NCBI GenBank assembly: GCA_963703955.1
Contig: CAVPGK010000011.1
Location: 32,001 to 96,000, forward strand
Length of the DNA: 64,000 nt
Direction of reading: 5' to 3'
Origin: Nitrospirota bacterium
GTDB lineage: Bacteria; Nitrospirota; Nitrospiria; Nitrospirales; Nitrospiraceae
Part shown: positions 1 through 64,000 of the stretch, one piece after another
How the letters are laid out: each line of letters opens with the position of its first letter
Position numbering within the stretch: the stretch's first letter is position 1
Position numbers and translations under genes: made by a program
The notes under the pieces: generated by a model
Databases searched by the model: none
What the model was told of the DNA's origin: nothing
What the model saw: the letters and a program-made list of their open reading frames with translations, nothing else

Positions 1-37
1 GTTCATCGATCAGCTCAAACACATGTTCGGAATGTGA
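1..37 (+). CDS. possible 3' end of an upstream gene (..FIDQLKHMFGM*)
   Basis: Open frame from the window edge to TGA at 35-37; too short to identify. Confidence 0.3.
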   Translation, partial: FIDQLKHMFGM

Positions 38-88
38 TGTCCACTATGCGGGAGAACCAATCTGCGAGGTCATCTCCGTCCAGAGCGA

Positions 89-365
89 TCATTCACTCTT
101 GTATCTATACAGCCAGCGGGCCGTTGTTCCCCCTACATTTCGTATCGTATGGCGCACATGCGCCGGAATCAACACCTCTTCCCGCTGCCGAGTCCGAAAT
201 ATCCGGCCCTGCATTTCCAACTCGAGTTCTCCTTCCAGCACCATCAGCGCATCGTCCATCGAATGGACCGAGTCAATCCACTGCCGCCCCGGCGGATCGA
301 CCCACAGACTGCACGTGAAGCCGCGGGCGCCAATCATGCTCAGTGTCCGGCCGACTCATCGTCAT
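89..365 (-). CDS. cupin-domain protein (frameshift near 5' end)
   Basis: Cupin-like motifs LWVDPPG..H..D..MVLEGELELE and EVLIPAHVRHTIRN; an upstream ATG (MTMSRPDTEHDW) is joined by a frameshift near 330. Confidence 0.7.
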
Positions 366-481
366 TTTGCTTCAGCACTTGATCAATTCGGACGGTAGTG
401 GCGTCCCGATATGGGTAGGAATAGATGATAGCTGAGTCAAATTAGAAGCTCTTCACCTTGCTTGACTGAAACTTTCCTCAC

Positions 482-967
482 TCAATTACTTGATGGATCA
501 TCGCTACGCTGCCTGAAAAGGTTGATCAGGCCTTGCGGTACTGGGGCACCAATTCCAATAGTGCCATCCTTATCCACGACCACTCCTGCCCCCACACCGT
601 CAAATAAGCCATTTTTAAGCTCCAATCCTCCAACATTGATCTTGCGGTCTGTCACAGACGCCGTCACCTCTTGACCTCTTATCGTGCCAAAGACAACACT
701 CGTTGCTGAACCAGGACGGACTTTATAAAGAAATCTGCCTGAGGTGCGCTCTGTTGCTGTCACAATGCCGGGAGGTGACTTTAAGACGTCCGAAAATACG
801 TTTTCGACCGGAAGATTCTTTCGGACTTCGAAAACGGGCTTGCCTTTGTGTTCCAGAACAACGCTAATTAAAGGATCTTGGCCACTTTGCTCAATGATGA
901 AATATCGCCCCTCGAAAGCCAATGGAACGGAGCAGTTGATGAACTGATTCCCTCCGAAGCTAACCAT
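482..967 (-). CDS. hypothetical protein
   Basis: ORF; ATG at 967 (MVSFGGNQF) preceded by an AGAGGAGG RBS. Confidence 0.7.
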   Translation of the reverse strand: MVSFGGNQFINCSVPLAFEGRYFIIEQSGQDPLISVVLEHKGKPVFEVRKNLPVENVFSDVLKSPPGIVTATERTSGRFLYKVRPGSATSVVFGTIRGQEVTASVTDRKINVGGLELKNGLFDGVGAGVVVDKDGTIGIGAPVPQGLINLFRQRSDDPSSN

Positions 968-1194
968 ATTGATTCCTCCTCTTCGTAAAACAACGGAGTC
1001 AACATGTGACTCATTTTGGACTGAGGCGATTGTGTTCAGCTTCCTCTTAAAAACCTGCAAGGAACACCTTCCTGACCGCCGTACCACAGTCGAAGACCAC
1101 GGCGATGGTAATACCTAACGTTTCCACTCCTGAGTGGCGGGGTGCCGGGATGGGGCGTCTTAGCGAAGAGTCGCTGTCCCTTGTTCCGTCCCTC

Positions 1195-1599
1195 CTACGA
1201 CAACTGAAACTTCTCGTTCACGAATGTGTACTCGAAGATGCGATTGATGTGCACACCGGCGCGTGACGCAAAGAATTGGGCCGTCGCGCCGTACCCCTTC
1301 GGCACAAAGAGGTAGAACTGCAACCCCAGTGCCATGTAATCCTGCCATCGGCCGTGGGCATCCAACTCCGAGAAGGACTCTTCCGTTTCGACTTCAGCGA
1401 TCCACTCAACCGTGTTGCGTTCCGTGTTGAGTTGCCATCCGACAAGATCGGGATATTTTCTGTCCGCTGTCTTCCACGCATTTTTCTTCGACGTGTTGAC
1501 CGTCACCTGACAGTGCATGGTGTTCGCCCAACGCTGCGCTACCAGATTCACGATCTCGTCATGACAATTGACGCTGTCCGCACCGATCATTGCATCCAT
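1195..1599 (-). CDS. hypothetical protein with PD-(D/E)xK-like pattern
   Basis: 134-aa ORF with GGAGG RBS; YPDLV...IAEVET pattern; lies 80 bp downstream of nrdJ. Confidence 0.7.
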   Translation of the reverse strand: MDAMIGADSVNCHDEIVNLVAQRWANTMHCQVTVNTSKKNAWKTADRKYPDLVGWQLNTERNTVEWIAEVETEESFSELDAHGRWQDYMALGLQFYLFVPKGYGATAQFFASRAGVHINRIFEYTFVNEKFQLS

Positions 1600-1679
1600 T
1601 CCGCCTCCGTAAGTGAACCATCAAGGATTTGTTGCCTTTGATCAATTAACCAGCCGGTTTCCTTGCTTTGTCCTCCTTC

Positions 1680-4600
1680 CTATGAACAGCCGCTGGTCGA
1701 GCCGCAATTCATGCACTTCAGACAGTTTCCGTTGCGGACGAGCATGAACTCTCTGCACTGCTGACACGGATCGCCTTCGTAGCCTTTCTGTCTGGCGATC
1801 TGGATAGCGGTGGCGGTCAGTGTCAGCGTTTCCCGCTTCAACTCCAGCTTGTGCGACATATTGCTGTGGCCGTTCCCGTTGCCGCGCCGCGCCGGGAAGA
1901 CCTCCGTGCTGATGGACTGGGCGGCCAGCGTCTGCGGATCAGCCGGCTCGCTGTCAGCACATTCGGGGTCTTGGTCGTCTTTCTTCACCGTATCCATCCG
2001 CAGATCGTCCGGCACGACCTGCGCTAGATCGTGGCGGTCCAGGTAGGTGATGGCCAACTCGCGGAAGATGTAGTCGATGATCGAGGTGGACATCTTGATC
2101 TGCTCGTTGAGTCTGACGGGCCCGTTCGGCTCGAACCGCGTGAAGACAAACGCTTCGACGAACTCCTCCAACGGCACGCCGTGTTGCAATCCCAACGAAA
2201 TCGCGATGGCAAAGCAGTTCATTAAGCTGCGGAATGCCGCTCCTTCCTTGTGCATGTCCAGGAAGATTTCCCCCAGCGTTCCATCGCTGTACTCGCCTGT
2301 TCTGAGATAAATCTTGTGTCCGCCGACGATCGCCTTTTGCGTGTAGCCGTTCCGCCGCTCCGGCATGCGACGTCTCCGGCCGATATAGCGGACCATCACG
2401 CGCTCGGTGATCTTCTCGGCCATTTTCATGATGTCGCCGTTGGCCGCGGCCTCCGCTTCTCCGGATTCCGTGGAGGCGTTGAGCGGCTGGCTCAGTTTTG
2501 AGCCGTCCCGATACAGCGCGACCGCCTTGAGCATGCTGCGCCAGGCCAACAGGTACGAGGCCATCACCTCCTCCACCGTCGTGTCGGACGGCATGTTGAT
2601 CGTCTTGCTGATCGCGCCGCTGATAAAAGGCTGAGCCGCGGCCATCATACGGATATGCGCATCCACCGGGATGAACCGCTGGCCGCTCCGTCCGCACCGA
2701 TTGGCGCAGTCAAACACCGGCAAATGCTCCGCCTTGAGATGCGGAGCCCCTTCGACCGTCATGGTGCCGCAGCAGTAATCGTTCGCTGCCGCGATCTGCT
2801 CCTGGGTGAACCCTAACGCCTTGAGCATATTGAAATTCGGTTCGTTCAATTGGGCATCGGTAAGCCCGATCTTCTCGCGACAGAACGCCTCGCCTAAGGT
2901 CCACTTGTTGAAAGCGAACTGAATCTCGAAGGCCTGGGCTAATGCCGCCTCCAGACGGTCCAGGGCCGCGCCGTCAAAGCCTTTGGCTTGCAATGCTTCG
3001 TGATTGATGAACGGCGCGCCGTTCAGGGTCCATCGGCCCGTGCAATACGTCACGATGTCCTGGATCTGTGCCTCCGTGTATCCCAGCGTCATCAGCGCGG
3101 GCGGCAGGCTTTGGTTGATGATCTTAAAATAGCCGCCGCCGGCCAGCTTCTTGAATTTCACTAGCGCAAAATCCGGCTCGATGCCGGTGGTGTCGCAATC
3201 CATGACCAACCCGATTGTTCCGGTTGGAGCGATCACGGTGGTCTGGGCGTTTCGGAATCCGTACGCCGTCCCCAGCTCGAGGGCGCGGTCCCACGATCTC
3301 CGCGCCGCCAGCAGCAGATCCGGCGGACAATGTAGGGGCTGAATACCCTTGGGAGTGATGGTGAGTCCTTCGTATTCTTCTGGAGGCGCATTGTAGGCTG
3401 CTCTCCGATGGTTGCGGATGACCCGCAACATCGGCTCGCGATTCCGCGCATACCCCTCAAAGGGACCGAGCTCGGCGGCCATCTCGGCCGAGGCGGCATA
3501 GGATTCACCGGTCAGGATCGCCGTGACCGCGCCACACAAAGCCAAGGCCTGCGGCGAGTCATACGGAATACCCTGACGCAGCAAGACCGTTCCTAGGTTC
3601 GCATAGCCCAATCCCAGCGTCCGGAACACGAAACTCTTTTGCGCGATGGAGCGGCTCGGGAACGAGGCCATCAGCACGCTGATCTCGAGCACGATCGTCC
3701 AGAGTCGGACCGCATGGCGGAAGTCTTCGAGGTTGAATTGACCATTCGACGCGAAAAACTCACCGAGATTCAACGACGCCAGGTTGCAGGCGGTATCATC
3801 CAAGAACATGTACTCGCTGCAGTTGTGCACCACGAGTCCGGAGGCTACGAAATGATGTGTCGCCTCCTCGGTGAGATCAAATACGTCCGCATGGCCCGTA
3901 GGCTCGATGGACGCCACCTCATCAGTCAACTCATCCAGATACCACGCCACCTCCGCATTCAGATGCGCAAGAGCCGCGGCCTTTTGACTTTGCGGATGGA
4001 ACCCGATCTCCCGCTCGAAGATGAACCGGGACGACCCACTGATTCGAAGCGACCACCGGTTCTTCGGAGTCAAATCGCTCCCCCAGTCTACTCGGCTGTC
4101 GTCCAGCACGGACTTGATGCCGAAGGCCAGCAGCAGCAATTGCACCTGCTCCAGCAATTCCCGCGAACTGGAATCCAAGGCGATAGACCGGCACTGTTCC
4201 CCTTCTTTCACGACCGTTCCGTCCGCCGTGAACAGACCCCGAAGGACTCCCGCCAGCGCCGGACGATCCAGATCGTACGCCGCAGCGGTGAATCGTTTTC
4301 CCTCCGGGCCTTCGTCCGACACCGCGAACTGCCGGAACAGATCAACCACCGGCTTGGAGCCGATCGTAAGCCTGGCCCCCGTCACCCCATAGGTCACCTG
4401 AGCGCCGTCGTTGTGTGCCTCTGAGCCCACCGCCCTCAGCGCCGCTCTGTGTGTATTGACCGCTTCGGCGATGGAAGTCAGGACGAGCGTCTCGTTGGCG
4501 TGCATGGTCAGGACGACAAGGGCCCCGGTGCCACAGGTTACCGATCTATTGAGGCAACGATCCCCCATGGACACGCCGATGCCCAGCGCCAGATTCGCCG

Positions 4601-7424
4601 GTAACGTCCGGCGACCGAACCCTGGGCCCTGGAGGAACAGTCGATCATCCGGGGTGAGGTCCTTCACGGCAACGTCACCACGCCCGTCCGTCAGCACTCG
4701 GTGATCGCCGGTGATGCGGACTTGATAGCCCGACCGGGTCGTCAACCGGAAGGTCGGTTTGCGGCCGGTGGGGAAAATCCGGGTGACCACATGCGGCTGG
4801 CTGTCTGCGCCGATGATGCGAACCGACTTTCCGACGAGTTCGTCGATGCGCTGCCAGCCCTCGCTCGTCGCGACCAGGGTGTCGCCGGTCACACAGGGAT
4901 TGGACGCGTTGATGCGGCCGTCCTCCGGACAGGTGTGCCATTCATTGATCGTGGTGTCGTACTGGGTGCCGGGATCCGCGCAGATCCACGCCGCCCATGC
5001 GATCTTGTCCCACAGCTCGCGCGCCTTGATGACCTTCGTGACCTTGCCGTCCGTCCGGCGCGTGAGCGGCCAATCACCATCCTGTTCCAAGACCTCGAAA
5101 AACCCGTTCGGGATACGCAGGCTGTTGTTGGAGTTTTGACCCGCAACGGTTTGGTACGCCTTCCCGTCCCAGTTCGTGTCGTACTCGTGGAAGACAAAAT
5201 GTGTGAAACCTTCCTGCGCATAGGCAAACATCCTCTGGACATAGGCCTCCGGGACAGCCGCCTGGCGAGCCGCCCTAATCGCGTCCTTGAGCGCCGGATT
5301 ATTCTGAGGATTGGTCTCGATGCTGGTCCGACCATCCGCGCCGTCCGGCACATGACAGGCTTTCAAGACCGCATTGAGCCGCTGGGCACAGACCTTCGAG
5401 CCGGTGACCATGGCCGCCACCTTCTGCTCCTCGATCACCTTCCAATCGATAAATTCCTCTACATCGGGGTGGTCGAGGTCCAAGCACACCATCTTCGCGG
5501 CGCGCCTGGTCGTCCCGCCGGACTTGATCGCGCCGGCAGCCCGATCGCCGATCCGGAGGAAGGACATCAGGCCGGATGATTTCCCGCCACCCGAAAGGGA
5601 CTCGTTTTCACCGCGCAATTTAGAAAAGTTGGTCCCCGTTCCCGAGCCATACTTGAACAGGCGGGCTTCGCGGATCCATAGGTCCATGATCCCACCTTCA
5701 TTGACCAGATCATCCTCGATGGACTGGATGAAGCAGTTGTGAACCACGACGTTATTGGAAAGGTATTGGCCACTCTCGGTTTGAATATCGTAAACCGGCT
5801 GCACACCCATCGCTTCGACCCGTACGATCGCCTCTTCCCGTAGACCAGGTAGCAGTTTTCCGGCGAATTGATCGGAGCAGGCGACCTCAAGCTTTTGGCG
5901 CTTGTCCTCGGATACGAACCCGATCAGGTCACGGAAACGAGCGCGTGAATCCGCGTGGCCGATCGAAACAGAATACGGTGCGCTGCGATTCTCCCGGGTC
6001 ACTATTCCCCGCTGGATTCGGGCATAGATTCCAAGGTTCAGTAGGAGCGCTTGGACATCGTGTGCCCAAGGTTCTGAGGTCGTTGTCAGCACAACATCAG
6101 CGATACGCGAAGCGCGGGACCGCAGGCGTACTCTCCCATCGAGCTGAAAGAGCGCGGACAGGTATGCCGCTTGGGCCTGCACCCCTGCCGTGCGAATAGC
6201 ATCCGGCATTGAGAGATCAAGAGTACTTCGTAGAAGTTGATACCGGCCAGCAAACGGCCGAAGGTCTTCTCCATGGAGGCGTACCCGGCGAACATCAAGG
6301 TCCGGCTCCCTCGTCTCAAGGAAACGCACGTGGCACTGCATCCATGGAAAAACTCGTTGCACCCGTTCCACCACAAAATTGTATTCATCCTTGTCGATGG
6401 TGTTGAACTCAATGGTCAGACCGCCGTTCGTTCCTTGTTCATCACAAGTGGAAGGGTACCCCGGAGGCGCCCCTTCCACACCCACTTGTCCCACGAATCC
6501 GTCAGCCTGGAGCCACCCGACCAGAGCAGCTTCGTCAACAGTCTGTTGTTCCGACTTCGTTGTGACGGAGGTCCGCGTCGAAAGCTGAAGACGCATCCCG
6601 GACACAAGCTCATCCACACGACGCCAAACGCCGATTGAACGTCGCCTATCCAGAGCATGAACCATGTGATCGCCGGTCGCCTCAACGCACGCTCCGTTCT
6701 TGAGCCTGATGCGGAAGACCGGCTTTTTGCCGTTTGCCTTGACTGCAACGACGCGGGTGATCCCCGCGCCTTGCTCTCGACCGTCATAGACTGCAAGGCC
6801 GATGAGATTTTTCGTCACGATGTCCCCGATGAGCACTGGACCTTGAGGCGTGGCAATGCGCGCATGATACGGCTGGCATGCATGTGGTTGTGGGTGCTCA
6901 AAGGCGTTGGTTGCTTTGACCAGATCATGAGTTTGAGGATCGACATAGTGGTGTCCCTGTGAAGGACCGGAGAGGCCGTAAGCGTAGTGCAAGCCGGTGT
7001 TGAACCACTGCGGAGAATTCGGCGCAGCCATCTGGCGCGCCAGCATGTGACATAGCTCGTCGTAAAAGGCCGACGAGTCTTCTTCCGTATTGAAATAGCC
7101 GTGGCGCTTTCCCCAATCGGTCCAACAGCCGGCGAGCCGATGAAAGACCTGCCGGGCATCGCTTTCACCGGCCAGCACTGGCCGACCATCCGGTTCGGTC
7201 AGAGGATTCCCGTCGGGACCGACCTGAGGGACGCCCGCCTTCCGAAAATACTTCTGCGCCAGGATATCCACCGCAAGCTGCGACCACTGGCTCGGCGCGT
7301 CGATATTCTCCAGCTTAAAGACCGTCGAGCCGTCTGGATTCCTGATTTCAGAAGATCGCTTCGAGAACGTGATGCCCTCGTACGGGCTCTGTCCCTTCCG
7401 TGTGAATCTGCGTTCGATTCTCAC
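1680..7424 (-). CDS. nrdJ: vitamin B12-dependent class II ribonucleotide reductase with two inteins (mature protein ~1175 aa)
   Basis: Motifs [52 protein letters not shown]-terminal TSCPD-like domain and Zn ribbon (CQQC...[11 protein letters not shown]). Confidence 0.97.
3822..4895 (-). mobile_element. intein 2 in NrdJ (358 aa) with LAGLIDADG-like domain
   Basis: Starts [24 protein letters not shown]; ends LVVHN before the +1 Cys of NPCSE. Confidence 0.95.
5736..6878 (-). mobile_element. intein 1 in NrdJ (381 aa) with LAGLIDADG homing endonuclease
   Basis: Starts [13 protein letters not shown]; block [15 protein letters not shown] and [10 protein letters not shown] motifs; ends VVHN before the +1 Cys (CFIQS). 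Confidence 0.95.
6444..6489. repeat. short palindromic element inside the intein 1 coding sequence
   Basis: ACAAGTGG(6444-6451)/CCACTTGT(6482-6489) and GTGGAAGGG(6448-6456)/CCCTTCCAC(6471-6479) are perfect inverted repeats. Confidence 0.6.
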
Positions 7425-7494
7425 GTCATCCCTCCCCCTCGATTCGCTGTAAGTGATGTGATCCGATGGCAGATGAGCTTGAAATGCTCAGATG

Positions 7495-7541
7495 GTCCCA
7501 TATATAGCTCTTCCTATCTTTTGTCAACACAAAATGTTGTG
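7495..7541. promoter_or_regulatory. tandem NrdR-box-like sites upstream of nrdJ
   Basis: gtcCcAtATaTaGct (7495) and acaCaAaATgTtGtg (7527) match the acaCwAtATaTwGtg consensus; starts are 32 bp apart. Confidence 0.75.
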
Positions 7542-7547
7542 GTGGCC

Positions 7548-7632
7548 TGTGGATAGCTCGGAAGAGTCTGGGGATAACGAAAACGCCGGTATTGAGGCGG
7601 AAAGGCGGGGGATCAGACCGATCTTATCAACA
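7548..7632. promoter_or_regulatory. three DnaA-box-like 9-mers upstream of nrdJ
   Basis: TGTGGATAG (7548), TGGGGATAA (7569) and TTATCAACA (7624), each one mismatch from TTATCCACA or its reverse complement. Confidence 0.5.
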
Positions 7633-7654
7633 GGATTGAGAGAGATTATTCAGG

Positions 7655-8026
7655 CTAGAGCACCAGCTGTCCAAGTTTTCTTGCAATTTCTTCCTGCCCA
7701 TCGACAGGGAAAAAATTCATGCCGACTCCCACGACCACAACTCGCACATCGAACGCGTGAGTTTCAAAAATACTAAATAACCCATAATTCCTTCTGACGG
7801 TGTTCGAACGAATCAGAGATTCAATGACGCGTTTGCCCTGTTGTTTGAGAAGATCACGAATGACTTTTCGCTGATTCGTCGGCTCAGTTTCGTCCATGCG
7901 GTGGAGCGCCTGACTCAACGCCGCCTGCAAGAAGATCCCGTATTCCGGTGTAGTCGGGTTGGTCGCAGCCAGCGCGACGCACGCGCTCAAGAGGATCACG
8001 ATGATCAGGAGCGTTCGATTACTCAT
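7655..8026 (-). CDS. DUF4359-like exported hypothetical protein
   Basis: Hydrophobic N-terminus, ATNP...Y and RRNYGLFSIF pattern. Confidence 0.65.
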   Translation of the reverse strand: MSNRTLLIIVILLSACVALAATNPTTPEYGIFLQAALSQALHRMDETEPTNQRKVIRDLLKQQGKRVIESLIRSNTVRRNYGLFSIFETHAFDVRVVVVGVGMNFFPVDGQEEIARKLGQLVL

Positions 8027-8165
8027 CCTGAAGCCCTGCCTTCATGGTCATCTGCCTGTCGTTCCGAAACGGTGCAGCGCCTTCGTTTGACAATTCTCAT
8101 ACGGTTGCCTATGTTCTTCGCCCACCGGCGACGGGACTCCAAGACAATCCGAAAAGGAGGCTGCT

Positions 8166-8459
8166 ATGTACGTCTGGAGCAAGCGCATCGTCATTGGATT
8201 GCTGACCGCCTTCACGATCTTAATGGCGTTGTTTCTCATTCAAGACTCCGGGAACGAGACCAGCACGCTGAAACTTCACACGATCCGCTGGATTCTCCTG
8301 AATTACATCGGTCTGATGATCTGGCTCTTCGTCTGGATGTTCGATCAGGCACGAGTCCGTGGGAAGAGTCTTGCTATCTGGTTCCTTCCCTTCTTGTTCG
8401 CTCCCCTGCCCACGCTGATGATCTTTGTCTTGGTCTTACAGCGACGTCGAAAGGGATAA
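8166..8459 (+). CDS. small membrane protein
   Basis: AAGGAGG RBS; three hydrophobic segments. Confidence 0.75.
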   Translation: MYVWSKRIVIGLLTAFTILMALFLIQDSGNETSTLKLHTIRWILLNYIGLMIWLFVWMFDQARVRGKSLAIWFLPFLFAPLPTLMIFVLVLQRRRKG

Positions 8460-8482
8460 TTGTCATCCAAGTCATTTGGCCG

Positions 8483-9739
8483 CTATGATCCGTCCTGCGC
8501 TCCGTTTGGACGGTCGTTCATCAGATGCGCTCGGAGTTGCCATAAAAGCCACAGACCCGGCAATGCGGCAAGAAAGGTGATGAAAAAGAACGTGACCCAC
8601 CCGACGGCCTCGACGACGTATCCCGACGGCGGTCCGACAAAGACCCTGCCTACCGCCGCCAAGGCCGAGAGCGCGGCGTATTGAGTTGCGGTATAGCGGT
8701 GATCGCAGAGGGACATCATCAGCGCGACGAACGCCGCGGTTCCCATGCCGCCGGCAACGTTTTCGATCGCCACAGCTGACACCATCATCGGATAGCTCTT
8801 GCCGGTCCAGGCCAAGACCATAAAGGAAAAATTCGAGACGGCCTGAAGCACGCCGAAGACGAGCAGAGACCGGAATAGTCCCATCTTCGCCATCAGTGCC
8901 CCTCCGACCAGCGCTCCCAAGATTGTGGCGACCAACCCCATGCCCTTGTTCACCACTCCCACCTCGGACGGAGAAAAGCCAACACCGCGGATCAGGAAGG
9001 CGGTCGTGAGCGAGCCGGCGAAGGCGTCACCGACCTTGTACAGCACGATGAGCAGCAATAGACCGATCGCAGGAGATCGGGAAAAGAACTCCCGAACCGG
9101 TCCCCACACCGCTTCGTTGAGACTCCGCGGCACAGTGACCATTGAGGATGGCTCCGGGCTGAGCAGCGTCGCGCCCACGCCGAGAACCATCAGTGACGCG
9201 ATGAGCCAATAGGTGGCATGCCAACCGATCTGTTCGGAAATAATTAGGGCGACGGCGCCGGAGATCAGCATGGCGATGCGGTACCCCGTGACCGACACGG
9301 CTGCGCCGAAGCCGCGCTCCTGCGGTCTCAGCACATCGGCGCGGTAGGCATCAAACGCAATGTCCTGTGACGCGGACGTGAACGCCACAGCAAGAGCCAA
9401 CGTCGCCAGCAACCACGGCACTTGTGTCGGATCGGTCGTGGCCATCGCCGTGATCCCGGCGATCAGCCCGAGTTGGGCCGCCATGATCCAGCCTCGGCGG
9501 CGGCCCAACCAAGGCGGCACGAACCGGTCCATCAGAGGCGCCCACAGAAACTTAAGCGTGTATGGAAGTCCCACGAGGGTGAAAATCCCGATCGTCCGTA
9601 AATCAACTCCGGCGACGGTCAGCCATGCCTGAAGGGTGCCCCCCGTCAGCGCCAGAGGTAGTCCTGACGCGAATCCCAACGGCAACATGACGCCGACGCG
9701 GCGATTGGTGAAAATATCGAAGAAGGTTGGAGGTTTCAC
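8483..9739 (-). CDS. ampG: AmpG-family muropeptide MFS permease
   Basis: LGFASGLPLAL, KFLWAPLMDRF, GRRRGW, SASQDIAFDAYR and TATQYA motifs. Confidence 0.93.
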   Translation of the reverse strand: MKPPTFFDIFTNRRVGVMLPLGFASGLPLALTGGTLQAWLTVAGVDLRTIGIFTLVGLPYTLKFLWAPLMDRFVPPWLGRRRGWIMAAQLGLIAGITAMATTDPTQVPWLLATLALAVAFTSASQDIAFDAYRADVLRPQERGFGAAVSVTGYRIAMLISGAVALIISEQIGWHATYWLIASLMVLGVGATLLSPEPSSMVTVPRSLNEAVWGPVREFFSRSPAIGLLLLIVLYKVGDAFAGSLTTAFLIRGVGFSPSEVGVVNKGMGLVATILGALVGGALMAKMGLFRSLLVFGVLQAVSNFSFMVLAWTGKSYPMMVSAVAIENVAGGMGTAAFVALMMSLCDHRYTATQYAALSALAAVGRVFVGPPSGYVVEAVGWVTFFFITFLAALPGLWLLWQLRAHLMNDRPNGAQDGS

Positions 9740-9899
9740 CTGGCCTCGCAGAACGGTGGCGGTGCATTATGCCCAAACCGACAGGTCCGCTCTATGTCGT
9801 TCTCGGAGAACAAGATTGGATTGCAGCAGATAGGAGAGTCGTCGACTCGCCCATTCGGGCGACTCGACCTGAGCAGAACGCAAGTGTCAGACCGCCGAG

Positions 9900-10304
9900 T
9901 TAACAGCGCTGACCGTTAAAAACACAGGGTTTGAAGCGCGACTGATCGAACTCGATGTTCTCCTGATAGACGCGCTCATTCCCGTTTACCCCGTCTTGCT
10001 CGGGGTCATTCCACATAGTGTGGTTCCACCAATAGAAGAGAGGAAATTGCTCGGTGTAGTAGACTGGGTTTCCGTAATGGCTCCGTGTGTATTCCTGCAC
10101 CATTCGACCGGTGACGTAGTCCACTTCTCCGTTGCCCTTCAACGAATACAGCATCAGAAACATCCGCGCTTCATGGTCATACTGTTCATCAACCCGTGAA
10201 TTTTCGTCAGGTTCGACGGGGAGCGTTTCTTTCGTCCATCCCCCATCTGGAATGAAGAATGCCAAGGCAGTTACCAAGCTCAGCAGCGCGGCTCGTACGC
10301 TCAT
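9900..10304 (-). CDS. exported hypothetical protein
   Basis: Signal-peptide-like N-terminus; GAGGGG RBS. Confidence 0.7.
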   Translation of the reverse strand: MSVRAALLSLVTALAFFIPDGGWTKETLPVEPDENSRVDEQYDHEARMFLMLYSLKGNGEVDYVTGRMVQEYTRSHYGNPVYYTEQFPLFYWWNHTMWNDPEQDGVNGNERVYQENIEFDQSRFKPCVFNGQRC

Positions 10305-10459
10305 CGTGACCCCTCAGCAATGGCGCGGATGTGCAACTTTTTTTGAATATAGCACGAGTCGTGAGGACCGTGTCAACGCTCTCCTCGAATTCTGCTTGTT
10401 CGAAGCAACCGGGTTCTCCGCTTGCCGACGCATCAACGCGTCACCTATAATGCGGCCTC

Positions 10460-11764
10460 ATGCGAGCCTCGCTCCATACGATCGGTTGCCGTCTCAATCA
10501 GGCCGAAACGGCATTGCTTGCGGATCGATTGAGGAAGGATGGGTATCAGCTCGTCGAATTCGGTCAGCCGACGGACCTCCTGGTGCTGAACACATGCTCC
10601 GTCACGGAAGAAGCCGAGAAGGCCTGCCGTTACGACGTTCGGCGAACGCTGCGTCATTCGCCTCACGCTTTTGTGGCCGTCACCGGCTGTTACGCCCAAA
10701 CTGGGGCTGAGGCGCTGCGCCGCATGCCGGGCGTCGATCTCATTGTCGGCGCTCAATACAAGATGAACCTTCCGGAATATCTTCCGGCGCCTCAGGTCCT
10801 GCGTAAGCAGCCTGCCCCTCTGCTTCTCCACACCAGAACCATCGATCGTGACGACTTCGTCCTGGACGGCGTCGGGGAAACGGTGGCCACGCGGGCGAAT
10901 CTGAAAATTCAGGACGGGTGCAATTTCATGTGCTCGTTCTGCATTATCCCGTTCGCCCGGGGTCACGAGCGTAGTCGCCGACTCGACGACGTGCTCCGCG
11001 AGGCGCAGCAGTTGGTCGAGAAGGGGCACCGGGAGTTGGTGCTGACCGGGGTCAATATCGGGCAGCACCGTCATGAAGGGCTCTCTCTCGTGGAACTGAT
11101 TCGGCGCGTAGAGTCCATCGACGGCTTGGAAAGAATCCGGATCTCCTCGATCGAGCCCACCACGATTTCCGACGAATTACTCGACCACATGGCCGCCTCC
11201 GGCAAGCTGTGCCGTTACCTGCACATCCCGCTTCAAAGTGGCGACGATACGATCCTTCGCGCCATGAATCGCCGGTACACGACGAGGGACTATGGAGCTT
11301 TGATCGAGAAGATCGTGCGACGCGTGCCCGATCTGGGGCTTGGCACCGACCTCATGGTCGGGTTTCCAGGTGAAGGCGCCCGCGAATTCGAGAATACCCG
11401 CAGGCTTGCAGCCGATCTCCCCTTCTCGTATTTTCACGTCTTCAGTTACTCCAAGCGGCCGGGCACCGCTGCCGCTCGTCTCAACAATCCGGTTCACCCG
11501 GCGACGGTGAAGTCTCGCAGCCAAGCTTTGTCGGATCTCTCTCGAATGAAGCGATTGGCTTTTTATCAACGGTATACGGGGCAAAAGGTCCGTGTTCTGT
11601 TCGAAACGCGTGACGATCGATCATTTTGGTGTGGTTGTACGGACAACTATCTCCGTGTCGGTGTGACCTGTTCTGCCGATCTGACGAACGTGATTCGTGA
11701 CGTTATCGTCACCGGTGTGATGGACGGACTTGCCGTCGGAGACCTGGTCGAGGCCCAAGCATGA
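10460..11764 (+). CDS. mtaB: tRNA t6A37 methylthiotransferase
   Basis: GCRLNQAE, NTCSVT, VTGCYAQ, KIQDGCNFMCSFCIIP and RIRISSIEP motifs. Confidence 0.92.
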   Translation: MRASLHTIGCRLNQAETALLADRLRKDGYQLVEFGQPTDLLVLNTCSVTEEAEKACRYDVRRTLRHSPHAFVAVTGCYAQTGAEALRRMPGVDLIVGAQYKMNLPEYLPAPQVLRKQPAPLLLHTRTIDRDDFVLDGVGETVATRANLKIQDGCNFMCSFCIIPFARGHERSRRLDDVLREAQQLVEKGHRELVLTGVNIGQHRHEGLSLVELIRRVESIDGLERIRISSIEPTTISDELLDHMAASGKLCRYLHIPLQSGDDTILRAMNRRYTTRDYGALIEKIVRRVPDLGLGTDLMVGFPGEGAREFENTRRLAADLPFSYFHVFSYSKRPGTAAARLNNPVHPATVKSRSQALSDLSRMKRLAFYQRYTGQKVRVLFETRDDRSFWCGCTDNYLRVGVTCSADLTNVIRDVIVTGVMDGLAVGDLVEAQA

Positions 11765-13110
11765 TGAACACGGGATCCCCCTATCGGGTTCACATCGAGA
11801 CGTTCGGGTGTCAGATGAACGAATACGACACCGAGCTTGTGCGTTCCTTGCTCAAAGCCGAAGGATTCTCCTTTACCACGGACAGAGAATGCGCGGATGT
11901 GGTGCTGATGAATACCTGCGCAATTCGGGAGAACGCTCACAACAAGGTTTACGGACACCTTGCCGACTTGAAGGCCCTGAAACGACAGCGAAACCTCGTC
12001 GTGGGAGTCTTGGGCTGCATGGCACAAAACCTCAAGCAGGAGCTGGTGGAATCCGAATCCATCGTGGATGTGCTGGTCGGGCCGGATGCCTACCGTCGCC
12101 TACCCGGCTTGATCTCCCGAGCCATCGAATCCCAGGAGCAGGGTCTCTCATGTAAGGGCATCGCTGTGGACTTGTCCGAGTATGAAACCTACGACGACAT
12201 CTTGCCGGAGAGGACGGAAGGGATCAATGCGTGGGTGGCCGTGATGCGTGGCTGCGATAACTTCTGCACGTTCTGCGTGGTGCCCTATACCCGAGGACGC
12301 GAACGCTCCCGGGATCACGAAGGCATCATTCGTGAAGTTGAGCACCTCGCCGCGCACGGCTATAAGCAGGTCACCCTGCTCGGCCAAAATGTCAATTCCT
12401 ACCGTGATAACGATTGGGACTTCGCCCGCCTGATCACTGCTGTAGCAGACGTCCCCGGCATCGAGCGGGTGCGATTCACGTCCCCTCATCCCAAGGACTT
12501 CCCACCCCCCTTGCTGGACGCCGTTGCCGACCATCCGAAGATCTGCAAGCACATCCATCTGCCGTTACAGTCAGGCAATGATCGTGTCCTACAGTTGATG
12601 AATCGAACCTACAGTCGGAAGGACTACTTGACCCTGGTGGACAACATACGCCGGCGACGGCCGGATATTGTCTTGACCACGGACATCATCTGCGGATTCT
12701 GTTCGGAAACTGAGGCGGAATTCCTGGATACCTATCGGACGGTGCGGGAGGTGGGGTACCATGCAGCCTTCGTGTTCAAATATTCGGAGCGAAAGAACAC
12801 GATCGCCGGCCGCAAATATCCGGATGATGTGCCGGAGTCGATCAAGTCGGACCGTGTCAGCCGGGTCGTCAATCTCCAAAAGCAAATCTCGCTTCAGAAA
12901 AATCGTGAGGTTATCGGCCAAAGAGTTCAGGTGTTGGTGGAAGGCGACGCGAAAAAATCTTCCGCTCAATGGATGGGAAGAACCGACGGAAACATTACGG
13001 TGGTCTGGTCTAAGAACGCCTTATCCGTTCAACCAGGCGACCTTGTCTTGATCAATGTTTCAAACGCCTCGGTCACGACCCTCATAGGCCATCCTCACTT
13101 CACACACTAG
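11761..13110 (+). CDS. miaB: tRNA i6A37 methylthiotransferase
   Basis: TFGCQMNEYD, NTCAIRENA, GCDNFCTFCVVPYTRGRERSR and RFTSPHPKD motifs; C-terminal TRAM domain. Confidence 0.95.
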   Translation: MMNTGSPYRVHIETFGCQMNEYDTELVRSLLKAEGFSFTTDRECADVVLMNTCAIRENAHNKVYGHLADLKALKRQRNLVVGVLGCMAQNLKQELVESESIVDVLVGPDAYRRLPGLISRAIESQEQGLSCKGIAVDLSEYETYDDILPERTEGINAWVAVMRGCDNFCTFCVVPYTRGRERSRDHEGIIREVEHLAAHGYKQVTLLGQNVNSYRDNDWDFARLITAVADVPGIERVRFTSPHPKDFPPPLLDAVADHPKICKHIHLPLQSGNDRVLQLMNRTYSRKDYLTLVDNIRRRRPDIVLTTDIICGFCSETEAEFLDTYRTVREVGYHAAFVFKYSERKNTIAGRKYPDDVPESIKSDRVSRVVNLQKQISLQKNREVIGQRVQVLVEGDAKKSSAQWMGRTDGNITVVWSKNALSVQPGDLVLINVSNASVTTLIGHPHFTH

Positions 13111-13453
13111 CCTCTCGGATCATCTCTCCTTTCCGGTCCCCTCGGCATGACCTTCGGAATTGACGGTCACAGGAGTGGAGACAAAACACGCCACCGAGTG
13201 CACAATTTTGAACTCAAGTTTACCCTTTCAATTTCCGCCGCGAGACACGATTACCGCATCAACACAGCGAATCGCTTTTGATTCCTCTTGAGACTGATTC
13301 GGCATCGGCTTTGCACAGAGTTTGACCAGTTCCAGCGGTTATTCACAGTAGGGCCCTTCGATGAGTTTAGAAAGCTTGATTGCTGCTGGTGTCTTTGGCT
13401 GGCTCGTCATCGGAATGGTGATGATGGGCCTTGGCATCTGGTAAGGAAAGCCG

Positions 13454-14301
13454 CTAGTAGCGACGAAGTGCCGGGACCGGAAGACCCAAGAGTTGTGCCC
13501 GAGCCGCCGCCCAAAGTGATTGCAGAATAGTAGAAAGGTCTGGGGCCGATTTTGTTAGCAGCCTAACGACGCGGCCTTGCACCGACGGCTCCGACACTCC
13601 CGCCAATACCCGGTCCCGGCATCCATCCAAGATCTCTCCGACACTCTCTTCCAGACGTTTCCACCGTTCTTCATCGATGGCCTCGCTGATCATATAGAAC
13701 GACCCGATATAGTCCCATTCGCTCGCCAGCCCGACCTCTTTGGCATCTCGTCCTGGGGTCAGCTCATAGCGCTCGAGCAGAAATTTTCTCGACCCAGTCG
13801 TGATGCGAACTTCATTTTCAAGGATATGGAACACCCATCGTTCCCCTCTTGCCACTCGGCCCGAGGCCATGGCGTCCCAAAGGAAAAGCCGTCGCTCCGC
13901 GAGCCAGAGTCACGTGAATAACCTGACGGAAGCGGGAGCCAGCAAAGGGAATCGTCAGTTCGGGGACCCACTCTAGGACTCCGCCGGTCTCCAACGGTAA
14001 TGCGGGCGACTTGAACCGACGTTTCGGACAGCGATCGATACACCCGGTTGGCGCCGGGGGTGGAAATAATCGCATGCGCCTTCGGTCGCAGCCTGATGTC
14101 GAGGGATAGATGGTCCCCACCCACAAGCCCACCGGATGGATTCAAAAGAAGCGTATAGGCGGACCCTGTCTCGTCGAGATAGATCGGGCGGAAGCAGATG
14201 CCAGGGAATCGACAGTGAGTGCGAGCGATGATCGTCTTATCGTCTTGGCGGACGTACTCGATGCGAAACTTGCCAATTCGTGCACGAGGTGGGTCGGACA
14301 T
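13454..14301 (-). CDS. ureD: urease accessory protein UreD (several frameshifts; start uncertain)
   Basis: LLNPSGGLVGGD, STPGANRVYRS, LEWVPE.TIPFAGSRF and GRVARGERW motifs spread over different frames. Confidence 0.85.
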
Positions 14302-14399
14302 CGTCGGCCCAGGTGTGGTATCGGATGCTTGCCCATGAACGATCGCGGGATTTCCGTGTAGGTGACGCTATCAGAAATTGTGGGAGATTTCCTCTCCTC

Positions 14400-15230
14400 T
14401 CCTTCAGCGGCTCAAAATGGACGAATTGAAGCTACGACTCGTCCGTGTGGAGCTTTGTCGAGTTTCGGTAAACCCCAAGGTCAGATTCAGGGCTTCCGTT
14501 GCGATATACCGAAGCTCGGCGGTCCCCTGATGGATTTGATCCTTTCGCCCCAACTCAACGTTACCCGCGAGATCGCTAGTCCATTCCCGATACCGGAAGT
14601 TATAGATCAAGTTCAGGCGTAAGGGTTGAGCGAGGCGAAGCTCCGCTCCCAGGGATACGTAGTACAGACGATGGGAGACGTCGAGATCCGTTTGAAGGTC
14701 GTTGCGACCTTCGGCCAATCCACGCTCATAGACAAACGCGGGGGTGATGGCAAGCCACTGCTTGACAGTCCATTTCACTTTCAGGCCGGCGCTCCAGAAG
14801 TTGGTGTCGCGCTCGGTGAAGGGTGGATCATACAGCCAGCCCATAGCGCCAGATCAGCGTCGCCGTCCAAGTCTCGCTCAACTGTCGCCGAAACTCGGCG
14901 GCCCCAATGTGAGAGGCGGATATGAGGTCGGCAAACTCGTTTGATCGTGACGTAATCCGGCCGGGTCCGAGGAACTGATTCGGCGTATACCGATAGATCA
15001 GAGTTCGCCGCTTGAAGCGAGAACTGCCAGACCACGTCCTCCGGAGACTCGAGCTGGTGAGCGATCGGCTGACTGATATTCTGATCGAGGGCGAGGCGCG
15101 CAGCAGATGAAAACTGAAAAATGTTCGTTGTGTATGAAGCCCGCGCACCAGCCTGAACCGACCACTCGGCTGCGGCGGGAGCAGAAAGCGTGAGAAGACC
15201 CAACACGACGGCGGCACGGCTGTAGGATTC
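14400..15230 (-). CDS. predicted outer-membrane beta-barrel protein (frameshifted; boundaries approximate)
   Basis: Signal peptide ([16 protein letters not shown]) followed by amphipathic beta-strand-like segments rich in Y/W/G/R across frames. Confidence 0.6.
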
Positions 15231-15239
15231 AGGTACCTT

Positions 15240-15905
15240 TATGCGACCGCGCCCGCTGGGGAATGCGTGTTCGACCCATTCCACGACGCGCTCAAGTCCT
15301 TCGCCGGTCAGCAGATTCGTAAAGACAAACGGGAGGTCGGCGCGCATGCGGCGGCTATCCCGTTCCATAATGGAGAGGTCCGCCCTCACATAAGGCGCGA
15401 GGTCCATTTTGTTGATCACCAAGAGATCCGAGCGAGTGATTCCGGGCCCACCCTTCCGAGGAATTTTGTCTCCCTCGGCCACGTCAATCACATAGATCAC
15501 ATGATCGACGAGTTCGGGGCTGAACGTGGCCGCTAGATTGTCACCTCCGCTTTCGACAAAGATCAATTCTATGTCCGGATGGCGCCGAACGAGATCATCG
15601 ATCGCCTCCTGATTGTGCGAGGCATCTTCGCGGATCGCGGTGTGGGGACAACCCCCGGTCTCCACGCCGAGAATGCGGTCGTGCGGCAAGGCGCCATGCT
15701 GCATGAGAATCTCCGCATCGATCTTCGTAAAGATATCATTGGTGACGACCGCTAGACTGTACCGATCCCGCAGTGTCCGGCAGAGACCTTCGACCAAAGC
15801 CGTCTTGCCCGAGCCGACCGGCCCTCCGACTCCGATAACCGGAATGCCCTTGGCTTTCGCCTGCGTCGGCTTCTCGCCGCCGTGATGATGGTCGTGGTCA
15901 TGCAT
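15240..15905 (-). CDS. ureG: urease accessory GTPase UreG with His-rich N-terminus (3' end uncertain)
   Basis: [39 protein letters not shown] and NKMDL motifs; starts [10 protein letters not shown]. Confidence 0.95.
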
Positions 15906-15955
15906 CTACGCATCTCCTCGTGCGGAAACCGCCGAGCTACCTCGTCTCTTCTCTT

Positions 15956-16642
15956 TTATGATCGGAAGAGCCTCCATTCTAAGCGCCCATGACGCATCCC
16001 GTAAATATCCTGGATTGGAGACCAGGAACTCATTCGGATCGTCGCCCCGGCTTCATGGCTGATTCTGTCCATCAGTGGCAGCCACCTTTCCAGCAGACGC
16101 TGTCCTTCACGCTGACCGATGGGTAGCAGCTTCAGGGCAGCGGAGACAAATCCGACCGCCGTGTGGTACAGAAAGGCTGCGATGGCCTCTTCACGCTTCC
16201 AGCCAGATGCGCCGAGCGTCAATCCCAGGACGACCGCCAAGTGGCCGGGCGTCTGCTCAGTCTCTATTGCAGTTCGGTAGTCCCTGAGGATCTTCCGTCC
16301 TTCGATCTGTTCAGCGGCGATCTTAATGATCTGACGTCCCATTTGGCGACTGGCCAGACGCGAGTCGCGACCGATCTTCATCGCATCAAGCTCATGATCG
16401 GCCGTCAGCGCAGTGTGCAGCCTGCCCGAGGTAGCAGCCCGGTGAGCGAGTTTCACCGCGACCGCCTCACGTCTGCCCACCCCTCCACGCAAGAGATCTT
16501 CGACATAGCGGGACAACTCAGTGGCATTCCGGACCGCACCATCTTGTACCGCAGCCTCCAATCCGGAAGAAAACGCGTATCCACCGGAAGGGAAAAAGCT
16601 GTCGATAAAGCGTAATCCTTGCAGCAGCGCACGTGTGTCCAT
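15956..16642 (-). CDS. ureF: urease accessory protein UreF
   Basis: DSFFPSGGYAFSSGLE motif, C-terminal RLFRS. Confidence 0.95.
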   Translation of the reverse strand: MDTRALLQGLRFIDSFFPSGGYAFSSGLEAAVQDGAVRNATELSRYVEDLLRGGVGRREAVAVKLAHRAATSGRLHTALTADHELDAMKIGRDSRLASRQMGRQIIKIAAEQIEGRKILRDYRTAIETEQTPGHLAVVLGLTLGASGWKREEAIAAFLYHTAVGFVSAALKLLPIGQREGQRLLERWLPLMDRISHEAGATIRMSSWSPIQDIYGMRHGRLEWRLFRS

Positions 16643-16721
16643 TGGTCGATAGAACCCATCACCTGCAATTACGAATTGCTATTCTTTCTAGATTGTTGTA
16701 CATCATTCCTAATCCTTCACG

Positions 16722-18446
16722 CTAGAAAAGAAAATACCGCTGCGCCATCGGCTGCACCACGATCGGCTCGCAGGTGAGGTGCACACCATCAGCCGTCACC
16801 ACATAGGTTTCTGGATCCACCTCGATCTTCGGCAGCGCATCGTTCAGTTTCAGATCGCGCTTCTTTACGCTGCGGCATTGTTTCACCGCCGCGATGCGCT
16901 TCTGCAAACCGAGCTTCTTCGGAATCTCCCGATCCAGCCCCGCCTGCGACAGGAAGGTGAAGCTGGTGCTGCATAGAGCCCGCCCGAATGCCCCAAACAT
17001 CGGCCGTGTGATGATTGGCTCCGGCGTCGGGATCGAGGCGTTCGGGTCACCCATCTGCGCCTGGGCGATGAACCCGCTCTTGAGCACCATCTCCGGTTTC
17101 ACGCCGAAGAAGGCCGGCTTCCAGATCACCAGGTCCGCGATCTTTCCGACTTCGATAGACCCGACCTCGTGTGCGATCCCGTGCGTGAGCGCCGGGTTGA
17201 TCGTGTATTTGGCCACGTAGCGCTTGGCCCGGAAGTTGTCGTGCTGGGACGAATCCTTCCCACCGCCCGGCGAGAGGTGTCCTCGTTGCACTTTCATCTT
17301 ATGGGCCGTCTGCCAGGTCCGGATGATCACTTCTCCCAACCGCCCCATCGCCTGCGAGTCGGAAGACATCATGCTGATCGCGCCAATGTCGTGCAGCACA
17401 TCTTCCGCCGCGATGGTTTCACGCCGGATCCTCGATTCGGCAAACGCCACGTCTTCCGGCACCCGCTTGTTCAGATGGTGGCACACGATGAGCATGTCCA
17501 AATGCTCGTCCATGGTGTTGACCGTGAACGGCATCGTCGGGTTGGTCGAGGACGGCAGGACATTCGGCTCGCCGCAGACCTTGATGATGTCCGGCGCGTG
17601 GCCGCCGCCCGCCCCTTCCGTGTGGAAGGAGTGAATCGTCCGTCCCTTGAAGGCCTTGATTGTGTCCTCGACGAATCCGGCTTCGTTCAAGGTGTCCGTG
17701 TGGATCGCCACCTGCACGTCGTATCGTTCCGCGACGCTCAAGCAGGTGTCGATCGCGGCCGGCGTCGTACCCCAGTCTTCATGCAGCTTCAACCCGATGG
17801 CGCCCGCCTCGATCTGCTCGTTCAAGCCTTCCGGCAGCGACGAGTTGCCCTTTCCCAAGAACCCGAGATTCATGGGAATCCCATCCGAGGCCTCCAACAT
17901 CCGGTAGATGTTCCAAGGGCCGGGGGTGCAGGTCGTCGCGTTGGTGCCGGTAGCCGGACCGGTCCCGCCGCCGATCATCGTCGTGATGCCGGCGGAGAGG
18001 GCTTCCCAATACTGTTGCGGACAAATAAAGTGAATGTGGGTCTCGACGCCGCCGGCCGTCACGATGCAGCCTTCGGCGGAGATGGCTTCTGTCCCCGCGC
18101 CTACCTCCATCCCCCGCGTGACGTTCGGCATCAGATCGGGATTGCCGGCCTTGCCGATGCCGACGATGCGCCCGTCCTTGACGCCGATGTCCGCCTTGAC
18201 GACGCCCCAGTAATCGAGAATCAGCGCGTTCGTGATGACCGTGTCGAGCGCGCCGCTCGCGCTGGTCGCCCGGGGTGACTGCCCCATGCCGTCCCGCAGC
18301 ACCTTGCCGCCGCCGAAGACAGCCTCGTCCCCGTATGACGTAAAATCCTTTTCAACTTCGATGACAAGTTCCGTATCGGCGAGCCGGACACGATCGCCCA
18401 CAGTGGGGCCGAAGAGATCCGCATATTGTTTTCTTGGAATTTTCAC
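16722..18446 (-). CDS. ureC: urease subunit alpha
   Basis: GTG start overlapping the ureB stop; [46 protein letters not shown]; ends QRYFLF. Confidence 0.98.
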
Positions 18447-18926
18447 CGGGCCCCTCCTTTCCCAGAGAATCCACACTCGGCCGCGCGAGCAAGGGCTCTT
18501 GCCTTCACCTGTGGGTCATCCAACGATCCATCGGTCAATCCGTTGATGCCGTGCGCCACCCGCTTACCTGCCAGGGCTACGAGGGTCACACGCTTCTCCT
18601 CGCCCGGTTCGAACCGGACCGCAGTCCCGGCCGGAATGCAGAGTTTGAATCCGAACGCTTGCTCCCGGTCAAACTTGAGCGCGTGATTGGACTCGAAAAA
18701 ATGACAGTGCGAACCGACCTGAATGGGTCGATCGGCCGTATTCTTGACCGTGAGTTCTTTGGTCGCGCGCCCTTTGAATGCCTCCACGTCTCCCGCGCCA
18801 AAGAGGACTTCGCCGGGCACGACGGGCTTTGACAACTCTGCTCTGATCGCAGCGGCCAGGGAACCTCCTTTTTTTTGGAGGAGCCTTGTGAGCCTCGGCC
18901 GGGGCTCGTTTGATCTTTGTCGGCAT
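18443..18926 (-). CDS. ureB: urease subunit beta (extra base in T8 run at 18869-18876)
   Basis: [17 protein letters not shown] and [11 protein letters not shown] motifs; removing one base joins [31 protein letters not shown]. Confidence 0.95.
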
Positions 18927-18976
18927 ATACCCCCCTAACTAGACAGAGAATGAGGTTGCGGGATTTGAGAGACTGG

Positions 18977-19279
18977 TTAGCGGATCGGGTCGTGGACGGT
19001 CACCAGCTTGGTCCCGTCCGGGAACGTTCCTTCGACCTGAAACTCGTGAATCATTTCCGGCACGCCCGGCATCACGTCTTTGCGCGACAGCAACGTGGTC
19101 CCGTAGGTCATCAGATCGGACACAGACCTGCCGTCACGAATGCCTTCGAGGACGGCGGCGGTCAGGTAGGCGACAGCTTCAGGATGGTTGAGTTTGAGCC
19201 CGCGCCTCTTGCGGTCTGTGGCAAGCTGCGCCGCCGTATAGATCAACAGCTTTTCCTGTTCCCTGGGCGTCAGATGCAT
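18977..19279 (-). CDS. ureA: urease subunit gamma
   Basis: [19 protein letters not shown] and [17 protein letters not shown] motifs. Confidence 0.98.
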
Positions 19280-19395
19280 GGGTCCTCCTCTCTTAGGTTG
19301 ACCTCGTTCCAGGTCTCATTGTTAAGGGGAGAAAGAAGTGGCGCGAATGTACTTTTTCCTAACGCCCCCCCCAGAATTCTGTTGCAGGGGGGCGA

Positions 19396-19425
19396 ATGTT
19401 AGTCTAGGATTTCGCCGCTTGTCAA
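19396..19425 (-). promoter_or_regulatory. sigma70-type promoter candidate for ureA
   Basis: TTGACA-18 nt-TAACAT on the minus strand, ~120 bp upstream of ureA. Confidence 0.55.
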
Positions 19426-19454
19426 CCACCCACTCCCGCGAAGGGAGGCCTCGC

Positions 19455-20504
19455 TTGGCTACCGTGGCGCTCAAGGATCAGTTTCGAGATCATCCTACAT
19501 TCGGGTTCGCGGACTGGGTGCTGAGAGGAATCGGACAGGTGGTGTTTCAGAACAACCCGATCTCGGGCGGGGTAATTTTGGGAGCGATCTTTTACAACTC
19601 GTGGATCTACGGGATTGTGTGTCTGTTCGGAACCGTCATCAGCACGTTGACTGCCCTTTGGTTGAAGGCCGACAAGGGGATGATCAAGGACGGGCTGTTC
19701 GGGTTCAACGGCGCGCTGATTGCGATCGCCCTCGTCGCCTACACGAGCAAAGACTTCACGCACGGTAATCTGCCCAATGGGTACCTCTGGCTCTACATCG
19801 TGTTGAGCGCGGCATTTACGTCGGTTCTAGTTCCTGCCTTTGGAGCTATTCTGGGGCCTCATAAAGTACCAGGACTCACTATGCCTTTTGTATTGGCCAC
19901 CTGGTTCTTTCTGGGCGCGTTGCTGCAGTTCGGCACCATTGATGTGTCCGACGCCCTCAAGCCGACCTCCCCTTCAGACTTTACCGGTCCGAGACCGGAC
20001 TACACCTGGATCACCTGGTTTCACGGAATTACGATGGGCATCGCAGAGATCTTCTTTCAGGACAACTGGGTGACCGGAGTAATCATGTTGATCGGGATTG
20101 CCATCAATACGCGGGTTGGCGCGCTCATGGCGCTCATGGGCTCCACGGTCGCCGTCGCGGTGGCCGTCACGTACGGCGCGCATGATGAGGCCATCCGCGA
20201 CGGGTTGTTCGGCTACAATGCCGCGCTGACCGCGATGGCCCTCGGCGGACTGTTCTCTCTGCTCACCTTACCTGGAATCGTCTATACCCTGATCGGCGTC
20301 CTGGTCACAGCCCGAGTCTGGGCGTCCCTCGGCATTTTTCTAGAACCAACCGGCATGCCGGTGCTGACCTCCGCCTTCGTCTTCGTGACGTGGCTGATGC
20401 TGTTGGCGGAAAAAGGCTTTACAGCGTTGGTCTCCATTCCACCGGCAGAGGCGACCACCCCGGAGGATAATCTGGCGCGGTATAAGGCGAGTCAGAAGAG
20501 ATAA
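19455..20504 (+). CDS. UT-family urea transporter (channel)
   Basis: LRGIGQVVFQNNP, GLFGFNG, GIAEIFFQDNW and GLFGYNA repeats; TTG start after a GGGAGG RBS. Confidence 0.92.
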   Translation: MATVALKDQFRDHPTFGFADWVLRGIGQVVFQNNPISGGVILGAIFYNSWIYGIVCLFGTVISTLTALWLKADKGMIKDGLFGFNGALIAIALVAYTSKDFTHGNLPNGYLWLYIVLSAAFTSVLVPAFGAILGPHKVPGLTMPFVLATWFFLGALLQFGTIDVSDALKPTSPSDFTGPRPDYTWITWFHGITMGIAEIFFQDNWVTGVIMLIGIAINTRVGALMALMGSTVAVAVAVTYGAHDEAIRDGLFGYNAALTAMALGGLFSLLTLPGIVYTLIGVLVTARVWASLGIFLEPTGMPVLTSAFVFVTWLMLLAEKGFTALVSIPPAEATTPEDNLARYKASQKR

Positions 20505-21772
20505 GTCACTTCCAAGGAGAGCGTCGGCTGGTAGTTGGTGGCTCGTCCGCCGACCTGGAACACGTTCTTGTCGGACTTGTCATAGCGATATTCAAGGCGG
20601 GTCGTGATGGTGGAGATGGGTTTGAACTGCAGGGTGGCGGTGACCTCCCATAATGTCTGTGCGACCGGCGGAGCTGGGGCGGTGGAAGTGGCCCCGAAGC
20701 AGACATTGGCCCTGGGCTGATAGGCGGTCGTCCCGCCGCAGGTCGTAAAGCCTCCGGCATCTTCAAATATCTCGCCTCGAAGCCTGACTCCCCATTGGTG
20801 ATTGAAGTCATACATCACATAGGTCGCGACACCGTTCCAACGCGCATTTCCGGCCGAACTGATCACACTACTGTTCGGTTGGTTGGCGTAGTAGGACTCT
20901 AGGACTGCTGATGCCTGCTCAGTCAGGTGGAAGCTGAGAAACCCGCCGACAAGAATGATGGTGCCACCATTGGTTCCGGGTGCGCCCGGCCTGGTTCCTG
21001 CCAGGCCATACAGCGTGAGTCTCACCTTGTCCGATGGCGTGATCGTCAGAGCCGATTCCAGAAGCGGGTCATATTGGGTATTGGCTTGAGCCGAGTTGAT
21101 ATAGCCGATCGCTCCTACGGACAGGGAGACGTGCTCATTGAATGCATAGGATGCGCGCGCCCCACGCGTCGTGAAGGGCTGACCAAGGCCAAACAGCCAC
21201 GAACGGGAATAGTTTGGGTTGCGCGGGCCCTCGATGACTTCGTACCCAACCAGGCCATTCACCTGGCCGAGTGTCACGTCCAATCCGTTACCGATGGGAG
21301 CGATGTGGTGAATATAGAACTCCTGAAAGTCCGCATAGGGGCTCAGATTGACGCCGCCGATAAAGGCGGAATCTTTCCCGGCATTGAATTTGACTTTAAA
21401 CCCGGTTCGATTCAGCCAATCACCGGCGGGCTTCGCCTCCCTTTCAAGGACAAATTGGGCAAGATTCGGCCGAAACTCGTTCGAATTTACGTCAAAGATG
21501 CGGAGCTGATTGATCCGGTTGGAGGGATTGTTGAAGTTCTGCGTGTAGGAGCCTTCGAGATATCCGTAGAACCGAAGACCGAGGGATTCAGACAGAGGCC
21601 GCCCCTCGACGGCTTTCTCAGCCGCCTTGTGACGAAGCGAGACGTGCTCCTGCTCGCCAGCAACCGTGGCCGGCTCTTCCTCGGCGAGCGCATCATGGAT
21701 ATGGGCAATTGAAACCGAAAGGATAACGGCTAAGAGAATTGGACTGGCAGGGAACGGAACAGTCCTATGCAG
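20492..21772 (-). CDS. outer-membrane porin (putative beta-barrel porin-2 type), apparent CTG start
   Basis: Frame is open from CTG at 21772 (7 nt after AAGGAG) with a signal peptide; GYLEGSYT.NFNNP, GYEVIE...N.NYSRS and RLEYRYD; terminal Phe. Confidence 0.8.
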   Translation of the reverse strand: MHRTVPFPASPILLAVILSVSIAHIHDALAEEEPATVAGEQEHVSLRHKAAEKAVEGRPLSESLGLRFYGYLEGSYTQNFNNPSNRINQLRIFDVNSNEFRPNLAQFVLEREAKPAGDWLNRTGFKVKFNAGKDSAFIGGVNLSPYADFQEFYIHHIAPIGNGLDVTLGQVNGLVGYEVIEGPRNPNYSRSWLFGLGQPFTTRGARASYAFNEHVSLSVGAIGYINSAQANTQYDPLLESALTITPSDKVRLTLYGLAGTRPGAPGTNGGTIILVGGFLSFHLTEQASAVLESYYANQPNSSVISSAGNARWNGVATYVMYDFNHQWGVRLRGEIFEDAGGFTTCGGTTAYQPRANVCFGATSTAPAPPVAQTLWEVTATLQFKPISTITTRLEYRYDKSDKNVFQVGGRATNYQPTLSLEVTYLF

Positions 21773-21830
21773 CGGTCAGCTCCTTGCCGTGCGAGCGAGT
21801 GAGCATGATCAACGCCGTCCGTCGATCACT

Positions 21831-22196
21831 TCATGGAATGCCTAGGACTTCTCTCGCATCATAGTACATCAACCCGTCCGAGGACTTCCGTCCCTTGAAC
21901 AGCAGAAGCGTCACCGACACGCTTCGCTGATACGTCAGCGCATCAAATCTCTGCCCCATCACAAAGGAATCGTAACCCTCTCGGAGGGTGACCTCCGCGC
22001 AGCGCCTGTGCAGAAACTCATCAAGCGCCGTCTGTGAAGTAAAAGGACTCACGCGATATTCGACCCGAAAGGTATCCTCTTTCAGTTGAGTGATCTGCTC
22101 AGCAGGCGCCTCGTCCAACGGCTGATACCGTGTGGTCGCGCAACTCTGCAGCAAGAGAATTAGGCTTAACTGGACCAGTCGAAGCGTGACAGGCAT
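21831..22196 (-). CDS. small lipoprotein
   Basis: Lipobox LQSC; RRCAEVTLREGYDSF pattern. Confidence 0.75.
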   Translation of the reverse strand: MPVTLRLVQLSLILLLQSCATTRYQPLDEAPAEQITQLKEDTFRVEYRVSPFTSQTALDEFLHRRCAEVTLREGYDSFVMGQRFDALTYQRSVSVTLLLFKGRKSSDGLMYYDAREVLGIP

Positions 22197-22355
22197 CTTC
22201 CTAGCCTCAGGATCATCCCATTAAGCAACATGATTTCCGCCAATGGCCAGGAGTGGAACGCGTTTTTACTCCTCCCGCAGAATGCTAAAGAACTTTCAGG
22301 AATCCTTAGCGCGCAAGAGACGAACTTGGAGGATTCCGATATACCGTAGAGAGCT

Positions 22356-22914
22356 TTAGTCTCTGCCGACCCACCACGGCAAGTCCTGTCCAAACTTAAC
22401 AGCCCGTTCCTTCGCCAAACGATCACGTTGTTGAATGCGGCTCACAACGTACGCAACGGCTTCGCCGTCTGTCATTATCTGGATACCCCTGCGCTTCAGC
22501 TCTTCCCTCTTACCAATAATTCCACCTGGTTGACGCTTTGATCCCCCATCATTGGTCACAAGGATTGTCTGATACTTTCCTGCCGTGAAGACTATACTAG
22601 CATCGTTGCGTTCCGACTCTGACTTTGCGCCGTTGGGGAATAGAATTCTTTCTATTTCTTGAAGTTCTTGTCGTTCGTTTTCCGTCGTGGCAAGCGGAGA
22701 AGAGTAGATATACTCTGAGCGCTTTGGAACTCCGGTGAGCATCGTTACCACTGGTCGCCTCGTTTAGTGCTGGCTGGGACATCTCGATTGAAATCACCTC
22801 ATCATCATGCCACTTTTCCAACCTATTCATGTTTTCGAGGGTGCCACGCGCATTAATTCGGTTTGTATCTATATGAAAGGCAAGATCGGCTATCCTTCGA
22901 TTGATGGCGTTCAA
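22356..22914 (-). pseudogene. PIN-like domain protein; +1 frameshift near 22716 and start separated from its RBS by IS3
   Basis: Joined frames give FHIDTN...NDASIV...ILVTNDG, resembling PIN acidic motifs. Confidence 0.55.
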
Positions 22915-22916
22915 AG

Positions 22917-24160
22917 TGGGCTGCTGCCGGTGTGGTTGACACCCGCTTACGCTACTCCGGCCTTCATTTCGAACTCCATCGGGCTGAGATACCCCAGCGT
23001 GGAGTGCCGCCGCGTCGGATTGTAGAAACGTTCGATGTAATCGAACACGTCGGCCCTCGCCTGGGCTCGCGTGCGGTATGTCTTAGCTGCCGTGCGTTCG
23101 GTTTTTAGTGAGGAGAAGAAGCTCTCCATTGCCGCATTGTCCCAGGCGTTGCCGGCCCGGCTCATGCTACAGGTGACGCCGTGGTCGGCCAAGAGCCGCT
23201 GGAAAGGCTCACTCGTGTACTGGCTGCCTGGATCAGAGTGATGCAGCCCGGTCTCGGGCTTCCCCCGCCGCCAGAGCGCCATCACGAGCGCATCGGTGAC
23301 GAGTTGCGCGGTCATTGTCGCACTCATGGACCAGCCGACCACCCGTCGCGAAAAGAGATCGATGACGGCGGCGACGTAGAGCCACCCTTCGGCGGTCCAG
23401 AGATAGGTGAAGTCCGCAACCCATTTGCGGTTCGGCGGACGAGGCGTCAAAGGACCGGTTGAGCACATTCGGCGGCCAGGGCGTTCGTCGAGTGCACGGC
23501 CGTCTCGGCGGGCACCCGACGCCGTCTAGGACGTGCGCGCAAGGCCGTTGCCGCATCAGCCGCTCGATCCGATGAAGGCCGCAGGCGATTCCCTCCGCGA
23601 GCAGGTCGTGCCAGACACGTCGAGCCGCCGTAGGTGCGGTCGCTGGTGAGGAAGCTGGCCCGGACTCTGGCGCCGCAGCGCTCGTCGGGCGAGCGCGAGG
23701 ACTGGGCGGACGAGTCAGCCAGGCATAGAAGCCCCCCCGCGAGACACCGAGCGCCTCGCACAACCACGCCGGCCGGCCAGATCCCCCGGTGCTTCGCGAT
23801 GAAGGCGAACTTCACAGCGACTCCTTCGCGAAGTAGGCCGCGGCTTTTTTTCAAGATGTCCCGCTCGGCCTTGAGCTTGGGCACTTCGCGGCGGAGCCGC
23901 GCGATCTCAAGCTGATCGGGCTTCATCTGCCCCTGGCCAGGGAAGGCATGCTGCGGATCGGCTGCATCTCTGCACCCAGCGCCAACACCGTGCTATGCAC
24001 GCCCAAATCGCGCGCGGCTTGCGCCACGGTCACCCCGCGTTCCCTGATCAGCTTGACGGCCTCAACTTTGAACTCCCGCGTAAACTTCCGTCGCTCCATG
24101 GCTCACCTCCGGTTTCATCCATACACCTAACTCGGTGTCTTTGAAACCGGCAGCAGCCCA
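22917..24160 (-). mobile_element. IS3-family insertion sequence, 1244 bp, 3-bp target duplication AAG
   Basis: TG...CA ends; IRs TGGGCTGCTGCCGGT..GACACC at both ends; AAG flanks at 22914-22916 and 24161-24163. Confidence 0.95.
22947..24099 (-). CDS. IS3 transposase OrfA/OrfB (DDE), several frameshifts
   Basis: OrfA MERRKFTREFKVEAVKL; OrfB WVADFTY, IDLFSRRVVGW, HHSDPGSQY, DNAAMESFFSSLKTE. Confidence 0.92.
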
Positions 24161-24252
24161 AAGGCCTCCCTCCCGCAATAGCTCGGTTCACCAATCTCCT
24201 GTCTGCACTGTACCACTAGCTCCGTTTTTCTAGCTTCACTTTGCTCTAGGTG

Positions 24253-24417
24253 AGGCCCTACTGCGCGCGTCCATTACACCCACCCACCCCAAGCCTGCCA
24301 AGACAGGCTTTCTTCCCGTGGGACGTGCCCCTTTTTTCTTCACCCGCCCACCATGGGCTCGCCGAGACGAGCCTCTCCCAAGGCGAGCACCCTGCGAGCG
24401 TGCGCGTTCTGCGAGCA
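24253..24417. repeat. REP/MITE-like intergenic repeat (long form)
   Basis: Shares CTACTGCGCGCGTCCA and GCGCGTT..GCGAGCA ends with the element at 24577-24671. Confidence 0.6.
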
Positions 24418-24445
24418 ACTGAGACCGACCTGGCTATCCCATGTC

Positions 24446-24514
24446 CTAGACGATCAAATGCTGTTTCACCTGTTCCGCGCTCAATTCCGATGTCTTGCCC
24501 GTCGCCACCACCGC
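24446..24514 (-). repeat. diverged duplicate of the last 23 codons of urtE
   Basis: 58/69 nt identical to 24689-24757; encodes AVVATGKTSELSAEQVKQHLIV*. Confidence 0.9.
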
Positions 24515-24576
24515 TCTTCTCTTGTTCTTTTCCTCAGTTCTCCATCACTCACAACGGGCAAGGCACCTATTTTTGA

Positions 24577-24671
24577 CGGAGTGGCTGGGTCAGGCTCTAC
24601 TGCGCGCGTCCAACGAGGGCCTTCTGAGGCCGCGCGTTGCGCGAGCACGGAGTCTGACCCAGTCGCTCCGT
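24577..24671. repeat. REP-like hairpin element downstream of urtE
   Basis: ACGGAGTGGCTGGGTCAGGCTC / GAGTCTGACCCAGTCGCTCCGT form 22-nt inverted arms around a GC-rich core. Confidence 0.7.
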
Positions 24672-24688
24672 CTCCGACTATCCTGTCT

Positions 24689-25399
24689 TCAAACCACCAA
24701 ATGCTGCTTCACTTGCTCCGCGCTTAACTCCGATGTCTTGCCCGTTGCCACCACCGCCCCTTTGGCCATAATCACGTAGGTGTCCGCGAGTCGCGCGGCG
24801 AATTGAATGCCCTGTTCCACCAGCAGGATCGCGAACTGTCGCTGGGTCTTGAACCCGATGATGACTTCCTCGATGTGATCCACGATCGAGGGTTGGATGC
24901 CTTCCGTCGGCTCATCGAGCAACAATAGCTTTGGTTTCGCTAGCAGCGCCCGGGCGATCGCCAATTGCTGTTGCTCACCTCCGCTCAGCACCCCGCCCGG
25001 GCGTTCCAGCAGCACCGTCAACCTGGGAAAGAGTACAAACACTTCCTCAAAGGCCGCCTTTTCAGAAACGTGATTCCCCGACGGCGGTCTGGCCTCAAGG
25101 CCAAGCTGCAGATTCTCCCGCACGGTCAGATGGGGAAAAATTTCTCGCCCTTGCGGCACATACGCCAGGCCACGGCGGATTCGACGATCGGGCGTTTCGT
25201 GTGAGATATCGGCGCCGTTGAATTCGATTGTTCCTGTCCGTGATCGCAGGAGTCCCATGATGGTCTTAAGCAGGGTGGTCTTGCCGACACCGTTCCGACC
25301 CATGAGGCAGAGCACCTGCCCCGGCTCGACTTCAAACGTCACATTCCTGAGAATGTGGCTTTCGCCATAGTACACATTCAGGTTATCGAGCCGCAGCAT
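24689..25399 (-). CDS. urtE: urea ABC transporter ATPase
   Basis: GRNGVGKTT, YVPQGREIF, LSGGEQQQLAIARAL and LLDEPTEGIQPSI motifs. Confidence 0.95.
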   Translation of the reverse strand: MLRLDNLNVYYGESHILRNVTFEVEPGQVLCLMGRNGVGKTTLLKTIMGLLRSRTGTIEFNGADISHETPDRRIRRGLAYVPQGREIFPHLTVRENLQLGLEARPPSGNHVSEKAAFEEVFVLFPRLTVLLERPGGVLSGGEQQQLAIARALLAKPKLLLLDEPTEGIQPSIVDHIEEVIIGFKTQRQFAILLVEQGIQFAARLADTYVIMAKGAVVATGKTSELSAEQVKQHLVV

Positions 25400-26168
25400 C
25401 CGCCACCCTTTGCCGCCCCAGATAAATCTCGACCACGCGCGGATCGGACTGAATCGTGTCCACCGGCCCTTCACACAGGACCATGCCTTCGTGCAGCACC
25501 GTGATCGTACGGGCAATCTGTCGCACAAACTCCATGTCGTGTTCAATCACGATGATGGAATGGCGGTCAGCCAGCGACTGCAGCAGCAGGCCTGTCTGCT
25601 CGGTCTCGCGGTCGGTCATCCCGGCGACCGGTTCATCGACCAGGAGCAGGGCCGGATCCTGCAGCAACACCATCCCGATTTCCAGCCACTGTTTCTCCCC
25701 GTGAGAGAGCGCTCCGGCCCGTACCATCGCCTTGTCCGAAAGGCCGATTGTCTCCATCATCGAGCTGATCTGTTGCGCTTCCTCCGCGGTTGGCTTCGAC
25801 CGCAACGTGGCAAGCACCCCCTTGCTGGTCCGGCGGAGCGACAGGTCCAGATTCTCCCAGACAGTCAGGTTGGTGTAGACCGAAGGCGTCTGAAACTTCC
25901 GACCGATGCCCAGCGTCGCGATCTCATGCTCCGGGCGTCCGATCAGATCCGTATCCTTGCCGAAGATCACCCGACCGGCGACAGGCATCACCTTTCCGGA
26001 GATCACATCCAGCAGCGTGGTTTTACCGGCGCCGTTGGGTCCGATCACGACCCGGAGTTCACGATAATCGACGATGAAGTTCAGATTACGGAGGGCCTTG
26101 AACCCGTCAAAATCGACGGTGACGCCTTCCAGGTAGATTATTGAGCCGCGTTCCGTAGAACCGGTCAC
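25383..26168 (-). CDS. urtD: urea ABC transporter ATPase
   Basis: V.FDGFKAL, GPNGAGKTT, GIGRKFQTP and LSHGEKQWLEIGM motifs; GTG start overlaps the urtC stop. Confidence 0.95.
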   Translation of the reverse strand: MTGSTERGSIIYLEGVTVDFDGFKALRNLNFIVDYRELRVVIGPNGAGKTTLLDVISGKVMPVAGRVIFGKDTDLIGRPEHEIATLGIGRKFQTPSVYTNLTVWENLDLSLRRTSKGVLATLRSKPTAEEAQQISSMMETIGLSDKAMVRAGALSHGEKQWLEIGMVLLQDPALLLVDEPVAGMTDRETEQTGLLLQSLADRHSIIVIEHDMEFVRQIARTITVLHEGMVLCEGPVDTIQSDPRVVEIYLGRQRVADAAAR

Positions 26169-27301
26169 GAGGTTGCCACCTTCTTGGAAAGACCCGGCCA
26201 ACGGAACTGCCGACCGCCGCTGAGCTTTCGAACGAGGCCAACAAACCCCTCGGGAAAGAGGAGCACCACCGCCACAAAGAGTCCTCCGAGGAAGAAGGGC
26301 CACAGGTCGGGGAAATGATTGGTCAACACGCTTCGCGCCCAATTGACTCCAATGGCCCCGAACACCGCGCCGACAAGGGTCCCGCGGCCGCCGACCGCGA
26401 CCCAGATGACCATTTCCAGTGATGGGAGCACGCCGATCTGACTCGGGGTGATGATGCCGACCTGAGGCACATAGAGCGCGCCGGCCAAACCGGCCAACGC
26501 GGCTGAGACGACAAAGACGAAGAGCTTGTAATTGGAAGGAGAGTACCCTGAAAAGAGCACCCGCTGCTCGCTGTCCCGGATGGCCACCAGAACCTTTCCG
26601 GCGCGCGACCGAGTAATCCAGCGGCACACGAAATAAGCCATTCCCAGGCAGAGGACGGTCACGACGTAGAGTGTACGTTGAGTGCCCGAGTCGCTCAGGC
26701 GGAAGCCGAGTATGGTTTTGAAATCGGTCAGCCCGTTCGTGCCGCCTAGGTTGGTCTCATTTCGATTGAAGACCAGCCAGGCGGACAGCGCCAATGCTTG
26801 AGTGATAATGGCGAAGTAGACCCCTTTGATCCGACTGCGGAAGGCGAGGAATCCAAAGATCGTCGCAAAGAGCGTGGGGATCAGGATCGCCGCGGCAAGA
26901 GAGAACCCAAAGCTATAAAAGGGTTTCCAAAAAAACGGGAGCTTCTTGACTTGATTCCATACCATGAAATCCGGCAGGGCGCTTCCATACACACTTTCGG
27001 TTCCGATCGACAACATGAGATGCATGCCGATTGCATAGGCGCCCAACCCGAAAAAAACTCCGTGGCCGAGGCTCAGGATCCCCGTGTAGCCCCAGATCAG
27101 ATCGAGTCCCAGCGCCAAGATGGCAAAGGCGAGAAACTTCCCGAATCGGTTCAACGTAAAATCGGAAACATGGAGCCAGGAGTCCGGCGAGGGCATGACG
27201 TTAAGGAGCGGCATGCCCATGAGAAGAACCAAGCCGACCACCCAGAAGGTAAGACTTTCGCCTCGCTCACCGCCATGCCCGTTATCTCGCCAGACGTTCA
27301 T
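26165..27301 (-). CDS. urtC: urea ABC transporter permease
   Basis: DLIWGYTGILSLGHG, RSRIKGVYFAIITQAL, GGTNGLTDFK and VAVGGRGTL motifs. Confidence 0.95.
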   Translation of the reverse strand: MNVWRDNGHGGERGESLTFWVVGLVLLMGMPLLNVMPSPDSWLHVSDFTLNRFGKFLAFAILALGLDLIWGYTGILSLGHGVFFGLGAYAIGMHLMLSIGTESVYGSALPDFMVWNQVKKLPFFWKPFYSFGFSLAAAILIPTLFATIFGFLAFRSRIKGVYFAIITQALALSAWLVFNRNETNLGGTNGLTDFKTILGFRLSDSGTQRTLYVVTVLCLGMAYFVCRWITRSRAGKVLVAIRDSEQRVLFSGYSPSNYKLFVFVVSAALAGLAGALYVPQVGIITPSQIGVLPSLEMVIWVAVGGRGTLVGAVFGAIGVNWARSVLTNHFPDLWPFFLGGLFVAVVLLFPEGFVGLVRKLSGGRQFRWPGLSKKVATS

Positions 27302-27379
27302 TCTTAAATACTTACGCTCTGATGTTGAGGTTCAGGCTGAGGTTGAGCTTGAGCAAGATTGTGCTCAGGCAGAGCCTTA

Positions 27380-28918
27380 CTACCCCTCGGCATGACGCCC
27401 TTTGATGGCAAAGAGTCCGGATGGACGGCGTTGGAGGAAAAGGATCACAAGGATCAAGATCAGCACCTTCCCATAGACGGCGCCGAAGCTCGGCTCCAGA
27501 AGCTTGTTCAACCCACCGATACCTAACGACGCCACGATAGTGCCCGCCAGCTTGCCGACGCCGCCGGTGACGACGACCATGAAGGAATCCACAATGTAGT
27601 TCTGGCCAAGACCGGGTTCGACATTCCCGACCAGCGTGAGGGCGCAACCGGCCAACCCCGCCAACCCTGAACCGAAGGCAAAGGTATATGCGTCCACTCG
27701 ACGGGTTGCAATACCCAGGCAGGCGCTCATATCTCGGTTCTGCATGACCGCCCGCACCCGGAGCCCGACACGCGATCGAAAGAGAAGTAAATAGATTCCG
27801 ACGACGCAAATCACCGCCAGCCCGATGATGAAAAGCCGGTTATACGGGAGCTGCACCCCAACCATGACCTGCGCCCCCCCGCTTAACCAACTGGGCGCGG
27901 CAACCGAGGTGAGGTCTCCGAACCAGACCCGGGCCGCCTGGATCAGAATCAAGCTCACTCCCCAGGTGGCAAGCATCGTTTCTAAGGGGCGGCCGTAAAG
28001 AAACCGAATGATCGTCGCTTCGAGCAGAAGTCCGAACAGACCCGCCGCCAGAAATGAGCAGGGCATGGCCGCAAGGAAGTAGTAATCGAAGAGGCTGGGC
28101 TGAAAATGCGCCTTAAATACCTCCTGCGTCAGGAAGGTGGCATAGGCGCCCACCATCATCAGTTCGCCATGTGCCATGTTGATTACGCCCATTAGACCGA
28201 AAACGATGGCCAAGCCCAAGGCCATAAGCAAGAGAATGGAGCTGAGACTGATTCCCCGGAACACGGTCTCGATCGCGCCGGTCCAGGTTCCCCAGACTTC
28301 GATCCGCTCAATCGCTTCGCGCGCTGCCTGGGTGACAAGCTGTGCGGACTGATCCTCTCCATGATCTTTGGTTGCTGCCAACTCTTTGAGCGCGGGGATT
28401 GCATTTTGACTGTGAAGTTCCCCGAGTTTGGCGGCCGCCGCCGCCTTCATGGCGCGGTCGTCACTCGACAGGTTAATGAGGTTGATGGATTCTTCGATCG
28501 TATAGCGCGCCCAGCGATCCGACTCATGCTGAAGGGCCGCTTCCAGCCACGGGACGGCGACCGGCTTGCCTAACGTACCGAGATCCGTAGCGGCCGAACG
28601 GCGTTGATCGGCATCCGCGCCGGTGAGCTTGACCTTGTTCCTGAGAAGGTCGATGACCGGCTTCATCAGGACGCGGACGCTTCGGTCCGCATTGGCACGA
28701 AACTCTTCGAGTCTCGGCAGCAGATTGGGATCATCAGCGACGATCAAGCTGTTGATCGCCGCTTCTTGAATTGCGGGATCATCACTCGACAGATTCGCCA
28801 GGGCTCGCTCTACCGAGGACGGCGGAGGGGACGCAATAGCCCCCTCCGCCGCGATAACATTGCTCGCGCCCACGAGCGTCGAAGCGAAGACCACTGAGGC
28901 CAATAAGACATGTCTCAT
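27380..28918 (-). CDS. urtB: urea ABC transporter permease with N-terminal HEAT-like domain
   Basis: GLAIVFGLMGVINMAHGE, LYGRPLETMLATWG and IVDSFMVVVTGGVG motifs. Confidence 0.95.
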   Translation of the reverse strand: MRHVLLASVVFASTLVGASNVIAAEGAIASPPPSSVERALANLSSDDPAIQEAAINSLIVADDPNLLPRLEEFRANADRSVRVLMKPVIDLLRNKVKLTGADADQRRSAATDLGTLGKPVAVPWLEAALQHESDRWARYTIEESINLINLSSDDRAMKAAAAAKLGELHSQNAIPALKELAATKDHGEDQSAQLVTQAAREAIERIEVWGTWTGAIETVFRGISLSSILLLMALGLAIVFGLMGVINMAHGELMMVGAYATFLTQEVFKAHFQPSLFDYYFLAAMPCSFLAAGLFGLLLEATIIRFLYGRPLETMLATWGVSLILIQAARVWFGDLTSVAAPSWLSGGAQVMVGVQLPYNRLFIIGLAVICVVGIYLLLFRSRVGLRVRAVMQNRDMSACLGIATRRVDAYTFAFGSGLAGLAGCALTLVGNVEPGLGQNYIVDSFMVVVTGGVGKLAGTIVASLGIGGLNKLLEPSFGAVYGKVLILILVILFLQRRPSGLFAIKGRHAEG

Positions 28919-28986
28919 TGGGATTGGCTGATGCTTCTATATCCCCGAGGGTGCGCGAGCACAGGGGGCAGTGCGGTCGTCCCCGC

Positions 28987-30345
28987 CTACGCCTTCTTCT
29001 GATACGTTCCCTGGTGCTTAATCCAATCGCACCCTTTGTCTGGGTTCGTGTACTCACTCCATGGTTCAGGCTTTACCAATCCTTTCGATCGCGACACCAC
29101 TTTGAATTGGCCGTCTTTGAGAATTTCGCCGATCAGCACCGGCTTATGGGTGTGGTGATTGGCCTCATCCATCTTGATCTTTCCGCCCGGCGCGAGAAAT
29201 TCCTGTCCGTATACCGCCTTCCGAACCGCATCCACATCGGTCTTGCCGGCTTTCTCCACAGCCTGCTTCCACACGTAGACGCCAAAATACGCCGCTTCAA
29301 TCGGATCGTCTGTCACGCGCTTTTCGCCGTCCGGCAGGTTACTTTTCTTGCAATAGGCTTTGAAGTTGGCGACGAACTGTTTGTTCTGCGGCGTATCGAC
29401 GCTTTGGTAATAGTTCCAGGCGGCCAGATGTCCGACCAGCGCGGTCGTATCCATGCCCCGCAATTCGTCCTCAGCCACGCTGAAGGCCATGATGGGCGCG
29501 TCTTCGGCGCGCAACCCTTGGTTGGCGAACTCCTTGTAGAACGGCACATTGCTGTCGCCGTTAATCGTGCTGATCACACACGCGCCGCCGCCGGCTGCGA
29601 ATTTCTTGATCTTGCCGACGATTGTTTGATAATCCTGATGATGGAACGGCGTGTACTCCTCCATGATGTTGGCCTCCGGCACTTTCTTCGCCAGCAGCAT
29701 CGCTCGCAGAATCTTGTTCGTCGTGCCTGGGATAGACATAGTCGGTCCCCAACAGATAGAACTTCTTGTGGTCCGCCGCCCTCCTTGCTCATGAGATACT
29801 CCACCGCCGGGACGGCCTGCTGGTTTACCGCCGCGCCGGTATAGAAGACATTGCGTGAGCATTCCTCGCCTTCGTACTGGACGGGGTAGAACAGCAGGCC
29901 GTTGTTCTTCTCGAAGACCGGGAGCACAGACTTCCGGCTGACCGAGGTCCAGCAGCCGAAGACGACCGCCACCTTGTCCTGAAGCAACAGCTGCTTGGCC
30001 TTTTCGGCAAACAGGTCCCAATTCGACGCGGGATCCACTACCACCGGTTGGATCTTGCGGCCCAGTAGCGCCGCCTTTTGCGTTGATCTCTTCGACCGCC
30101 ATCAGCACGACATCGCGCAAGGACACCTCGCTGATCGCCATGGTGCCGCTCAAGGAATGCAAGACGCCGATCTTGATCGGGTCCTTGTCGGCCGCATACG
30201 AAAGTGCCCAATTGCCGAGGTTGCCTAGGAGAGCCGCCACACCGAACCCGGCGGCGGCCTTCGTGCTGTTTGTCAAAAACTGGCGCCGCGATTGATTGCT
30301 GTCGTTTTCTTCCTTCGGGATACTGTTTGATCCAATCGGTTTCAT
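28987..30345 (-). CDS. urtA: urea ABC transporter substrate-binding protein (internal compensating frameshifts)
   Basis: [58 protein letters not shown]; Tat-like SRRQFL. Confidence 0.95.
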
Positions 30346-30373
30346 TGTCTTGTCCCTTTCTTGTCTACAGATT

Positions 30374-30501
30374 ACAAGATGCTCAAGACGCACCTACCAA
30401 CGAGGCCGCAGGCGGAGTCAAAACCGGAGGCGTACCTCGGGGGTACGTTGAGGATTTTGCCGAGCCGAGAACGAAGTTGGAGGCCGTTTTTAGCATCTTG
30501 T
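30374..30501. repeat. MITE-like element between the porin gene and urtA
   Basis: Terminal inverted repeats ACAAGATGCT / AGCATCTTGT; internal CGTACC..GGTACG hairpin; no coding role evident. Confidence 0.65.
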
Positions 30502-32027
30502 CAAGAAGTTGTACCAGAAGGAGAGCATATAGTTATCTCCAGCAAACTTCTGCCCGTTCGACCATTCAGTCCATACATAGTTCCATTCGAGTCCGGTGTA
30601 GAAGTCCGCCCACACATGATATATTCCCGACAGATAGGTTCGTTGGTTAATCAAATATTGTTGGTCCGCCGGGATGCCTCCTGCGGCAGCGCCTGCCAAA
30701 TCCGAATTGAGAGGATTGTCGAAACCATAGCCGGCGAGGAACGTAAAGTCTGATGAATGGGCGTAGCTGAACTGCGCGCCGGCCAACCATGGTGCGAACC
30801 GGCAGCCCGGTGATCAGGTTCAGGCTTTGCGCATAGCGAAAGAACTCCACATCGAGCGCCTGGCCATAAGCGATCTCTCCGGAGAACTTCACCTTCTTCG
30901 TAATCGGAACAACCAGCTCCCCGCCGACGACATACGAATTGATGTCGTTGCCTGACGGAAGGAGCGGAACGCCGGTCAGAGATGTTGCAGCCGGTGAAAC
31001 CGGAGCAGAACGGTAGTACCGGTAGGCCGCACTGACAGCTATCGAAAACCCTTGCAATGATCCCGTTCCTCCCGTAGGCTAGCCGAGCGCCGGCGTACGG
31101 CATCTTGACCGGATCATTGAACGCGTTCTCCGAGCAAGTAAAGTTGGAAGGTTGACCACTGCACGTACCGCTGAAGGCGCCGGCGCCATGGCCGGTAAAC
31201 GGTTGCCGCTGCGTGTAGGGATTGATGGCCGACAGACCGCGCTCAAACCGAAATGCGGTCAGCAGTCCCTTCAATATTGTCCGTGAAACTATGGCGAACG
31301 GTGACCTCGTGGAAGGCGCTGCCACAGATTTCCACCGTACCCCATGATTGAGAAGTCGATGAGGTCCGGGTGCAGCGCCATGACCGGCGTCCAGTCTTGG
31401 CCGACGGTCAGACTCGTACGTTTGTAGGCGTATGAGGCGTTTGCCAGACGAAGACGTGGCGGGAGGTTCCGGCGTTGTCGTCTGTCCGTAGAAGTCGATT
31501 TCGACGACGCCTTTCAAAGTATGCACGTCGTCCGTTCGAGCCGCGCGAATACCAAGGACGCTGTATCGAGGGTTAAGGGTGCTTGAAGAATTGCTGCTCT
31601 GACCGGCCGCTGTGGCGTATCCATTGAACTGTCCTGGATCGAGGGGGTTCATGTTTCGGTTGCTGTAAATGGCATCTAGCTCGACCCGTCCATACGGCGT
31701 GATGCTGCCCTTGGGGCTCTCCGCCGGAGTCGGGACCTGCTGCTGCCGGGTCACCCGGCCAGCTCCTTCCGCCTCGCTCGCCTTAGGGGTGACGACACCC
31801 GTCTCGCCCACCTCCTCACCGACCTGTTTCATCTGCTCAGCTTTTTCCTTAGGCGTGATCTCACCGAATTCCTCCTTCTGCTGTCGTATAACCCGACCGC
31901 CTCCTTCCTCCTGGCCCGCCGGTTCCTGTGCGAGAACCGACCGGATGGGGTACGTCGAATTCAGCCCCAGAACTACTCCAAGGACAAGCAATACGAGGCT
32001 CTCGCTCTTTTTCCTACATGTCCTCAT
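30490..32027 (-). CDS. DcaP-like outer-membrane porin leading the urt operon (several frameshifts)
   Basis: Signal peptide; TPYGRVELDAIY and GVVEIDFYG; beta-strand pattern ending ..SFWYNF; GGAGG RBS. Confidence 0.7.
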
Positions 32028-32081
32028 CCGATGCCTCCGTTGTGTCAGACGAAGTGTTGTGTGCGGCTGGACCTCAGGGCG

Positions 32082-32125
32082 AAAAAAAACGCCCTCCCGG
32101 TCCATTCCCTGAACCAAAAGGACGT
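32082..32125 (-). terminator. intrinsic terminator (attenuator) in the leader of porin-urtABCDE
   Basis: ACGTCCTTTTGGTTC-loop-GGACCGGGAGGGCGT stem running into a T8 tract. Confidence 0.8.
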
Positions 32126-32183
32126 CATTGTCCCAATGTTTAAGCCGTGCCCCGAAGAGAAGGACTCCGTTGTCCTCCTCTCC
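32119..32183 (-). ncRNA. ANTAR-type dual-hairpin cis-regulatory RNA
   Basis: GGAC[AACGGA]GUCC and GGAC[AAUGAC]GUCC hexaloops (A1, G4, C-G closing pair); the second overlaps the terminator 5' arm. Confidence 0.8.
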
Positions 32184-32202
32184 CCCATTGCACAGCTGCG
32201 CG

Positions 32203-32232
32203 CTTATAGTCTGATCTCTTTCCTAATGTCAA
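32203..32232 (-). promoter_or_regulatory. sigma70-type promoter of the urea uptake operon
   Basis: TTGACA-18 nt-TATAAG, ~20 nt upstream of hairpin 1. Confidence 0.7.
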
Positions 32233-32473
32233 GGGTTACCACATCGTACCGTCTGGATAATTGCTTATGGAAGCAGTCGTCGTGGTGGGTTCAGAACAGA
32301 TTCTGATGGTACTAGTGGACTGTAACAACAAAATCGAGAGTAAACGCGATGCCGGGGATTAGCGTACTTCGCTTACGCGTGTGGCTTCTATTTGTATATG
32401 CAGAATCGAACACTACCGAATATTCGTTACAGTCCACTAGTGGTCCCAATCATGCCGAACTTGGAAGTCTACC

Positions 32474-33560
32474 TTGCACGCCGTCAATATCGTTTTCACT
32501 CCCGGTTTCTTCTCTTGTTGTGCTAGACTAGCGCCGCATCTGGTGAGGTCGTCCAGCGTTGTTCTCGAAACGATCAATCATTGCAATCGCACTGAGGGGT
32601 TGCTCTCAGCATGTACGTCCTCCCCTCGCCCCGAAGTCATGATTCATGAGAGTCCGAGGGGGGCCGTGTATCTTGAGCGAATCGCCGACCGGGCTGTGCA
32701 AGCAACCCACCCCATCTCGCTGGATGAGGGTCTGATCACTCGAATCTTTCGCGGTGTCCTGGTGGTGGCTGACAGGATCACACTTCAATCGCTGTTCGGC
32801 AGCGAAGCGAAGACGGCCCGAGCTTTCTCCGATGAGGATGCCGCTTTCGTCGCTCCTCAGGTTGCAAAAGCGTTTTTGCAGGCTAGGCCGGACCAGCAGG
32901 TCGGCTTCCGTCTTCTTTATGCGGTCAGTCCTATTTCGTATCCGGCCGGTGGCGGGGCCGCCGTGGGCTCAACGGCCCCGTTCCCAACCAGTCCGCAGAC
33001 ACAGACTACAGTGGGTGCTTTGTACGTCAATGGCTTGTCGGTTCACCTGACACTCAAGGAGTTTCAGTACGGACCGACCAGCGCCGACACCATCGGCGGT
33101 CCCAATCGGTACTATCCAGACCGGACGGGATTTGATTCGCGCGAGATTGCTTTCGTCCCACGGACAGCGGAACGCCCCGACATCTACAAATCCACAGGGG
33201 CTATTTGGCCAGCCACAGTCGAAAACCGTTGTGATCGATTATCAACTCCTGGCGAAACTTCCGGTCGGACTAACACCCGGCTTTGCCCCGGTTTCAATGA
33301 GTGAAACGTCCGCGCAGCTTCAGGCAAAAGAAGAGGCTGCCGCGTTGGTCGCGAGCCCGCCGGCCAAATCGGCCGAGAAATCGCCGTCGGATTCCGAAGA
33401 GGTTCAGTTGCTGAAGGATCTCGTGATCAAGAAGGATATGGAGCTGGAGGCCTTGAAGAAGGAGCTCCGCAACACGCAGCGTCAGTTATCGGAACGCGAA
33501 GCGGAGCTTCAAAATCAGACGAAGCGGAAGGGCAAGCCCACGCCGAAGGCACAGGAATAG
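32474..33560 (+). CDS. hypothetical lipoprotein-like protein with C-terminal coiled coil (frameshift near 33197; start uncertain)
   Basis: LLSAC lipobox-like motif; two ORFs join by removing one G from a G4 run. Confidence 0.6.
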
Positions 33561-33581
33561 TGGGTCGGAGATACAAGGTTC

Positions 33582-34295
33582 TCAGAGGACTTCGATGAGT
33601 TCCCGATGCAGCAGCACTAAATGACTGGAGAGGGGCTCGCGGTAGTTCATCCGGCAGTAGCAGGCATACGTCACATAGGTGTCCTGCAGGCAATAGTCGG
33701 CGATATCCTTCCCTTGACCCTTCGCCCACATCTCGGCCACCTGTTTTCCACTCCCCGATTTCGTTTCGACGTTGAGGGCCCTCGCCAACACATCTAACTT
33801 TACCCAGCCGCGGGTCTCCCAATTGCTCCAGAGCGCCATGGTGTCATAGACCGGTTCAGTCCGAAACTTGACCAAGGGAATCTCACAACTGGGCCTGATC
33901 TGTTGAATGGTCGACCGTTTCCTGATGAAGGGCAGATCGAACCCTAGTCCGTTATGGGTAATATAGAGAGACGGACGAAGCTGCGCCAGTCTGGCCCAGA
34001 ACTGACGCAGCAATTCTTTCTCATTGGGTCCGTACCATGAAATGGCGCCCTGGGGATCCATCGCATCCGAGAACATGATCAAGCCGATGCAAACAATGCG
34101 GCTGAACGTGCCATCGAAGGATGATTTTTCATAGAGTTCGTCTTCGCTCCGCCTCCGTTCATCCGCTTCCGCCCGGGTAAACAAATCCTCCGCATTCTGC
34201 TCTTCCGTGCAAGCAGCCGATGGGGTCAGACCCACAATTCTCGCCCATTCTTCGCGCGGCGCCTGGACTGTTTCAATGTCGAGCGCTACCTTCAT
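33582..34295 (-). CDS. PolB-like 3'-5' exonuclease
   Basis: LDIET, THNGLGFDLPF and YCLQDT exonuclease motifs. Confidence 0.85.
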   Translation of the reverse strand: MKVALDIETVQAPREEWARIVGLTPSAACTEEQNAEDLFTRAEADERRRSEDELYEKSSFDGTFSRIVCIGLIMFSDAMDPQGAISWYGPNEKELLRQFWARLAQLRPSLYITHNGLGFDLPFIRKRSTIQQIRPSCEIPLVKFRTEPVYDTMALWSNWETRGWVKLDVLARALNVETKSGSGKQVAEMWAKGQGKDIADYCLQDTYVTYACYCRMNYREPLSSHLVLLHRELIEVL

Positions 34296-34342
34296 AGGAT
34301 TAAATCCCAGCGACTTATCATCGGCCTGGAAAGCACTGACGG

Positions 34343-34904
34343 CTAGGAGCCTTCCTCAACCAGCGACCTCCACATGATACTGGCATCCTGATAGGTTCCA
34401 TCATCCTTTCGAACGGCGCCCGGAATGACCCCCAATTCTACAAACCCCAGGCTCTTCCAGAGACGCCGCGCCGGCTGGTTTTCAGAGAAGACGAGATTGT
34501 AGATGACGCTTCGATAACCCAATTCCCTGGCGTATTGCAGCATTGTAGCGCCCAAGAGCCATCCTAAGCCCCTGTTGCGCCACTCATGAGCTACGATGAA
34601 GCCGGCATTGGCCACCTGTCGAGCCCGCCCTGGCCAGTTCGGCTTCAAATAAGAAGGCACCGAGCATGCCTGCGTCAAGCGTGCGGTCTAGCAAATACGC
34701 CGCAACCGTGCTCTTTCCGCGGAACCAATACTCCATGAAATCGTCATGGTCCGGAAAGCGATCGTGCGGATAGGACGTTCCTTCTTCGACAATCGCCCGG
34801 TACAACCGGCGCAACGGCTCCACGTCATGCTGGTCGGCCAGTAGAAGCCGAATCGGCGTCCCGTCTTTCAACCTGGCGATGATCGGGAATTGCAAGGACC
34901 TCAC
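34343..34904 (-). CDS. GNAT N-acetyltransferase (frameshift near 34652)
   Basis: YLKPNWPGR...ANAGFIV...RNRGLG and NLVFSEN..A..LW..LGF motifs. Confidence 0.85.
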
Positions 34905-35308
34905 GTGTCGATACGAGGACCTCTCAACGCTTCAATGACCGGTTGGTCCGCAACAGGAAATTCAAAATTGATTAGCTCTTCCGCTGTCACCCATCGGCAT
35001 TCTTCACAACCAAGTGGTTGCGGCTGGCCCTTTTCAATCGAGCAGAAGAAAAAATACAATTCGACTAGCTTCTCCGGGTAGGCGTAACGCACTACCCGGT
35101 AGGGAAGTGGTAAGGCAATCTCAATGCCCAGTTCCTCTCGAAGCTCGCGGCGCAAACAATCTTCCATAGTTTCACCCGGTTCACGCTTCCCTCCCGGAAA
35201 TTCCCACAGGCCTTCCAAATGGACACCCACCCTTCTTCGGGTGATCAAATAGCGACCCGCCTGTCGGATGAGGCCGGCTACAACTTGTACAGGGTGGCTA
35301 TCTGGCAT
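34901..35308 (-). CDS. mutT: MutT-like NUDIX dNTP pyrophosphohydrolase
   Basis: WEFPGGKREPGET..DCLRRELREELG Nudix box; FPVAD; adjacent to mutY. Confidence 0.85.
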   Translation of the reverse strand: MPDSHPVQVVAGLIRQAGRYLITRRRVGVHLEGLWEFPGGKREPGETMEDCLRRELREELGIEIALPLPYRVVRYAYPEKLVELYFFFCSIEKGQPQPLGCEECRWVTAEELINFEFPVADQPVIEALRGPRIDT

Positions 35309-35329
35309 GGGGACCGGCGAAGAATGGAG

Positions 35330-36052
35330 CTAACGTTTGCGCTCAAATGGATAGGTCTTGCACATATCCTTCAGCGGACAGAGCAGACAATAAGGGTCTC
35401 GGGCGCTGCACACGGTCGCCCCGAAGTCCATCAGTGCCTGGTTGAAATCATACCCCTTGCCTTTGGGAATAAGCGCCTCCGACAAGGACCAAAGCCGAGT
35501 CTTCTGTGTTTTGGGATCGCCGGTGCCGATAAATACTCGGTGCAGGAGACGCATGACATTAGTGTCCAAGATGGGCGCATCTTCATTAAACGCAAACGCC
35601 CGAATTGCCCCGGCCGTGTAGCGGCCGATCCCCTTGAATGACAGCAGTTCGACCGGGTCCTTTGGCAGCGCACCGCCGTAGCGCGCCATCGTCTCGCGGG
35701 CGATGCCATGCAAACGATGCGGACGAATGTTGTACCCGAGGGGATACCACGTCTTCCTAACTTCTTCAGGTGCCGCCTGCGCGAGAACCGCAAGGCTGGG
35801 ATAGCGCTCCAGGAATTCGTGATATTTGGGTATCACCCTCTCAACCTGGGTTTGTTGAAGCATCACTTCGGAAACCAGGATTTTGTAAGGATCTGACGTC
35901 TTGCGCCACGGAAGATCCCTCCCGAACTGCCGATACCACTTCAACAACCGGGTCTGAAAGCGCCTCTTCGTAGCGGCGTCTACCGACACTGCGGGCTTTC
36001 TCGATTTGGGATTGGAGTGAGGTTGTTGTAAAGCGGATTGTTTCCGAGACAT
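35330..36052 (-). CDS. mutY: A/G-specific adenine glycosylase (short form)
   Basis: RDLPWR, VSEVMLQQTQV, GIGRYTAGAI, NQALMDFGA and 4Fe-4S C-x6-C-x2-C-x5-C. Confidence 0.9.
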   Translation of the reverse strand: MSRKQSALQQPHSNPKSRKPAVSVDAATKRRFQTRLLKWYRQFGRDLPWRKTSDPYKILVSEVMLQQTQVERVIPKYHEFLERYPSLAVLAQAAPEEVRKTWYPLGYNIRPHRLHGIARETMARYGGALPKDPVELLSFKGIGRYTAGAIRAFAFNEDAPILDTNVMRLLHRVFIGTGDPKTQKTRLWSLSEALIPKGKGYDFNQALMDFGATVCSARDPYCLLCPLKDMCKTYPFERKR

Positions 36053-36345
36053 CGATGGATTCCGTGGCACCATTGTAGGAGGGGGTGACATGAAATGCAA
36101 TCCGACTCCTGTGATCGCATCACGCAGAAATGAGCGGACTCATTTGAATCAGAGACGTAAACCTGATCGAAGAACGGATTCGACTTGGGGTCCCGATCAA
36201 GTTAGGGTCCGTTTTCAACTCAGTAGAGGCACGCTCAAAGGGTCATGGCGAGAAGTTGAACTCCGGATGCGCAGGCAAGGGGATAAATCTTGGAGGATGA
36301 AACTGAAGTTTGATCAGCAACGATGGATGGGCACGGAGAAGCAGT

Positions 36346-37263
36346 CTACAGACACACACGATTGCGACCATCTCTTTTCGCTTTGTAGAGATTTCTGTCT
36401 GCACCAGTCATCGCAATGTCGAGGCCGCCTGGGTCATCAACTGGGTTGAATGTTGTGCCGCCGACACTTATCGTGACTGAGACTGAACCTGAGAGCTCTT
36501 CAATAATAACTGGCGAAGACTCGACTGCTAGACGAATTCTCTCGGCCACCGTCCGCGGATCCGTAACAGGAGGATGCAACAGTAGAATGAATTCCTCCCC
36601 CCAGCGACCTAGTAGATCGCCCGGACGAGTTTGCTGCCGAAGTATTCCGGCCACATGTCTCAGCACCTGATCCCCGATAGAATGCCCCCATTCGTCATTC
36701 ACCTTTTTAAAGTGATCGAGATCAATCAGGAGCACCTCCACCATCTCATGCGCCTGAACCGCCCGCCACCAAATGCGCTCCGCCAGTACGCTCCAGCCTC
36801 TGCGGTTTAGAAGTTCGGTGAGTGGATCCACTGTAGCCTGATGCTCAAACAACTCCTTCAAACGGCGATACTCATCCTCACGCCGTTTCCCCTCTGTGAT
36901 ATCGGTTATGGTTTCCACCGCCAAGACCTTCTGACCGCTGCGAATCGGAGCCCACTGAATCAACATTGACCGACCGTCGGGTAGCGAGACCTCAGAACTT
37001 GTCACTCGTCCCGTTTCGAGCGCCTCACCTGCCTTACAGAAAGAACAACGCTCAGGGGCCTGGGCAATGTTCTCATGGCAACTTTTCCCGACGATGTCAC
37101 CGAACATCGCGCACCCTGACGCATTCTGGAACCGAACCTGCCACTGTTGTGTATCAATGAGGGAAATCACGGCCGGGCTGGCATCTACGAGTTCTTTAAT
37201 ACTGAAGCTATCGTGCCCAGAATTGGCGTCTTGTTCGTGGAAATCGGGTGGCTGAGGTTTCAT
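36346..37263 (-). CDS. PAS-like + GGDEF domain protein (active-site motif one Gly short)
   Basis: DPLTELLNRR, IDLDHFKKVNDEWGH, RPGD I-site, GRWGEEF and LYKAKRDGRN motifs. Confidence 0.9.
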   Translation of the reverse strand: MKPQPPDFHEQDANSGHDSFSIKELVDASPAVISLIDTQQWQVRFQNASGCAMFGDIVGKSCHENIAQAPERCSFCKAGEALETGRVTSSEVSLPDGRSMLIQWAPIRSGQKVLAVETITDITEGKRREDEYRRLKELFEHQATVDPLTELLNRRGWSVLAERIWWRAVQAHEMVEVLLIDLDHFKKVNDEWGHSIGDQVLRHVAGILRQQTRPGDLLGRWGEEFILLLHPPVTDPRTVAERIRLAVESSPVIIEELSGSVSVTISVGGTTFNPVDDPGGLDIAMTGADRNLYKAKRDGRNRVCL

Positions 37264-37311
37264 CGAGAACCTCTTAACGGAGAGCAACCGAACTAGCCCT
37301 GTGAGAAGGCA

Positions 37312-37327
37312 CGCATCTAACATGCCA
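37312..37327 (-). promoter_or_regulatory. possible sigma54 promoter for the GGDEF gene
   Basis: TGGCATGTTAGATGCG, GG-N10-GC spacing. Confidence 0.4.
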
Positions 37328-37655
37328 CCCAGGGTATTGGCAATTCCACTTGATGAACTCCCATGCCTCTGAATGAAATCAACCCCTTGCCGGCCAGAGC
37401 AAGAGCACGAACAGGAAGGGCTTAGGGCGCTGAACATCCATCATCTAGGAAACCGTCTCACTGAAATTCCCAGTGATACACGATGAGACAGTGATCAAAT
37501 ATGAATAACATAGCGCGTAGGAGTTTCCCCCTTGTCCCAATGAAGTTATGGAACCTGCCAAACCCCTGATGCCGAGGCATGGACTATTGCATCAATCAAT
37601 GGCACAACAGCGCAACAGGAAGGATAAGAATGATGACAAGATGAAGAGTGGAGGT

Positions 37656-37732
37656 TGGTGCGCCCGGCAGGAATCGAACCTGCGACAACCAGCTTAGAAG
37701 GCTGGTGCTCTATCCAACTGAGCTACGGGCGC
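37656..37732 (-). tRNA. tRNA-Arg(TCT)
   Basis: 77-nt cloverleaf, anticodon loop CTTCTAA, GGTTCGATTCC T-arm, CCA end. Confidence 0.97.
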
Positions 37733-37877
37733 GAGGAGTTGGTTCAGCTAGCCAGTGGAACGAACCACGAGTGGCATTTGCAAGAACCCAGTCTTACAAA
37801 CCATCCTAGGAAATGATTCATTGCGGAACGATCCGATGGTCATGAACTGAGGTCCGTCAGAACAAACTGGCTTGGGG

Positions 37878-37956
<79 letters not shown>

Positions 37957-37999
37957 ACGCTTGAATTCCAACCACTTACAGAATGCCCTACCGCAGGAG

Positions 38000-38945
38000 A
38001 ATCTGCAACTGTTATTAGACTGTGTGTACTCCTGGAGCTTGGCTGCTGCCGCGTGAAGGGTCCTCGGGCTCAATCGTGCTGTACCGCCGATGCATCTACT
38101 CACTCTTATGCCTGACGATCCTCATGGCCGTAGTCGTATCAACCCCTGCCTTGCGCAAATTGGTACTCGCGGTGTGGCGAAAGTCGTGGAGGCGCCAATT
38201 GCTAATTCCAGCTCCTCGGCAGGCGGCGGCAAACGCGGTCGTCTGGTTCTTCCAAACTTCTCTTATACAGAAACACATGATTGGTGTCTAGGCGTCGCTC
38301 GCGCCATAGCTCGACGAATATCTCGCAAACCTCGTCAGTCATCGAAACCACCCATGTATCGCAGTTCTTGGTCTTCCGTAAGGTGAACTCCTTCCGGCGC
38401 ATATCCACGTCCGCCACTCCAGCTTCAACAGCTCCCCTCGACGTGGCCCGACAGCATGAGCAACAATCTAAAGCCTTCGCAAATGAGGCGCTGCTGTCGC
38501 CTTGAGCCGAAGCCATTCGTCCATGCTGGCAATCCGGTCGCGCTCATTCTTTGGATCCGGCTTCTCAACATGGCTGGCAGGATTATCCTGCAGGAGCGTA
38601 AATCTCGGGCTTCGAGCCACATTGAGCATGTGCGTTAACACGGTATGGTCGTGGTTGATCGTTTGAGTTGTCACCGGCAACCCGCTATCCTTTCGCTGCC
38701 ATCCGCACTTCTGACACGCTGCTAGGGTCACACTGTGTTGCACTGAGTAAAGGGGATCCGTTTGTGCTGTACCCGTTGAGCGCGGTAGTCCGCCACATCC
38801 TACGGACTGTCGACAGGAGTGTTTTGTCACTGAAGAACTCGACCAGGTTCTCGACCTTTAGCTTCCTATCCTTGTAACCCTAACCTCCTCACCTATTCGA
38901 GTTGGAGATAGGTCTCGGCCCATTGCCGGAATGTTGTCGCTTGAA
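38000..38945 (-). pseudogene. tyrosine recombinase/integrase remnant
   Basis: Fragments TFRQWAETYL, TINHDHTVLTHMLNVA, KNERDRIAS, TLRKTKN and WRLHDFRHTASTNLRKAG..HKS..M..RY, with in-frame stops and frameshifts. Confidence 0.88.
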
Positions 38946-39250
38946 CCCTTACAACTGATGGGCTCGGCTCTCGACCTGACAGTAGGCGCGTCTTAAATTT
39001 GAGGCGGCTTCCCAAGCCCCCGCAAAAACGTAACCTGCGTCAGGAACATTTGCGCACCAGTTTTTTGACCTTGCAAACATTGGGGAATCAAAACGGGGGA
39101 AGGTCTCAGTCAGGGCATAGAGCGGAGCGAGCATCGTACCGTACAACCGTGGCGTGCGCTGGTTCATGTTGCTTTTAGTGGGACAGAGAACGAGGATCAG
39201 AAGCCAGAGGGTTTAGGACGGCCTGGCGGATAGGGTTGATGGGCACAAGT

Positions 39251-39296
39251 AAAAGAAAGGCGGGTACCGAGTCAGAGACCGAGCACCCGCCTTTCT
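39251..39296 (-). terminator. intrinsic terminator
   Basis: AGAAAGGCGGGT / ACCCGCCTTTCT stem followed by a T-run on the minus strand, downstream of 39354..40670. Confidence 0.7.
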
Positions 39297-39353
39297 GGGG
39301 TCGCGCTAGAGTTACATCTTTACTGACAGCAATCGTTCCACCGGCCAGGCTCT

Positions 39354-40670
39354 TTACTTGACACTATGGAAGCACTCCTTCACTTTCGTCCATGTACCTT
39401 CCAGGATCGCGTTGGCCCATCCGGCCAAGTGTTCCGCTACCTCCATGAGCCGCTCGGCTTTGTTTTCCAAGCGTTCCGCTTTCTTAGGTTTCTTGTCAGC
39501 CAGGTTATCGGCACGCTCTGATAGGCGTTCCGACTTGACGGTGAACCGCTCGGCCACGTGCAGAAGCTTATTGGCGATGCGTTTCAGCTTCGGCGAGATA
39601 TCGGATGGTTCAGTTGGCGGAGGCGGGGGCGGTCCGTATTTCGCATTTGCCGCCTGCCGCCAGATGACATAATCGAAACTCCCCATGTAGTTTTCATTGA
39701 ATTGCCTGGCTTCAGTTAACGATGCGCCTTTCACTCCACCTGCAAAGATCTGGTCTCCTCGGTCGCGATAGAGGGTATCTCCTGTTTCGAGATAGTACCA
39801 AGCGTAGGCTGGCGCGATCAGTAGGTTGTGACTAGGTTCCCCTCGATCCGACGCATTTTCGTTATTCAGATAGAAGGCTTGCTCATTCGAACGCCAAGCC
39901 GTATCCCATAGTCCGTCGAGTGCCAATTTGATCTTTGGCGGGATCCGGGGATCTGATTGATGGGCATGGGCTTGAATGAGCGCCTGCAGTGTCAATCCAA
40001 CCATAAACGGCTGATGCGGATATTGGCCCGGGGTCTCCCACAGGCGTTGGGTATACCACTGATCAATATGACCCAGCGCCTGCGTGACGTAGGTGTCATA
40101 CTTCATCTTTCTAGGCTCACCCAGATCCTCTGCGTCGATAAGGGTCATGAGCGCGTACGCCACCTCAAGGCTCACACGGTACGATTGAGTGAGAACGTCG
40201 GAGAAGTTGCCACGCGCATAGATGCTATTTTGGGAGAGTAGCCCGACCGCCCTTTTGGACGATTCGTCAGTCGTCTGGCTGTAATCCATCTTGAGTCCCA
40301 TGGTATGTAGCCGGTCGCCGGGCACATTACCGTTCTTCGGTAACACAAATCCGTCTCGATAAGCTGTTTCAGCTAGATTGGCGCAGAACTTCCATGACGG
40401 ATCACTGGTGTACATCGCCATTTGATAGTACACCCGTTCCGCATCATAGTCTGTGTTGGCCAGGCGCTCAGTAGAAGTACCTGTCCCGGCGTTCATGACC
40501 CCGCAATGTTGCTTTCCAAAGTCCGTCATGTGGGTCTCCCACAGGGCCAGTTCGGGAATAGGCACAGGATCGACGGCCGCAATAGCCTGTTGTGGACACA
40601 GCATGAGGAATCCGATCAGAACTACGTAGAGGAGATTCATCCCAGGCTTTGAAAAGGCTTGTGTGCGCAT
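39354..40670 (-). CDS. secreted hypothetical protein (helical domain, poly-Pro linker, charged coiled-coil tail)
   Basis: AAAGGAGG RBS; signal peptide ending QQAIA; PPPPPP linker. Confidence 0.85.
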   Translation of the reverse strand: MRTQAFSKPGMNLLYVVLIGFLMLCPQQAIAAVDPVPIPELALWETHMTDFGKQHCGVMNAGTGTSTERLANTDYDAERVYYQMAMYTSDPSWKFCANLAETAYRDGFVLPKNGNVPGDRLHTMGLKMDYSQTTDESSKRAVGLLSQNSIYARGNFSDVLTQSYRVSLEVAYALMTLIDAEDLGEPRKMKYDTYVTQALGHIDQWYTQRLWETPGQYPHQPFMVGLTLQALIQAHAHQSDPRIPPKIKLALDGLWDTAWRSNEQAFYLNNENASDRGEPSHNLLIAPAYAWYYLETGDTLYRDRGDQIFAGGVKGASLTEARQFNENYMGSFDYVIWRQAANAKYGPPPPPPTEPSDISPKLKRIANKLLHVAERFTVKSERLSERADNLADKKPKKAERLENKAERLMEVAEHLAGWANAILEGTWTKVKECFHSVK

Positions 40671-41384
40671 GAGGTTCCTCCTTTCAGCGTCGCATACTGG
40701 CGGCACTTTGCCGAACAAGCCGCTGTTGCATCTCGGCAGCATACGATGGGTCCAGAGCAACTTGATTAACCGGCATTTCAACGTGCCGAGCACAATGCCA
40801 CTCCCCGGAATGCCTTATTGAGCATTTCTCATGCCCTTACCGCTTTCTTCCACGTTTCATAAGTGTTTTGAAAAAGGGCTTTGGAGGGTCATGTCCAGAG
40901 TTGTGCAACGACAACTAATTGCCGGTCCAGAAACCCGCCCAATTTTTGTCTCAAAGGCAACGAAATTTTTGTTGAGGTGCGCAATGTCTTGGAGCACATC
41001 ATTAGGGCAGGATGGAGCAGCGACGAGGAGACTGAACGGTGATCAAGTAGAGTGGGCGAGCCCGGAAGAAGCCACAGAGTCAAGTATCTGGTGATCAGGT
41101 GGACTCATTCTGTTGTGTTCACTTAGGATCCGTTCACAAGACCTAATTGGACTAAGCAAGGTCTTGAGGTGGCGTGATGGCTGCTATACCAGGTTGGTGA
41201 ATCGAAACGACGACCGTCCAACATGGCTCAGAATTTGTTGGGATACCGGGTGGGGTTAGAAAGCAGCTGGCATTCAATTGTTATCAATGGACACGCGCAG
41301 TACGTATCGTCTCCTCCCGTCGTCGAACCTGTGGATTCTTGCGAGGGTGTCATCCTCTGGTAGACTTGATGTCAGTCCAGGTCA

Positions 41385-41792
41385 ATGGAGGAGGATCCCG
41401 TGTCGACCGGATTTACCATTCGCTCGTATCGCCGGTTTCCGGTCCAGTGTCCCGTCGATTACCGAAGCCCTGATTGCGTCGGGAAAGGCATCGTGCGGAA
41501 CCTGTCCCGCAGTGGTTGGCGGGTCGAAGGAAATCATATTGTCACGCCAGGGATGATCTTGATGTTGGCCGTGTCATTCCCAGGTGAAAGCGTCCCCCTC
41601 ATGGTCGAGAAAGCGATCGTCCGATGGGTCCAGGCGCGCGCCTTCGGCATCAGAATCATCGAGATGCGGCCAGCAGACGCGGCGCGACTCAGACGATTCG
41701 TGACGCTGCTTGAACAAGTGGGTCAGTGTCCTCCTGATTCGCCTCCGTTTCCCCACGGCCGGCGACCTATTCCACCAGCACCCAAGTCGTGA
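41385..41792 (+). CDS. PilZ domain protein
   Basis: RSYRRF (RxxxR) and NLSRSGWRV (D/NxSxxG) motifs; VRW. Confidence 0.8.
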   Translation: MEEDPVSTGFTIRSYRRFPVQCPVDYRSPDCVGKGIVRNLSRSGWRVEGNHIVTPGMILMLAVSFPGESVPLMVEKAIVRWVQARAFGIRIIEMRPADAARLRRFVTLLEQVGQCPPDSPPFPHGRRPIPPAPKS

Positions 41793-42137
41793 GGGGTGCA
41801 CTGCTCTCCGATCGATCGCATACGGTTGTGGATTCTCACTGAGGGCGTGGCGAACACCCCGCAGATGATCGACCAGACCTTCGATGCGGAAGTCATCATC
41901 CACTACCGCAATCGCGCATCGCCTTATTGACTGGCTGTAGTTCAACGAGGTTTTGTTAGCGAGCCCGAAATTTTCGGGGGGGGGGGGGTAACTGTTATTC
42001 CACTGTTAGAAAGACGCACAAATCAGGCTGGAATGCGACAAAATGAGGAAAGGAGAGATCAATGAGTAAGTCGGCCTTACTCTAGAAATAACAAGGGGAT
42101 TGCCCAAGCATTCACTACTTAAGCAATCACCCTATAG

Positions 42138-42181
42138 CTGCTCCCAAAGCAGGTGCGCCTACCAAGCTGTGCTACGCCACG
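42138..42181 (-). repeat. decayed 5' half of tRNA-Pro (att remnant)
   Basis: Matches 37914-37956 with 3 substitutions and 1 insertion; begins 3 nt after the rdgB stop. Confidence 0.9.
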
Positions 42182-42184
42182 TCC

Positions 42185-42796
42185 CTATTTCCATTCTACA
42201 CTCCGAATCATTTCCTTTAATTGTGCGAACGCCTTCGCTCTGTGACTGATACGATTCTTCTCGGCTGTAGTCAGTTGCGCCAATGTCTTCCCCAGGTCAG
42301 GGACAACGAACACCGGGTCGTATCCGAACCCATCTGTACCGGCCGGCAATTCAGCAATCACTCCATTAAGAATACCCCTTGCGACATCGACTTCTGGGGT
42401 TGATGGCCTGGCGACCGCGGTCACCGTCGTGAAGCGCGCGGTTCGCCGAGCGGCCGGCACTCCTTCTAGCTCACGAAGCAATTTACGCCAATTGTCTTCA
42501 TAGCTTGCCTGCTCGCCCGCATAACGCGCGGCGTAGATTCCTGGACGTCCGCCGAGCGCATCTACAGCCAACTCGGTGTCATCGGCTACCGTCGGTAGTC
42601 CCGTGTAGTCGGCAATGGTTACGGCCTTCTTCACGGCATTGGCCTCACAAGTATTACCATCTTCGATCACCCTCGGAGCATTCGGAAATTCTGCCAATGT
42701 CCGGACCTTGATCCCAAGGTCGCTCAGAAGAGCCGCAATCTCGGTACCCTTATGAACATTTCGCGTGGCCAACACGATTTCCTTGATCAGCGGCAT
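42185..42796 (-). CDS. rdgB: non-canonical purine NTP pyrophosphatase (Ham1/RdgB)
   Basis: LATRNVHK, PGIYAARYAG, GFGYDPVF and KNRISHRAKA motifs; follows rph. Confidence 0.92.
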   Translation of the reverse strand: MPLIKEIVLATRNVHKGTEIAALLSDLGIKVRTLAEFPNAPRVIEDGNTCEANAVKKAVTIADYTGLPTVADDTELAVDALGGRPGIYAARYAGEQASYEDNWRKLLRELEGVPAARRTARFTTVTAVARPSTPEVDVARGILNGVIAELPAGTDGFGYDPVFVVPDLGKTLAQLTTAEKNRISHRAKAFAQLKEMIRSVEWK

Positions 42797-42908
42797 GCCG
42801 TTACCCAACACCACAAAAGAGGAACCACCTTATTTTTTAAAGCACGCATGCGCCGGGCACGTTCCAACTGCGTGAGCGCAGCCAGCGGTCCGCCCTCTTC
42901 ATTCCTCC

Positions 42909-43652
42909 TCACTCAAGACTCCCAATTAAATCCTTTTGCAGGGCGATTAGATTTTGGATGGCCTCCCAACCCAGCCCCAAAAACTCTTCCAGATCTTTTT
43001 TTTCAAACGGGACGTGTTCAGCCGTTCCCTGCACCTCTACAAATCTCCCTCGGCCTGTCATAACCAAATTCATGTCGACCTCGGCCAGAGAATCTTCTTC
43101 ATACGCCAAATCCACGATCACTTCTCCTCCGACCTTTCCCACACTTATGGCCGCAAGATAATCCGTGAGCGGCCGCTTCTTGATCAACTTCTTCTGCTTA
43201 AGGACGGTAAAGGCGTCTGCCAGGGCGACGAACGAGCCTGTGATTGAAGCCGTCCTGGTCCCTCCATCTGCTTGAATGACGTCACAATCGATCCAGATGG
43301 TGCGTTCCCCCATTTCAGCGGTATCGGTAACAGCTCGTAATGACCTTCCGACCAATCGTTGAATCTCAAGAGTACGGCCGCCCTGTTTTCCTTTGACGGC
43401 CTCGCGTTGCGTGCGATCGTGAGTTGCACGCGGCAGCATGGCATATTCGGCTGTCACCCACCCACGCCCCTTATCTTTCAGAAATGGCGGAACTTTTTCT
43501 TCGACTGAAGCGGTGCAAATGACTTTTGTCCCTCCCATTTCGATGAGTACTGAGCCTTCGGCATACTTGATGAAATCCCGAGTGATCTTCAGCGGCCTGA
43601 TCTGATCCCTACGGCGCCCATCTCCGCGCACAAGAGGCGCACCACGATTCAT
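42909..43652 (-). CDS. rph: ribonuclease PH
   Basis: [53 protein letters not shown] and EVQGTAE motifs. Confidence 0.97.
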
Positions 43653-43708
43653 GAAAATCTCCTCTGTGATCAGGAAATTTGGCATTATAGAGAAGGGAGA
43701 GGGAAAGA

Positions 43709-43873
43709 TCAATTCAATGAGGGTGGGCGGGATGACTCTTGGTCCTCTCCCGAGTCTCCCGTGCCACGTTGCCGGCGTTGATGGCCTAGATACATACGTA
43801 CTAACAGCAATCCAATAATAAGAGCGCCGACCGCAACAACGAATACGTTTTCATAGGGGAATAGATAAGGCAT
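43709..43873 (-). CDS. small single-pass membrane protein
   Basis: GGAG RBS; 54 aa with one TM segment and a basic tail. Confidence 0.5.
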
Positions 43874-44189
43874 GCCGCACTCCATGGACCCGACCGTCTG
43901 AAGATTATAGGGTCTGGAGATTATGGGATGCCACTCCAGGATGACTTGCATTTTGAATACAGCCAATCGATTATTGGACCACCGCCGCACAAATTTGTAC
44001 GCAAGTCTAGTCTGTGATCAGGCTGGGGATCCTAGTCGACAAGAAAAAAAACTTCTTTGTCCACAGCAAGTTGCGAGCTCTTCTTGGGAAACTGATCAAG
44101 AAAAATCGAGTCGGTACAAAAATTGCCCACACAACCTCTTCTTCGGTTGACACATCAGCAAAAATCATCGATGTTAGAGTGGCCCGCCT

Positions 44190-45266
44190 ATGGAAAACAC
44201 CAACATTCTCATTGTCGATGATGAACTTCCGATCCAACGGATGTTGGGCCGGTTGCTCGAGCAGTACGGGTACTCCTGCACACTCGCCTGTAACCCCAAG
44301 GAAGCCCGCCTTCGCCTGGATGAAAAGGAGTTCGCCCTCATCCTGTGCGACGTCAACATGCCGGGCGAGTCCGGGCTTGACTTGGTCAAGCATGTCCTCC
44401 AGGAATACCCGCATACTGCCGCTGTGATGGTCACCGGTCTCGACAATCCCCAACTCGCCGGTACCGCACTTGAAATCGGCGCCTATGGGTACGTCCTCAA
44501 GCCCTTTGAATCCAATGAAATCCTGATCAACGTCGCCAACGCCTTGCGGCGGCGACGCCTTGAGATTGAAAACAAGGCTCACCGGGAGAAATTGGAACTG
44601 ACGGTCCTCGAACGCACCGCAGCCCTTCGGCACGCAATCGACAGTCTGGAGCGCGCTGAAAAGGAACTGCGGTTGTCACGAGAAGAAACCATCCAGCGCC
44701 TGGCAATCGCAGCCGAATATCGGGATGGAGCCACGGCTCAGCATATTCAGAGGATGAGCCACTATTGCAGTCTGCTGGCTCGCCGGTACGGCTTGGATTC
44801 GCATCAGTGCGAACTCATTCGTATTGCCAGCCCCATGCACGACATCGGAAAGATCGGCACACCGGACCATATTTTGCTGAAACCGGGCAAATTCACACCG
44901 GATGAATTTAAAGCCATCGCCCTTCATCCAGAAATCGGTTACCGTATCCTGTCAGGCTCAGGCGCCGAATTGCTTAAGCTCGCCGCGACGATTGCCTGGA
45001 CCCACCACGAAAAGTTCGATGGCAGCGGCTACCCGCGGGGACTGTGCGGTGAAGTCATCCCTCTGGAAGGTCGGATTGCTGCCATTGCCGATACGTTCGA
45101 TGCCTTGACAAGCAAGCGCGTCTATAAACCCGCCTTCCCCATTGACCAGGCCATCGACATCATGCACAAACGTCGGGGCAAGGACTTTGACCCCGATTTA
45201 CTGGATATATTTCTCAACGAAATGGACGAAGTACTGACGATTCGCAACCAATATTCGGATGCGTAA
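44190..45266 (+). CDS. response regulator with HD-GYP c-di-GMP phosphodiesterase domain (RpfG-like)
   Basis: ILIVDDE, CDVNMPG and KPF receiver motifs; HDIGKIG and HHEKFDGSGYP. Confidence 0.93.
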   Translation: MENTNILIVDDELPIQRMLGRLLEQYGYSCTLACNPKEARLRLDEKEFALILCDVNMPGESGLDLVKHVLQEYPHTAAVMVTGLDNPQLAGTALEIGAYGYVLKPFESNEILINVANALRRRRLEIENKAHREKLELTVLERTAALRHAIDSLERAEKELRLSREETIQRLAIAAEYRDGATAQHIQRMSHYCSLLARRYGLDSHQCELIRIASPMHDIGKIGTPDHILLKPGKFTPDEFKAIALHPEIGYRILSGSGAELLKLAATIAWTHHEKFDGSGYPRGLCGEVIPLEGRIAAIADTFDALTSKRVYKPAFPIDQAIDIMHKRRGKDFDPDLLDIFLNEMDEVLTIRNQYSDA

Positions 45267-45290
45267 AGTGTCATGCGTTCAAGATTACAT

Positions 45291-45320
45291 TTGACAATCG
45301 AGAGGGAGTGCGGTTACAGT
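45291..45320 (+). promoter_or_regulatory. sigma70-type promoter candidate
   Basis: TTGACA-18 nt-TACAGT. Confidence 0.5.
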
Positions 45321-45440
45321 AATGGCCGCGCATGCCGGTGAGTCCTCAGGTATTCCTGCCAGGTACTGCATCCGGTTTACTCACATCAGGTTGGTACCTC
45401 GAGCCCAGTCCGTCGACTGTCACGTTTAGAGCAAAAAGGG

Positions 45441-45935
45441 GTGTATAGGATGAGCACGTCAAGCGTCACACGTAACTGGATTGCATATATCACCGAAGCG
45501 TTGGTCACTTCCGGAGCCATGCCGGCATGGGAAGCGACTGAATATCTCATCAAGAATCTATTCAGCGAGTCACCAAACCCACGGCTCCACGAGACCAAGG
45601 CCCCCTACGAAGCCATCTATCAGTTTCTCCATCGGATCTACAGCCCGCTCGTTGAAGCCGCCACACGGTCAGTGGACCTCCCGCTCTCTTCAATGATCCA
45701 CATTTTCACCGACATCAGCCTAATCAGTAATTCGGCAGTCTTGGTGGTGTACTTCCCCGGCGAAAATCAACCTCATCAACTCCTGTTGCTGGACTCCACA
45801 AGGGCCTGGGACCTCGTCTTTTCGGACGCCGAGGCATTTAACAAGTGGGCTGAAGAGCGCTATCGGTGGGTGGTCGACGCGTTGAAATCCACCGGGGTCG
45901 GAGTGCCTGCACCATCTCTTGTCGCCGGCATCTAA
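45441..45935 (+). CDS. hypothetical protein
   Basis: 164-aa ORF in an otherwise empty interval; start may be ATG at 45450. Confidence 0.7.
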   Translation: MYRMSTSSVTRNWIAYITEALVTSGAMPAWEATEYLIKNLFSESPNPRLHETKAPYEAIYQFLHRIYSPLVEAATRSVDLPLSSMIHIFTDISLISNSAVLVVYFPGENQPHQLLLLDSTRAWDLVFSDAEAFNKWAEERYRWVVDALKSTGVGVPAPSLVAGI

Positions 45936-46000
45936 TTGTTAGGCTTCTGGATCTGAGCGGTAGGATCTGATTTCGAGGTGTTCTGCTGACTCAAGGTGAT

Positions 46001-46036
46001 GGGTCCCCCCAGGAGCAGATCTGCTCCTGGGGACCC
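46001..46036. terminator. strong palindrome between convergent genes
   Basis: CCCCAGGAGCAGATCTGCTCCTGGGG perfect 26-bp palindrome. Confidence 0.55.
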
Positions 46037-46057
46037 TCCTCTTCCTCTAGCCTGCGC

Positions 46058-49000
46058 TCAGTCCGGCTCATAGTTCAAGTTTGGCGCCAGCCACCGCTCG
46101 ATGGTGCGAAGATCCATCTGCTTTCGCAATTGGTAATCAACCGTTTGATCGCGCCCGATTTTACCCACCGCAAAATATCTCGATTCGGGATGTGCGAAAT
46201 ACCACCCGCTCACGGAGCTTGCGGGATACATCGCAAAGCTCTCGGTCAAGTGGATGCTCGTATGTTTCTCGACCTCCAATAGATTGAAGAGCAACCGTTT
46301 CTCCGTGTGGTCCGGACATGCCGGGTACCCTGGCGCGGGACGAATACCGCGGTACCGTTCGCGAATGAGATCGTCATAGCTTAACTGCTCCTGAGCACCA
46401 TATCCCCAGTCCTCGCGCGCTCGTTTGTGTAGAAATTCTGCGAACGCTTCCACCAGACGATCCGCCAACGCTTTAGCCATAATGGAATTGTAATCATCAT
46501 GATCCTTTTCGAATCGCTCACACAAGGCCTCAATCCCAACGCCCGCTGTCACGGCAAACCCTCCCAGATGATCAGCCAGCCCTGTTGAACGAGGCGCAAC
46601 AAAATCGGCCAACGCCTGATTGAACTGACCGGCTGGCTTTTCCATTTGCTGACGCAGAGTATGAAACGTGGTCAGAACTTTCGTCCGGGATTCGTCGGCG
46701 TACACTTCAATATCATCGCCCACGCTATTGGCCGGATAGAACCCGTATACGCCTCGGGCCGTCAGCGACCCGTGGCCCACAATACCCTGTAACAGCTCTT
46801 GGCGCATCTGCAAAAAGTTCTCTAGCCTTTTCGCCGATGGCAGAGTCTTCAAGAATACTGGGATATCGACCCCGCAGTTCCCACGCATGAAAGAACGGGG
46901 TCCAGTCAATGAAGGGGACAAGCTGGTCGAGCGGAACCCTGTCAAGAACACGCACGCCGATGAATGCGGGCCGAGGAAGATCTCCGGCTTTCCAATCTAT
47001 CGGCGTCTTCCGCTCGCGCGCCTGAGCCAAGGTCAACAGTGTTTTTGGCCCGCGATCCCGGTGCACCTGCCGTACGTGATCCTGATCGAGACGATTTTTT
47101 TCCGTGAATGCAGGCTTCAACTCAGGGTTAATCAGGTGGCTCACGACCCCGACCGCCCGCGATGCATCCAAGACATGAATCACCGGTTGGGCGTAGGCAG
47201 GAGCGATTTTAACGGCCGTATGGGCCTTGCTCGTCGTCGCGCCGCCGATCAGGAGAGGGACCTGAAATGCCTTCGCGCTTCATCTCGCGCGCCACATGCA
47301 CCATCTCGTCCAGTGACGGCGTGATCAGGCCGCTGAGGCCGATCATATCCACCTTCTTCTCGCGCGCGCGGTTTCAAGAATCTTCTCGCACGGCACCATG
47401 ACGCCGAGATCAATGACTTCATAGTTGTTGCACCCCAGCACCACGCCCACGATGTTTTTGCCGATATCATGGACATCTCCCTTGACCGTGGCCAATAGGA
47501 TTCGTCCCTGGGCCTTGTGCTGGTCGGACGCCTGCTTCTCCGCCTCCATAAAGGGCAGCAGATAGGCCACGGCTTTTTTCATCACGCGCGCGCTCTTCAC
47601 GACCTGCGGCAGAAACATCTTCCCCGAGCCGAACAGATCGCCCGACCACGTTCATGCCGGCCATCAACGGACCTTCGATAATCGTGCAGCGGCTCTGGTA
47701 TCGTTGTGCGGGCCTCTTCCACATCCGCTTCGATGTAATCCACGATGCCTTTGACCAGCGCATGTGACAGACGCTCTTCGACAGAGCCACTGCGCCAGGC
47801 ATCTTCCTGATCAACGGCCTTGTCCTTGCGCTTTGACGGTTTCGGCAAACGTCAACCAGCCGTTCGGTTGCATCGGGGCGACGATTCAGCAGCACATCCT
47901 CGACGCAGTTCAAGCAGGTCTTTGGGAATCTCTTCGTAGACCGCCAGTTGACCGGCATTGACGATCCCCATGTCCAGCCCGGCTTGGATGGCATGGTAGA
48001 GAAAGGCCGAGTGCATGGCCTCGCGCACGACGTTGTTTCCGCGAAACGAGAACGAGATGTTGCTGACCCCGCCGCTGACTTTGCAGTGCGGCAAGCTTGC
48101 TTTGATCCGGCGCGTCGCCTCGATGAAATTCGACGGCGTAGTTATTGTGCTCCTCCATCCCGGTGGCCACGGTCAGGATATTGGGATCGAAGATAATGTC
48201 CTGCGGGGCAAACCCGACCTCCTCGAGTCAAGAATCCGATAGGCGCGGGTGCAGATCTCGATCTTGCGTTCTATCGTGTCGGCCTGCCCTGCTTCGTCAA
48301 ACGCCATGACGACGACCGCCGCGCCATATCGCCTGATCAGTCGCGCGTGATTCACGAAACGCTTCTTCGCCCTCCTTCAGGCTGATGGAGTTGACGACGG
48401 GCTTGCCCTGAACGCATTTCAATCCCGCTTCAATCACCGACCACTTCGAGCTGTCGATCATGATCGGCACGCGCGCAATGTCCGGCTCGGACGCGATCAG
48501 ATTTAAGAAACGTCGCCATCGCCTCCGCAGAATCCAGCATGCCTTCGTCCATGTTCACGTCGATGATCTGCGCACCGCCCTCGACCTGCTGTCGCGCAAT
48601 GGCCAATGCCGCTTCAAAATCACCGCTCAGGATCAGCTTGGAGAACTTCGGCGATCCCGTGACATTCGTGCGCTCGCCGACGTTGACGAAGTTTGAGTTT
48701 GGACGAATCGTCAAGGGCTCCAGACCGCTTAGCCGGGTATAGGGTTCAGGACAAGACCGCACGCGGGGTCGGAGTCCCGCACCACCTTCGCGATGGCCTG
48801 GATATGCGCCGGCGTCGTCCCGCAACACCCGCCGACGATGTTCAACCACCCGTTTGTCCGCGAAATCTTGGAGGTCCGCCGCCATAATGTCGGGCGTTTC
48901 GTCGAAGCCGCCGAAAGGGTTGGGCAATCCCGCATTGGGATAGCAGCTGATATAGACGGGTGCAATCTGCGCCAGTTCTTCGATGTACGGGCGCATCTGT

Positions 49001-49767
49001 TTCGCCCCGAGCGCGCAGTTGATCCCCACGCTTAACAGAGGTGCATGCGAAATGGAATTCCAGAAGGCTTCGATGGTCTGTCCCGACAGGGTCCGGCCGC
49101 TTCGGTCGGTGATCGTGACAGACACCATCACTGGGACACGCCGGCCGTGCGTATGAAAATAGTCCTCGATGGCGAACAGCGCCGCTTTAAGGTTCAGAGT
49201 GTCGAAGACGGTTTCAGTCAATAAGAGATCGACGTCTCCATCCATCAGCCCACGGACCTGTTCGGAATACGCTGCCACCAACTGGTCGTAGGTCACCGCC
49301 CGAAAGGCCGGATTGTTGACATCGGGCGACATGGAGGCCGTACGATTCGTCGGTCCGATGGCCCCGGCCACGAAACAAAAGCGCGTTGGATCTTTGGCCT
49401 GTACTGCTTCGACCGCCCGGCGGGCAACGGTCGCTCCAGCGAGATTGAGGTTGTAGACCTGATCCTCCAACTTGTAATCGGCCATCGAGATAGACGTGGA
49501 ATTAAATGTATTGGTTTCAATGATGTCGGCCCCCGCCTCAAGAAATTGGCGATGGATCTGCTCGATCAGATCCGGCCGGGTGAGGCAGAGGAGATCGTTA
49601 CAGCCTTTGAGATCGCTGGGATGATTGGCGAATTGCTTCCCGCGGTATCCGGACTCATCCAGACGATGGCTCTGGATCATGGTCCCCATCGCCCCATCGA
49701 TGATTGCGATACGCTCGGACAATATCCGCTCTAAGTGATCGACATCCTTGTCCATTTTTCTATCCAT
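46058..49767 (-). CDS. metH: B12-dependent methionine synthase (broken into about ten fragments by indels)
   Basis: [80 protein letters not shown]. Confidence 0.95.
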
Positions 49768-49851
49768 AGATTAGATACCATCGGCCTGGTGACTATACTG
49801 GATCGATTGCCGACCTCGCAAGGTAAGCCATTCAGAGCCGGCCGCGCTGTC

Positions 49852-49880
49852 TTGACATTACTTTGACCCGCCGATACGAT
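49852..49880 (+). promoter_or_regulatory. sigma70-type promoter candidate
   Basis: TTGACA-17 nt-TACGAT. Confidence 0.55.
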
Positions 49881-50690
49881 GCTTGCACAGTGTTGGATCA
49901 ACGATTGAGACATGTTCCTTCCTCTTTCATTATCCCATACCTTTTCTCGAGCGTTCTCCTTCACGCTTACATTTTTGTCCCGACCTGGGCCGTCGCTGAA
50001 CCCTACTTTGAAGATGGATTTATCGGGTTGGCGCAAAGCGAGTTGCGCGAAAAACTCGGGCCGCCCCAGGCGGTTCGCGACCGTAAGGCCGCGTTGCGCG
50101 TATTCAATTACTATTCATTTAATGACTGGGAAGCGTATTACAAGAAGCTGGTCGCTCCTCAGAATGGAGAGGATGTCTACAAGTATAAACGAGATGGGAT
50201 TGATATACGGTATTCATTCGGCTATGCACTTGATCCAAATGACTCGAGCGAGTCGCCCACGCTTCACGTCAAACTGGTTGACATTGAGTTCTCGCCATCC
50301 GTGCCCTTGGAGCGAATTCCGGCCATTGTCCCGGAGTTCCGCCCGCCGGCGGAGCCGACCGCCCCGGCCTTTCGGTCGAACATTTGGGTCCTTGTATTTA
50401 AGGGGCCGCCATCACCCAATGCGCGGGAAATTGTACTGGAGCGGGGCAGAGAGAATCTGGACTGGTCGCTGGCGTATCAAATGTTTTCAATGCAAGGGCT
50501 ACCTGAGTTTTTGACGGCCAGAGTGCCGATTGATCGAATGGAGATCAGCGCCCAGAGTATTCAACTGATTCGGGAACGCCAGCGTTTGACGCATGAGCCT
50601 ATCATGAATCCATTTTCCTTGGAATTCGCCCAGCGCCCGTCCCCTGCGCCGACGACTAAGAAAATTCCCGTGCCGAAATACGCCGACTAG
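49863..50690 (+). CDS. exported hypothetical protein (true start probably slightly downstream)
   Basis: Long ORF with a hydrophobic N-terminal segment. Confidence 0.75.
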   Translation: MTRRYDACTVLDQRLRHVPSSFIIPYLFSSVLLHAYIFVPTWAVAEPYFEDGFIGLAQSELREKLGPPQAVRDRKAALRVFNYYSFNDWEAYYKKLVAPQNGEDVYKYKRDGIDIRYSFGYALDPNDSSESPTLHVKLVDIEFSPSVPLERIPAIVPEFRPPAEPTAPAFRSNIWVLVFKGPPSPNAREIVLERGRENLDWSLAYQMFSMQGLPEFLTARVPIDRMEISAQSIQLIRERQRLTHEPIMNPFSLEFAQRPSPAPTTKKIPVPKYAD

Positions 50691-50801
50691 CGCCGATCCG
50701 ACTTTTTTCACTTCGCCTCCATTCACTTTGTCCTGGCGGAGCGCGTTTCTGTCGAGAATCTTGGCGAATAGTCGCCTGGCTCTAGCCGCACGAGCACGGA
50801 T

Positions 50802-51161
50802 CTATCCATCGTCGTATCTGATATCTGTCGAATCCCCCAGAGAGAGATAGGGCTCGCCCCATTGATTTGGGCTCTCTATGTCCCAATCTTCCGCCAGTGA
50901 GACAGGCTTTAGACGAATTCCCCAGATGCCACCATAGACCAGGTGAGTTAGGCCGGCTCCGGAATCCTCGACGAGTTGAGCAAGGGCTGGACAGCACGGA
51001 TTCTCGGGATCGTCACTCCATCCTGTCACCCAACACCATTCGCCTTGTGCGCTGCGCTCATGACTCTTGACTTGAATGATCTGCCGAGCCGGTCCGATCT
51101 CGTGAAACCGAGCGAAGACTCCCTGCTCACAATTCGAATTGCTTTCAACTTCAACCAGCAT
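50802..51161 (-). CDS. hypothetical protein
   Basis: 119-aa acidic, Trp-rich ORF. Confidence 0.7.
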   Translation of the reverse strand: MLVEVESNSNCEQGVFARFHEIGPARQIIQVKSHERSAQGEWCWVTGWSDDPENPCCPALAQLVEDSGAGLTHLVYGGIWGIRLKPVSLAEDWDIESPNQWGEPYLSLGDSTDIRYDDG

Positions 51162-51329
51162 CGGATCTCAGCCTTGCTTTCGGACCAAGAAAACGGTATC
51201 TCCCTTCATTCTATCTCTCAGAGAGGTAGGTTCCGTCACGCAAGCGTAAAAGGGCAGTTCAGGCTTTCCCTCTCTTCCCCTTCTTGACTGCGGCGTTACG
51301 CCGCTGCTAGAGTAATTGCCCTCAACCCA

Positions 51330-51848
51330 ATGGCACCACAAAGTCCGACACAGAACACTCCCCCACATGCGGGTCTTGCGTCCATTGGGGTCACCCCTGA
51401 CACGTCCGCGGATTCGGACAATATCTTTCAGCCCGCACCGAAGCCCTTTTTGTGTCGCCGCCCGGTTCGCATTGGGATCTATATTTTTCTCGCCCTCGTG
51501 CTCCTGTTCATGATTGGTTGGCGATACATTCCTGGATGGCTGGACCCCACGTTTGAGAAACACATCGCTGAGAAACGGGTGATGGTCGGGATGAGCCGTC
51601 AGCAGGTGCTAAAGGCGTGGGGCTCGCCGTACACGATGAACGTCTCGCATACCAACGACGGGATTCGTCGCGAGGAGTGGATCTACGAAGACTGGGAAAG
51701 CCCGTCGGATGTGAAGCACCGGTATCTGTACTTTGAAGAGGGCACGCTCATCGGCGGCTGGTACTATTCTTCCGATCCCGGGAAGAAAGCTGCTCCGCCG
51801 AAACGCTCTTTTCACGACCCCAAGGCTCTCAAAGAGCTGGAAAATTAG
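51330..51848 (+). CDS. membrane-anchored protein with SmpA/BamE-like domain
   Basis: TM segment, then VGMSRQQV..AWGSP...EEWIY..YLYFEEG.L. Confidence 0.7.
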   Translation: MAPQSPTQNTPPHAGLASIGVTPDTSADSDNIFQPAPKPFLCRRPVRIGIYIFLALVLLFMIGWRYIPGWLDPTFEKHIAEKRVMVGMSRQQVLKAWGSPYTMNVSHTNDGIRREEWIYEDWESPSDVKHRYLYFEEGTLIGGWYYSSDPGKKAAPPKRSFHDPKALKELEN

Positions 51849-52078
51849 CGGTCGCGACGACGCGTATCCGCTATTGCACCCTTCAGAATCTCGCCTACCA
51901 AGGTTCGAGCTCGGTCAAGATCAGATTCATGGACCATGACGACGCAGGTTATGCCGCCGTACAAACTGCCGAAGTGCTCGTTCTGGACAAAGTAGGGGAT
52001 GTTGCTCCCATCCAGGAGGCTTTTCATTAACACCAGTTCCCCCGTGTCCTTCGGTTCAATCAGCTTGGCCAATCCCAT
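51845..52078 (-). CDS. DUF2007-like small protein
   Basis: KSLLDGSNIPYFVQNE and VMVHESDLDRAR pattern. Confidence 0.75.
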   Translation of the reverse strand: MGLAKLIEPKDTGELVLMKSLLDGSNIPYFVQNEHFGSLYGGITCVVMVHESDLDRARTLVGEILKGAIADTRRRDR

Positions 52079-52086
52079 ATGACCCT

Positions 52087-52530
52087 TTAGGGAACGGAGG
52101 ATTCGCTCATCTGCCGGTCAAGTTCATCGAAGAAGATTCGAATATTGCGGGCATTCTGACCGAAATCACCCCGCCCTACCCGGGAGGCCGACCGGACATG
52201 AACGATCGTTCTTTCCGACTGCTCTGCGATTCGGATCAGGACATCGTCCACAAACCGAAGAACCAAGGTCCTGGCTTCGGCACGAATCTCACCCTGCTCC
52301 TCCGTATACTTCACCAGCGACCATCGCGGCAAGCGGTTGACTACATGCAGAGCTGCGTCGAAGACCCGGGTCGTCGTCGCGCGATAGACGTGCGGGGTGA
52401 TATCGGAATATTCCGGTGTGCGTCCCGTCTCGACTACGTTGATCATCGGCCATTGCCGCAGCAACACTGCTGACACGCCGATGATGCCCAGCAACAAAAG
52501 GCCGAAGGCGGTCATGATCTTGCCACTCAA
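52087..52530 (-). CDS. DUF1499-like protein
   Basis: RFVDDV and VHVRSASRVGRGDFGQNARNI motifs. Confidence 0.85.
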   Translation of the reverse strand: MSGKIMTAFGLLLLGIIGVSAVLLRQWPMINVVETGRTPEYSDITPHVYRATTTRVFDAALHVVNRLPRWSLVKYTEEQGEIRAEARTLVLRFVDDVLIRIAEQSERTIVHVRSASRVGRGDFGQNARNIRIFFDELDRQMSESSVP

Positions 52531-52697
52531 GCGCGCACCCTTGTCATCTCTCGCAAGACTGGTATCATTCTACGGGGATGACGAAGAGTTCCGCAATCGA
52601 TGGGTCAGGCGCTGCGTTGATTTTCTTCCGAATGGTGCATACAGTGGGCGTCGCGTCCAGGACGGTTGAAGGCAGAGATTGGATCGAGAAGGGACGA

Positions 52698-52982
52698 TCA
52701 GGGAGTTTCGGTGATCTGGACCCGGCGCTCTTTCCCGGGACCTCCCGAAACCGTCAGGACCCGCTTCCACTCTCGCACCTGATAGATGGCCCACGCGTTC
52801 GGTTGCCCCTTGTACAGCGCGTCCGGATCCTCGCCGGATGCATTGAGGTGGATGGGTTCCGTAAACCCTTCGTCGAGGACATAGTCCAACAGGCAGTCCG
52901 TGGTGAAGCCCTTGCCTCGGAGAGAGATATCCGCGAGCAGATTCAAAATGTCCTCTGATTGCTGAATAGTAATGGGGTCCAT
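52698..52982 (-). CDS. hypothetical protein
   Basis: GGAGG RBS; 94-aa ORF. Confidence 0.7.
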   Translation of the reverse strand: MDPITIQQSEDILNLLADISLRGKGFTTDCLLDYVLDEGFTEPIHLNASGEDPDALYKGQPNAWAIYQVREWKRVLTVSGGPGKERRVQITETP

Positions 52983-53014
52983 GCAAAGCCTCCAACTTCG
53001 AGCGGATTGTATCG

Positions 53015-53803
53015 ATGGCCAATGAGGGAAAGCAAGGTATCACCGTGAAGAACCAAAAGACGAACCCTTTCAGGGAACGGCTCCTTCGCATCATGGATCA
53101 CAAACATCATTGGGCTTGGTCCTATTTCGGCGGTAACGCGCTCACCAAAGCCCAACTAAGAATCCATTTTCAGCAGGAGTATGTTGTCTACGTGCGCGAC
53201 TTTCCCGTGTTCCTTGCTCGCATCCATGGACAGAATCCTCCTCCTGACGTCCGGCGGATGCTCGCCGAGAACATTTACGAAGAGGATACCGGCGGGCTTT
53301 CAGTAGGACGTTCTCACCCTGACCTTTTTTTGATGATGATGGAAGGATTAGGGTACGCTCCGGAAGACTTTCAAAACATCACCATGTTTCCGGCCAGCCG
53401 CTTGTACAGACAGTGGCTGGATCGCGTCTCCGCCAATAAGGATTGGGTGGTCGGTGCAGCGGCTCTGACGATTTTTGTCGAAGGCAGCATCAATGACCGC
53501 CAGGAAATCCTTACCCCCTCATCGCCTAAAAAACCGGCTGAGGTCGAGGACGTTGTCAAGAGACATCCCCTCGTCCAACATTACGGACTGTCCCCGGACC
53601 GTATGGACCTCGTCCGCGCTCATCAGATGGTCGAAGCAGGACACCGCCACGACGCGTATCACATGATCGTCAACCATGCCATGGGACCAGGGCAGCAAAG
53701 CCAGGTGGTCGCCTGCCTAACGAAATCATTGCGCTTGTGGTTACGGTATAGAGACGGCATCGCGCGCGCTTGCGGATTGAAGAAGCGTGTCACGGGAACA
53801 TGA
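53015..53803 (+). CDS. TenA/PqqC/CADD-family heme-oxygenase-like dimetal enzyme
   Basis: NIYEEDTG..SHPDLF, FVEG and AHQMVEAGH ligand pattern. Confidence 0.8.
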   Translation: MANEGKQGITVKNQKTNPFRERLLRIMDHKHHWAWSYFGGNALTKAQLRIHFQQEYVVYVRDFPVFLARIHGQNPPPDVRRMLAENIYEEDTGGLSVGRSHPDLFLMMMEGLGYAPEDFQNITMFPASRLYRQWLDRVSANKDWVVGAAALTIFVEGSINDRQEILTPSSPKKPAEVEDVVKRHPLVQHYGLSPDRMDLVRAHQMVEAGHRHDAYHMIVNHAMGPGQQSQVVACLTKSLRLWLRYRDGIARACGLKKRVTGT

Positions 53804-54443
53804 CGTAGTCCAATCTCTCGATGCGCACGACCGGCATCACCATACCGCGCCCTGGCTCTTCATGCGCGAAGTCGTAGATGACGCATTCCTCGGCCACGAG
53901 CCGGCCGGTCATGACCACGTCGATAGCAATCCGTTCCCCTCTTCCTACTCGTTCCCGCAACGTCTTTCGAAGTGATGGAGGGGGAACAGCCACGAGGTTC
54001 GACGGCAGACCATCGGGTTTGAATCGGACCAATCCCCATTGAGTTTCCACTACCTTTGGCCCGACTGCGACGGAAAAGCCACCGCTGCGTGGATCGTACT
54101 CGGACAATTCTCCGGACCACAAGAAGGTCAGCAGGGTCATCGGACCATCGGTCAGACGCGTCCGGTCTCGCGTCCGATTCAGGGTAAACAGCCGCTCATC
54201 ATGGCCACTGCCATCCGCACCATAGAGACTCCTCCAATCCGGGGGCTCGCGGTCCAATGATCCCAGAAATTGTTCAATTGAAACAGGATCGTCAAGCAGC
54301 AGGGTATTTTGAGGAAGAACCCACCATGGGCCGGCGTGGTCACTCTTCACCAAGGGACGCACCCCGATCTCGTCTTTGCCGAACACTGGGCGTGTCGGCG
54401 ACGCTAGCCAACAGATCACAACGACCAGAATCAACGTTCGCAT
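53790..54443 (-). CDS. exported hypothetical protein
   Basis: Signal peptide MRTLILVVVICW; 217 aa. Confidence 0.7.
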   Translation of the reverse strand: MRTLILVVVICWLASPTRPVFGKDEIGVRPLVKSDHAGPWWVLPQNTLLLDDPVSIEQFLGSLDREPPDWRSLYGADGSGHDERLFTLNRTRDRTRLTDGPMTLLTFLWSGELSEYDPRSGGFSVAVGPKVVETQWGLVRFKPDGLPSNLVAVPPPSLRKTLRERVGRGERIAIDVVMTGRLVAEECVIYDFAHEEPGRGMVMPVVRIERLDYVMFP

Positions 54444-54466
54444 CGATTGACCGCATCGGCGACGGA

Positions 54467-54802
54467 TCAGCCTCGCCCCTTTGTGCTCTCGGTCAGCCTC
54501 CGCTCAAATGCGGCGCGTACCGCATGGACGGAAGGGTGTTCCGTGGTCAGGACGCCGGCATCGATAAGGACATCCAGACGTGGCGAGGGATCCAGGCGGC
54601 GGACGGAAGTCTGATCGAGGTTGTTAGCCGTTTCCAGGACCTGCCGGTAGGTTTCCAACCAGGATTCGGTAATGGCGCATAAGCCGGCGTCGGTCGGCTT
54701 CATACGGCCAAGCTTGACTTCGTGCAGAAGCTTGACGATGGGATCCGTCAAAGAAAGCCTCTTGACGGCTTGATCGACAGACTGCAAGCTCGCGTCGGTC
54801 AT
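54467..54802 (-). CDS. hypothetical protein
   Basis: ATG at 54802 just after the zinc-ribbon gene stop. Confidence 0.7.
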   Translation of the reverse strand: MTDASLQSVDQAVKRLSLTDPIVKLLHEVKLGRMKPTDAGLCAITESWLETYRQVLETANNLDQTSVRRLDPSPRLDVLIDAGVLTTEHPSVHAVRAAFERRLTESTKGRG

Positions 54803-54809
54803 CCCTGCG

Positions 54810-55034
54810 CTAGTTGGTTGAGCAGGAACCTGGCCCGCGAGGATCTCCGCATGTGCCGCAGGGTCCCATCCCACCGGAAGAATGCCACGGACTGGTTCCT
54901 CCCACGCCGAACGCGGAGAACTGTTTGTCCAGTGCTGTGGCTTTGCAGGAGGGACAGGCCGGAACGGTTGATCCATGAACGATCGTCTCAAAGCGATGGT
55001 TGCATTCCCGACAAATGTATTCGAAGATGGGCAT
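54810..55034 (-). CDS. FmdB-family zinc ribbon protein
   Basis: MPIFEYICRECNHRFE...CPSC; AAGGAGG RBS. Confidence 0.88.
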   Translation of the reverse strand: MPIFEYICRECNHRFETIVHGSTVPACPSCKATALDKQFSAFGVGGTSPWHSSGGMGPCGTCGDPRGPGSCSTN

Positions 55035-55112
55035 GAGTCCTCCTTGACTATTGATTCTATTATAAGGCTGCAACCAGCGCATCGCAACGATGTCGGGGGA
55101 GCGGAGGCAGGC

Positions 55113-55379
55113 ATGTTTCAAGAAGAGAAGACCTTCACCGTTCGATTCAGCCTCGAGGCCAATTTTCCCGAAGACTACGATGGCGACGAGGATAATCACG
55201 TCTGGGTACAGGATTGGGAGAGACGAATCAAGCCGGAGGTCATTAAGGTAATCTTTGGGTCTCTCCGGCAGCATCCGACCTGGACCGCTCATGTTCGGAA
55301 CCGCGGGCTTTCCCCGCTCGATGAAATTGAGATTGCCATGGAGAAGAGGGTGTCTCAGGATCCATCGCGGTCGACCTAG
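55113..55379 (+). CDS. hypothetical protein
   Basis: GGAGG RBS; 88 aa. Confidence 0.7.
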   Translation: MFQEEKTFTVRFSLEANFPEDYDGDEDNHVWVQDWERRIKPEVIKVIFGSLRQHPTWTAHVRNRGLSPLDEIEIAMEKRVSQDPSRST

Positions 55380-55423
55380 TCCTATCTTGATTCTGGTCTC
55401 ATGATGCAGGAGGATCGGGTTCC

Positions 55424-55870
55424 ATGAAAGCTTCCTATCTCGGTCACGTCGTCTTTTATGTGAAGGACTTGGAACGCTCTCTCGCGTTCTATCGGGATCT
55501 GTTGGGTTTTCATGAGGTCGGGCGAGCATTCGGGGGAGCCGCGGCTGCGCTCACATCAGGCCGCACGCATCATGAACTGCTGTTGATCGAAGTTGGCGCG
55601 GCCCCGGCTCCTCCCTCCGGCCGGCGCCTGGGTCTATACCATATCGGCATTAAGATCGGCGATTCACTGAGCGAGCTTCGCGAGGCAAAGGCGGATCTCG
55701 AACGATCCGGCATCGCCATCACGGGCATGAGCGATCACACGGTGAGCCAAAGTCTATATCTGGCCGATCCAGACGGCAATGAAGTCGAGCTGTACGTCGA
55801 TGCCGATCCGGCGCTCTGGAAGCAGAACCCGTCGGCGGTGCTTGCGCCGATCAAACCACTCAGATTGTAA
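55424..55870 (+). CDS. VOC/glyoxalase-family protein
   Basis: LGHVVFYVKDLERS..FY, GLYHIG and SLYLADPDGNEVELY motifs. Confidence 0.9.
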   Translation: MKASYLGHVVFYVKDLERSLAFYRDLLGFHEVGRAFGGAAAALTSGRTHHELLLIEVGAAPAPPSGRRLGLYHIGIKIGDSLSELREAKADLERSGIAITGMSDHTVSQSLYLADPDGNEVELYVDADPALWKQNPSAVLAPIKPLRL

Positions 55871-55966
55871 CAGGATGCTGAACCTCCCTCAATTTCGTTT
55901 CTCGCCTGCGGCCTCGTTGCATCGGGAAGGGGTATGTTCTGGCACTCCGGGGGTGACATTCTTATT

Positions 55967-57100
55967 ATGAGCGTCGGGTCATACATTCATGTCCCCTTCT
56001 GTCGGGCACGCTGTCACTTCTGCGCGTTCTATCTTCTGATCTACCGCACCAATCATGCACACGCGTATTTGAACGCCCTCTCGCAGGAGATTCGCCTCCA
56101 TGCAGCTCAGAACAGCCTTGAGGGTCGTCCGCTGGATACTGTCTACTTCGGAGGCGGCACCCCGACCACCTTAAAGCCTGCTCACCTTTCCATGATTCTG
56201 GAATCTGTTCGAGACCATTTCGGCTTGTCTGAGCAAGCGGAGATCACGCTCGAGGCTCATCCGGACACGGTGACTGTAGAAGGTCTTGTTGACCTCCGAC
56301 AAGCTGGGTTTAATCGGATCAGCTTGGGAGTTGAGACGATGGATGGAAAAGAATTAATCCGGATCGGGCGCTGGACGTTGCCGGCTAGAGTCCGCACTGC
56401 TGTTGGTGAAGCCCGCACGGCGGGCTTTGAGAATATCAATCTCGACCTGATATACGGTTTGCCCGGTCAGGAATTGTCAAGCTGGCGAGCAACCTTGGAA
56501 GCAACCATCGCGCTGAATCCTACGCATATCTCTTGCTACGCGCTAACCGTTGAAGAAGGAACGCGCTTGGAACGAGGACTTCATCTCGGCGAATGGGCCG
56601 AGGCTGACAGCACGCTACAATTCGCGATGGAGAAGGAAGCGACACGACAGTTGGCCACCGCCGGGTTTCAGCACTACGAGATCTCCAATTTTTGCCGACC
56701 AGGATTTGCGTGCCGACACAACCTTCTTTATTGGACTGGTGGAGATTACCTGGGGCTGGGGCCCAGTGCACAGTCTTACCTGAATGGGCGCCGCTTCGGT
56801 AACATCGGCAATCTAGAAGGCTACCAGACGACCCTCGGCGCCGGACGGCTACCTGTCGCCCAGATCGATCACCTGAGCCCGGAGCAGCGTTGGCGGGAGA
56901 CCATCGTGTTCGGTTTACGCCTCACCGAGGGTATTGATCCCGAGGCCATGGGTCTTCACGCCCAGGCGGATGATCCTGGATGGTATGAAGAACTCAAACG
57001 GATGATTGGTGAGGGCTTCGTGGAACAGCGCACGGGCCGGATCAGGCTCACCGAAATGGGGCGGCGGTTCGCTGACTCAGTGGCCGTTGCCCTGCTCTAA
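55967..57100 (+). CDS. hemW: radical SAM heme chaperone HemW (HemN-like)
   Basis: YIHVPFCRARCHFC, YFGGGTP, NLDLIYGLPGQ, YEISNF and HNLLYW motifs. Confidence 0.88.
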   Translation: MSVGSYIHVPFCRARCHFCAFYLLIYRTNHAHAYLNALSQEIRLHAAQNSLEGRPLDTVYFGGGTPTTLKPAHLSMILESVRDHFGLSEQAEITLEAHPDTVTVEGLVDLRQAGFNRISLGVETMDGKELIRIGRWTLPARVRTAVGEARTAGFENINLDLIYGLPGQELSSWRATLEATIALNPTHISCYALTVEEGTRLERGLHLGEWAEADSTLQFAMEKEATRQLATAGFQHYEISNFCRPGFACRHNLLYWTGGDYLGLGPSAQSYLNGRRFGNIGNLEGYQTTLGAGRLPVAQIDHLSPEQRWRETIVFGLRLTEGIDPEAMGLHAQADDPGWYEELKRMIGEGFVEQRTGRIRLTEMGRRFADSVAVALL

Positions 57101-57108
57101 CTGAGTCG

Positions 57109-57531
57109 TCACGATTCAGCTCGCTCCAGTGTCGTCACCCGAAATTCTGTCCTTCCGAGAAACTCCTTGTTGGCATAGAGCTGAATTTCATATCGTCCCG
57201 GAGCCGGAAATTGCACGACGGGGATATTGATCCCGAAATCGCTGATGGACAGCCTGTCGCCAATAACCGCGGACAAGCCCGCCTCCACCACCAGGCTGTC
57301 AGATTCGGAGTGGACCAGTCGGAGCACCATGTCGTACTGGCCTTCCGCATCGGTCAGGCAGAAATACACACCCATCTTGTGATGCACGCATGGAAAGCTG
57401 TGCGCCCAGATATGGGTAAAGGTTCCGATCAGACTCTTCTTGTTAGTGGACCGATCATCGATCACCATATCGCACACCAAGAGCGCGGTGAGCGATGGTT
57501 TTGTTGCACTCATGTCAATCTTCTCGGTCAC
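57109..57531 (-). CDS. hypothetical protein (DUF6941-like)
   Basis: LLVCD..I.D....KKSLIGTF and FPAPGRY pattern. Confidence 0.7.
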   Translation of the reverse strand: MTEKIDMSATKPSLTALLVCDMVIDDRSTNKKSLIGTFTHIWAHSFPCVHHKMGVYFCLTDAEGQYDMVLRLVHSESDSLVVEAGLSAVIGDRLSISDFGINIPVVQFPAPGRYEIQLYANKEFLGRTEFRVTTLERAES

Positions 57532-57534
57532 CGA

Positions 57535-57912
57535 TCAGCGGGTCAGCAGGAAGTGCAACGCCGTATCGGCCAGAATGGCCGCCCACGCCGTCATATTGAG
57601 CACGACCAGCGAGCGATCCTTGCGCCACACGTGGAACAGCGCCAGCGCGATGGCAACCTGGGTCAGAAGGGAAAAAGGACGATGGACGTTCGCGGACATT
57701 CCACCGCGCTCACTGGCGACTGCCGCCACCGCCGCCAAGAGGTAGCATCCCAGCGCCGCGCCTTGTAACCAGACCGCGGTCGTTCCGCTCTCGCGACGAA
57801 CGACATGGACCAACGCCCACGTCAAGGAAGCCACAACAATCAACAGCAGGAGGGGAAACAGTGGCCAGAGAACCTTCGCGCTCAAGTACCACGGCGCATG
57901 GACGGTGGTCAT
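57535..57912 (-). CDS. membrane protein
   Basis: Four hydrophobic segments. Confidence 0.7.
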   Translation of the reverse strand: MTTVHAPWYLSAKVLWPLFPLLLLIVVASLTWALVHVVRRESGTTAVWLQGAALGCYLLAAVAAVASERGGMSANVHRPFSLLTQVAIALALFHVWRKDRSLVVLNMTAWAAILADTALHFLLTR

Positions 57913-58063
57913 GGTCTTCTCCCGGAGCAAGCGCGCAAGACTCTATCAACCAACCCTCTGACAGTCAACGCCGGCATCCGGGGCCAAAAGTCCGTTTCTC
58001 TTGACAAACCTTTGGATGTGGTTGTAGGAAAGACAAGGGGTGTGTCAGTCGTGAGAGGTCATT

Positions 58064-58276
58064 ATGCCTATCAACATGGACCCGAAGAAACGTCGAAGGA
58101 AAGCCGAACCTTCCGCCGGCGAGTCAGAGACCGACTCCAATCTCCACGGCTCCAACCAGGCGGAGTCGAAGCCGTTCGGCGAAGAGAGCGAGGAGGATCG
58201 TCAGAAATCTCTGGCCGATGCCGAGTTGAAAAATCTGTGGGACGCGACCGAGGTGATCGACATGGACACCTGGTGA
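58064..58276 (+). CDS. small hypothetical protein
   Basis: GAGG RBS; TTGACA upstream; 70 aa. Confidence 0.55.
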   Translation: MPINMDPKKRRRKAEPSAGESETDSNLHGSNQAESKPFGEESEEDRQKSLADAELKNLWDATEVIDMDTW

Positions 58277-58368
58277 CAAATTTCTTACGTGTGATCAATA
58301 TGTCGGATCTTCAATACCTCAAGTATTCTTCCAACCACTGTAAGAGTTTGTTTCACCTTCAGCAGCAA

Positions 58369-59445
58369 TCAGGCCGGCAGGAAAAAAAAGGCGATCGCTA
58401 GGATCACATAGACTCCGACCAGCATGACGCCTTCCATCCAGTGAGATTCCCCGTCCATCGCGACGAACCCTACGATCAGGACCGAGACTGTCACCGCAGC
58501 CACCTCAAACGGGGTAAAGATCAGGTCGAGCGGCGGGCCGACGACATAGCTGACAAACACCAGAATGGGGGCGACGAACAGGGCGATTTGCAGGCTGGAC
58601 CCGACGGCAATATTGAAGGCCAGGTCCATGTGGTTTTTCATTGCGACCAGGACCGCCGTCGAATGTTCAGCCGCGTTGCCCACCAGCGCCACCAAAATCA
58701 CGCCGACGAAAACCTGCGTCAGCCCGAGCCGAGCCGCCGCCGGTTGTACGGCGCCGACCAGCAGTTCACTCATGACGGCGATCAGAATCGTCGCGATGAG
58801 CAACACGATGGTCGCCCGCCGCCGGCTCCAGGGCCGCTCACCCATGGGGTGGGAATCAGCATCTCCGGCGAAGAGATGCCAGTGGGTTTTCAATGAGAAG
58901 ACCAGGCTCAACACATAGATGGCAAACAGAACGATGGAGATTTCCAGACTCAGCTCCCGTTCCACCTCGACACCTTGCTGAGAGGCGGTCAGATGAAACA
59001 GCGCGGGGACAACCAATCCCACCGCGGACAGGAGAAGAAGGCTGGCCCCCATCCCGGCTGCCGTAAGGTTAAACCGCTGGCGTTTGTACCGGAGGCCTCC
59101 CGCGACCATCGACAGGCCGAGCACCAGAAGAATGTTGCCGATGATGGACCCGGTAATGGAGGCCTTGACCACATTGTGTAGCCCCTCTTGCAAGGCCATA
59201 ATGGCGATAATAAGCTCCGCTGCGTTCCCAAAAGACGCGTTGAGTACCCCCCCCAGGCCGGCGCCGACACGACTCGCCAGATGCTCCGTCGCTTCACCCA
59301 TCAAACCGGCAAGAGGAACAATGGCCAGAGCGGAGGTGATGAAAACAAACAGCGGATCGGCGTGACCAAACTCAAGAGCTAGTGCAATGGGGAGAAACAC
59401 CAGGAGGGCATGAATAGGTTTCACGGCCGGAGGCCATCGCGCCAT
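58369..59445 (-). CDS. Ca2+/H+ antiporter (CAX/ChaA family)
   Basis: [26 protein letters not shown] and [10 protein letters not shown] motifs. Confidence 0.93.
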
Positions 59446-59480
59446 GAGCGCACCGTACCATAGAGGTTTGTGAGTTGTCG

Positions 59481-60161
59481 ATGAGTTCACTTTCCAAACC
59501 ACATGCCCTGTACTATCCCTTTCATCTGTGTCACGAACGAACGCTCGACCTCATACTGACCGAATATACATCGGTGCACTTCCGGGACTACATGGCGCTG
59601 CAATTGACGGCGATGAGTGGAACCACAGCGTTCGCGGACCGGATGGGAGACTACCATGCCGATCTATTGCGAGGTGGCCGAATCGTTCATGGGCATTCGG
59701 TCAGTGGTCCGCTGAATTCCTCGATGATCGCTGCGATTGACCGTGACCTCGCTGATCCCACCTGGCGCTTTCTGCTCCACGATGCCCTCATAGAAGATCG
59801 ACGGTTTCAACGCGGCTTGTTCGACCTCTCACACGGCGTGATGATCGGAACGACTATGGTCCCCGGTCCGGCCGCCCTGTTGCGCCTGACAGAGGTGTTC
59901 CGTGCTCATGAACCCTGGTCTGTGGAGACGCTCCGCAGTCTCAGCAGGAAGCGAACAAGCATGGACGATGGATATGCGTATGAATACGGTTTGGCCATGG
60001 TCAAGACATCCGCATCACTGGCTTATACGATTCAACTCTGTCTGCAGCATGGTCTAGAGGCAGTCACCGACTCCCAAGTGCATTATCGGTTGCTCGCACG
60101 CACCTGCCTCAGGGACGACGTGGACCTTCGCAATCGGGTCCTGGAACGAGAGGGTTACTGA
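59481..60161 (+). CDS. hypothetical protein
   Basis: ~226-aa ORF starting ALYYPF. Confidence 0.7.
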
Positions 60162-60225
60162 GCCAGCCGGCGAAGAAAGCCTGGGTCCAGGCGCAGCTTG
60201 GCACTCGGTAGGTCCAGGCTGTAAG

Positions 60226-60531
60226 ATGATCTCTATGTCTGACTCACGGTCAGCCGTCACCATACCCAGCACAATCGAGGATCAGGCGACCAGCACAGGC
60301 GATGGCCTCGAAGCTCGAGTCACAGTCTATAACTGCAATTGCCACACCTATCAGCAAGTGATTACCTTGTTTTGCCAAACGATCCCCGGCATGAATCCAA
60401 ACCGCGCTTTTGAATTGGCTTGGCGCATCGACCATGAAGGCAACGCAATCGTCTACTCGGGTGAATGGAAGACCGCGGAGGACATTGCGAAAAAACTGAT
60501 ATCGGGCGGGTTGCGGGTTACAGTGCAGTAG
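60226..60531 (+). CDS. ClpS-like adaptor protein
   Basis: RVTVYNCNCHTYQQV...M...RA..LAW.IDHEG.A.V..G...AE...L...GL ClpS pattern. Confidence 0.75.
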   Translation: MISMSDSRSAVTIPSTIEDQATSTGDGLEARVTVYNCNCHTYQQVITLFCQTIPGMNPNRAFELAWRIDHEGNAIVYSGEWKTAEDIAKKLISGGLRVTVQ

Positions 60532-60586
60532 CCCCCGGGCCTGAGGAGAGGTTTACACCTCAACACCCGGGGACTTGCGATGAATA

Positions 60587-60880
60587 TTACCGATGGGCTA
60601 TCTTTCGGCCTGGTCTCCTGGCCGCAAGACGTCGGGATGTACGAGATGATCTCAAACTAACCCGTTTGCTTGCCGGGGCTTTTCCGGACTTCTCATGCAT
60701 GGTCGGAAGGGTCGGCAGCCGTTTAGCTTTGGACAGTGACTCTCCACTGTAGACCCTCACCTGGTAGAGCTCGAACAGCCGATTAATGGCTTTTGGGTCC
60801 CCTTTTCTCGCCAAGTTGAGGAGGCGTCGTCGCTGGTTCATTTCTTCTTCTTCAGTATGAGAAGCCGCTCGACGTTCCAT
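60587..60880 (-). CDS. basic hypothetical protein
   Basis: AAAGG RBS; LLNLARKGDPKAI..LFELYQV. Confidence 0.6.
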   Translation of the reverse strand: MERRAASHTEEEEMNQRRRLLNLARKGDPKAINRLFELYQVRVYSGESLSKAKRLPTLPTMHEKSGKAPASKRVSLRSSRTSRRLAARRPGRKIAHR

Positions 60881-61304
60881 GCGCACACCTTTCTCCATCT
60901 GGGTGAGATGGTTTGTCCGACCCCAAAACGAGTTGATTGTACACCAAAATTTGGCATTTTTCTAGAGATTTAGGAATAACAGGCTCTATCCCTACCCAAT
61001 GGACCGGAAAGATCACTGCGTCTCACCATTTAACATATTGACTCCACACAGATTTCAAGGCATCAGCTCTTTTCGTGCGTAAAAAGGCACGAGGGACAAT
61101 TTGTCCTTATCGTGTAGTGCCTCCACCTGACCGCCGAAGAACCGCCCTACCGCATCCACTAGTTGGTAGGTTGGCTTGCCGCTTTGAGATCACTGATCTC
61201 AGGTCACCATCTATCCCTGAAGTTGTGCTCACGCTGAAGCCCGCTTATAATCACCGCACAAATCCTTGACCATCAACCGAAGTCCGCAGCAAAGGAGTCC
61301 ATCA

Positions 61305-61979
61305 ATGGAGATGTATGCCCGTGAAAAGACCGGAACAGAGGTTCAGGATGACGCGAAGGCCCGGTCACTGCTTCGGCAAGCGTTTGAAAAGACAGCGCGA
61401 TGGCAAACAGACTTCAAAGGCTTTACGTCCGACCTGAAGGTTAACGTGAACGGCAAAGAATTGAGAGGAACCGTAACCGCAAAAGGCCCGCGTGACGTGA
61501 AGGTTTCGCTCGGGGACCCCGAGTTGGAGAAATGGGCGGAAGGTCAGATCGGTATGATCGTTGTACATCGAGGGCCGCGAAGTTTTGAAGATTCCGATGG
61601 AAAATACTCCTTAACCCTGGGAGACGATACCGACCATCCGCTTGGGCCTCGTTTGAATATTCACGGCGACGGCATGCATTCGTTCTACAGGGTCAAGGGT
61701 GACCGGATCACTCAGATTAACCGGACCATGCCTCACATGGCGTTCACGATCAATGTCGAGGAGAGCACCGTCACACAAGAGGGTAAATTCCTCACAACCC
61801 GGTATACCGTGTACTATTTCTCGCCGAAGGACGGGAAGCTGACCAACGTCGAGAGTTTCACCGACTCCCATACTCGGGTAGCCTCTTCAGATCTGCCGGC
61901 CACGCGTCGGATCATCTCTTATGAGAGTGGGGAGGTCGTCGTCAAATCCCTGATGTTTGAGAATCACAAGATGCTGTAA
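61305..61979 (+). CDS. DUF3386-like protein
   Basis: AAGGAG RBS; W..DF.GF, HRGPRSFE and YRV....ITQINR pattern. Confidence 0.75.
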   Translation: MEMYAREKTGTEVQDDAKARSLLRQAFEKTARWQTDFKGFTSDLKVNVNGKELRGTVTAKGPRDVKVSLGDPELEKWAEGQIGMIVVHRGPRSFEDSDGKYSLTLGDDTDHPLGPRLNIHGDGMHSFYRVKGDRITQINRTMPHMAFTINVEESTVTQEGKFLTTRYTVYYFSPKDGKLTNVESFTDSHTRVASSDLPATRRIISYESGEVVVKSLMFENHKML

Positions 61980-62226
61980 TGGGCCTGAGACCTAGTAACC
62001 ACGGAGCGTAAAAGGTAATGGCCGGATACGTTCGCATCGGGCGAATGATCGATAATTGCCAGCCCTGCTCGCAAGGTCGCCGCTCAGAGTCTCGTTGCAT
62101 GGTTGTTGTGGTTACAAGTAGACTGCTAGTATGTTTGGTCAGTATCGTCTGATCCAAACAGGTCATCACATAGGATTGCTAGGATGGCTCCTGCGGCTTC
62201 CAAGCGGAAACTAAGGAGACGAGGCT

Positions 62227-62850
62227 ATGAACCCAGCAGATGACACCCAAGAAATGAGGGCAGGGACTCAAGGGCCTAAGGGGAGTTCGCCCCGCGAAGA
62301 CAAGAAGAATCCGACCATGCAAGCGGGGCCGGAAAATGCTGAGAGCCTTGACAAGGTAAGAGACATTCTCTTCGGATCTCAGTCTCGGGAATATGACAAA
62401 CGACTCTCCCGCCTTGAAGAAAGTCTCATCCAAAGATCGTCGGAACTGAAGAATGATTTGAAGGCGCGGTTTGAGTCTCTGGAATCCTATCTTGAGAAGG
62501 AGGTCGAATCGTTAACCAATCGAATAAAAGTTGAGCATGATGAACGGGCAGAGTCGGTTAAAGAGCTGATGCGAGAATTGAAGGATCTAAGCAAAATCGT
62601 TGAGAAGAAAGTAACTCAGCTCGATGACCAAGCTAATAAGGAACACCGTGAGTTACGTCAACGAATCTTGGATCAGCACAAGACCTTGTTCGATGAAATC
62701 CAACAGAAGAATGAGACATTAACACAGGCTCTTGGTCAGGCTGTTCAAGAACTCCGTGATGAAAAAGTGAATCGGACACTGCTCGCGGATCTATTAGTAA
62801 AATCTGCTATGTGCCTGAACGATGAACTAAAGATTGCCGGCAACAAATGA
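62227..62850 (+). CDS. coiled-coil hypothetical protein
   Basis: LDKVRDILFG followed by a long E/K/L-rich heptad region. Confidence 0.8.
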   Translation: MNPADDTQEMRAGTQGPKGSSPREDKKNPTMQAGPENAESLDKVRDILFGSQSREYDKRLSRLEESLIQRSSELKNDLKARFESLESYLEKEVESLTNRIKVEHDERAESVKELMRELKDLSKIVEKKVTQLDDQANKEHRELRQRILDQHKTLFDEIQQKNETLTQALGQAVQELRDEKVNRTLLADLLVKSAMCLNDELKIAGNK

Positions 62851-62985
62851 CCGAACAATGGACTTTTTCTTGTTTTCTCTACAATAGTCCCAAACCTTGA
62901 CTGGTTTGATGACCATCGAGAGTTTGTATAGGTCTGATTGACTCTCCTTGCAACACTGCTTAGCTCTAACGTGAGGAGCCGGGCA

Positions 62986-64000
62986 ATGTCTGATTCTTAC
63001 CGTGGGTCAGTTCCCCAAGAGTCCTCCACCACTCCGCAGCATGCCGAAAGAGATCTTGAGAATCTTCGCCGGTTGCTTCTGGCACCCGAGCAGGCCAAAT
63101 TGGGAAAGCTGGAGGAACGTCTGGAGAGATTACATATCGTAGATGCCAAGACAGTAGCCCAGGTATTGCCGGATGCAATTCGCCATCGGTCCAAGCAGGA
63201 TCAACATCTAGCTAGCTCCCTAGCGCCCATTATCGGTGACACCTTCGTTCGGGCCATTAAAGGCTCCCCTCAACTGATAGTCGATGCCATTTACCCCATC
63301 TTGGGGCCGGCGATCAGAAAGGCCATCATTACGGCCATTCAGGGGATGGTGCAGTCGCTCAACGAAACCCTCGAACACAGTTTGTCATGGCAAGGTTTGC
63401 AATGGCGACTTGAGGCCCGGCGCACTGGGAAATCCTTCGGCGAAGTGGTCTTGCTGCACACGCTCCAATTTCGGGTTGAGGAGGTATTTCTGATTCAGAG
63501 GGAAAGCGGCATCCTTCTGCGCCATCTCTACCATCCGAAGGTGCAGGCTCCTGCAGGCCGCGACGAAGATCATATAGCCAGCGTGTTCACCGCGATTAAG
63601 ACCGCCGTGCAGAAGTTTGTGGGCGATTCGTTCCGTGTTTCCAAAGAAGACACGTGGAAGTCCTTTGAGACACACGGAGGTCTGTTAGTGTGGGTCGAAC
63701 CTGGTCCAAAGGCAATTCTAGCTGGAGTCATCCGGGGAATACCCCCTGCACAATTACGGTCTGTATTCCAGGACGTTCTAGATACCATTCATGTCGAGAT
63801 GAATGAAGCCCTCCACAACTTTCGAGGTGATTCAAGTGCATTTGAAGCAGTTGATGACCACCTCACCAGGTGTCTGGAAGAAGGAAGGGCCAAGACTTCA
63901 GTGGGGTCACGCAGTATTTTATCCAAAACTTCTCCGGCTGTGTGGCTGGCCATGGCTGTTTTGTCTGGTCTCCTCGTCTGGGCGATTTTCGCCTATCTAG
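62986..64000 (+). CDS. N-terminal part of a large protein (likely OmpA-associated family), runs off the window
   Basis: GAGGAG RBS, ATG at 62986; open to the end: LRRLLL.PE, PILGPAIRKAI, WRLEARRTGKSF, RVEEVFLI..ESG.LL; TM segment near the end. Confidence 0.75.
   Translation, partial: MSDSYRGSVPQESSTTPQHAERDLENLRRLLLAPEQAKLGKLEERLERLHIVDAKTVAQVLPDAIRHRSKQDQHLASSLAPIIGDTFVRAIKGSPQLIVDAIYPILGPAIRKAIITAIQGMVQSLNETLEHSLSWQGLQWRLEARRTGKSFGEVVLLHTLQFRVEEVFLIQRESGILLRHLYHPKVQAPAGRDEDHIASVFTAIKTAVQKFVGDSFRVSKEDTWKSFETHGGLLVWVEPGPKAILAGVIRGIPPAQLRSVFQDVLDTIHVEMNEALHNFRGDSSAFEAVDDHLTRCLEEGRAKTSVGSRSILSKTSPAVWLAMAVLSGLLVWAIFAYL

Follow-up and report, generated by a model that had tools for sequence, protein, structure and literature searches.

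Genomic context of the leader

The DNA analysed here, a stretch of 64,000 nucleotides referred to below as the window, comes from a Nitrospirota bacterium that is the sole member of its genus and whose genome is 82% complete. The amoA gene was not found in this genome, and near-identical sequence is present in soil metagenomes. On the minus strand of the window, a 5' leader (32082..32232) is followed, in this order, by a porin-like gene, the urtABCDE genes of a urea ABC transporter, a copy of an IS3-family element, a BBP2 porin gene and urease genes. The urt genes (24689..30393, minus strand), recognised in a first-pass annotation, are confirmed by the NCBIfam models TIGR03407-03411, with UrtA scoring below the curated cut-off. 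The same annotation called the first gene of the operon (30505..32027, minus strand) a porin. This gene has no Pfam or NCBIfam hit; an orthologue that scores 0.97-0.98 to porin/DcaP-like Atlas clusters provides a lead that it encodes an outer-membrane porin.

The porin gene is read in three frames here, with frame changes against an orthologue. Frame changes against orthologues are also seen in the divergent gene on the other side of the leader (32474..33536, plus strand), a conserved lipoprotein-like gene, which is context only and which in many relatives sits between the ANTAR gene and the leader. Since contigs of 2-3 near-identical soil runs differ from both the porin (30505-32027) and the lipoprotein gene (32474-33536) by 1-nt indels, errors of this kind in the assembly are the likely explanation.

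Other irregularities were recorded in this assembly. The genes metH and ureG/ureD look split or fused, and the 3' end of urtE appears twice, about 240 nt apart (24440-24800, minus strand); the two copies are separated, and also followed, by sequence that resembles repeats. The minus strand at 1680-7424 encodes a 1914-aa class II ribonucleotide reductase that shows matches to inteins. The IS3-family element (22940-24110, minus strand) has frame breaks, lies between urtE and the BBP2 porin and urease genes, and may uncouple ure from the leader. A stretch of 125 nt upstream of the leader promoter (32314-32440) has no counterpart in contigs from two related soil runs and may be an insertion in this strain.

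Architecture of the leader

The leader begins with a predicted sigma70-like promoter, TTGACA-N18-TATAAG (32203..32232), in which the -35 hexamer TTGACA (32232-32227) is followed after an 18-nt spacer by the -10-like hexamer TATAAG (32208-32203). As proposed in the first-pass annotation, this element is present on the minus strand, where all the features described in this section are found. Because TATAAG lacks the final T, the -10 is not called by a consensus promoter scan.

Downstream of the promoter, the RNA is predicted to fold into two hairpins with hexanucleotide loops. The first, P1 (32143..32197), consists of a predicted basal 8-bp helix (32197-32190 with 32150-32143), an internal loop, and a 12-bp stem (hairpin 1, 32183-32154) that carries the hexaloop L1, AACGGA (32171-32166). 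The basal helix is predicted to lengthen P1 to 20 pairs, and the linker to the second hairpin, given earlier as about 20 nt, is about 19 nt without this helix but only 8 nt if it forms. CsrA-type sites carry an ANGGA motif; such a site in L1 was considered and rejected, being out of register with the loop and having a GGA that is not conserved. The second hairpin, P2 (32119..32134), is a 5-bp antiterminator hairpin with the loop L2, AAUGAC (32129-32124).

P2 overlaps an intrinsic terminator (32082..32126), identified both by folding and by a terminator call. Its 15-bp core, with 5 G-U pairs, joins 32124-32110 to 32104-32090, and the stem has 17 pairs when the flanking pairs are included. The 5' arm of the terminator is made up of position 6 of L2 and the 3' strand of P2, and the stem is followed by a U8 tract (32089-32082), from which 55 nt lead to the ATG of the porin gene at 32027. 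The porin Shine-Dalgarno sequence, GGAGG (32038-32034), and this ATG together occupy 32025..32038. Thus, the tandem hairpins with C-G-closed hexaloops that carry A at position 1 and G at position 4 (A1 and G4), as well as the overlap of hairpin 2 with a terminator, are present as first described.

The 126-nt leader has a fold energy of -61.5 kcal/mol (z -6.1), and none of 200 shuffled sequences folds as well; the terminator is predicted at -24.9 kcal/mol, against -7 kcal/mol for P2 alone. When the 3.3-Mb assembly was scanned for pairs of such hairpins spaced 16-60 nt and with a U tract behind them, this site was the only one returned. With Rfam covariance models, nothing matched over the leader up to an E of 5, the single hit (E 4.8) being a chance one.

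Conservation and covariation

Orthologous leaders were collected by way of the porin, whose sequence matched 92 of the 251 family genomes; the best 30 loci, the window's own included, were taken. P2 and the terminator are present in 28 of the 29 orthologous loci, the remaining locus having no upstream DNA, and a promoter-like TTGAC-N16-18-TA(T/C)A stands at the matching position in 27 of the 29 loci with hairpin 2. The alignment comprises 26 leaders, four having been omitted as truncated or missed by the extraction pattern. Conservation of the hexaloops, on which the earlier reading depended, is complete: A1, G4 and the C-G closing pair are kept in both L1 and L2 in 26/26 leaders. In L2, A1, A2, G4 and C6 are invariant in all 26 and P2 is 100% paired, while L1 is closed in the MFE fold of 25.

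Alignment for covariation, which the first-pass annotation had recommended, revealed two-sided changes in 3 of the 5 top pairs of P1; P2 and the urt-type terminator have no two-sided changes among orthologues. For P1 and P2 together, the covariation score is 0.177, compared with 0.095 when shuffled, and is reached by 0 of 500 shuffles. The urt-type terminator is paired in 364/364 cells of the alignment, through invariant or one-sided pairs and with conserved G-U pairs. The paralogous leaders provide stronger structural evidence for the terminator than the orthologues do: their distal terminator stems are unrelated in sequence, and the pairing is kept.

Outside its loop, P1 is variable in sequence; across leaders it is an irregular rod of 5-23 bp (20 bp in this leader). 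The linker between the stems measures 0-27 nt across the 26 leaders, with a median of about 10, and the loops are 37-49 nt apart.

Wider sets of elements show a similar picture. In 117 of 119 elements, the terminator fold takes up the 3' strand of P2 by pairing; this set includes loci picked by a pattern that fixes the loop letters. Among 80 distinct hairpin-plus-terminator elements collected without fixing these letters, G4 and C6 are each found in 80/80 and A1 in 73/80. In several genomes, leaders adjoining the ANTAR gene (L037, L038, L041, L047, L049, L053 and L063) have G, not A, at position 1 of the P2 loop. A 23-nt exact pattern covering P2 and the terminator occurs at 87 places in GTDB; 78 of the 80 matches listed (87 in all) are records of Nitrospira, Nitrospiraceae, Nitrospirales or Nitrospirota, and the remaining two of those listed are without terminator and P1. 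Near-identical soil strains differ from this leader, among the changes listed, at loop position 3, at a terminator pair that is A-U instead of G-U, at a single basal position of P1b and in one G within a run of G; throughout those listed, A1 and G4 of both loops and the terminator pairing are intact.

Folding predictions also point to a 'lock' segment just past the U tract (32069..32081, minus strand), complementary to the 3' arm of the terminator. The duplex between lock and terminator arm is predicted to be stronger than in shuffled sequences (p<=0.05) in 27 of 29 loci, and the 3' arm is predicted to pair downstream in 28/29 loci with P2 held, as compared with 2/29 with P2 free. In many relatives, the lock segment is predicted to be able to pair with the Shine-Dalgarno sequence too. 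The idea that holding P2 exposes the Shine-Dalgarno sequence at equilibrium was rejected, with greater access predicted in just 4/29 loci; such exposure is retained solely as a kinetic possibility.

The candidate regulator

The first-pass annotation had postulated a trans-encoded ANTAR regulator and proposed a search for proteins with the ANTAR domain (PF03861). In this assembly, the domain was not found with Pfam, by tblastn or in a six-frame search with a custom profile, all of which gave generic GAF hits only. Among relatives, on the other hand, PF03861 was detected in 198 of the 250 family genomes, nearly always in a single copy; none of 14 control genomes scored over the ANTAR cut-off, the family search serving as the positive control.

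The candidate regulator is a protein of about 421 aa with the domain order GAF-GAF-ANTAR and 75-86% identity across 20 members; its ANTAR domain scores 72 bits, against a Pfam cut-off of 27.3. In an alignment of the 20 members, the G4-reading residues of EutV (R142, K149, E160 and Y164, the last being F here) correspond to positions that are invariant in 20/20, and so do K143, M172 and R175; EutV R168, N173 and R177 are not kept. Orthologues occur in 52 of 201 genomes of the phylum, among them members of other families within the order and class and, at about 45% identity, of one distant family. With the leader model, no leader was found in f13, a distant family (2/2 genomes), or in 1/2 genomes of family f2, although the protein is encoded.

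The ANTAR gene is often found 1.5 kb upstream of the porin match in the family. The usual gene order is pilMNOPQ-(aroC)-aroB-ANTAR, followed by either lipoprotein-leader-porin-urt or leader-nadE. In the genome under study, contig C26 ends inside pilQ. Searches of the assembly with tblastn gave no hit for aroB, aroC, glnD, glnA, amt or the cyanate/nitrate-binding protein, and a weak partial hit only for nadE; the glutamine synthetase and Amt families, detected in 14/14 control genomes, are absent from it. A metagenome search with the PilP of this genome returned 64 loci, none of the same species; 31 of them extend past aroB, and 30 of these 31 have ANTAR next. These include the loci most closely related to the pil genes of C26 (PilM 73-75%), which read pilQ-aroB-ANTAR-leader-nadE-glnD. 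A similar search with the PilQ N-terminus gave no match. Because C26 breaks in pilQ, the aroB/glnA/amt block is missing and relatives share this gene order, the regulator gene of this genome most likely lies in an unassembled stretch past the end of C26, rather than having been lost.

The likely regulon and its possible signal

Further copies of the dual-hairpin motif, which the first-pass annotation had suggested looking for, are found both in this genome and in relatives. Here, a covariance model detects a second ANTAR-type leader (C15:173974-174085, plus strand; E 2e-4) before a 140-aa small lipoprotein-like ORF that Pfam does not recognise and for which Atlas gives only weak leads. The U tract of this second leader is broken, and a Shine-Dalgarno-like AGGAGG lies within its 3' arm. 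All 17 loci homologous to it have P2 and a terminator with an intact U tract, and several of them adjoin the porin or ANTAR locus. The C15 leader may be decaying or may have moved to control at the level of translation, or else its state may stem from an error in the assembly. No leader was found upstream of the nitrite-transporter-nirA genes of this genome.

In relatives, the same type of leader is found before nadE, before porin-amt-glnB-glnD-glnA, and before a cyanate/nitrate ABC operon, further amt genes, nitrite-transporter-nirA and the small lipoprotein gene. Since the leaders stand before nadE and before amt/gln, cyanate/nitrate and nitrite genes, they likely mark a nitrogen-acquisition regulon. 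Tandem hexaloop-terminator units lie between glnA and the cyanate/nitrate ABC genes at three loci (L077:687/814, L078:5532/5641 and L068:12266/12414), and the first unit may double as the glnA terminator.

A nitrogen signal had been proposed for the switch, and the nitrogen-assimilation regulon agrees with it; intracellular nitrogen status appears a more likely signal than urea itself. The most conserved part of the GAF-GAF-ANTAR protein is its first GAF domain, GAF1. Its best PDB matches are 3e0y (the top match; function not stated) and then two PtsP GAF domains (3ci6, E 2e-26; 3trc), and its best NCBIfam matches are PtsP (PRK11061, E 1e-40) and NifA. Superposition of the AlphaFold model on 3ci6 gives 2.4 A and a target TM of 0.83; a search with the fold of the whole protein is topped by tandem-GAF cyclic-nucleotide receptors. 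The PtsP GAF domain is described as binding glutamine and 2-oxoglutarate (PMC13104625). In Nitrospira moscoviensis grown on nitrite alone, transcription of urt and ure is reported to be moderate although no urea is present, and that of amt and cyanase to be strong (PMC6606698). This pattern, from data without an ammonium comparison, fits control by nitrogen status over induction by urea. As a counterpoint, urt and ure are only moderate on nitrite alone in these data, while neighbouring nitrogen genes are high (PMC6606698).

Co-occurrence and loss

The covariance model detects leaders in 133 of 150 relatives (G001-G150). When the results of the ANTAR search and the leader model were crossed by hand, 126 of these genomes had both, 15 neither, 7 a leader only and 2 ANTAR only. 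The 7 leader-only genomes are drafts, five being 72-89% complete and two 98-99% complete in 110-260 contigs.

The distribution is related to that of amoA in one genus, g10, in which 13/13 amoA-bearing genomes are without both ANTAR and leader, and 5 amoA-less genomes have both. Among the amoA-bearing genomes of this genus, urtB is retained in 10 of 13; the hairpins and the porin are kept in 0/8 fetched urt loci, with a promoter-like element visible by eye in 6 of these 8. At 3/3 fetched loci, aroB is followed directly by nadE and glnA. ANTAR, amt and glnD are all missing from this aroB-nadE-glnA locus in L208, L209 and L210. In a second genus, g18, the amoA-bearing genomes have kept ANTAR in 7/7 cases, and leaders were found in 5 of the 6 searched with the model.

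Because comammox clades A and B are reported to fall in separate mixed genera (PMC12342949) and clade A to carry an Rh-type transporter in place of AmtB (bioRxiv 10.1101/138586), we infer that the amoA-bearing g10 lineage is comammox clade A. The joint loss of leader and ANTAR in g10 is probably one evolutionary event, so Fisher p-values overstate the association between the two.

A model of the switch and its alternatives

The anatomy of the leader, the conservation of both loops, the candidate regulator in the family and the nitrogen-assimilation regulon all support the reading first proposed. Very probably, the conserved 5' leader works as an ANTAR antitermination switch, which would be opened by the GAF-GAF-ANTAR protein of the family when nitrogen is short. 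By default, the terminator (-25 kcal/mol) would displace P2 (-7), and transcripts would end at the U8 tract, about 115 nt from the predicted start. At low glutamine or high 2-oxoglutarate, the PtsP-like GAF1 would, by homology, activate the ANTAR dimer, which would bind L1 and then L2 and hold P2 closed. With P2 closed, the terminator could form no more than its upper half, at too great a distance from the U tract, and the freed terminator 3' arm is predicted to pair just past this tract, fixing the read-through fold.

A broader proposal can be made tentatively. Nitrogen acquisition in Nitrospirales would be governed by a single one-component RNA antiterminator, in which a PtsP-like GAF reads glutamine and 2-oxoglutarate directly. 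The leader would be an elaborated form, with a long P1 and a lock helix that in many relatives would also act as an anti-Shine-Dalgarno and so couple translation with antitermination. When ammonia and urea came to serve as sources of energy, comammox clade A would have dismantled the regulator, the leaders, the porin and the AmtB/GlnD of the locus, and urt would have escaped this control.

The same switch could answer to a different signal, namely urea, cyanate, nitrite, a cyclic nucleotide, or PII binding to the GAF, which is possible if somewhat doubtful. GAF folds bind many ligands, and homology does not fix which one; cyclic-nucleotide receptors lead the whole-protein fold search, and glnB-glnD belong to the regulon. 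The GAF of Azotobacter vinelandii NifA binds 2-oxoglutarate, and PII controls other NifA proteins. Nevertheless, GAF1 is closest by sequence to the GAFs of PtsP and NifA, a general nitrogen status fits better with one regulator for ammonium, urea, cyanate/nitrate and nitrite genes, and urt and ure are transcribed without urea in N. moscoviensis (PMC6606698). It is improbable that ANTAR was truly lost in this organism and that the leader is the orphan, leaky terminator of a decaying operon. An assembly without ANTAR, a second leader on C15 without its U tract, the frame breaks of the porin and the IS3 copy behind urtE would agree with decay, but glutamine synthetase, aroB and aroC are all part of the missing block, and C26 breaks where this block starts. 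Moreover, near-identical soil strains keep A1/G4 and the terminator pairing among the leader differences listed, their contigs are without several of the porin indels, and lineages that are genuinely without ANTAR have lost the leaders too.

Readings without an ANTAR protein fare worse. The GGAC-N6-GTCC palindromes resemble DNA operators for a dimeric transcription factor, with the terminator incidental, in that both are DNA dyads just downstream of the promoter and P2 is nearly invariant in sequence. Yet their 6-nt centre is asymmetric and has one orientation to the terminator (G4 in 80/80), the pairing of P1 is kept through different sequences, G-U pairs are conserved, and the elements are lost together with an RNA-binding domain, which makes operators very unlikely. 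It is just as hard to credit that the leader acts as a riboswitch without any protein, or as an attenuator that some other RNA-binding protein reads. The variability of P1 outside its loop is unlike an aptamer, Rfam offers nothing beyond the chance hit, and the leaders without a detected ANTAR gene in 7/150 genomes, which together with the long P1 and the extra downstream helix would favour such a device, come from drafts.

Regulation of urea and ammonium acquisition in nitrite-oxidising Nitrospira is little studied, and Nitrospira ureolysis can feed ammonia oxidisers. Read as an ANTAR antitermination switch, the leader points to a candidate regulator, with candidate binding sites, target genes and a likely ligand. 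If this is true, ureolysis would be ammonium-repressed in canonical Nitrospira and in the second comammox genus, and not in the lineage without the system.

Comparison with known ANTAR systems

This type of switch is already known; its sensor here is uncharacterised, and its lineage-specific loss is informative. ANTAR proteins have been reviewed (PMC12591593), and ANTAR control at the level of translation is described in mycobacteria (bioRxiv 10.1101/660928). According to PMC3369931, no GAF-ANTAR protein was characterised as of 2012, and 'Nitrospira' is absent from the 7 supplementary files of that paper that were searched. A literature search, judged by title and the start of the abstract and with subscription papers sparsely covered, found no paper on ANTAR or antitermination in Nitrospira.

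In Pseudomonas, AmiR is held by AmiC. AmiR, which acts on the amidase genes, and NasR, which acts on Klebsiella nasF, are reported examples of ANTAR control over the uptake or use of alternative nitrogen sources (PMC3369931, PMC12591593). NasR is a one-component protein like the Nitrospira candidate, but it has a NIT domain for nitrate; NasR and AmiR each control mainly one operon, unlike what is proposed for the Nitrospira candidate. The same class of target is seen in Desulfotomaculum carboxydivorans, where an ANTAR RNA is predicted before a urea transporter and urease (PMC3369931, supplementary file 6); this is a Firmicute with a REC-ANTAR protein in its genome, and the case is a prediction only (PMC3369931). 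For the sensor, the closest named homologue of GAF1 is the GAF of PtsP (EI-Ntr; PDB 3ci6, 3trc), reported to sense glutamine and 2-oxoglutarate (PMC13104625). The PtsP GAF controls a phosphotransfer enzyme and not an RNA-binding domain, and the likeness of the Nitrospira GAF is one of sequence and fold only.

GnfK/GnfR of Geobacter sulfurreducens is likewise a case of ANTAR antitermination of nitrogen genes (PMC2995071). There, antitermination is reported as shown for nifH, and control of glnK-amtB is proposed, with terminators before glnK and amtB and a published site, CAGGCAANGGCGCC (PMC2995071). This site is very similar to the consensus of the Nitrospira loops. The Geobacter system is two-component, with REC-ANTAR, sigma54 promoters and GnfL/GnfM, whereas that of Nitrospira has a sigma70-like promoter, a urea operon as target and putative sensing by GAF.

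The closest parallels in RNA structure are with EutV and eut of Enterococcus faecalis, where two A1/G4 hexaloops with a conserved closing pair are described and P2 overlaps a terminator (PMC3369931, PMC8934654); the G4-reading residues of EutV are kept in the Nitrospira candidate. EutV belongs to the REC-ANTAR response regulators and receives its phosphate from EutW, while the Nitrospira candidate is a one-component GAF-GAF-ANTAR protein. The eut leaders have short stems, a linker of 5-12 nt and 24 nt from loop to loop, as against a long P1 and loops 37-49 nt apart in Nitrospira. In eutP, a 14-nt linker or a 20-nt extension is reported to abolish antitermination (PMC3369931, PMC8934654), so that the spacing in Nitrospira counts against the ANTAR reading. 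On the structural model presented here, the wider loop spacing in Nitrospira is absorbed by the long P1. Judged from its sequence, the leader shares with the known ANTAR dual-hexaloop sites every feature that sequence can test, arguably with the exception of the spacing.
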